DNA of 38,688 nucleotides, from positions 1-38,688 of the forward strand of contig BTVI01000032.1 in NCBI GenBank assembly GCA_045862955.1, in the 5' to 3' direction. Within the stretch, counting starts at the first letter, position 1; every line of letters starts with the position of its first letter. A program made the translations under genes and the position numbers. Shown one piece after another: positions 1 to 38,688 of this stretch. Under the pieces are notes generated by a model. The model did no database searches. It saw only the letters and a program-made list of their open reading frames with translations, and was not told the origin of the DNA. Origin of the DNA: Fimbriimonadales bacterium. GTDB lineage: Bacteria; Armatimonadota; Fimbriimonadia; Fimbriimonadales; JABRVX01.

Positions 1-2064
1 CTAGGAGAGCAGTGGCTCCAGGTACATCTGAGCAGTACTTGCGATGCGCTGGAACCACGCGCCGTCAGGGGAGAGAAGTGGTAGCCACCAGGCCGACGGC
101 CGGTGGTTGGTGTGTGTGAGACCGTGGACGGTGAGAAGCGCCTCTCGAACCATCCGCATTCGAGCTAGGTCTGCCTCGCGCTCGATGGCGCGCCTAGCCT
201 CCCGAACCGCACGCGACTCCTCAGAACCGAATGCTGCCCGGCGGCGGGCACGAGCGTCGGCAATCGCGGCTCTTGCCTCGCGGATGCGGGACCGCAGCAG
301 TGTCAGCCGAACATCGAACTCCGCCGCTCGGCGCTCTTCCTCGGCCCGTATGTCGGCCTCTACCCGTTCTCCCTCGGCGAGCCGGTAGAGTAGTGGTCTC
401 AATCGAGCCCGGAAGTCCTCGCCCTTCTGCCGCTCTAGCTCGGCATACTCGCGCTTGGCGGCCCGCAGTTCGGCGAAGAGCGCCGCGATCTGTTCGCGCG
501 ATGCAGAGTCTTCTTCTTCCAGCATCCGAACCTGAGAGAGCAGGCGCTCGTAGTCCTGCTGCAGCACGTCCCATCGCCCGCGGCACCGCCGCTGTAGAAG
601 GGCCATCAGGTCTCGCGGCCTGTGGATGGCAGCTAACTCCTTCAACAAGGCTCGCTGCTCCTCGACCACGGCACGCCATCGCTGCGCAAAAGATGGCCCC
701 CGGATCTCGTCCTGCCCGAAGGCGTTTGCGAGGTGCTCTGGTAGGCGGATCCAAGTCTGCGTCGCGCTAAGGGACGACCAGGTCTCGTAGCGAATGCGGA
801 GTATCGGGTGCTGCTCCACGTGAATGCCTGCGGCTCGCAGCAGATCGTTCATTCGCCTAGTACGTGACACGTACATCGAGCCCTCCTCGTGAAATACGAA
901 GAGGAACTCGGCCGACAGCATCGCAACTAGGGTGACGGCTTTGCCTACCACCGGCACCGGTCCGCCGAACGCTTCACAGAGCCACGTCGCGAGGTCACCT
1001 GCCGAGTGGATCGGTGCGCGCAGGCTGAAGAACATCGGCCGCGGCGTCATGATCACGGCGTACTTGTCGGTAAGCCGCAGAGTCCCGCGGCCGCGTCCAG
1101 GGATGATGACGTCGAATGGCAAGGCTCCCGGCCCGAAGCGCTCCAGACCGTACATCGCGGCACCCTCGAGCGCTTCGTTGTACGCCTTCTCGCAGACGGG
1201 ACGCGTCTCGGGTTGTAGGAACAGGTCCAGCAGCCGGAAGCGAGGAAGTTTGGCGGTCTCGGAGTCCAGACGGAGAAGGTCTGAGGTTGCGACCATCTCC
1301 ACGTGCTCGGGCCGGTAGCTCAGGAGCTGAGCGTACATGCGATGCAGGCACGACGCGTACAGGTCTCGAAGTGTCGAGTCGGGGTTCTCTGCGCAGAACT
1401 CGTGCACGCAGCCTATCAAGTCTTCGGCGAACCCTTGAGCCTCTGCGGATTGCTCCGGGCATGGCAGGCAGGCGAGCGTGTTCTCGACACCCCACCGCAG
1501 CAGCGACTCGACGGCGTTGCCGATCTCGCGAAGAGGAATCTCGCCGGCCACGCGATGGTCATCTCCCACTTTGGCAAGGCCGCGCCATCCCCAGGCCTCC
1601 GTTTTCTGCTCTAACAAAGCTTCGCGCCCGCCCGGATAGCCGCGAGCGATGCGGTCGAAGGCTACTCCGTGCTCTAGATAGAGGTCGCGCGATACCACCG
1701 TCTCGCAGCCGAAAAGCTGCGATATCTCTCCCGCAGCCGTCCATAGGTCCCTCGTCGAGCCGTCGTTTTTCGGGAGGAGGCGGTAGCCGTCACCCGGTCC
1801 ACCATGTCCGGGCAGCTTCGAGAAGTAGTCGGTGTCGTGCACGCCGAGCAGCATCTCGGTAGGCATGCCGTGGTCGTCCAGCGCGCGACGAAGGACTGCC
1901 TTCAGTGGTTCGTCCCAAAACACCGTCTGCCCAAGAGTGAGCAGCTTTGCCTTCGGGAACGCAGCGGCAATGTGGGCAAGCGTCTCGCACACGCTCGGCG
2001 TATATTCGAGCGGTTCGACTGCGGCCGACGGATTGCTGGACGACGCTGGATCGGGGGAACTCAT
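1..2064 (-). CDS. Conserved hypothetical protein with long C-terminal coiled coil; possibly distant BshC-like ligase
   Basis: 687-aa ORF with natural composition; E/R/A-rich helical stretch in the C-terminal third; TAGACT -10 just upstream of ATG. Confidence 0.75.
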   Translation of the reverse strand: MSSPDPASSSNPSAAVEPLEYTPSVCETLAHIAAAFPKAKLLTLGQTVFWDEPLKAVLRRALDDHGMPTEMLLGVHDTDYFSKLPGHGGPGDGYRLLPKNDGSTRDLWTAAGEISQLFGCETVVSRDLYLEHGVAFDRIARGYPGGREALLEQKTEAWGWRGLAKVGDDHRVAGEIPLREIGNAVESLLRWGVENTLACLPCPEQSAEAQGFAEDLIGCVHEFCAENPDSTLRDLYASCLHRMYAQLLSYRPEHVEMVATSDLLRLDSETAKLPRFRLLDLFLQPETRPVCEKAYNEALEGAAMYGLERFGPGALPFDVIIPGRGRGTLRLTDKYAVIMTPRPMFFSLRAPIHSAGDLATWLCEAFGGPVPVVGKAVTLVAMLSAEFLFVFHEEGSMYVSRTRRMNDLLRAAGIHVEQHPILRIRYETWSSLSATQTWIRLPEHLANAFGQDEIRGPSFAQRWRAVVEEQRALLKELAAIHRPRDLMALLQRRCRGRWDVLQQDYERLLSQVRMLEEEDSASREQIAALFAELRAAKREYAELERQKGEDFRARLRPLLYRLAEGERVEADIRAEEERRAAEFDVRLTLLRSRIREARAAIADARARRRAAFGSEESRAVREARRAIEREADLARMRMVREALLTVHGLTHTNHRPSAWWLPLLSPDGAWFQRIASTAQMYLEPLLS

Positions 2065-2155
2065 TCCTCAGTCTACTACGAGGCCATACGGCGTGCGTTC
2101 GCACACACAGCCAACAGCCCGTGCTACCGAGGATGATACCCGTCGCCCGAAGAGG

Positions 2156-2770
2156 CTAAGCAGCAGCCTGTCTGAGCCTTAGCAGGAACCGCCGAAGGGT
2201 GCCGGCAGATTCGCCGATCAGGTCTACGAACTCCAGAGCAAAGAGGCCTGGCTCCGGAGCGCGTGTGCAGACCGTAAGCGCGCGGATAGATGGCTCGCCC
2301 GCCATGGGGACCGTGAGGTGGTAAAGACAACCCACCGTGGGGGCTAGGTCCGCAGTTACACAAGCTCCGTGTAGAGAGATGTCTACGATGCGCGCGTCTC
2401 TGCTACCGACTTCCATCCCGCCTTCGAGTCCCGCGACGAACGACAGCGAGCAGGGTGCGTCGGCAGCAGGGAGCCGCTCCGACCGCCGCCTCTCCAGGTT
2501 CTCCTGCCCGAGAACCTTCACTTCGCACACCACGGCATCACCGCGCACTACCCACTCGGCCACTTCGCACTGCAGCTTATGGTGCATTCCTTCCAGCCGA
2601 TACAGGACCGAAACGGGGGCGCCCCGCCTCAACGGAGGCGTGACTCCGACCATGCGGAGGCTCAGGGGTTCTGTACGCGCTACACTGCCCGGGAACACCT
2701 GTCCCGGAGCGGCATCGTGAGCCAGCAACAGAACGTCTTGACCCTGGCGCGGGTAGCCGGTGTGAAGCAT
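2156..2770 (-). CDS. PilZ-domain (c-di-GMP-binding) protein
   Basis: RxxxR (RRRSER) and DxSxxG (DISLHG) motifs; GGAGG RBS upstream. Confidence 0.8.
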   Translation of the reverse strand: MLHTGYPRQGQDVLLLAHDAAPGQVFPGSVARTEPLSLRMVGVTPPLRRGAPVSVLYRLEGMHHKLQCEVAEWVVRGDAVVCEVKVLGQENLERRRSERLPAADAPCSLSFVAGLEGGMEVGSRDARIVDISLHGACVTADLAPTVGCLYHLTVPMAGEPSIRALTVCTRAPEPGLFALEFVDLIGESAGTLRRFLLRLRQAAA

Positions 2771-2843
2771 GGCAGTCCTCCCGAAGTGGGCCAGTGGCCC
2801 TCGTCAAGATTCTCGGATGCAGCGGGAGGCTTCCCTAGCTTCT

Positions 2844-4001
2844 TCAGCCTGCCACGACCCTCAGCGGAGCCCGCGTAGCGGGGGGCTCGATTGCCTGGAA
2901 ATCGAGAGGGATCTCGCGGTATAGGCTATCCCGCTCGACCGGGGTCCTCCCGGCTTCCCGAATGATGTCCACCATGCGCCGAACGGTCAGAGCCTGCTGC
3001 TTCTCGCCGGGGGCATCGTCCGAGTAGGTGATCTCGTACTCATGGACCGTACCGTCCAGGTCGTCGGCACCGTACCACTGCGCGACCTGGGACACCGAGG
3101 GCGTGTTCATGATCCAGAACGACTTGATGTGCGCGAAGTTGTCCAGCATCAGCCGGGAGACGGCGATATTGCGAAGGTCCTGCTCACCCGTGGTGTGGGG
3201 CAGGTGCGCTAGCTCCGTGCCCTCCGGGTGGAAGGCGAGAGGGGTAATGGCGAGGAAATGGCCCGTTTCGTCCTGCAGATCTCTCAGCTGCAGCAGGTGG
3301 TCCACCAGTTCCTCATCCGTTTCGATGTGGCCGTAGAGCATGGTAGCGTACTGCGGAAGCCCTGCTCGTGAGGCCGCTCGCGCCACCTCCTTCCACTCTT
3401 CGCCGTTCAGCTTGCGGTGGAAGAGCTCGCGGTGGACCCGCTCGCTCAACACCTCGATGCCGCCGCCGGGCAGGCTATCCAGACCGGCTTCCTTCAGGTC
3501 GGCCAGGGCCTCGTCTATGCTCTTCTTGCCCACGCGGGCAATCTCCACGATCTCCACCGCGGTGAAGGCCTTGACGTGAACGCCCGGTCGGGCTTCCTTA
3601 ACGGCCCGCAGCAGGTCCAGGTAATAGTGGTAGGGCAACTTCGGATTCACGCCCCCCACCATGTGCACCTCGGTGATGGGCACGTGCTCGTAGCGCCTCA
3701 GCCGCTCGCACACCTGCTCCGGGCTCAGGGTGTAGGGGTCCGGGCCGCCCTTCTTGGCATAGAAGGAGCAGAACTTGCAGAACTTGTTGCAGACGTTGGT
3801 GTAGTTGACGTGGTGGTTGCGGATGAAGTAGGTCCTGTCGCCGTGCATTCGTTCGCGGACCGCGTTGGCCAAGATGCCGGCACCGGTTAGGTCCTTCGTG
3901 CGGTACAAGACGAGCCCGTCACCCGGGCCGAGACGCTCTCCCGAGTGCACCTTCTCCGCGATCGGTCTGAGCTCGGGCGCGACCAACCGTTCGATCTCCA
4001 T
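2844..4001 (-). CDS. mqnE: Aminofutalosine synthase MqnE (radical SAM, CofH/MqnC/MqnE family)
   Basis: CxxxCxxC (CNKFCKFC), ATMLYGHIET, HIKSFWIM, GADDLDGTV and PVERDSLY motifs; start placed at ATG 4001 (alternative 4007). Confidence 0.85.
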   Translation of the reverse strand: MEIERLVAPELRPIAEKVHSGERLGPGDGLVLYRTKDLTGAGILANAVRERMHGDRTYFIRNHHVNYTNVCNKFCKFCSFYAKKGGPDPYTLSPEQVCERLRRYEHVPITEVHMVGGVNPKLPYHYYLDLLRAVKEARPGVHVKAFTAVEIVEIARVGKKSIDEALADLKEAGLDSLPGGGIEVLSERVHRELFHRKLNGEEWKEVARAASRAGLPQYATMLYGHIETDEELVDHLLQLRDLQDETGHFLAITPLAFHPEGTELAHLPHTTGEQDLRNIAVSRLMLDNFAHIKSFWIMNTPSVSQVAQWYGADDLDGTVHEYEITYSDDAPGEKQQALTVRRMVDIIREAGRTPVERDSLYREIPLDFQAIEPPATRAPLRVVAG

Positions 4002-4122
4002 TCCCATTCCCCCGGCGGCAGAGTGTACCACCCGCCTCGCACGGCGACGACCCGGGACAAGGGATGCACCTCCGCCGTTGGGCCTCACCTCGCTGGACAG
4101 TCTATCGCGGTGACTGCGTATT

Positions 4123-5400
4123 CCATGCCCCGGCCCGCGCCCGCCGACTGGCAGCTACCGACCGCATGCCTCGAACCTGAGGACCGCGCCGGGGCAATCC
4201 GAGGCTCACGACTTTCGGCTGCTAGGCTCGGCGGTGTACGCTAGGGCGGCGCAGTGCGCGGGACGCGGCCCGGGGCATCGGGTGCTAGTCTCTCCCTCCC
4301 TCTCCCCCGTTCGCGGGGGAGAGGGTTGGGGTGAGGGGGTCATCACCAGCCCCTGGCTTTCGGTGCCTCGACGCTTCGGCTGCTCGGGGGGCGCTGGGCG
4401 AGAGCTTGGTGTCAGACGGCAGCCGAAACGTCTAGGCATGGAAAAGGATGGGTAAGGGGGGGGGGGGAAGCCGTCATGCTCGAAATCGTCATGCTGAGCT
4501 TGTCGAAGCATGACGCCATGAGCCGCGTGTGTCCTTTCCTCACCACACGCAAAGGATGGGTTAGAGGGACACCGTCATGCTGAGCTTGTCGAAGCATGAC
4601 GCCACGAGCCGCGCGTGTCCTTTCCTCCCCACACGCGGAGGATGGGTTAGCGGGAAACCGTCATGCTGAGCTTGTCGAAGCATGACGGGCGACAGAGGAA
4701 AGCGTCCCTGCTGAACCGTAGGGCTGGCGGCAGGCGGGGTCATGCTTCGACAAGCTCAGCATGACGGGTAGCGGTGTGCGGGGTAGGGGCCTGGCGGGCA
4801 GCCGGTGTGGCGGGTAGGGGTGCGGCGGGAAAGGCTAGACGGGTAGGGGTGTCAGGTGTTGGCATTCCGAGGTGTCGAGCCCGAACGATGTCATCGGAAG
4901 CCTTCCACCGGTCGCAACCAATACCGTCCTGCTGTGCTCCGTCATGCTGAGCTTGTCGAAGCATGACCTCGCCGCGCGCATTCCATGCCCCGGCCCGCGC
5001 CCGCCGCCCTGCAGCCACGAACCCCAAGCCCGCGCCGGGGCATCAATCGGGAAACCCGTGTCGGTGCGCCCTCGCCATAGGCATGATGGCGGCCTCCGAT
5101 GCAACGCTTGCGGCTTGTGGTTGCATGCTTCGACAGGCTCAGCATGACGGGCATGGGTGTGGCGGGTACTCCGTGCCCCGGCGCGGTCCTTGGGTTGGCG
5201 GTGTGCGGTGGGTTGGAGGAATGCGTCGGACGCGCGCCGGAGCGTGGAACACACCGCCGGCCCGGCGACAGCACGGCCCTCCCGCCGGAGAGCAGGGCGG
5301 GTGGCACACAGGAGATTGAGCGCCCCGGCGCGGTCCTTGGGTTGGCGGTGTGCGGCGGGTTGGAAGAATGCGGCGGACGCGGGCCGGGGCATGGAACACC
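4123..5400. repeat. Mosaic REP/MITE-like repeat array 1
   Basis: 27-bp palindrome GTCATGCTGAGCYTGTCGAAGCATGAC at 4488, 4574, 4660, 4739(rc), 4941, ~5122(rc), plus CCCTCTCCCCCG-TTCG-CGGGGGAGAGGG hairpin and TGCCCCGGC...GCCGGGGCA elements. Confidence 0.9.
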
Positions 5401-5499
5401 TCGTCGGGACGGCGGCGACTCCGCCAGGTGGATGCAGGGGAACCGGCTTGTGACCTCCTGGCAGTGGCAGGCCGGTGTCGGCTAGAATCCGCCTGACCG

Positions 5500-7302
5500 A
5501 TGGCGACCGACCAGTCGAAGATCCGCAACTTCTGCATCATCGCTCACATCGACCACGGCAAGTCCACTCTCGCTGACCGAATCCTCGAGAAGACAGGCGT
5601 GGTGCGCGGCGAGGCGCAGGAGCAGATGCTGGACCAGATGGACCTCGAGCGCGAACGCGGCATCACCATCAAGATGACTGCGGTCTCATTGCCATACACC
5701 GCTAAGGACGGCGAGACCTACAACTTCAACCTAATTGACACCCCCGGCCACGTGGACTTCACCTATGAAGTGAGCCGCAGCCTTGCCGCCTGCGAAGGCG
5801 CCCTACTGGTGGTGGACGCAACGCAGGGCGTCGAAGCGCAGACCATCGCCAACGCCTCCATGGCGATGTCCAACAACCTCGAGATCATTCCCGTCATCAA
5901 CAAGATCGATCTGCCGGTAGCCGACGTAGAGCGCACCAAGGAGGAGATCGAGCACGCCCTGGCGATTGACGCCTCAGACGCCATTCTAATCAGCGCGAAG
6001 ACTGGCGAGGGAGTGGACGACGTGCTCGAGGCCGTCGTGCACCGCATCCCGCCGCCGTACGGCCATCCGGACAAGCCTCTTCGCGCACTCATCTTCGATA
6101 GCCACTTCGACAGCTATCAGGGAGCCGTCGCGTACATCCGCGTGGTGGATGGGGCGATCCGGCGCAACCAGAAGATCAAGATGATGGCGACGCGCTCCGT
6201 GTACGAAGTCCACCAAGTCGGCGTGTTCCGCCCGAAGATGGAGCTCACTCAGGAGCTGACGACGGGACAAGTAGGGTTTCTAACCGCCGCGATGAAGGAG
6301 ATCGGTGAGGCGAACGTCGGCGATACCGTGACCGACGCCCAGCACCCCGCCTCGGAGGCGCTGCCCGGGTACCGCAGGGCGCAACCGATGGTGTTCTGTG
6401 GCCTCTACCCAACGGACGGCGAGAGCTACGAAGACCTGCGCGACGCTATCGAGAAGTTGCACCTGAACGACGCTTCGATCCACTACGAACCAGAGACATC
6501 GGAGGCACTCGGGTTCGGATTCCGATGTGGCTTCCTCGGCTTGCTCCACATGGACATCGCGCGAGAGCGGTTGGAGCGCGAGTTCGGATTGGACCTCATC
6601 CTAACCTCGCCCACCGTGAATTACCGCGTTCACATGACTAACGGCGAGTGGCGGGAGATATCCAACCCTGCCGAAATGCCGGAAGCGCACTACATCGAGC
6701 GAATCGAGGAACCGGTGGTGGAGGCGACGATCATCGTGCCGAGCGACTTCGTCGGCGCGGTGATGAAGCTGGCGCAGGAGCGAAGAGGCGCCTTCATCAA
6801 GATGGAGTATCCGAGCCACAACCGCACCCTGCTCCACTACAAGCTGCCCCTGGCCGAAATCCTGATGGACTTCTTCGACGCACTGAAGAGCCGGACCAAG
6901 GGCTATGCGAGCCTGGACTACGAGTTCGCAGGATACGAGACCAGCAAGATGGTCAAGGTGAACATCCTGCTCAACCAGGAGCCGGTGGACGCGCTATCGT
7001 TCATCACGCACGCCGACAAGGCGTACACGAGAGCACGGGCGATGGTGGACCGCTTGAGGAAGGTGGTCCCGAGGCAGCAGTTCGAGGTGCGCATCCAAGC
7101 GGCCATCGGAGCGAAGGTGATCGCTGCGGAATCCGTCAAGCCCTTCCGAAAACACGTCACGGCAAAGTGCTACGGCGGGGACATCACCCGCAAGCGAAAG
7201 CTGCTGGAGAAGCAGAAGGAAGGCAAGAAGCGGATGAAGAGCATCGGGGCCGTCGAGGTACCCCAAGAAGCCTTCCTTAGCGTGCTTCAGCTCGACGAGT
7301 AG
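5500..7302 (+). CDS. lepA: Elongation factor 4 (LepA)
   Basis: [18 protein letters not shown] and [25 protein letters not shown] motifs. Confidence 0.98.
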
Positions 7303-7635
7303 CTACTTCTTGTCCGGTACGCCCGGGTTTCGACCCGCCTTGATCTCGTCGAGGTTGGACAAGCCGTCTTTGTCCGAATCCAGCTTGTCCAGGGACTTCA
7401 GAATCTCGGCGGTCAAAGACTTGGCCTTGGCCTTCTTGATGGCGTCGGCTTGGGCCTGACCATAGGGGTTCAGCTTATTGGTCTTGGCTACGTGGCACGT
7501 CTCGCACTTCAGCTTGGCGAGCTCGCCAGTCGGGTTGTACGTGTCCTGAAACAGCTTGACGTACCCGATGCGGGCCAGCGCGGCAGCTGCCATACAGCAG
7601 GTGAGCAGGACGAAGGCGTTCCGAACGATACTCAT
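7303..7635 (-). CDS. Small secreted monoheme c-type cytochrome with DxDxDG Ca-binding (thrombospondin type 3/temptin-like) tail
   Basis: Signal peptide ending AALA; CETCH heme motif; NPYG; DSDKDGLSNLDEI. Confidence 0.75.
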   Translation of the reverse strand: MSIVRNAFVLLTCCMAAAALARIGYVKLFQDTYNPTGELAKLKCETCHVAKTNKLNPYGQAQADAIKKAKAKSLTAEILKSLDKLDSDKDGLSNLDEIKAGRNPGVPDKK

Positions 7636-7789
7636 ATAGTTTTCCCCCCGATAAGACGCTGTCCAGGTCGAAGCCTCGGCCTGGACGCCTACTCTATCTA
7701 TACCTCGTTCTCGTCGTTCAGGGTGCCTGGAACCGCTTCGTGGCATCCCGGAGACACCTCTACTTCGCCGTTTGGCGGGTCCCGCGTAG

Positions 7790-9320
7790 TGCTCTCCTCT
7801 CGGCCACCCGCGGCCTGCGGTGCCGCCGGGGGACGTGAATTCGCCATCCCGGCGATCTCAGTTCTCGGCCGAGGACGCCGGAATGTTCCATGCCCCGGCT
7901 CGCGCCCGCCGCATTCCTCCAAGCCACCGCACACCGCCAACCCACGGCCCGCGCCCGGGCATGGAATGCGCGCGGCGAGGTCATGCTTCGACAGGCTCAG
8001 CATGACGGTTGCCAGCGTGACGGTGTCCCACTAACCCATCCTTTGCGTGTGGTGAGGGAAGGGCACACACTGCTCGGGACGTCGTGCTTCGACAGGCTCA
8101 GCATGACGAAGCTCAGCAGGAGGGTATTTGTTGCGACCGGTGGAAGGCTTCCGATGACATCGTTCGGGCTCGACACCTCGCAACGCCAACACCTAACACC
8201 CCTACCCGTCTAGCCTTTCCCGTCACACCCCCTACCCACCACAACCTTACCCGTCATGCTGAGCCTGTCGAAGCATGCAAACGCAAGCCGCAAGCGTTGC
8301 ATCGGAGGCCGCCATCATGAGTTCCATGCCCCGGCCCGCGCCGGGGCAGTTGGACTCCTCTCGGCCACCCGCGGCCTGCAGTCCGGCGAGGCTGCTCGTG
8401 ATTTCGCCGTCCCGGCGATGCGTGCCATGCCCCTGCCCGTCATGCTGAGCCTGTCGAAGCATGCAACCGCAAGCCGCAAGCGTTGCATCGGAGGCCGCCA
8501 TCATGCGGACGGCGAGGGGATGGTGGCACCGACACGGGTGTCCCGACTCTCCCCCCGGCTCGGTCCTCGGGCTCGCTCGGTGCGGTTCGCGGGTGCAGGT
8601 CGGCGGACGCGGGCCGGGGAATGGAATGAAACGCCAACACCTAACACCCTACCCGTCACACTCCTACTCGTCATGCTGAGCCTGTCGAAGCATGCCCTTG
8701 CTGCTGCCAAGCGGCGGACGGGGGCCGGGGCATACAGAAACGTCTAGGCATGGAATCTCCCTCCCTCTCCCCCGTTCGCGGGGGAGAGGGTTGGGGTGAG
8801 GGGGCCACCACCAGTCGCTGGCCTTGGGTGCCTCGACGTTCGGCTGCTCGGGGCGTCTCTGGACGAGAGCTTGGCGCCAGACGGCAGCCGAAACGTCTAG
8901 GCATGGAAAACGTGCGGTCGGCGGTCTCATGCTTCGACAGGCTCAGCATGACGTCGCTAGTGACCCATCCTTTGCAAGTGGTGCGGGCATACAACATGCC
9001 CTTTGCCGCGTCATGCTGAACGTCTAGGCATGGAACTGCCTGAGGTGAGGGATGTGAGCATGCTCTTTGTCACGTCATGCTGAGCTTGTCGAAGCATGCA
9101 AACGTCTAGGCATGGACGCAGCCTGGCGGACGCGGGCCGGGGCATATGCAAGCGTCTGGGCATAGGATCGCGCCTCCCTCTCCCCCGTTCGCGGGGGAGA
9201 GGGTTGGGGTGAGGGGCCACCACCAGTCGCTGGCGTTGTGTGCCTCGACGTTCGGCTGCTCGGGGAGCCGCTGGGCGAGAGCTCGGCGCCAGACGGCAGC
9301 CGAAACGTCTAGGCATAGAA
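7790..9320. repeat. Mosaic REP/MITE-like repeat array 2
   Basis: About 7 full copies of the 27-bp palindrome (7980, 8081, 8253, 8439, 8670, ~8926, 9074), hairpin modules at 8763 and 9176, TGCCTCGACGTTCGGCTGC...GCAGCCGAAACGTCTAGGCA elements. Confidence 0.9.
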
Positions 9321-9425
9321 GGCGGGAACGCAGTGCGAGGCTGCGGGCGGGGCAAGTCGGGGACAGAGTAAGCGAGAGGGCGGAGCGGATACGTCCGCTC
9401 CGCCCTATGATCCAGCCAGATGGCT

Positions 9426-10499
9426 CTAGGCTTCCGCGGGGGCGGCCCCCTCATGGGCCGCCTGGGATTCGCTGCGGATATCTATCTTCCACCCCGTCAG
9501 CTTGGCCGCGAGCCGAACATTCTGTCCACCCTTGCCGATGGCTAGCGAAAGCTGAGTGTCCGGCACCACCACGAGTGCGCCCCGCTCCTCCGGGTCCTCG
9601 GACTCGCGAAGCGTCACTCGGTTGACCTTGGCCGGGCTGAGGGCCGCGGTGATGTAGGCGATCGGATCTTCCGACCAGGGGATGATGTCCACCTTCTCGC
9701 CGTACAGCTCGTCCACGATGGCGTTTACGCGGGCGCCGCGCTGTCCCACGCACGCACCGATAGGGTCGACTCGCGGGTCGGTGGTCGAGACCGCTATCTT
9801 GGAGCGCTGGCCCGCCTCGCGTGCGACCCCATGGATTTCTACGGTTCCTGCCTCGATCTCGGGCACTTCGAGTTCGAACAGCTTGCGCAACAGTCCGGGG
9901 TGCGTGCGAGAAACGGTCACCACCGCGCCACGCATGCCTTCGTCCACGCGGAGCACGTACACGCGAAGCCGATCGTTGAAGCGGTAGGGCTCCGTGGGCA
10001 CCTGCTCCTTGCGTGGCAGCACGGCCTCCGTGCGCCCCACCTGGATGAACACCAAGTCTCTCTCCCGCCGCTGCACGATGCCAGAGACGACCTCGCCCAC
10101 GCGGGATTCGAACTCATCGTATATCGTCTTGCGCTCTTGTTCGCGCAGCTTCTGCATCAGGATCTGCTTGGCGCTCTGCGCCGCGATCCGTCCGAACGTC
10201 TGGGGGTTGACGGGCACCCCGATGAAGTCGCCGATGACCGCTTGGGGGTTGATCTTGCGAGCCTGTTCCAGGCTCATCTGGAAGTAATGGTTGGTAACAA
10301 CACCCACCACTTCCTTCTCGCAGATGGCGGTCAGGGTTCCCTCGGCAGTGTTAATGCGGACGACTACGTCACCCGTTGCGCCTACGTGCTTCTTGTAGGC
10401 GGTGGCGAGCGCCGCTTCTGTCATCTCCTCGAGTTCCGCTATGTCCAGATTTCGCTCCGAGGCCAGTTGCCTCAGAGCTTCGAAGAACTCCCTATCCAT
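9426..10499 (-). CDS. nusA: Transcription termination factor NusA
   Basis: FGRIAAQSAKQ, AREAGQRSKIAV, GACVGQRG and LSLAIGKGGQNVRLAAKLTGWKIDI motifs; GGAG RBS before ATG 10499. Confidence 0.97.
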   Translation of the reverse strand: MDREFFEALRQLASERNLDIAELEEMTEAALATAYKKHVGATGDVVVRINTAEGTLTAICEKEVVGVVTNHYFQMSLEQARKINPQAVIGDFIGVPVNPQTFGRIAAQSAKQILMQKLREQERKTIYDEFESRVGEVVSGIVQRRERDLVFIQVGRTEAVLPRKEQVPTEPYRFNDRLRVYVLRVDEGMRGAVVTVSRTHPGLLRKLFELEVPEIEAGTVEIHGVAREAGQRSKIAVSTTDPRVDPIGACVGQRGARVNAIVDELYGEKVDIIPWSEDPIAYITAALSPAKVNRVTLRESEDPEERGALVVVPDTQLSLAIGKGGQNVRLAAKLTGWKIDIRSESQAAHEGAAPAEA

Positions 10500-10523
10500 C
10501 GTAAGCTCCGGCGAACGCGTCCG

Positions 10524-10558
10524 AAAAGACAAGAGGAGCCGGGGCGAACCGTCTCCTC
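10524..10558 (-). terminator. Terminator-like hairpin in nusA leader (putative attenuator)
   Basis: Minus strand GAGGAG-ACGGTTCGCCCCGG-CTCCTC followed by TTGTCTTTT, between a TATCCT -10 and the nusA RBS. Confidence 0.55.
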
Positions 10559-10676
10559 ATCGGTTTCGGTATGCAGTTCGCGCGATAGGATACTACAGCA
10601 AGTCACCGGGATGCAAGCCGCCAGACGCCCTAGACCACAGGATTCTCGCCGCTTCCGGGCTGCCGAGCCCCAGCAA

Positions 10677-11231
10677 CTATGCCAGGTAGGTTCGCTCCAG
10701 CCTCTCCATCATTTCGTGCAGCTTCTCGTGCACACCCTCGCCGATTCGATCGCGCTCCAAGGTCTCGAACGCCGCAACGAGCTCACCGTCCTGCTCCGGG
10801 GTGAGACGGGACTCGGCCATCGGAAACAGCACGTTGTTCTCTTTGGCGATGTGGCTATCCAGCAAGCCGATGTACTCGCGAGCTGCCGAGGCAAACTCGT
10901 GGCGGGCGGCAGAGTCTCCCGCCAGGCACCCATCCACCGACCCCCTGATTCGGGCAACCAGCGACCGGCCCAGCGTGTGCTCGTACAACATGACGCCGAT
11001 CGGCCCGCCGTCTCGGGGAATACCCGCCTTTTCGAGCAAGGGGAACAGCGTCTCCTCTTCCTTCCCGTGATGGCACTTGTCGGCGAACACGCTAAAGAAC
11101 TCGCCGATTCCCCGCAGGTCCTCCTCGGAGACTTGCTCGCCACCCTCGATGCGTGCGGCGAACACACCCAGGACCCCGAGCATCCTGCGGATCGCCTCGT
11201 GCTCTTCCACCAGCTCTGCGATTGCTCTCAT
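10677..11231 (-). CDS. Hemerythrin-like (HHE) domain protein
   Basis: EEH, HHGKEEETLFP, EHTLGR and HIAKENNVLFPM motifs; AGGAGG RBS. Confidence 0.9.
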   Translation of the reverse strand: MRAIAELVEEHEAIRRMLGVLGVFAARIEGGEQVSEEDLRGIGEFFSVFADKCHHGKEEETLFPLLEKAGIPRDGGPIGVMLYEHTLGRSLVARIRGSVDGCLAGDSAARHEFASAAREYIGLLDSHIAKENNVLFPMAESRLTPEQDGELVAAFETLERDRIGEGVHEKLHEMMERLERTYLA

Positions 11232-11282
11232 CTCTCCCCTCCTGCTGTCGCGGATTGGCACCGCGACCGTATGCGAGCCTTC

Positions 11283-11324
11283 AGGCTACTGGCGGAGAGG
11301 AGAGGTGAACATGACGCGTATCAT
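11283..11324 (-). promoter_or_regulatory. Putative CRP/FNR-family box (ATGA-N6-TCAT) with -10 TAGCCT
   Basis: Palindrome at 11311-11324, centred about -41.5 from the start predicted by TAGCCT (11288-11283). Confidence 0.45.
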
Positions 11325-11375
11325 AGGGTGGGCCTTTCGCCGCCCCAGCGATGCTCCTCCGGCGGGACGCCGGAA

Positions 11376-11576
11376 TTACTCCACAGGCGGGAAGCCGATC
11401 TCGCTCAGCTTCGCCTTGGCCGACTCTACGGCAGCTTCCTCGCCCTCGAGGCGAACGATCTTGGACGCTACATCCACCTGCACGGACGTAAGGCCCGAGT
11501 GACCCTCCAAAGCTCGCTCGATCGAGCCCGCGCAGCCCTCACACTCGATGTCGGGGCACTTCAGCTCTAGCGTCAT
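11376..11576 (-). CDS. Heavy-metal-associated (CopZ-like) metallochaperone
   Basis: 66 aa with I-x-CxxC (IECEGC) and C-terminal IGF; ATGA overlap with upstream gene. Confidence 0.85.
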   Translation of the reverse strand: MTLELKCPDIECEGCAGSIERALEGHSGLTSVQVDVASKIVRLEGEEAAVESAKAKLSEIGFPPVE

Positions 11577-12928
11577 ACTTTTCCCCCTCGTTGCTTCTCG
11601 ATTACATCCAACGACATCCGGGCCAACTCCGTCAGCCGAAGCCGCTGGTAGCCTACGACACCCGTCTCGATGGTGTCGTTCAGCGGCGCTGTCCACTCTT
11701 CGGGCAGCCGCGATGCTCCCAGCTTCGCGCCGAGAACGGAGCCTACCGTCGCTGCGTTACAGTCCGTGTCGAAGGCTGCCTGCACTGCACGGCACACGCT
11801 CGCACCGAAGTCCCCCTCGCCATACAGCAGCGCCATGGTCACGATGGCAGCGTTCGAGATGACATGGCACCAGTGGTGAAAACGCTTCTCGTCCCACTCG
11901 GCGTGGATGCGCTCGCAGGCGTCATCGTAGGGTAGCCCCATCTCGTGCCAGTCCATCACCGTGCGAATCCAATCGGCCAGGCGGCACCGCGCCGGGATCT
12001 GTGCCAGTCCCGCTTCCACGATGGCGCGAGGGCTATCTAGCGAGAACGCCGCCGCATTCATCGCGGCGGACCACATCGCACCGTAGATGCCGTTCTTCAC
12101 GTGGCTGATGCAGGCGTCACGCCAAGCCAACGCAGCGGCCGTCTCGGGATCGCCAGGACACGCGTACCCCCACCCGTCGGCCCGGATCTGCGCACCGATC
12201 CACTCGCGGTACGGATTGCGATACGAGCCCGAATGCGGAGGGGCGATGCCGGCAACCAGATTGCGGTACGCCACCCTCTCGGCGGTGAAGGTCCGTAGCA
12301 CGGGCAACCGGGTGAGCCATTCTTCCGCGATGTCCTCGGACGTGAAGGCGTCGCCCTGCTTCTGCAGCACCACGTGGGAGAGCACCGTGTAGTTCAGGTC
12401 ATCGTCCTCCGGCAGCCCGTTCACCCGCTCGATGAACGCCCCTCGGTCCGCAGGCACTTCGTACTTCTCCAGGACATTCGGTGGCGCATCACCTCGGATG
12501 TATCCTTTCAACGGGAATGCGTTGGTGTCGCGGAGGTATCCGTGGAGCCGCTCCCGGTGCCAACCCTCTACTGGCTTACCGAGCAGACACCCGGCCGCAC
12601 GGCCCACCCAGGCCCCATGGAGCCGGTCCAACAGGCCCTCGCGGTCCAGGGAGTGGCCTGGAACCTGGGGCGACTCGGGCCTCTCCTCCCGGATGTGTCG
12701 CAGGTCGGAGGGCTCCCTGTATGGGTAGTCCGGGCGTAGCGCGAGGGCATGCATCTGGTCCAGGAATTTGCCGGCCTGCTCTTGCGCTGCTTTCCAAGAA
12801 AGGTCCGTGGCCATCAGCCGCTCCGCTTCTGCCCGAAGCTCGGGGGGAACGGCCCGCCCCTCTTCGATGGAAGCGGCCAGCTCGATCTCGATGTCCTCGC
12901 GTGTTACGGCGAGCGCGTGGAGGTTCAT
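11573..12928 (-). CDS. ADP-ribosylglycohydrolase family protein
   Basis: GCLLGKPVEG, EDDDLNY, NPYREWIGAQIRAD, SHVKNGIYG and DTDCNAATVGS motifs; ATGA overlap with upstream gene. Confidence 0.9.
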   Translation of the reverse strand: MNLHALAVTREDIEIELAASIEEGRAVPPELRAEAERLMATDLSWKAAQEQAGKFLDQMHALALRPDYPYREPSDLRHIREERPESPQVPGHSLDREGLLDRLHGAWVGRAAGCLLGKPVEGWHRERLHGYLRDTNAFPLKGYIRGDAPPNVLEKYEVPADRGAFIERVNGLPEDDDLNYTVLSHVVLQKQGDAFTSEDIAEEWLTRLPVLRTFTAERVAYRNLVAGIAPPHSGSYRNPYREWIGAQIRADGWGYACPGDPETAAALAWRDACISHVKNGIYGAMWSAAMNAAAFSLDSPRAIVEAGLAQIPARCRLADWIRTVMDWHEMGLPYDDACERIHAEWDEKRFHHWCHVISNAAIVTMALLYGEGDFGASVCRAVQAAFDTDCNAATVGSVLGAKLGASRLPEEWTAPLNDTIETGVVGYQRLRLTELARMSLDVIEKQRGGKV

Positions 12929-13830
12929 TCGGGTTCGGGGACCTCCGATGCCATGCGGCATAGTTCCTCTTCGAGAGGAGTATCCTCGTCAGGAAGCTCC
13001 ACGCCTTCGAAGAGGCCCCAGGTCTCCACGTGAGTGGCTCGCTCGCCGGGGAGGATCACCTGCATCGGGCCGAGCGACTCTAGCTCGAGCATCCGCTCGT
13101 TGGTATAGGTCTCGAAGTTACAGCCAAAATCCGGGTACTCGTCTGCCTCGCACGGGAAGCGCTTGACGAACACACGGTCGCCGTTTCGATAGGCCGCCCA
13201 GCCCGCAGTCACGAGTGCACCCACTTTCTGCGGGGTCGTCGCCACGGGGCTCTGGCGGAGCCGGACCAGTCGTCTACCCCACGTCCATCGCGGGTCGCTC
13301 ATGTCGGTGTACGCCCACAGCACCATAGGCCGCGCGGGCAAGAGCTGCTCGGAGTGCGGGCGATAGGGCTCCTGTGGAAAGAACGCCTGGCCACCTGGTG
13401 CCATCACGCTAAGGCACCACGGGGCGCAGTACACCTCGAACAGGCCCTCGTTGTACACCCGGTGCTCGATGCGCACGCCACCGTCCGTCAGAGAGATCTT
13501 CACTTCACGCCGAAGTCTTGTGGGCTGCTCGACCGGAGCCGTGAGGGTCAGGTTCTGTCCATCCCACTCGTGCTGAACAGGGTTGTTGTCCGGCAGGTCG
13601 GTGCGCCCTGCCACCTCGGGCGAGACCCAAAGCCGGTGTCCACCATAGCTTCGGTACTCCGAGCCGCCTGTCTTGCCCATGTCCTCCGGGAACTCGACGA
13701 ACTCGTTCGGCCCCCCATCGAACCCGAAGCGGATGATGCGGGGCCCGACTTCTAGCGTGGCGATCAGCTCGATGCGCCCATCGGTGAGCCGGGCGCACTG
13801 CTTCCATCCGCCGTACTCCACAATCTGCAT
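12925..13830 (-). CDS. DUF4380-like / galactose-mutarotase-fold protein
   Basis: VGPRII, YGGHRLWVSPE, YPDFGCNFETY and LELESLGP motifs; AAGGAG RBS. Confidence 0.7.
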   Translation of the reverse strand: MQIVEYGGWKQCARLTDGRIELIATLEVGPRIIRFGFDGGPNEFVEFPEDMGKTGGSEYRSYGGHRLWVSPEVAGRTDLPDNNPVQHEWDGQNLTLTAPVEQPTRLRREVKISLTDGGVRIEHRVYNEGLFEVYCAPWCLSVMAPGGQAFFPQEPYRPHSEQLLPARPMVLWAYTDMSDPRWTWGRRLVRLRQSPVATTPQKVGALVTAGWAAYRNGDRVFVKRFPCEADEYPDFGCNFETYTNERMLELESLGPMQVILPGERATHVETWGLFEGVELPDEDTPLEEELCRMASEVPEPE

Positions 13831-14067
13831 GGCACGCTCCTTCCCTCTCAACGGATTCGGGGAGGGCAGCACCGCTCCTGCGGTGCTGGGACCCGGCGAT
13901 GCGGATACCCCTGTCGCGGGGATCGGTGGCATCGCTGAGAAGGCGAACTCGCGCTGCAGTCCGGGGGCTGGCGATGAGGCAAGGAGGGGAGAGGCGATCC
14001 GGCGAACTCGGTTGCGAATGCCACGAGCACGCCGCTGCGCTCGACCTGCGCCCGAGGGGAGGACGCT

Positions 14068-14532
14068 ATGCTTCTCACGCCTTGCCTGCTATGGATCGCT
14101 TTGCAGAACGGTGTGCCGATGGAATGGACGCTCGAAGAAGCCCGTGACCGATGGTCGCCCATGGTCCGGCCCGTGCAACACGTCGGGATGCCCGGCTACC
14201 CCTTCCAGGTCGGGGTGATGTGGGACGGTGCCTTGGTCTTCGGACCACTGGAGTTCCTGGGGCTCGGCGTCATGCGCATGGGGACCACTTTCGGGGGTCA
14301 GGTGCAACTCTCCGCGGAGACTGCAGCTGACGGCGACTCGCTGTCGGTGCGCGTGTCTCTGCGCGGACTCAGGGTGAAGCCGAAGGAAGTGGTGTTGCGG
14401 CTGCGATCGGGGGACGGCCGCCCCCTGCGATCTGCCGAGCTAGACGGCAAGCCTCTTCCCGTGCGCGCGGACGACACGGTGCTACTACCGACCACCCTAT
14501 CCGGCGAGTTCGAGGTTATCGGCAGGTTCTAG
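14068..14532 (+). CDS. Hypothetical exported protein, possibly an internally deleted remnant of a larger glycosidase-like gene
   Basis: GGAGG RBS and hydrophobic N-terminus; C-terminal half (TTFGG...LRLRSGDGRPLRSAELDGK) resembles the terminal beta domain of large glycosidase-like proteins. Confidence 0.5.
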   Translation: MLLTPCLLWIALQNGVPMEWTLEEARDRWSPMVRPVQHVGMPGYPFQVGVMWDGALVFGPLEFLGLGVMRMGTTFGGQVQLSAETAADGDSLSVRVSLRGLRVKPKEVVLRLRSGDGRPLRSAELDGKPLPVRADDTVLLPTTLSGEFEVIGRF

Positions 14533-14544
14533 GGCGTCTGAGGA

Positions 14545-14572
14545 GCGGGGCGGCCCGGTCGGGCCGCCCCGC
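14545..14572. terminator. GC-rich hairpin between convergent genes
   Basis: GCGGGGCGGCCC-GGTC-GGGCCGCCCCGC perfect 12-bp stem. Confidence 0.7.
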
Positions 14573-14598
14573 AGGTTTCTCGAGACAGACCAGTGGCC

Positions 14599-17049
14599 CT
14601 ACGGCGCACCCGTCTCACCGAAGTTCGCAAGGATGCCGTTCAGGTCTCCCAGGTCCACCCAGCCGTTGCGTGTTAGGTCGGCGAAACCGGAGGTGGTGCC
14701 GAACAGCGCGAGCACGTAGTTCAGGTCCGAAAGGTTCACGGCACCGTCGTCGTTCAAGTCACCGTTCTTCAGCGAGAAGTCGGCAACCGTGCCACTTCCG
14801 ACGACTTGGTTCGGAAGCACCTGCCGCAGCCAGGTTCCACCCTTCGCGGCGATATCGTAGGTACCACCCACCACTGATGCAATCTGGTAGTTGCCAGAGG
14901 CGTCCAGCACCACCGGGTAGCTCTCCACCAAAGTGGTAGTGCCGGGGATTCGGAATTCGATGGTCATGTCGATTCCGGCGGGCGACACATCGAGGAAGTC
15001 GAGCGCGATGCGTCCGCTCAGGCTACCCGCCTGCGCGCACTGGAAGCCGACGACCTCGAATGCGTCCACACCCGCCTCTACCACCGAACCGTTGACGAGG
15101 TCCGAGGCCGTGAAGCGAACACGCACGGTGCTAGTCGGCGCAACGAACTCGCTCACCAGGAAGCTGTTCACGAACCAGCCGCCACTCACTTGGGTGCCCG
15201 TGGGTCCGACCTGCTCGACTAACACCCAGCTGGCTCCGTTGTCGTTGGACACGTGGACTTCGAACACGTCCTCATAGGGGTTGGCGCCGTAGGAGTTGTG
15301 GAACCACCTAGCGTAGCTGACCACCGCATCGGTGCCGGTCAGGTCCAACACCGGCGAGAGGAGATATGTACTGCCACCGTCCACGTCGGTGTCACCCGCG
15401 CCGTTCTGTGTTACGTAGCAGTATCCGCTGCCGTCGTAGTCCGTGGGCGGGTCGCCTCGGGCGCCACCGCCGTTAGGAATGGCTCGCTCCCACGCACCCG
15501 CAGTCAGTCCACCGCTATTCTGCACGGTCCAGCCTTTGTTCGTCTGGAAGTTGTCCTCGAACAGCGTGGTCACCGTGGTAGCCGAGTAGGCCACATACGC
15601 GCCGTTCGGGGCGCTGGCTGGGCTCTTGTAAATGCCACCCGTGGTGGTCTCGGCACTCACGTAGTATCGAATCTGGCTGCCGCACGGCGCCCCGGGGAAC
15701 GTAGCGAGGTACTTATTCGGTTCGGTCTGCGTCATCGGGACAGCGGTGAAGCCCGAGCCGGTGTCATAGTGGAACATACCGGTGCCGGGCTGCGGCACGT
15801 TGCCGTACTCCCCTACCACTTCCACTCGCATGGTGGTACCACCCGACGGGCTCACTGCTACCGGTCTCCCGTCGGGGAACTCGAACTTCAGGCCGGCTGC
15901 ACACACGCCCTTCGGGTTGGCGAGGGCGTTGCGTAGGCCGGAGTGATTGCACCCCGTGCCGCTGTTATAGCCACCGGTTGTCGTACACCCGCCGTGGGTG
16001 TGGATGCCGATGGTCTGGCCGGTATCCTCGTTGATGACGGGCGAGCCGGAGTTGCCGCCCGTGGTATCGGTGGCATATCCAAGCTGCGTGCCGCTGAAAA
16101 GTACGTAGGGGCCTACGTGCGTCTTCTGCACCTGGTTCCACGTCGGCGACACCGGCGACGAGACGGTGCCATAGCCGGTGATACGGATGCTTTGCCCTTG
16201 TACCGCCGGCGGAGTTGCGGCCAATACATAGGATGCCCCTTGGGCTTGGTAGGGAGTGAGACCGGTGGTGCTATTCGGGAAGCAGCCGTAGTAGCACCAG
16301 TCGTTACCGACACCGCCGTTAGTGAACTGAATGGAAGACACGTCCACTGCGTACTGGTCGCTGGGCGGCGGGTGGACGATGCTACCGTTGCCATTCGACA
16401 GCGGAACATTGAACTCTGCAACTTGGAGGCTACCACCGCTCGCACAGTGCCCTGCGGTGAGCATGCATCGGTTCTGATCATCGATCATCCACCCCGTGCA
16501 GCCGACGGGCACCATTCGGCATGCCCTGGGGTCATACGAAAGCTGTCGGTCGTCCGTAGTCCCGCAGATGGACTGGATGGACACGTCACCACCTGGCAGG
16601 CCGCCGGTCGCCTCGGTGATCACGATTCGATTCGGCATGCCGTTCGGCGCAGCGATCAGCTCGAGCAGCACCGCCGGCCCGTTGAAGTACGCGCTGGTGT
16701 TCTGCCATTCCCGGATCGTCCTCGCGTTCAGAAGCTGGACGGCCCCGTCGGTCAGCGAGGTGATGCGAAGGGTGGAGCCTTCGGGATGCGTCAAGCCGTC
16801 ACCCAGGATGGCGACACCGAACCGAAGGCGGACCCAGTCTGCGTTCGGCACATATACCGTCTCCGACCACACGAGCGCCGGCTCGGCCTCCGTGTTGAAC
16901 AGAAGGCCGGAGTCCACCGACAGCGGAGTGTCGAAGCTGCGCAGCTCGGCCGTCTGGGCGAGCGCAGACCCCAGCAAGGCGCCGGCAAGAAAGACCGCGG
17001 CGAGCAGACGAGGCACCGATTGCGAGCAAACAAAAAGCCGTAAGAGCAT
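14599..17049 (-). CDS. Secreted trypsin-like (S1) serine protease with C-terminal Ig-like and dockerin-like module
   Basis: Signal peptide; TAGHC, ND and GGNSGSP catalytic motifs; paired DxNxDGxVxxxD-type repeats at C-terminus; AAGGAG RBS. Confidence 0.9.
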   Translation of the reverse strand: MLLRLFVCSQSVPRLLAAVFLAGALLGSALAQTAELRSFDTPLSVDSGLLFNTEAEPALVWSETVYVPNADWVRLRFGVAILGDGLTHPEGSTLRITSLTDGAVQLLNARTIREWQNTSAYFNGPAVLLELIAAPNGMPNRIVITEATGGLPGGDVSIQSICGTTDDRQLSYDPRACRMVPVGCTGWMIDDQNRCMLTAGHCASGGSLQVAEFNVPLSNGNGSIVHPPPSDQYAVDVSSIQFTNGGVGNDWCYYGCFPNSTTGLTPYQAQGASYVLAATPPAVQGQSIRITGYGTVSSPVSPTWNQVQKTHVGPYVLFSGTQLGYATDTTGGNSGSPVINEDTGQTIGIHTHGGCTTTGGYNSGTGCNHSGLRNALANPKGVCAAGLKFEFPDGRPVAVSPSGGTTMRVEVVGEYGNVPQPGTGMFHYDTGSGFTAVPMTQTEPNKYLATFPGAPCGSQIRYYVSAETTTGGIYKSPASAPNGAYVAYSATTVTTLFEDNFQTNKGWTVQNSGGLTAGAWERAIPNGGGARGDPPTDYDGSGYCYVTQNGAGDTDVDGGSTYLLSPVLDLTGTDAVVSYARWFHNSYGANPYEDVFEVHVSNDNGASWVLVEQVGPTGTQVSGGWFVNSFLVSEFVAPTSTVRVRFTASDLVNGSVVEAGVDAFEVVGFQCAQAGSLSGRIALDFLDVSPAGIDMTIEFRIPGTTTLVESYPVVLDASGNYQIASVVGGTYDIAAKGGTWLRQVLPNQVVGSGTVADFSLKNGDLNDDGAVNLSDLNYVLALFGTTSGFADLTRNGWVDLGDLNGILANFGETGAP

Positions 17050-17421
17050 GCTAGTCTCCTTTCCCTCGGGCCGCAGGATGCAAGAACCCTCCCAATCAGA
17101 ACAGCCCAGAGAGTCTCGCGGTTCCCCGAGCCATTCGCCTGCGGCGCGCCTCGTCGCGAGGGGTGTGTGGAGCCGGGTTAGGAAAGACGACGGGCAAACC
17201 GGTAGAACTGGCAGGAGGTAGGGGTTGCATTATCGCCCGGTATCTGATACCTTGTATGAAGAGAGCAGAGGAGAGTCCGCAGAGAGCGATCCTGCTTTCC
17301 GACCTAACAGAAGGTTCGTCAGGCGAAACAAGAGTTCTTTCTCTTGTCTGTGCAACTGCTATGGGGCCGAACCTAGGCGGCCCCACTCTCTTCGCAGCCC
17401 ATCCCCCACCTCGCGGCTCGC

Positions 17422-18813
17422 CTAGGAAATCGCAAAGTGATCGCCGTTATACGGTACGCAACATGACCAACCGAGGGAATCGCGGACCCTGTTTCGCAGT
17501 GCGTTGGCAGCCACCGGTTCCCCGTGCACCACGAAGGTCATCTTCGGCGGCTTCTTGAAGGCGGACAGCCATTCCATGATCTCGTCACTGTCGGCGTGCG
17601 CCGACAGGGCGTCAATCCTCACGATCTCTGCCTTTACGCTCAGCTCTTCGCCGAAGATGCGGACCCGCTGTTCCCCATCCACGAGCCGCCGACCGAGCGT
17701 TCCCTCCGCTTGGTACCCCACGAAGAGGACCGTGTTACGCTCGTCCTCCAACCGGTGCAATAGGTGATGCACGATGCGCCCGCCGTTGCACATGCCGGAG
17801 GACGAGATGATGATCATCGGCCCTCGAGTGTTGTTCAGCTTCTGGGACTGCTGCTGTGTGGTGACGACGCGCACTCCGGGTCCAGCGAGGGGATTGCCGA
17901 CGCTCATCAGCAGCGCCATTTCCTTGTCGTGCTCTTCCACGAAGTCGGTGTGGAGGCGTGTGGCGTTGATGGCCATCGGGCTGTCCAAGTAGATGGGCAG
18001 CTCGGGTAGCTCGCCACGTTCTCGCAGGCCGTGCAACAGGTAGAGCACCTGCTGGGCCCTTCCTATCGCGAAGGCCGGGATCAGCAGCACCCCGTCGCGG
18101 TCTGCCGTTCGGCGCACCACCTCGGCGAGCGTCTGGGCTACGTCTACGTCTTTAGGATGTACCCTATCGCCGTAAGTGGATTCCTGCACCAGGTAGTCGG
18201 CATATTCGATCACGTCCGGGTCGTTGATGATAGGAGTACCGTTGCGACCTAAGTCTCCACCGAACAAAACAGTCTCTCCCGAAGGTAGAGCGACCTCCAC
18301 GAAGGCAGAGCCGAGGATGTGCCCCGCGCAGTGGAAGCGAAAGACGAGACCCTTGGCCAGCTCGTGCCAGGTGTAATACTCCTTGCGTCGGATCAACTTC
18401 ATCGCGCCGAGGGCGTCCTCCAGCGTGTAGAGCGGCAGTGCGGGCCGGTGGTCGGTATATCCGCGCTTGTTCGCGAAGCGAGCCTCCTCCTCTTGAAGAT
18501 GCGCGCTATCGGGAAGAGAGATGGCGCAGACGGCGCCCGTCGCCGGTGTGCAGTACACGGGCCCGTGAAACCCCTCTTTGACCAGTCTCGGCAGATATCC
18601 GATGTGGTCTATGTGGCCGTGGGTGAAGATGATCGCCTCGATCGAAGCGGGCTCCACCGGAAAAGGACTCCAGTTGAGCGCTTTCAGCTCGCGGCGTCCC
18701 TGAAACAGACCGCAGTCCACCAGCACCCGATGCTTGCCACAGGTGAGGAGATGGCGGGAGCCGGTAACGGTACCGGCCGCGCCGAGAAAGTCCAGCCGAG
18801 CTTGGAGGGGCAT
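17422..18813 (-). CDS. Metallo-beta-lactamase/beta-CASP RNA-processing nuclease
   Basis: LGAAGTVTGS, DCGLFQG, THGHIDH, AGHILGS, ESTYG, SGMCNGGR and SAHAD motifs. Confidence 0.93.
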   Translation of the reverse strand: MPLQARLDFLGAAGTVTGSRHLLTCGKHRVLVDCGLFQGRRELKALNWSPFPVEPASIEAIIFTHGHIDHIGYLPRLVKEGFHGPVYCTPATGAVCAISLPDSAHLQEEEARFANKRGYTDHRPALPLYTLEDALGAMKLIRRKEYYTWHELAKGLVFRFHCAGHILGSAFVEVALPSGETVLFGGDLGRNGTPIINDPDVIEYADYLVQESTYGDRVHPKDVDVAQTLAEVVRRTADRDGVLLIPAFAIGRAQQVLYLLHGLRERGELPELPIYLDSPMAINATRLHTDFVEEHDKEMALLMSVGNPLAGPGVRVVTTQQQSQKLNNTRGPMIIISSSGMCNGGRIVHHLLHRLEDERNTVLFVGYQAEGTLGRRLVDGEQRVRIFGEELSVKAEIVRIDALSAHADSDEIMEWLSAFKKPPKMTFVVHGEPVAANALRNRVRDSLGWSCCVPYNGDHFAIS

Positions 18814-19016
18814 ACGCTTGGTTTCTCGCCCATGCCCTACGCTTCCTGTGCGGCGGCTCTCTGTCGCAAACGTGCAACAACAGTGACATGGCAAACATTT
18901 AGTCGCGCTAAAGGGTTAGGCAAGCCGATTGGTGGCGTCTGATGCCGCTTTAGAGCGGGAACTTCCGGGCATATCGGATGGTTAGATGAGGTGGAAAGTA
19001 GCGTGAATGGCGCGGT

Positions 19017-19032
19017 TGGCCCCACTATTGCA
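19017..19032 (+). promoter_or_regulatory. Putative sigma54 (-24/-12) promoter
   Basis: TGGCCCCACTATTGCA has exact GG-N10-GC spacing, about 70 nt upstream of the C25 protease start. Confidence 0.4.
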
Positions 19033-19101
19033 GGGCTGCCGAGATAGGTCCTGCTCTACCCCGAGGCGGGCCAAACGCCCTCCGTGAGGAAGGAGTTCGA
19101 A

Positions 19102-21630
19102 GTGCGAAAGCTCATCCGGATGACGGTGTCGGCAGGCGCGCTGATGGTTGTGCTCTCGCTGGGCGTCTCGGCGCAGTTTACCAAGGCGGGCGTTTCGGGC
19201 CCCGTCGCCGAGCGGTCCGTTACCCTCTCGTTCTCTCCCGACGAAGTCCAATTCGGTCGGCTTCAGGATTACGAGACCGTGACCATGCGGGACCTCGAAA
19301 TCCGCGTGCGAAAGGGTGAGCCGGTGCTGCCGGTTCGCTACGTGCGAATCGCTCTTCCCATCGGCTACGAGGCCTCGGACTTGCGGGTCGAGGCAAGCAA
19401 CCCGTTCGTCATCCCCGGTAGCCATCGGATCGCTCCTGGCACCGATCCGGTTCCGTTGTCGGCCCCGCCTCAGAGACCGCGCCTCGTCGAGGGGCCCGTG
19501 TATCGGTCGAGTGCGGCCTACCCGGGCGGGTTCGGCGAGCTGATCGGCACGGGAAGCAAGTCGGGCTACCCGATTGCCGACGTGGCCGTATACCCTCTGC
19601 AATACGAGCCCCAGAGCGGCCGGCTGACCCTCTACCGCGAAGTGCGCGTATCGGTATCTGCAGTGCCGAAGCCGGTGGAGGCACTGGTCACCGTGCGCTC
19701 GGGTTGGGCCGAAGAGCTCATGCGCGATGCAGTGCAGAAAATGGTGGACAACCCCGCAGACGTCCCGTGGTCCGCAGCGTGCATGACGGGCGACGACGTA
19801 TCGGCTGCATCGGATGATACCGTCGAGTACCTGATCATCACCAGCGCCGGCCTGGCTCCCACGTTCCAGCCGCTCGCGGACTGGAAGACCAAGAAGGGAG
19901 TGAAGACCGAGGTACTCACACTCACCTGGATCTACGCGAACTACTCCGGCGAGCAGTCGGGCGACAATCAGGATCGCATCCGGCACTGCATCAAGGACTA
20001 CTGGCAAAACCGCGGTACGGTGTACGTGTTGCTCGGCGGCGATGTGAACGTGGTGCCCTATCGTGCGGCCTATGCGATGGCCGACAGCAATGGTGCCGAC
20101 CTGCCGTGCGACCTGTACTTCTCCGACCTGAACGGCACCTGGAACAACGACGGAGACGCGTTCTTCGGCGAGTATCCGAGTGATGGCATTGACATGTATG
20201 CCGACGTTTATGTGGGCCGCGCTCCCGTGGGCTCTACCACGGAGGCGCAGCGCTTCGTGAACAAGGTGCTGCAGTACGAGGCAGAGGCATCGCAGGCTCC
20301 CCTTCCAACAGACTATCAGCTAAAGGTCTTGTTCCTTGCCTCCAGGCTGGATTCGAGCACCGACAGCGCCGCGCTAAAGAACCGAATCCAGACGGAAAGC
20401 GTGCCCACCCGTTTCACTTGCACCAAGCTGTACGAAAGCTCGGGCAACTTGAACCGCACGGCGGCGCTCAACGCCATCAATACCGGCTACAACCTGATCA
20501 ACCACTCCGGCCATGGCAGCGACGACGTCATTCAGGCGGGTGCAGACTACATTAGCGGCAGTGACATGTACAATCGCACGAACGCCCCGCGGTTCAGCGG
20601 TATCATGTACTCGCTCTCCTGCTATTCTGCAAACTTCCCCACCAACGACTCTCTCGCAGAGCGCTTCGTGTTGGCCCCGAATGGCGGCGGGTTCTACATT
20701 GGAAACAGCCACTATGGGTGGTATTGGGTCGGCTACGGGGACCAAGGCTTGTCGCTAACATTCGATCGGTACTTCTGGCGCGCCATGCTCAACCCGACCT
20801 ATAACTACTATCCGCTCGGGCAGGCCCACGGTGAAGGCAAGGACCTCGGCGTGAGTGCCGCTAAGTCGAGCGCACACGATCGCTACTGCCTCTACGAGCT
20901 CAACCTTTTCGGTGATCCCGAGACGCCGCTGTGGAAGAACACCCCGCAGGCGCTGGCCGTCAGCCATCCGAGCGAACTCGTGGCAGGGACGAGCACCTTC
21001 CAAGTGACCGTAACAGCAGGAGGCTCGCCGGTAAACGCAGCTACCGTTTGTCTGTGGAAGCCATCCGAGGTTTTCCTAACTGCTACCACGAACCCCTCTG
21101 GTGTCGCTACGTTCACCCCCTCGCCGACGACGCCCGGCACCATGTACGTGACGGCAACCAAGCGCGACTACCTCCCCGCGCAGAGCCAAGCCACGGTGTC
21201 GGTCGGGAGCCTCATGGGCTTCGTAACCCTCGAGCACCTCGCGGTCTCGCCGGGTGGCAAGGTGATTACCATCGAGTTCCGGACTCCGGGAACGACGAAT
21301 GTCGTGAAGACGTACGATGCAGTCCTGCAGGGCACGGGTCGGTACGACGTTCAGTTCTGCATGTCTGGCACCTATGACCTGTCGCTAAAGTACGCCAACT
21401 GGCTGAGACAGACACTGCCATCGGTGACGGTGGGCGTTGGCACGTCCGCGGACTTCGTGCTGAAGAACGGTGACTGCGACGGCAACAATGCCGTGGACAT
21501 TCAGGACCTGAACATGGGTCTTGCCTGCTTCGGAGCATCCGGGTTGGGTGATCTGGATGGGGACGGTGTGGTAGCGCTGACCGACCTCAACATCATCCTG
21601 ATGAACTTCGGTGCGATGGGCGATCCGTAG
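19102..21630 (+). CDS. Secreted C25 (gingipain-family) cysteine peptidase with propeptide and C-terminal dockerin-like module
   Basis: Signal peptide; YLIIT, YVLLGGD, DVYVGR, NHSGHG (His), SLSCY (Cys) and NLFGDP motifs; AAGGAG RBS before GTG 19102 (ORF opens at 19084). Confidence 0.92.
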   Translation: MRKLIRMTVSAGALMVVLSLGVSAQFTKAGVSGPVAERSVTLSFSPDEVQFGRLQDYETVTMRDLEIRVRKGEPVLPVRYVRIALPIGYEASDLRVEASNPFVIPGSHRIAPGTDPVPLSAPPQRPRLVEGPVYRSSAAYPGGFGELIGTGSKSGYPIADVAVYPLQYEPQSGRLTLYREVRVSVSAVPKPVEALVTVRSGWAEELMRDAVQKMVDNPADVPWSAACMTGDDVSAASDDTVEYLIITSAGLAPTFQPLADWKTKKGVKTEVLTLTWIYANYSGEQSGDNQDRIRHCIKDYWQNRGTVYVLLGGDVNVVPYRAAYAMADSNGADLPCDLYFSDLNGTWNNDGDAFFGEYPSDGIDMYADVYVGRAPVGSTTEAQRFVNKVLQYEAEASQAPLPTDYQLKVLFLASRLDSSTDSAALKNRIQTESVPTRFTCTKLYESSGNLNRTAALNAINTGYNLINHSGHGSDDVIQAGADYISGSDMYNRTNAPRFSGIMYSLSCYSANFPTNDSLAERFVLAPNGGGFYIGNSHYGWYWVGYGDQGLSLTFDRYFWRAMLNPTYNYYPLGQAHGEGKDLGVSAAKSSAHDRYCLYELNLFGDPETPLWKNTPQALAVSHPSELVAGTSTFQVTVTAGGSPVNAATVCLWKPSEVFLTATTNPSGVATFTPSPTTPGTMYVTATKRDYLPAQSQATVSVGSLMGFVTLEHLAVSPGGKVITIEFRTPGTTNVVKTYDAVLQGTGRYDVQFCMSGTYDLSLKYANWLRQTLPSVTVGVGTSADFVLKNGDCDGNNAVDIQDLNMGLACFGASGLGDLDGDGVVALTDLNIILMNFGAMGDP

Positions 21631-21649
21631 GCCCGGTCGCTTGCGCTGG

Positions 21650-22690
21650 TCTCGAGGTGGGTGGCTGTGGTCCCCGCAGCCACCCACTGCTGTGGGCGCA
21701 TACACACCAGCTGGATATGGATGCATGCATACACACTGCTGTGCGCGCATGCAAGGCATTGTCATATCACGCTCCTACTCTCCCTTCCGTCATGCTGAGC
21801 CCGTCGTCATGCTGAGCCCGTCGTCATGCTGAGCTTGTCGAAGCATGACCCCGTACGCCGCATCCTACCGTTCCCTAGTTTCACCGTTAGGTGCGTGGCT
21901 GTGGACCTGGCAGCCACCCACTGTGGCGTTGGCATGCACACCCCCTGCTGTGGGTGCATGCATACACACTGTGGCGCCATACACGACACCGTGATATCCC
22001 GCCCCTAATCTCCCTCCCGTCATGCTGAGCCCGTCGTCATGCTGAGCCTGCCGTCATGCTGAGCCTGTCGAAGCATGACATCGTACCCCGCATCCTATCG
22101 CCCCCTGGTTTCACCGTTAGGTGCGTGGCTGTGGACCTGGCAGCCACCCAGTGTGGCGTTGGCATGCACACCCCCTGCTGTGGGTGCATACACACCAGCT
22201 GCATGTGCATGCAAGGCATTGTCATATCACGCTCCCATTCTCCCTCCCGTCATGCTGAGCCCGTCGTCATGCTGAGCCTGTCGAAGCATGACATCGGGCA
22301 CCGCATGGTGGATCCCCTAAGACGATAGGATGCGGCTAACGAGGTCATGCTTCGACGGGCTCAGCATGACGGATTTGGTATGCTCCGGCCATACAGGCTA
22401 GCTAGCGGCAGACTCTTCGTTGTCCTTCGCTGAAAGCTAGCGGGCGATAGCGTGCGGCTGGTGGTGTCATGCTTCGACAGGCTCAGCATGACGGATTAGC
22501 TCTGATTCGGAGATGCAGGCTATGCAGCGTCAAGGTCTTCGCTGTGCTTCGCTCAATGCTAGCGGGCGATAGCGTGCGGCTGGTGGTGTCATGCTTCGAC
22601 AGGCTCAGCATGACGGAGTGGGTCGGGGCTGGGGCTGTTTGCGACCATTGCGGCGTCCGATGTCATGCTTCGACAAGCTCAGCATGACGG
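21650..22690. repeat. Tandem REP-containing array 3 (230-bp and 122-bp units)
   Basis: REP stutters begin at 21789, 22019, 22249 (period 230); reverse REPs at 22344, 22466, 22588 (period 122) and 22662. Confidence 0.9.
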
Positions 22691-22706
22691 GCGGGAGCGC
22701 GGGTCG

Positions 22707-23936
22707 CTACTTCCCGTCCTTCGGGAGAATCAGACGGAAGGTGGTTCCCTGGCCGACTTCGCTCTCCGCTTCCAGGCGGCCCGAGTGCAGCTCGGCGATC
22801 TTACGGACGATAGACGTGCCGAGGCCTGTACCACCCACCTTGCTACTCTCCGCCGTGCCAGCGAGTACCCGATCGAGTACGTCTCTGGTCATGCCGCATC
22901 CAGTGTCAGCGATACTCAGTATCACCTCGGAGTCCGTCTCGTAGAGGTTCAGGGTCACTCGGCCGCCCTCGGGAGTTGCGTCCAGCGCGTTTAGTGTTAG
23001 GTTATAGATCGCACGCTCTAGCATCACCTCGTCGAACGGGACGATGATCGGACCGTTCACCTCTGCTACCAGTTCGATGTTACTCTGTCGTGCGCGGCGC
23101 TGCTGGTTCAGGAACTCGCGCGTTGCAACCAGGCTGATGTCGCCCTTATGCTTGGAAACGGCTAAGTCCTTGCCTTTCGCCAGGTCTGCTATCAGCTGAG
23201 CATACCGCTGTGTGCGCTGCGCCCCGTCTACGATGACGGAGGCGATCTCGCGCAGGGAGTGCAGTGGTTCCAGGTCCGGCTCAACCCCCAGGGTTTGCAG
23301 TGTGTTGCTGAGCGACTCCACGTCAATCATCAGTGTCATCGCGCCCATGGTGAGTGGAGCTACCTTATTCTTGATGTCGTGTGCGATGTCGCCCATCGCC
23401 TGCAGCCCCGTGGCTTTCTTTGCCTCGTCGGCGAGTTGAGAGTTTCGTATCACCATTGCAGACACGCTAGCCACGATCTCGAGTAGCAAGAGGTCCGACT
23501 CGGTGAAAGGGCCGCTGCGCTTGTTCAGCACTTGAACCACACCCACCGGCTCGGCCCCGGCGACGAGCAGCGGTACCGTGATCAGACAGCGAGTAGTTCG
23601 CTCGGTCACTTGGTCATAGCGCGAATCGTGCTCCTCGGAGCTCTCGACTTCGTTGTCTATCCGGCTCTTGCGCGCGACGAAGGTCGCTCCAGCTATGCCT
23701 TGGGTGTCGGGGAAGCTGTGGCCGCGGAGGCGCTCGTTCATCTCGGCCGGAATCACGTAGGCAAAGGTGAGCGTGCGCAAGACGGGATCGTGCATGTAGA
23801 TCGTTCCGCCTTCCGCGTCCACCAGGTCCACGCACACCTTCAGAATGCTCCGGAGCGAGCTGCCCACGCTCGGATTGGAGGACAGCACGGAGGTCATAGC
23901 ATGGATGGCCGAAACCAGGCGCTCCGCCTCACTCAT
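22707..23936 (-). CDS. GAF-domain sensor histidine kinase
   Basis: GAF (GVVQVLNK), H-box AHDIKN, N-box [15 protein letters not shown] and GTGLG; start moved to ATG 23936 to avoid overlap with purL. Confidence 0.9.
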
Positions 23937-24042
23937 ATCGCTGGATTCTACCGCAGCATCCTGCAACACGTTCCGCTCATTTCGCCGCGGTGACTGGGGC
24001 CGGATTGGAAAAGGGATCGCCTTGCGGGGTATGAAGTGCGCC

Positions 24043-26469
24043 ATGGGCTCCACTCCCGACCCCGCCATCACTCCCGCCGTGTACCGAGGCATGGGCCTCT
24101 CCGACAGCGAGTACGAACTGATCGTGAACAAGCTGGGCCGAGAGCCCACTTACACGGAGCTCGGCATGCTCGCCGTGATGTGGAGCGAGCACTGCGGCTA
24201 CAAGTCCTCGAGAAACGTACTTCGCCTTTTCAAGCGCTATGCCGAAGCGCTGGAAGGTGAAGGCTTCGAGAACGCCGGTATCGTGGACATCGGGGACGGG
24301 CTCGGCATCGCGATGAAGATGGAGAGCCACAATCATCCGAGCGCGGTGGAGCCGTATAACGGGGCGGCGACCGGTGTCGGCGGCATCTTGCGAGACATCT
24401 TCACCATGGGAGCGAGGCCGATCGCGAGTCTCGACTCTCTTCGATTCGGGCCGATCCGCGATGGCGATGGGACTGAGGAGGAGGTCGCTAGGAACCGCTA
24501 CCTCTTCGAACATGTGGTAGCGGGAATCGGCGGATATGGGAACTGCGTGGGGGTACCCACGGTGGCAGGAGAGGTGTTCTTCCACCCACGCTACAGCGGT
24601 AACCCATTAGTAAATGCCATGGCAGTCGGAGTCGTCCGCCTCGACCGTATCGCATCCGCGCGTGCCGAAGGCCCCGGCAATCCCGTACTATACGTCGGCA
24701 GCTCCACGGGAAAGGATGGTATCCACGGCGCGACGTTTGCCAGCGACACCCTCGGCGAGGACTCGGAAGCCAGCCGCCCGAACGTGCAGATCGGCGACCC
24801 CTTCGCCGAGAAGCTGTTGATCGAGGCCACCTTGGAGGCCCTGGAGACCGGTGCCATAGTCGGTATTCAGGACATGGGTGCTGCAGGCCTCACGTGCTCC
24901 ACGTGCGAGATGTCTGCGAAGGGTGGCGTGGGCATGGAGATCGAGATCCGCAAGGTGCCACTCCGCGACCGCAATATGACCCCCTATGAGGTGATGCTCT
25001 CGGAGAGTCAAGAGAGGATGCTAGCGGTGGTGCAGCGTGGTAGAGAGGAGGAAGTGAGGAGGGTCTTTCACAAGTGGGAGCTCGCCGCCGAGGTGATTGG
25101 CCAGGTAACAGAGGGCGGACGCGTGCGTGTTACGGATAACGGGTGTGTAGTCGCGGACATTCCTGCCAAGATGCTAACCGACGAGTGTCCGGCCTACGAC
25201 CTGGAAGCGCGCATGCCCGAGGTAGCCAAGAAGGCAGCGGAGTTCGACCCGCATAGCATTGCGGAGCCCGCCGATTACGGCAAAGCTCTTCTGGCGCTGC
25301 TCGCGAGTCCTAACATCGCGTCCAAGCGCTGGGTGTATGAGCAGTACGACTATCAGGTGCAAACGCAGACGGCGCTGATCCCTGGACGTGGAGATGCCGC
25401 GGTCATAGCGCTCCGGGATACGCAGAGAGGGATCGCTTTGTCGGTAGATGGCAACGGACGCTATTGCTTCCTGGACCCCTACGAGGGTGGTAGGCATGCG
25501 GTTGCGGAGGCGGCGCGCAACGTGGCCTGCGTCGGGGCGAGACCCCGTGCGGTGACGGACTGCCTCAACTTCGGCAATCCCAACGACCCAACGGTGTATT
25601 GGCAGTTCAAGAATGCAGTTCGCGGCATAGCCGAAGCGGCGGAGCAGTTAGGTACCCCGGTCATCAGTGGCAATGTCAGCTTCTATAATGAGAGCCCGAC
25701 GGGAGAGGTGCTGCCGACGCCTACCATCGGTATGTTAGGGGTTCTGGAAGACGCCTCGGCACGTGTCGGCATGGGTTTCCATGGTGGGAGTGGGCTGATC
25801 TTCGTGTTGTGGCGGCCTGCGGGCGCCGTCCGGCACTCGGGTATCGGCGCGAGCGAGTACCTTGCGGTATGCCATGGGATAGAAGATGGACTGCCCGTGC
25901 ACGTGGACCTAGACGCGGAGCGGGCGGTGCACGAGTTCTTGTTCCGTGCGGCCCACGAGCGGATCGTGGACAGCGCACATGACAGCTCGGACGGTGGCCT
26001 GGCCGTGGCGCTTGCCGAATGTTGCATCAGCGCAGACGTTGGCGCGTACGCTTTGGTTGCAGCCGATGGGACGCAGCATCCTACGGGACCGCTAAAGGAG
26101 GTCGCCGGGGGCCACCCGGAAGTGCGCGCGCTGATCGGTCGGGCGCTGGAGGGGGCGCACCTGCAGCACAATCCTTTCACTTGGAGTCGTTCGCCGGCTG
26201 CGCTGCTGTTCGGCGAAGTGACACCGATCGTGCTGCTGGGTGTTATGGACGATGACAGGCTGGAAGCGCGAAGGGATGCGCTGCACCGACTGGCGAAGGA
26301 GCTGCGGCTGGAGGTGCGCTGCATAGGTGCATACGATGCGCGCCTGCGCGAGATAGCGGTCCTTGGAGCGTCGGAGCCTTGGGTGCGGGTGCCGTTGGCT
26401 GCAGCGCGCGCGGCGTATGAGGGCGCCATCCCTTCGGCAATGGGCGAATCGGTAGCCACGCCGGCGTAG
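24043..26469 (+). CDS. purL: Phosphoribosylformylglycinamidine synthase subunit PurL
   Basis: [47 protein letters not shown] and SGNVSFYN motifs. Confidence 0.97.
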
Positions 26470-26481
26470 CGAAGTACACGG

Positions 26482-27330
26482 ATGAAGGGCTTCGCACGAG
26501 TCCTCTCGCAAGTTGCCCGCCGCTGGCGCGCGGACGCGCTCCCCCATCACGCCGCCGCTCTCGCCTTCTACACGCTGTTCGCTCTCGCACCGCTGCTCGT
26601 CGTGCTGCTGGCTGCCGTCGGGTACGTGTACGGCTTCGAGGAGACTCGAGCGCGAGTAGTGGAGGGAGTCAACCTACGTCTTGGTGAGGACGCAGGTCAG
26701 CTCGTACACCGCATGCTGTCAGGAATAGGAAGTCACAAGGGGAGCGTGGCGACCACCGCTGCGAGCCTGTTAGTCTCCCTCTTCGCCGCGTCGAACGTCT
26801 TCTACCAGGCCAAGTTCTCGATAGACACCATATGGCGCGCGGGCCGCACTCTCACCGGCGCAGCACAGCTTGCCAAGACGAGGCTGCTCTCGGCTGCACT
26901 CGTATTCTGCGCGGCTTCCCTGCTTCTCTTCTGGCTGATCCTCGATGCCACGGTCCGCTTGCTGCGCGAGTGGCTGAGCGATTGGGTCCCATCATGGTTG
27001 CTCCATCGCGGTTTCGCCGAACCGATCGTCACCTGGCTTCTTGTCGCCATCATGTTTGCCCTCCTCTATGTCACCCTGCCACCGGAGCGGGTTTCCATAC
27101 GTAATGCCTGGCCCGGTGCAGCGATCGGTGCAATCTTGGTGACTACGGGTCAGCGCTTGCTGCTATGGTACGTCGAGGTGGCGGGCGTGCAATCGGCATA
27201 CGGCGCCGCCGTCGGTCCGGTGTTAGTAATGCTCTGGGTGTATGTGTCTTCTCTCGCGTTCTTTCTCGGCGCGGAGATAGTACTAGCATCGTGCTGCCCG
27301 GATCAGCACCCACGAGAGGCGTCATGCTGA
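26482..27330 (+). CDS. YihY/virulence factor BrkB family membrane protein
   Basis: AAALAFYTLFALAP, multiple transmembrane segments, SAYGA and LWVY...FFLGAE motifs. Confidence 0.9.
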   Translation: MKGFARVLSQVARRWRADALPHHAAALAFYTLFALAPLLVVLLAAVGYVYGFEETRARVVEGVNLRLGEDAGQLVHRMLSGIGSHKGSVATTAASLLVSLFAASNVFYQAKFSIDTIWRAGRTLTGAAQLAKTRLLSAALVFCAASLLLFWLILDATVRLLREWLSDWVPSWLLHRGFAEPIVTWLLVAIMFALLYVTLPPERVSIRNAWPGAAIGAILVTTGQRLLLWYVEVAGVQSAYGAAVGPVLVMLWVYVSSLAFFLGAEIVLASCCPDQHPREASC

Positions 27331-27527
27331 GCCTGTGGAAGCATGAGGCCTGGAGTTGCGGTGATACTATCCATAGGCGATAGCGTGCGGCTTGCGGTGT
27401 CATGCTTCGACAGGCTCAGCATGACGGGTTTGGTATGGATCCGGCGATGCAGGCTAGCTGGCGGCAGGGTCTTCGTTGTGCTTCGCGGAAAGCTAGCAGG
27501 GTTGGCAGTCGCTGAAAGCTAGCGGGA
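27320..27527. repeat. REP pair plus one copy of the 122-bp unit
   Basis: Degenerate REP at 27320, reverse REP at 27399; flanks match the 22344-22614 units. Confidence 0.85.
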
Positions 27528-27680
27528 CCTACCATTCAGGGCTGGCCGGGCACGATAGGACTGAGAAGCCGATCCGTGGATCGCGGCATCCGACATGGCT
27601 GCCGGCAGAGCATTCAACAGTCGTTCGGGGTGACAGAGCCGTAGTAGGTACCCGATGCGATGGTGAGCATAGCGAAACCT

Positions 27681-27831
27681 CTCCTTCCCGCATAGGCGAG
27701 GGGAAGCTCATGGGCCTGCCGCTAGCAGATATCATGCTTGGCTCCTTCCCGCATACGCGAGGGGAAGCTGTTCGAGTGACATGGAACGCGCAGCCGACGC
27801 ACCTCCTCCCCGCATACGCGAGGAGAAGCCG
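27681..27831 (+). CRISPR. Orphan type I-E-like CRISPR mini-array (3 repeats, 2 spacers)
   Basis: 29-nt repeats CTCCTYCCCGCATASGCGAGGRGAAGCYS at 27681, 27742, 27803; exact 61-nt period; two unrelated 32-nt spacers. Confidence 0.7.
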
Positions 27832-27986
27832 TCGCCGCACTACGAGAGAGCGAATCTAGCAAGGGATCGTATCCTGTGAGTGGTCTCGGGTTCGAGACAG
27901 ACGTGGTAGGTTGCGGACGCACAAAGGACGAGGCGCCCGGCTGGGTGCCGGGCGCCGAGCCCAAGACGCCGCGCATCGAGGTGCGA

Positions 27987-28490
27987 TCACCGGATCGGAG
28001 CTCGGCCGAACGGGCAGATCCCCGTCCCGCGGCCGTAACCCATGCCTGGTCCGAAGCCGCCCTGTCCGCGGCCTGCTCCCATGCCGAACCCGCCGCGATT
28101 GCGACCACGCGGCATGGTCTGCATCAGCTCCTGCTTCACCTGGAGCGAGTTGAGCTGCAGCTCGTGCAGGTCGCTTCGGAGAGCATCCAGCTTGGCCTGC
28201 AGCACTTCTCGCTGCGCCGGGTCGGTCGTTCCCGCGAGCTCGAACTGCACGCTGCGGATCTCGTTGTGCAGCCGTACGACCTCGTCCAGGAACGCTTGCT
28301 GCTCCGGGGTGCTGGGTGTCACTCGGGTCCACCAACCGCCCGCGTTAGGGTTCGGAGTGGTGTATCCATAGGGGCACACCCAGCCTCGCTGAGCTCCTCC
28401 GTTTCCGCTACCTTGGCCCTGCCCCACGGCTGCGAGCCCCAGTCCAACCGCCACTACCACTGCCAGGCCGATCACCACATACCGTTTCAT
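27987..28490 (-). CDS. Periplasmic ZraP/Spy/CpxP-like protein with Gly/Cys-rich ends
   Basis: Signal peptide; TPEQQ (LTxxQ-like) then helical hairpin; GWVCPYG and GICPFG motifs; AGGAGG RBS. Confidence 0.65.
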   Translation of the reverse strand: MKRYVVIGLAVVVAVGLGLAAVGQGQGSGNGGAQRGWVCPYGYTTPNPNAGGWWTRVTPSTPEQQAFLDEVVRLHNEIRSVQFELAGTTDPAQREVLQAKLDALRSDLHELQLNSLQVKQELMQTMPRGRNRGGFGMGAGRGQGGFGPGMGYGRGTGICPFGRAPIR

Positions 28491-28533
28491 TTCGTTGCCT
28501 CCTCTTGCGCTTGCGTTTTGCGCGTTCACCCAT

Positions 28534-28562
28534 ACGGACGATGGTGAGCGGATTCGATTCCC
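28534..28562 (-). promoter_or_regulatory. ECF-type promoter GGGAATCG...TCGTCCGT (copy 2)
   Basis: Same -35/-10 motif as the one upstream of the ECF gene at 30611-30640. Confidence 0.6.
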
Positions 28563-28571
28563 TGGTGGGGA

Positions 28572-29588
28572 CTACTTCAGGCCGGCGGCGATGCGATCCA
28601 GCTCTGACTTAGGCAGGTCGCCGAGCACTAGGCTGGTCACGCCGTTCTTCGTAACGACCGCAGTGGTAGCCGACGCGCGCATCGGAGAGCCACATAGGCC
28701 GCGCCCCTTGCCCTGACCGTACCGGTGCTGTTGGCCACGGCCCTGACCAGCCCCTCCCGCCGCGGTCCGTCCACACTGCGGACACACCTCGTGGCGTGAG
28801 ATGATGGACACGGAGCCGAGCCCGTCCACATAGCGCGCAAGGCAGTAGGGAACGCCGCCCGAGCAACGAGACAGGTGGTACCCGTCGAAGACGAATCCGG
28901 GTGTCATGTAGCTCGGCACCGGCACCCGGAACCCCACCTCGCGCGATATCTCCTCTCTGGTGTAGTGCCGGGCCGCGTCCGAAGCGACTTCGCGCACCTT
29001 CCAACCCTGAGGCACGCGGAACAGGTCCGGGGCAAGCGCAGCCCGGTAGTCAACGCTGGAGTACACCGTCTGAGCCGTCAGCCGACCAGAAGCGTCGAAC
29101 GAATCGCTCCGAAGGATCAGGGAGGTCTCCCGATCCACCCACAGCCGGCGCGACGGGCTACCCGGTCGCTTGCCACGCACGTAGATCACATCGCACGCAC
29201 GCCCAGCAATCGTGGCGCTGCCAGTGATCGTCACCTCGTAGTTGGCCAGCAACGTCTCGATGCGGCTAGGCTCCTGGGTGGGCGAGGCTTTGATGGCAGT
29301 CTTCGTCGTGGCATCCAGCTCGTACAGGTTCTTGCCGTCGTCCAGCACGATCCGCTGCTTGCCACCCGGCAGCAAGTATAGGATTCGGGATAGCGGGCCC
29401 TTCTGATACACCGTCGCCTGCACGGTGCTCCTAGCGCCCTGTCCTGCGCTCGTGGTCTGCACTTTCGCACTGTACGAAAGCGTCTTCTTGGCCTTCTCAG
29501 CCTGCCGCAAGCGTTCGGCGGCGCTTTGCCCCGAAGCGACGACCACGAGCGCGAGAAGGCCAACAGTGAGGCTAAGGCGCATCGCCAT
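28572..29588 (-). CDS. MucB/RseB-like (LolA-fold) periplasmic sigma regulator
   Basis: Signal peptide; IAGRACDVI, RRLWVDRETSLILR and FRVP motifs; lies directly downstream of an anti-sigma gene. Confidence 0.8.
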   Translation of the reverse strand: MAMRLSLTVGLLALVVVASGQSAAERLRQAEKAKKTLSYSAKVQTTSAGQGARSTVQATVYQKGPLSRILYLLPGGKQRIVLDDGKNLYELDATTKTAIKASPTQEPSRIETLLANYEVTITGSATIAGRACDVIYVRGKRPGSPSRRLWVDRETSLILRSDSFDASGRLTAQTVYSSVDYRAALAPDLFRVPQGWKVREVASDAARHYTREEISREVGFRVPVPSYMTPGFVFDGYHLSRCSGGVPYCLARYVDGLGSVSIISRHEVCPQCGRTAAGGAGQGRGQQHRYGQGKGRGLCGSPMRASATTAVVTKNGVTSLVLGDLPKSELDRIAAGLK

Positions 29589-30030
29589 CGCTTGCCTCCA
29601 GCCCCACCAGGCCCAGGTGCACCCTATCGGCGAGCGGGTCGTTCCAGCCCAGCAGAGCGTGCTGCCGCTCGTAGCCGACCTCGAAGTCCTCCTGTGCCAC
29701 CTCCCGAGGGGTCAACGCGGCCCGCGGCCATGCCAACCAAAGGGCGACTGCAAGCACAGCCGCACCCACGGGGGCCCAGGCGTAACGCAGGCGATAGGCG
29801 CGCTTCGGCCGGCGGGCTTCCAGGTGCGGCTCGATGCGCGCCCAGAGGTCGGGCGGTGCCTCCTCTTGCACGCTCGCGAAGAGATGGGTGTCAACGGCAT
29901 CCAGAGCCTTCAGTTCCTGCGCGCAGGAGGCACAGGTGGCGACATGCTGCTCCACAGCACGCCGAAGCCGCCCGTGGAGCCCCCCGAGCTGGTATTCCGG
30001 AAGCAGCGATCGCATCCTGTCACACCGCAT
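29572..30030 (-). CDS. Zinc-finger (zf-HC2) anti-sigma factor
   Basis: HxxxCxxC (HVATCASC) plus one transmembrane segment; overlaps the ECF gene. Confidence 0.88.
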   Translation of the reverse strand: MRCDRMRSLLPEYQLGGLHGRLRRAVEQHVATCASCAQELKALDAVDTHLFASVQEEAPPDLWARIEPHLEARRPKRAYRLRYAWAPVGAAVLAVALWLAWPRAALTPREVAQEDFEVGYERQHALLGWNDPLADRVHLGLVGLEASDGDAP

Positions 30031-30583
30031 CGCCGGCCACCTCCGAACTGAGCTCACCCGTGCCCGCCATAGCGCGTCGCAGCGCCTCGCGTGCGCGAGC
30101 CAGGCGGGAGACCACGGTGCCTTTCGGCAGCCGCAGCACTCGCCCGATCTCCTCTACCGACATCTGCTGCCCGTAGTAGAGGCTGATCACCTGCCGATGC
30201 TCTTCGCTGAGTGCGGCAACGGCGTCGTGGAGCGCCTCGGATCGGGCGTGCTCGATCGCCTGAGACTCCGGTCCTGGCATGGGGTCCGGAAGTTGCGGTG
30301 GGATGGGTTCGCTCGGCCGCGAGGACTTGCGGAAGTCCTGCACCTGACGCACGGCTATTCGGAACAACCAGGTCTTGAACGCCTCGTTGTCCCTTAGAGC
30401 ATCCAGTCCATTCCACGCTTTGGCGAACACTTGCACCGTAAGGTCCTCTGCGTCTTCCTTCCGGGAGACCATCCTGCGAACGAATGCGAAGACCCCGGTG
30501 CCGTAGCGCCGGTACAACTGCTCGAAGGCTGACCGGTCGCCCGAGCGCGACTGCTCGACAAGCACGCTATCGGGTGTTTCCAT
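30020..30583 (-). CDS. ECF RNA polymerase sigma factor
   Basis: DAEDL, FKTWLFRIA and region 4 EIGRVLRLPKGTVVSRLARAR. Confidence 0.93.
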   Translation of the reverse strand: METPDSVLVEQSRSGDRSAFEQLYRRYGTGVFAFVRRMVSRKEDAEDLTVQVFAKAWNGLDALRDNEAFKTWLFRIAVRQVQDFRKSSRPSEPIPPQLPDPMPGPESQAIEHARSEALHDAVAALSEEHRQVISLYYGQQMSVEEIGRVLRLPKGTVVSRLARAREALRRAMAGTGELSSEVAGDAV

Positions 30584-30610
30584 TCGCTCGACATGCTGTT
30601 CCCGCATACC

Positions 30611-30640
30611 ACGGACGACGGGGACGCCCTTCCGATTCCC
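30611..30640 (-). promoter_or_regulatory. ECF-type promoter GGGAATCG...TCGTCCGT (copy 1, putative autoregulation)
   Basis: GGAATC-N16-CGTC about 30 nt upstream of the ECF start. Confidence 0.6.
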
Positions 30641-30656
30641 TTAGTTGCGGCGGAGG

Positions 30657-31982
30657 CTATGGTTTTCCCTTCAGGGGCTGGCCGCAGAAGGGGCAGTATC
30701 GCCACAGAGGGCCGAGGTGGGGGCGACCGCACCAAGGGCATTCGGTGTCCGTGGAGCGGGTCTGCTGCATCATCAGGTTCCCTTCGCGCAACTGCTGGGT
30801 GAGCAACCTGGTTCGCTGAGTGGTGGCTTGCTCCTGTGTACCCCTGCCCGCTTTGGCCATGGCGACGTCGTCGGCCCATAGCGGCGAGATGACCACGCGG
30901 TCCTTCTCCGCCTTCCACTCCGTCTCGCAGGCCAGGGCGATGTTCGCGAGGGCGAGACCCAGCTGGACCTCGGACAGCTGCACGGTGAGCACTTGGCTCT
31001 GAGCGGCGTCCTTCACCTCGAGCGGCACCGAAGCCTGGTGCGAGATTGCGTTGGCGAGGACTCCCAAGGAACCCGTCTCGCTCAGGGTAATCAGACGGTC
31101 CAGGTACTCGGGCCTCCCCGGCCACTTGCGTTCGTTACCCAGGTCGAAGGACAGCTTCGTGCCGTCCTGCTCGCGGATGGAGACATGGTTAGCGGCGTCC
31201 ATCTCCGCGACGGCAACTACCTTGCCGTCGTCGGTCAGCGCGGCGACTACAGCCTGAAACTGGGCTTTGTCGGCTGAGGCGCGGAAGCCACCTCCGGCAC
31301 CACCCCTAGGCCCCCCGAGGCTCGCGCCGCCGTACACCTCTTTGGGCGGCGAGCCTGCAGTGCCTGGAGGAGAAGTCCTGGTCTCCGTGCCTTCGCCGGC
31401 CTGTACCCGCAGGGAGGACTTCGGCTGGGGAAGCTCATCATCGCGTCCCAGGCTCACCCTCGGCTCCGGGCTGGGCTGTGCCTTTTGTCGCCCCCGTTCC
31501 AGCTCGGGCGGAGGAACCGCACCCGGCACCGGGGCTCTGGTGTCGGCAGCGCGTTTCTCGGCGATGCCACTTTGGTATGCAGGCGCGGGTGCGGTCTCCG
31601 TCGTACCCGGAGGCTCGATGGCGGCATCTTGTTGCAGTGCGGTGCCTGGCGGGGCCGGGCCGTGCTCTCCAGCAATCCAAAACACGCCAAAGGCGACAAA
31701 GGCCAACACCGCGAGCCCCGCAACAGTCACTGCCCAGCGCCAGCGCGGCATTGGCGTAGGCGATGGCTTGGCCTCCCACTTCGGCAGGCGGGCGGTCTCC
31801 GGGGCAGCAAGGGGACGCTGGTTTCGTACCTTGGCGAACAGCTCGCGGTCGCTCGCTGCGCGTGTGCGGCACGCCTCGCACTCCGACAGGTGACGCTCCA
31901 CTTCGGCACGACGGCGCTCGTCCAGCAGACCTTCCTCATATTCCCACAGCAAGCGGGGGCTGAAGCGGCAGTCCGTCTTCAT
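30657..31982 (-). CDS. zf-HC2 anti-sigma factor with Pro-rich linker, STN-like domain and C-terminal zinc ribbon
   Basis: HLSECEAC, transmembrane segment, CPWCG...CPFCG; ATGA overlap with ECF gene. Confidence 0.8.
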   Translation of the reverse strand: MKTDCRFSPRLLWEYEEGLLDERRRAEVERHLSECEACRTRAASDRELFAKVRNQRPLAAPETARLPKWEAKPSPTPMPRWRWAVTVAGLAVLAFVAFGVFWIAGEHGPAPPGTALQQDAAIEPPGTTETAPAPAYQSGIAEKRAADTRAPVPGAVPPPELERGRQKAQPSPEPRVSLGRDDELPQPKSSLRVQAGEGTETRTSPPGTAGSPPKEVYGGASLGGPRGGAGGGFRASADKAQFQAVVAALTDDGKVVAVAEMDAANHVSIREQDGTKLSFDLGNERKWPGRPEYLDRLITLSETGSLGVLANAISHQASVPLEVKDAAQSQVLTVQLSEVQLGLALANIALACETEWKAEKDRVVISPLWADDVAMAKAGRGTQEQATTQRTRLLTQQLREGNLMMQQTRSTDTECPWCGRPHLGPLWRYCPFCGQPLKGKP

Positions 31983-32542
31983 CGTCCCGCCTCCGGGTTG
32001 AGTGCGCAGTACAGCTCCTTGAACCTCTCGCGAGCACGGTACAGCCTCGTCTTGGCTGCAGCATGCGAGCAGCCCACGATCTCGGCGATCTCCGGCAGCG
32101 CCAGGTCCTGCCAGTAGTAAAGCGTAACGAGCGCCCTGTCTCGAGGGGCCAAAGCCGCCAGCGCCTTCATGATTGCAGGGTCGTAGTTCTCCGAGCGGCT
32201 GGTCTGCGGTTCGACCGCCATGCTGTCTCCTAGAGGCACCGTCTTCGGCCGCGCCTTCGCCCTGCGAAGCAACTGGATCGAAGCGTTCACCGCAATCCGA
32301 TAGAGCCACGTGGCGAACTGCGAACGCCCGTCGAAGCGGTGGAGGTTCTGGTACACCAGCGAGAAGCAATCTTGCAGCGCGTCGAGGGCGTCGTCCGGAT
32401 TGCCCATTACGCCGAGACAGACCGAGTAGACCTTGTCCTTGTGCGTGCGGAACAGCTCATCGAAGGCCGTGGTGTCGCCGGAGCGGCACCGTTCGATGAG
32501 GCTATGATCCCGGTCTACGGTGACCTGCCCAGTAATGGCCAT
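31979..32542 (-). CDS. ECF RNA polymerase sigma factor
   Basis: [19 protein letters not shown] and [21 protein letters not shown] motifs. Confidence 0.93.
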
Positions 32543-32573
32543 GGCGATCGAACTGCATTCTGGCACATACCCT

Positions 32574-32603
32574 TAGATGTCGGTGCGTGCCCCAATGGTT
32601 ACA
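32574..32603 (-). promoter_or_regulatory. Putative ECF promoter TGTAACC-N17-CATCTA
   Basis: AAC-type -35 and CRTC-type -10 directly upstream of the ECF gene. Confidence 0.45.
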
Positions 32604-32658
32604 CGGACATGGGGCCTTCCGGTTCCGCCGGGTTGCCGGCGAGTACAATCGTTTCACT

Positions 32659-33840
32659 TTGGCGAATACCCATCTTCCCGACGAACGCGGGCGATTCGGC
32701 GCATACGGTGGCCGATTCGTGCCGGAGACGCTCGTCCCGGCGCTGGACGAGCTGGCGGAAGCATTCGACTCGCTCTGGCCCACCGAGGAGTTTCAGCGAG
32801 AACTGCGCAGCTACTTGACCGAGTATGCGGGTCGCCCGACGCCGCTGACGCACCTGAAGCGCGCATCAGAGGACCTGGGCTACGACCTGTATGCCAAGCG
32901 GGAGGACCTCTGCCACACCGGTGCCCACAAGATCAATAACGCACTCGCTCAGGCCATCTTGGCCCGCCGGATGGGCAAGCGAAGGATCATCGCGGAGACG
33001 GGGGCTGGGCAGCACGGCGTCGCCACAGCCACCGCGTGCGCCCTCTTCGGCTTGCAGTGCGTGGTGTACATGGGTGAGGAAGACGTGCGTCGGCAGGCTC
33101 TCAACGTGTTTCGCATGAGGCTGATGGGAGCGGAGGTCGTGCCGGTGACGAGCGGCACCCGCACGCTGAAGGACGCCACCAACGAGGCCATGCGTGACTG
33201 GGTGACCAACGTGCGAACGACGCACTACATTATCGGCTCTTGCGTGGGGCCCCACCCCTACCCCGAGATCGTGCGAGAGAGCCAGCGCGTAATCGGAGAG
33301 GAAGCGCGTGCTCAGATGCTGGAGAAGACTGGGCGGCTGCCGTCGGTGGCTGTCGCATGCGTGGGCGGAGGGAGCAATGCCATCGGTCTGTTCGCAGCCT
33401 TCCTGGATGATCCGGTCCGCCTAGTCGGAGTGGAAGCTGCAGGAGACGGGATCGAAAAGGGAAGACACGCCGCTACGTTGGTCGCGGGCTCGCCCGGCGT
33501 GCTGCACGGCTCGGCGAGTTACTTGCTTCAAGACGCGGACGGGCAGGTGGTGCCCACGCACTCCGTCTCCGCCGGGTTGGATTACCCCGGTGTCGGGCCG
33601 GAGCACGCCTACCTGAAAGACACGGCACGAGCCCAGTACGTCAGCGCCACCGACCAAGAAGCGCTAGATGCTTTCCGGTGGTTGGGGCAGCGAGAAGGCA
33701 TCGTGCCCGCTCTAGAGACTGCCCACGCATTTGCCTATTGTCGTTCCCGGGCCGGCCAACTCGATGGCCCCGTTTTGGTCAACCTCTCGGGTAGGGGAGA
33801 TAAGGACATGGAAACCGCCTCGCGGCTACTCGCCCTCTAG
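32659..33840 (+). CDS. trpB: Tryptophan synthase beta chain
   Basis: [38 protein letters not shown] and NLSGRGDKD motifs; likely TTG start. Confidence 0.97.
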
Positions 33841-33851
33841 TGGAGGTTCGG

Positions 33852-36188
33852 ATGGAAGAACTCCTGGAGCGATTCCGCCAACTTGCGGACTCGCTTCCCG
33901 TTCTGGTAGACGGGTTCACCGAGGATCTCACCTTCGTTATTTGGAACAAGGAGTGCGAGCGCGTCACCGGCTACTCTCGCGAGGAGATCCTCGGACGTAG
34001 GGACTGCTTCGACCGCCTCTATCCCGACCCGAAGGAGCGCGCTTACGTGCTCTCCGAGTGGGAGCGTTCCAAGAGAGATGTTCGAGACTTCCGGGTGGCT
34101 CTGGTAGCCAAGTCCGGCGAGCGAAAGCATATCTCCTGGTCCTCGGTAACGATGCCCGACCTAGCGCAAGGCGAGGCGTATGTTTTCGTCGGGGTGGACC
34201 AGACCGACCGTGTGGTGGCCGAGGAAGCTTTGAGGCGCGCCCAAGAGATGGCGAGGACCCTGTGGGAGCAGGTCTCGGATGCGATCATCCTGCTAGACGA
34301 CCAGCTGAGAGTAGCTCTAGCCAACTCCGCTGCAGAGGCACTGCTCGGCTGCACTTCCTCCGAGATGCTAGGAAGGCACTTCCTCGATCTCTCACCGGAC
34401 GATGAGGGGTCGGCCCTGGAGCATGCGATCCGCAGTGCACACGAGGACGGTGTCTCGAGTAGCCTTCTGATTGAGAGACATGTGGGTGACCGCCTGTCGT
34501 GGTATAGCGTGCGGGTCTCGCCAATGCCGGAGCGAAGTGTTGCCCTGCTGTTCACCAACGTGGATGCGGTGCGGCGTGCGGAAGAGGAGCGGCTCCGGCA
34601 CGAAGAACACTACCGCAACCTCGTTCAGCAACAAGGAACGGCTTTCGTGCGGATTTCGCCCGATGAGCGGTTCCTATACCTCAGTCCGCAGTGCGAGGCT
34701 CTGACCGAATACAGCCTGGAAGAGCTCCGTGCCATGGGCCCGACGAAGGCATGCGAGCTCATATTCCATACATCGGACACGGGCGCACAGCATGCGTTGC
34801 AGCGCGCACGCGAAGAGGGTTCGGGTCGGACCGTGGAAGCGGAGGTGCGGGTCCTCTCGAAGTCCGGCAAGCTGAAGTGGGCGCTCGTGCGTCAGGTGCC
34901 CGTGCTGGACGCGCAGGGCCAGATTTTGTACTACGACCTGATGCTGCTGGACCAGACAGAGCGAAAGCTTCTCGAGGAGCAGCTTCATCAGGCCCAGAAG
35001 ATGGAAGCCGTCGGCACGCTCGCCGGGGGACTGGCCCACGACTTCAACAACCTGCTGACCGCGGTAATGGGCAACGTGGAGTTGACCCTAGCCGAACTGG
35101 GGCCCGAGCATCCATGCCGCAGGCGGTTGATCGCGGTTCAGAACGCCGCCGAGCGTGCCGCCGCCATCACGCGCCAACTCCTCGCGTTCACGCGCCGCGA
35201 CTCGCCGAGGCCCGAAGTGCTGGACGTGTGCCAGGTGGTAGGCGAAACGCTCGACATCCTGCGGCAGTCCTTGCCCCCGAATATCCGAATCGAACAGAGG
35301 AGGCCGGAGGGCCGGCTCTTCGTGACTGCCGATCCTGTGCAGCTCGGACAGGTTCTGCTCAACCTATGCGTTAATGCCAGAGATGCCATGCCGGATGGGG
35401 GCCTGCTGACCATCGAGTGTGACGAGACGGTGATTGACGAGGCGTCGCTGCCGAGCGGCCGCGAGGTCGAACCGGGGACATACGTGAGGATCACGGTCGC
35501 CGACACCGGCATCGGTATGACGCCGGAGGTGCTGGAACGCGCCTTCGAGCCCTTCTTCACGACGAAGGAGGTGGGGCAGGGCACGGGACTCGGACTGTCC
35601 GTTGCGTACGGCATCCTGCGCAATCACGGGGGCTGGATCACTGCGGAAAGCACGCCGGATGTGGGAACGACTTTCTTCGTCTACCTGCCTCGCACGCCCG
35701 AGCAGGCCGCAGCGACCACGGGGGCTGCGCCGAGAGAGTGCATTCCCGGCAACGAGGGCATCCTCGTGGTAGACGACGAACAGGCTCTGCGCGACCTGAC
35801 GCGGGACCTCTTGGAGAACTGCGGCTACACGGTGTACGAGGCAACAGAGGGGGCCGAAGCGTTTTCGGTGCTGGGCCGTGCGGAGGGAAAGATCCATCTG
35901 GTGCTGCTGGACCTGGTGATGCCCGGAATGCCAGGAGACGAGGTGCTGATGCGCCTACGCGAACTCTATCCGGAAATCCCCGTGGTGGTAGCCAGCGGTT
36001 ACCATGTCGAAGCCAAGGAAGAGCTAATGGCGGGCGGGGCGGTGGCGTTCGTGGAGAAACCCTTCTCCCGCGCCTCGCTCACCCAAGCCATCCGAGCGGT
36101 GTTGGACGGCACTAGCACACCGTTCCCTAGCGGTTCCGACGGGGAATCGCTGGACGGGCCTGACGAATCGCCTTGCCGACCCGTCTAA
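33852..36188 (+). CDS. Multi-PAS hybrid sensor histidine kinase / response regulator
   Basis: Three PAS-like domains, AHDFNNLL, NARDAM, FEPFFTTK, GTGLGL and a receiver domain (VVDDE, DLVMP); GGAGG RBS. Confidence 0.93.
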   Translation: MEELLERFRQLADSLPVLVDGFTEDLTFVIWNKECERVTGYSREEILGRRDCFDRLYPDPKERAYVLSEWERSKRDVRDFRVALVAKSGERKHISWSSVTMPDLAQGEAYVFVGVDQTDRVVAEEALRRAQEMARTLWEQVSDAIILLDDQLRVALANSAAEALLGCTSSEMLGRHFLDLSPDDEGSALEHAIRSAHEDGVSSSLLIERHVGDRLSWYSVRVSPMPERSVALLFTNVDAVRRAEEERLRHEEHYRNLVQQQGTAFVRISPDERFLYLSPQCEALTEYSLEELRAMGPTKACELIFHTSDTGAQHALQRAREEGSGRTVEAEVRVLSKSGKLKWALVRQVPVLDAQGQILYYDLMLLDQTERKLLEEQLHQAQKMEAVGTLAGGLAHDFNNLLTAVMGNVELTLAELGPEHPCRRRLIAVQNAAERAAAITRQLLAFTRRDSPRPEVLDVCQVVGETLDILRQSLPPNIRIEQRRPEGRLFVTADPVQLGQVLLNLCVNARDAMPDGGLLTIECDETVIDEASLPSGREVEPGTYVRITVADTGIGMTPEVLERAFEPFFTTKEVGQGTGLGLSVAYGILRNHGGWITAESTPDVGTTFFVYLPRTPEQAAATTGAAPRECIPGNEGILVVDDEQALRDLTRDLLENCGYTVYEATEGAEAFSVLGRAEGKIHLVLLDLVMPGMPGDEVLMRLRELYPEIPVVVASGYHVEAKEELMAGGAVAFVEKPFSRASLTQAIRAVLDGTSTPFPSGSDGESLDGPDESPCRPV

Positions 36189-36203
36189 AGGAGTGAAGCA
36201 CGA

Positions 36204-36953
36204 ATGTGCGAGCAGGATGAACCCAAGGTGGCGAGCGCAGAGAAGCAGCGAGACAGCTATACGGCTCAGTTCGCGGTTCGAGAAGGCCGACCTGTGGAAG
36301 AGCAGCCGCTGCCTGCCGAGTTCCAGAGCCGCTTCGAGACGCAGACCGATTACGAGTGGAAGCGCGTCTACCCGGCCCCGAAAAGCGAGCAGGCCCTGCG
36401 CGAATACCGGGAGGGGAATCGTGCCTTTCGGGAGGACCGTGTGCTGGACGCAATAGACGCCTACCGACGCTGCCTCGACATTGAGGACTACGCACCGGCG
36501 CAGCAGAACCTCGCCGTCGCCTACCTTCACGAGGCGTCTGCCGAGGCTTGGCGCGAATGCGAGTGCATTCTGAAGGACCTGATCGCTCGATTCGAACCGC
36601 TCATTGCCGATGAGCAAGCCCGCACAAAAGCCGGGTTGACGCTCGACCAGGCGGCTTCGGTGCTCGCTCCGGCGTATAGGAATTTGGCAGAGCTGTATGC
36701 TCAGCAGGGAGTCGGCGAGCGATCTCCAAAGAAGCTCTCGGAGGCAGCGGGTCTTACGCGTCGAGCGCTGGCCCTGATGCCGCAGAATCTGCCGTGGTTG
36801 CTCGAACTTTGGGGCATCCAGCACGTGCTCGGCAATGCCGACGAAGCGGCCGCCGCACTGAAGCAGGCGGCAGAACTGGAAGGCTTCGACACGTTGGTCG
36901 CTCATGCGCGAGAAAAGTACATCGCGCTACAGGTGAAGTATCATGCAGGCTAA
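36204..36953 (+). CDS. Tetratricopeptide-repeat protein
   Basis: TPR-like helices (AIDAYRRCL, AQQNLAVAY, AYRNLAELY); AAGGAG RBS. Confidence 0.75.
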   Translation: MCEQDEPKVASAEKQRDSYTAQFAVREGRPVEEQPLPAEFQSRFETQTDYEWKRVYPAPKSEQALREYREGNRAFREDRVLDAIDAYRRCLDIEDYAPAQQNLAVAYLHEASAEAWRECECILKDLIARFEPLIADEQARTKAGLTLDQAASVLAPAYRNLAELYAQQGVGERSPKKLSEAAGLTRRALALMPQNLPWLLELWGIQHVLGNADEAAAALKQAAELEGFDTLVAHAREKYIALQVKYHAG

Positions 36954-36975
36954 GGAGCTTGCTGACAAAGTCTTT

Positions 36976-37046
36976 ATGCCCCGGCCCGCGTCCGCCGGTT
37001 GGCAGCACTGCGGTGACGAAGCGAAGCCGAGGACCGCGCCGGGGCA
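36976..37046. repeat. Solitary MITE-like module B
   Basis: ATGCCCCGGCCCGCGTCC...GGACCGCGCCGGGGCA, near-identical to 38057-38126. Confidence 0.8.
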
Positions 37047-37110
37047 CGGGTCGGAGCATCCCGCGTCGCTGCAGATGTGGACTTTTTCAACAGGTCCTAA
37101 GGAGGCCACC

Positions 37111-37251
37111 ATGAAAGCCTTGCGTCTCATTCTTGCCACGGTTGTCCTCTGGGCGGGCGTCTGCTTGGCATTCGCTCAGCCCGACACGGACTACTCCTCT
37201 TGGCAACAGGTCGAGATCTCCAAGAAGGACGGAGACATCATCGGCGACTAG
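37111..37251 (+). CDS. Small secreted peptide or truncated gene (46 aa)
   Basis: TAAGGAGG RBS; classic signal peptide MKALRLIL...AFA. Confidence 0.55.
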   Translation: MKALRLILATVVLWAGVCLAFAQPDTDYSSWQQVEISKKDGDIIGD

Positions 37252-37299
37252 CCCGATAGGGGCGTGCGCCGTTGCACCGGAGGAAGACCGGAGGAGTAG

Positions 37300-37926
37300 G
37301 TGATGGGCGAGATAGGCGAGTCGAGATATGCGTCTTTAGCCGCCGCAATCCGTGCGGGCGGTGAGGACGCGCGCCGCGCCATGGACGAGCTGGTGCGCGC
37401 CGAGCGCGCTCACCTGGCACGCACGCTTTGGCGCGAGTTCCCCAAGCTTCGGGACGAGATCGAGGATGTCGTGGCCGAAGCCTTCGAACGTGTATGGCGT
37501 GGGGCGCAGAAGTGCGACTGCTTCTCGCCGGAAGGCACCTACGCCAGTTTTCGCGCACTGGTGACCAAGCAAGCCTCCTACTTGGCACTGAGCGCGACTC
37601 GCAAGGCTGCGGTGCGAGACGCCCGAGCCGAGGTGACGAGCCTGGACGATCCTTCGTGGGACGGACGAGTCCGCGAACCAGCTGCCGACCAGGATTGGGA
37701 ACGAGCGGTTATCGGGGAGATCGAGGCGGAAGCGGTGAAGACACGGCTGGCGACCCTAATAGGTACGTTGACGGAACGGCAGCGCGTCATCGCGGAGATA
37801 CTGCTTCGAGAAGACGGAACGGACGCGAACGCGGCGATCGTGGGGGCTCTCGGATGTTCCGACGGCGCCGCGCGCGAGGCGAAACGTGCCGTCCGCGAAC
37901 GCCTTCGCCAGCTTCTGCGGTCCTGA
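37300..37926 (+). CDS. Divergent ECF-type sigma-70 factor
   Basis: EIEDVVAEAF region 2 motif, SLDD linker, LTERQR and C-terminal HTH; start GTG 37300 or ATG 37303. Confidence 0.7.
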   Translation: MMGEIGESRYASLAAAIRAGGEDARRAMDELVRAERAHLARTLWREFPKLRDEIEDVVAEAFERVWRGAQKCDCFSPEGTYASFRALVTKQASYLALSATRKAAVRDARAEVTSLDDPSWDGRVREPAADQDWERAVIGEIEAEAVKTRLATLIGTLTERQRVIAEILLREDGTDANAAIVGALGCSDGAAREAKRAVRERLRQLLRS

Positions 37927-37945
37927 TCACTCGCTCGCAACCATT

Positions 37946-38688
37946 TTCCATGCCTAGACGTTTCGGCTGCCGTCTGGCGCCACGCTATCGTGCAGCGACC
38001 ACGCGAGCAGCCGAACGTCGAGGCAACCGAGGTTTCCATGCCTGGACGTTTTCTCCATGCCCCGGCCCGCGTCCGCCGGTTGGCAGCACCGCGGTCACGA
38101 AGCGAACCCAAGGACCGCGCCGGGGCGAGAGACGGAACCCCCGCGTCGGTGCGCCCTCGCCGTCGGCATGGTGGCGGCCTCCGATGCAACGCCTGCGGCT
38201 TGCGGTTGCATGCTTCGACAAGCTCAGCATGACGAGTAGGAGTGTGACGGGAAGGGCGTGACGGGTAGGAGTGTGGCGGGAAGGGTGTGACGGGTAAGGT
38301 GTGACGGGAAGGGTGTGACGAGTAGGAGTGCGGCGGGAAGGGTGTGGTGGGTAGCCGGTGCGGCGGGTAGGGTGTGGCGGGTAGGGTGTGACGGGTAGGG
38401 GTGTGGTGGGTAGCCGGTGCGGCGGGAAAGGCTAGACAGTTAGGGGTGTTCGGTGTTGGCGTTGCCAGGTGTCGAGCCCGAACGATGTCATCGGAAGCCG
38501 TCCACCGGTCGCAATCAATACCGTCCTGATCAGCTTCGTCATGCTGAGCCTGTCGAAGCATGACCTCGTCGCCGCGCACTCCATGCCTAGACGTTTCGGC
38601 TGCCCTCTGGCGCCACGCTATCGTGCAGCGACCACCCGAGCAGCCGAACGTCGAGGCAACCGAGGTTTTCCATGCCTGGACGTTTTCT
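37946..38688. repeat. Mosaic REP/MITE-like array 5 with G-rich VNTR (runs off window end)
   Basis: Module D at 37951 and 38584, module B at 38057, REPs at ~38207(rc) and 38538, about 13 tandem GGGTGTGRCGGGWA units. Confidence 0.9.

Follow-up and report, generated by a model that had tools for sequence, protein, structure and literature searches.

How new CRISPR arrays and repeats originate is an open question; off-target integration is a proposed route in nature and has been demonstrated in E. coli under over-expression. The locus described here, three hairpin repeats at an exact period in the genome of a Fimbriimonadales bacterium, bears on this question; it may be read as a decaying array that arose out of place, as a regulatory crRNA-like locus or as one more dispersed hairpin family. 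The window, by which we mean the whole stretch of DNA analysed, is all of contig C32 (38,688 nucleotides), one of the 94 contigs of a 3.36 Mb genome (62.7% GC, 97.6% complete). The array and its neighbours are the following:

26482..27330, plus strand: YihY/BrkB-family membrane protein gene (PF03631), upstream of the array
27319..27437, no strand assigned: inverted pair of the genome's abundant REP-type hairpin (families D1 and D3), unrelated to the array repeat
27681..27708, plus strand: repeat copy 1, 28 nt (5 nt, 6-nt arm, 4-nt loop, 6-nt arm, 7 nt), presumably the newest copy
27709..27741, plus strand: insert 1, 33 nt, unique in the genome, first base C
27742..27769, plus strand: repeat copy 2, altered at position 17 (27758) in a second strain, which breaks a stem pair
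27770..27802, plus strand: insert 2, 33 nt, unique in the genome, first base G
27803..27830, plus strand: repeat copy 3, the most diverged copy (3 and 4 differences), presumably the original target hairpin
27932..27956, minus strand: GC hairpin of 10 bp that follows the final ECF-operon gene and recurs in the congener G001
27987..30607, minus strand: genes for an ECF sigma factor, a zf-HC2 anti-sigma factor, MucB/RseB and a secreted protein, a candidate Spy/CpxP-like protein as a lead only

The array consists of three hairpin copies of 28 nt and two unique 33-nt inserts, absent elsewhere in the genome, and its repeats begin at 27681, 27742 and 27803, giving periods of 61 and 61. The sequence-only reading had described 29-nt repeats and 32-nt spacers at a 61-nt period; its coordinates and period stood and its lengths did not, because base 29 after copies 1, 2 and 3 is C, G and G, and the unit is hence best taken as 28 + 33. 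No fourth copy was found 61 nt upstream or downstream. Over the 28 positions, copies 1 and 2 differ once, copies 2 and 3 three times, and copies 1 and 3 four times; 24 of the 28 columns are identical across all three copies, against a maximum of 12 in simulated windows of the same dinucleotide composition (n=60). The target hairpin has its palindrome at positions 6-21 and is repeat-like, though not the canonical resident repeat. The stem change noticed earlier in all three repeats is a C8-A19 mismatch (pair probability 0.0) that every copy carries, and the duplicated unit therefore appears to have been imperfect already. On folding, the minus strand of copy 3 gives an 11-bp stem (z -4.65), and this copy may therefore be a worn REP-like hairpin. 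An Rfam search returned nothing near the gathering score.

The possibility that the repeat belongs to a dispersed REP family, which had been named as one outcome that would refute the array view, was considered and rejected: at up to 6 mismatches the genome holds its three copies here and no other, and they have no terminal tag. The nearest look-alike, at C25:431-520, has 7 mismatches and stands in two copies 58 nt apart.

With regard to the surroundings, the ECF stress operon said to adjoin the array was confirmed by its domains, and no link between the operon (27987..30607) and the array was shown. The conserved 10-bp hairpin that sits between them is a possible terminator, although it failed the T-run rule. 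The abundant REP-type hairpin upstream of the array amounts to 887 cores across the genome, and intergenic stretches of the window at 4100-5500, 7850-9330, 21650-22710 and 36950-38688 are dense with nested families of REP-type hairpins. The window also holds a gingipain-family (Peptidase C25) protease gene with a propeptide and an Ig-like domain (19084-21630, plus strand). The statement that the window lacks cas genes agrees with our scan, in which no cas or mobile-element domain was found among 28 scanned of its 149 ORFs; genome-wide searches for cas1 and cas6e gave matches on contigs C9 and C72 only.

A search of the whole genome for cas genes, as had been proposed, yielded a type I-E operon on C72 (C72:1430-7645) with cas8e (scored below its cut-off), cas11, cas7, cas5, cas6e and cas1e. 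The type I-E architecture ascribed to the array thus has a counterpart with the same 61-nt period on another contig, and the objection that the genome might have no such system falls away. Cas1e is full length, above the cut-off of its model (TIGR03638), and its named homologues are from Armatimonadota; aligned with solved Cas1 structures, it retains the active-site motif residues. It is followed by a putative cas2-like ORF, assigned from position and appearance with no HMM match, whose stop lies only 13 nt before the true I-E array, and this array apparently extends onto contig C51. The inserts of the resident array are 33 nt long in 44/46 cases and begin with G in 44/46, which matches the E. 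coli rule of a 33-bp protospacer with a PAM-derived G as first base (PMC10011333, in excerpt). Cas3 was not found in the assembly by three HMMs, the third of which did detect it in the related genomes G019 and G001, nor by tblastn with the G019 and G001 proteins. A type III locus with 37-nt repeats is present on C9. As to the main nucleoid protein of the lineage, neither of two candidates turned up: searches for the HU/IHF family (PF00216) came up negative in 40 of 41 genomes of the order, including this one (the match in the remaining genome is a longer, atypical protein, to which nothing here clearly corresponds), and an HMf-type histone as HU substitute was found in none of the five genomes tested. 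A search of the literature on this point returned nothing.

The C32 array is one of about 15 cas-less loci in which copies of a 28-base hairpin enclose unique inserts of 33 bases. At every period, the genome was searched for duplicated blocks of about 28 nt whose flanks differ, outside the true arrays and with the commonest REP family set aside. At period 61 there are 23 loci, whereas the other 45 periods in the range 45-90 average 1.96 and never exceed 7; when loci whose insert recurs elsewhere in the genome are dropped, 15 unique-insert loci remain at 61, and the neighbouring periods (50-75) average 1.12 and reach at most 6 (P about 1e-12). The 28-nt scan window favours blocks of about that size, and the spike at 61 is independent of the window. 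After addition of C6:70781, a perfect 28/28 pair that the insert filter had removed, the 16 pooled loci match at positions 1-28 in 13-16 of the 16 pairs and at 20 flanking positions in 1-9; the register was picked partly on identity and with a 28-nt window, so the edge of the block is not fully independent of it, and free maximal duplicated segments cluster too, at 27-30. The loci use many different hairpins, the duplicated block is sharply 28 nt, and the geometry of 28 + 33 is identical to the unit of the resident type I-E array. Two copies are present at eleven loci, three at four (the array at C32, and C7, C12 and C71) and 11 at C20; at several palindromes of the series the orientation is ambiguous. 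Among REP hairpins of the CGTC-1 type, which several of the loci have as their repeat, 16/30 neighbour distances of up to 200 nt equal 61, with inverted dimers at 53-76. Chance or replication slippage could be proposed for a genome that is rich in repeats and has background loci at other periods, but the triple identity far above simulation, inserts unrelated to each other and a spike at one period make this origin extremely improbable.

The inserts of the ectopic loci bear on their origin. Their first base is G in 18/27 (P 1.7e-4); this falls to 10/19 without the longest array, at C20, which supplies 8 of the G-first inserts, one of them a variant of another, and to 9/16 if only the first insert of each locus is taken. 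Native position 29 is G in 7/16 loci, and insert 1 of the C32 array begins with C, against the G expected from an AAG-type PAM. The frequency of TA is 0.041 (34/832) in ectopic inserts, 0.047 and 0.040 in true spacers and 0.024 in the genome (P 0.002 against the genome). By a Markov likelihood of the host, the ectopic inserts could be told apart neither from genomic sequence (P 0.12) nor from true spacers (P 0.13), and none of the unique ectopic inserts has a long match elsewhere in the genome. The search of both C32 spacers against phage, plasmid and host DNA that the sequence-only reading had called for came back empty. No protospacer for the inserts was found above chance in the genome itself or in the phage and plasmid collections, nor in five exact scans of IMG/VR, one of which used a true spacer and was likewise without a match.

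On these grounds we consider it likely, as a reading of sequence comparisons, that the loci are natural neo-CRISPR arrays produced by off-target integration by the lineage's own Cas1e-Cas2, and that the C32 array is now decaying. A Cas1e-Cas2 complex carrying a 33-bp prespacer would bind a genomic palindrome with CCC-rich and GGG-rich arms and would attack 5 nt ahead of the 16-nt palindrome and 7 nt past its end, and repair would duplicate 28 bp. A second hit on the new upstream copy would give three copies with the oldest at the 3' end; the order of divergence at C32 fits two such rounds at the 5' side, with copy 3 as the original. Errors of this type may be commoner for want of an HU/IHF gene, none having been found, and the scars may persist because the intergenic regions are laden with repeats. 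We know of no other enzyme that leaves a unique 33-nt insert and a 28-bp duplication at many unrelated hairpins. The duplication and insert are those of the resident integrase (28 + 33), the genome carries a cognate Cas1-Cas2 (cas1e above its cut-off, the cas2-like ORF putative), and the C32 target is a palindrome in the hairpin register of a repeat and yet non-canonical: the three copies share 12, 12 and 15 of 28 bases with the resident I-E repeat. In E. coli, Cas1-Cas2 is recruited by the repeat palindrome and in vitro integrates beside non-CRISPR inverted repeats, and IHF helps to restrict it to the leader in vivo (PMC5389526, in excerpt); in a type III-A system, off-target integration is suppressed by HU (PMC13769266, in excerpt).

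The series might instead be a product of REP biology, with DNA trapped between hairpins, preferentially in a 61-nt unit, by a non-CRISPR enzyme of the REP machinery (a RAYT-type Y1 transposase or an Ssn-type nuclease). For 7 of the 15 targets other copies do exist in the genome, several of the CGTC-1 REP type (family in Di Nocera et al. 2013, PMC3733652, in excerpt). Y1 transposases are present in this genome and in G001, and the last base of 18/27 ectopic inserts is C, as is the base just before the REP tag. On the other hand, the remaining 8 of the 15 repeats, C32 included, are single-site sequences without the REP tag, and they are not REP family members because no other copy exists at up to 5 mismatches; the most abundant REP of the genome shows no spike at 61, and genome G002 is positive for a Y1 transposase and yet has no such hairpin pair. 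Overall, we regard this explanation as unlikely.

A sample of GTDB genomes (14 of 64 parts scanned), which gave 119 loci with direct repeats of the CGTC-1 REP, bears on both readings. The mode of the periods is 61 (15/88 unique inserts, with 10 at 62), in genomes where cas1e was not found, which favours a REP enzyme. Against one, the periods are spread from 47 to 77, and the second copy retains the C/T tag base in 67/73 pairs at other periods and in 10/15 at 61 (P 0.019), as expected were the duplication at 61 to begin after the tag base; a purine precedes the second copy in 5/15 pairs at period 61 and in 6/73 at other periods. Among the loci checked (50 of the 75 planned), cas1e was found in 0/8 foreign genomes with 61-nt REP pairs and in 7/42 of the others, and no Cas1 of any kind was found in four tested genomes with such pairs. 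The prediction of cas1e across taxa therefore failed; loss or non-assembly is possible, as these are mostly metagenome bins that may be incomplete. A Magnetococcales bin (L095, L158, L159, L171, L180) and a gammaproteobacterial bin (L164, L185, L190) each have several REP pairs at period 61 with unique inserts, and no Cas1 was found in either assembly.

Strains and relatives were also compared. As to conservation, proposed earlier as a check, in a second strain (runs from three studies) the three-repeat array is intact, with 14 differences over 27440-28700, and in the congener G001 it is not conserved. Among the 12 listed of these 14 differences none falls in a spacer, and the one at 27758 breaks a stem pair of copy 2. 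No empty allele of the C32 array was found in the second strain, and the junction in G001 is not syntenic. Most intergenic regions are too diverged in G001 for comparison of orthologous sites. At two sites of the series a comparison was feasible: the site orthologous to C52:7306 holds a single copy, with a gap of 61 nt in the global alignment, and that orthologous to C17:70721 has one partial copy, the downstream flank being diverged in both.

The congener itself has five 61-nt pairs. A scan of 1.86 of its 3.2 Mb gave 3 loci at period 61, two of them with sharp 28-nt blocks and G-first inserts, and its counts at periods 70-76 are nearly all its own true array; a pattern search, read by eye, returned 11 hairpin pairs, 8 inverted and 3 direct (two at 61, one at 74). 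Neither cas1e nor cas7e was found in the G001 assembly. A metagenome Cas1e 83% identical to the resident one is consistent with cas1e being present in the genus and having been lost or left unassembled in G001. In two other relatives, G019 and G014, which are cas1e-positive and without HU/IHF, no ectopic locus was found in 340 kb and 345 kb, respectively, where about 3 would be expected at the density of this genome; loss of HU/IHF is hence not sufficient. The G019 sample showed no repeats at any period tested, and the CGTC-REP 61-nt pattern occurs in 2/228 genomes of the class, both in this genus. HU/IHF loss is permissive at most, and the repeat-free G019 sample and this confinement to one genus indicate that abundant hairpins in tolerant intergenic DNA are probably needed as well.

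Whether the C32 array does anything depends on its hairpins. The canonical stem has a probability of 0.0-0.11 in copy 1, 0.0-0.6 in copy 2 and 0.84-0.94 in copy 3 with one pair at 0.0, compared with 0.99-1.0 in the true repeat, so that a stable Cas6e-type stem-loop is not present in each array repeat. No promoter- or terminator-like site was called in 27250-28100, and no sigma-70-like site. Matches of the spacers to the genome are at shuffle level, the PAM-adjacent seed matches reaching 12 nt and those of shuffles 8-14. Poor hairpins, no called promoter and shuffle-level seed matches together lead us to regard the array as a decaying scar that likely makes no efficient crRNA, in agreement with the decaying ectopic array put forward in the sequence-only reading, given the I-E system on another contig and a repeat that is not a dispersed REP.

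The regulatory crRNA suggested as its alternative did not hold up. Under this explanation, a selected CreA/CreR-like mini-array, processed in trans by Cas6e, would supply guides with which a Cascade lacking Cas3 represses a promoter of the host or of cas genes. The genome does encode Cascade, and the failure to find cas3 makes binding without cutting plausible; the array is kept in two strains with its spacers unaltered among the listed differences, and it lies downstream of yihY in the same sense. Against this, the stem is poorly populated in repeats 1 and 2, the second strain breaks another of its pairs, and spacer matches do not exceed those of shuffles; neither a promoter match beside a PAM nor a position next to cas genes was found, and the congener does not conserve the array. 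A regulatory role of the C32 array is thus unsupported, and we rate a selected regulator as very improbable here. A regulatory use of a Cas3-less Cascade is possible in principle, more so for the sister arrays with perfect stems.

The array could also be the relic of an older or horizontally acquired I-E array that lost its cas genes and is unrelated to the other 61-nt loci. Its standard I-E layout and most diverged 3' copy would suit a relic, and cas loss and transfer by mobile elements are two of the three origins proposed for isolated arrays (PMC13142298 citing Shmakov 2020, in excerpt); there is also a faint similarity (E 0.1) to the repeats of two plasmids, of Streptomyces and Kitasatospora. 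However, the stem is broken in all three copies, as though the unit was imperfect from the start, the 39 matches of the repeat core in metagenomes are all single, chance-like and never arrayed, the scanned ORFs contain no cas or mobile-element domain, and a separate story would be required for each of about 15 different repeats. We hold such a relic to be decidedly unlikely.

Elsewhere in the series, the locus at C20:50152-50789 has 11 copies on a CGTC-type REP at period 61, with internal duplications, and its seven distinct inserts are all G-first; it is the best candidate for a working new array. A second strain has no new insert there; 7 substitutions are listed for its terminal units, and the internal duplications break its contigs. 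At C71:8600-9173 an inverted REP dimer carries 61-nt units on both arms, one arm with three copies and unique inserts and the other with a tandemly amplified unit. The C71 and C12 arrays have perfect stems. A bolder version of off-target integration would have a leaderless, Cas3-less I-E module without HU/IHF write foreign DNA into hairpins throughout the chromosome, with the REPs as a nursery and C20, C71 and C12 as working arrays, their repeats wholly new, that now load Cascade with guides. This we consider rather unlikely; if it were true, the de novo birth of functional CRISPR arrays from REPs would be displayed at every stage in one genome.

Neo-CRISPR arrays made in E. coli by non-canonical Cas1-Cas2 activity were described by Nivala, Shipman and Church in 2018 (as summarised in bioRxiv 10.1101/148544 and PMC7054753). 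They share with our loci an I-E-sized insert with target-site duplication, a position away from cas and a repeat peculiar to each site. They differ in being induced by over-expression, whereas ours are natural and common to strains; moreover, here there are about 15 loci per genome with repeated rounds (3 copies at C32, 11 at C20), in a host in which neither HU/IHF nor cas3 was found. According to bioRxiv 10.1101/148544, how commonly neo-CRISPR arrays form is unclear, and the evidence it cites from two other species is only circumstantial. Off-target acquisition is also a proposed origin of isolated CRISPR arrays (PMC13142298 citing Shmakov 2020, again in excerpt). As described there, these resemble the C32 array in lying far from cas in a genome with a matching adaptation module, and differ from it in that its repeat is unlike the resident one and locus-specific, with no leader.

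CreA/CreR-type RNAs and viral mini-arrays have two or three diverged repeats and short unique segments, and are cas-adjacent or viral. The C32 array likewise has few diverged repeats and short unique segments, but it is neither cas-adjacent nor on a virus, has no match to a cas promoter above chance, keeps the full 61-nt period and lacks conservation in the congener. As regards the CGTC-tagged REPs, the sister loci C6, C12, C20 and C71 have this REP as their repeat, with an I-E-like 5-6-4-6 geometry; according to the excerpted description of the family, REP dimers are mostly inverted and variable in spacing, and the C32 repeat has neither the tag nor dispersed copies.

No title or abstract describing a genome-wide natural neo-CRISPR series was found, key subscription papers and supplements lying outside the search. 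For the mechanism itself there is precedent in laboratory E. coli. The weight of the finding lies in the series and not in the single C32 locus, which on its own is probably a neutral scar. The series is likely a natural record of how new CRISPR arrays arise: it is graded (2, 3 and 11 copies, on REP and non-REP targets) with one fixed geometry, and the genome also offers an integrase that can be cloned and, as no HU/IHF was found, a possible reason for low fidelity. It makes the birth of arrays testable in vitro and gives an empirical target motif for Cas1e-Cas2. It also cautions against presuming a regulatory role for every short orphan array with unusual repeats.

Two further observations concern other cas loci. 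Blocks of 36-43 nt are duplicated at periods 73-81 at C8:25137-25335, C33:25092, C6:18138, C6:97717 and C63:8564. These periods lie inside or on the border of those seen in the type III array, and the blocks are possible scars of a second Cas1, though the C8 spacers resemble each other. In G014, at C44:194-8213, type III-A-like effector genes lie directly upstream of cas6e, cas1e and an I-E-type array with two repeat variants, and the locus looks like a III-A/I-E hybrid.
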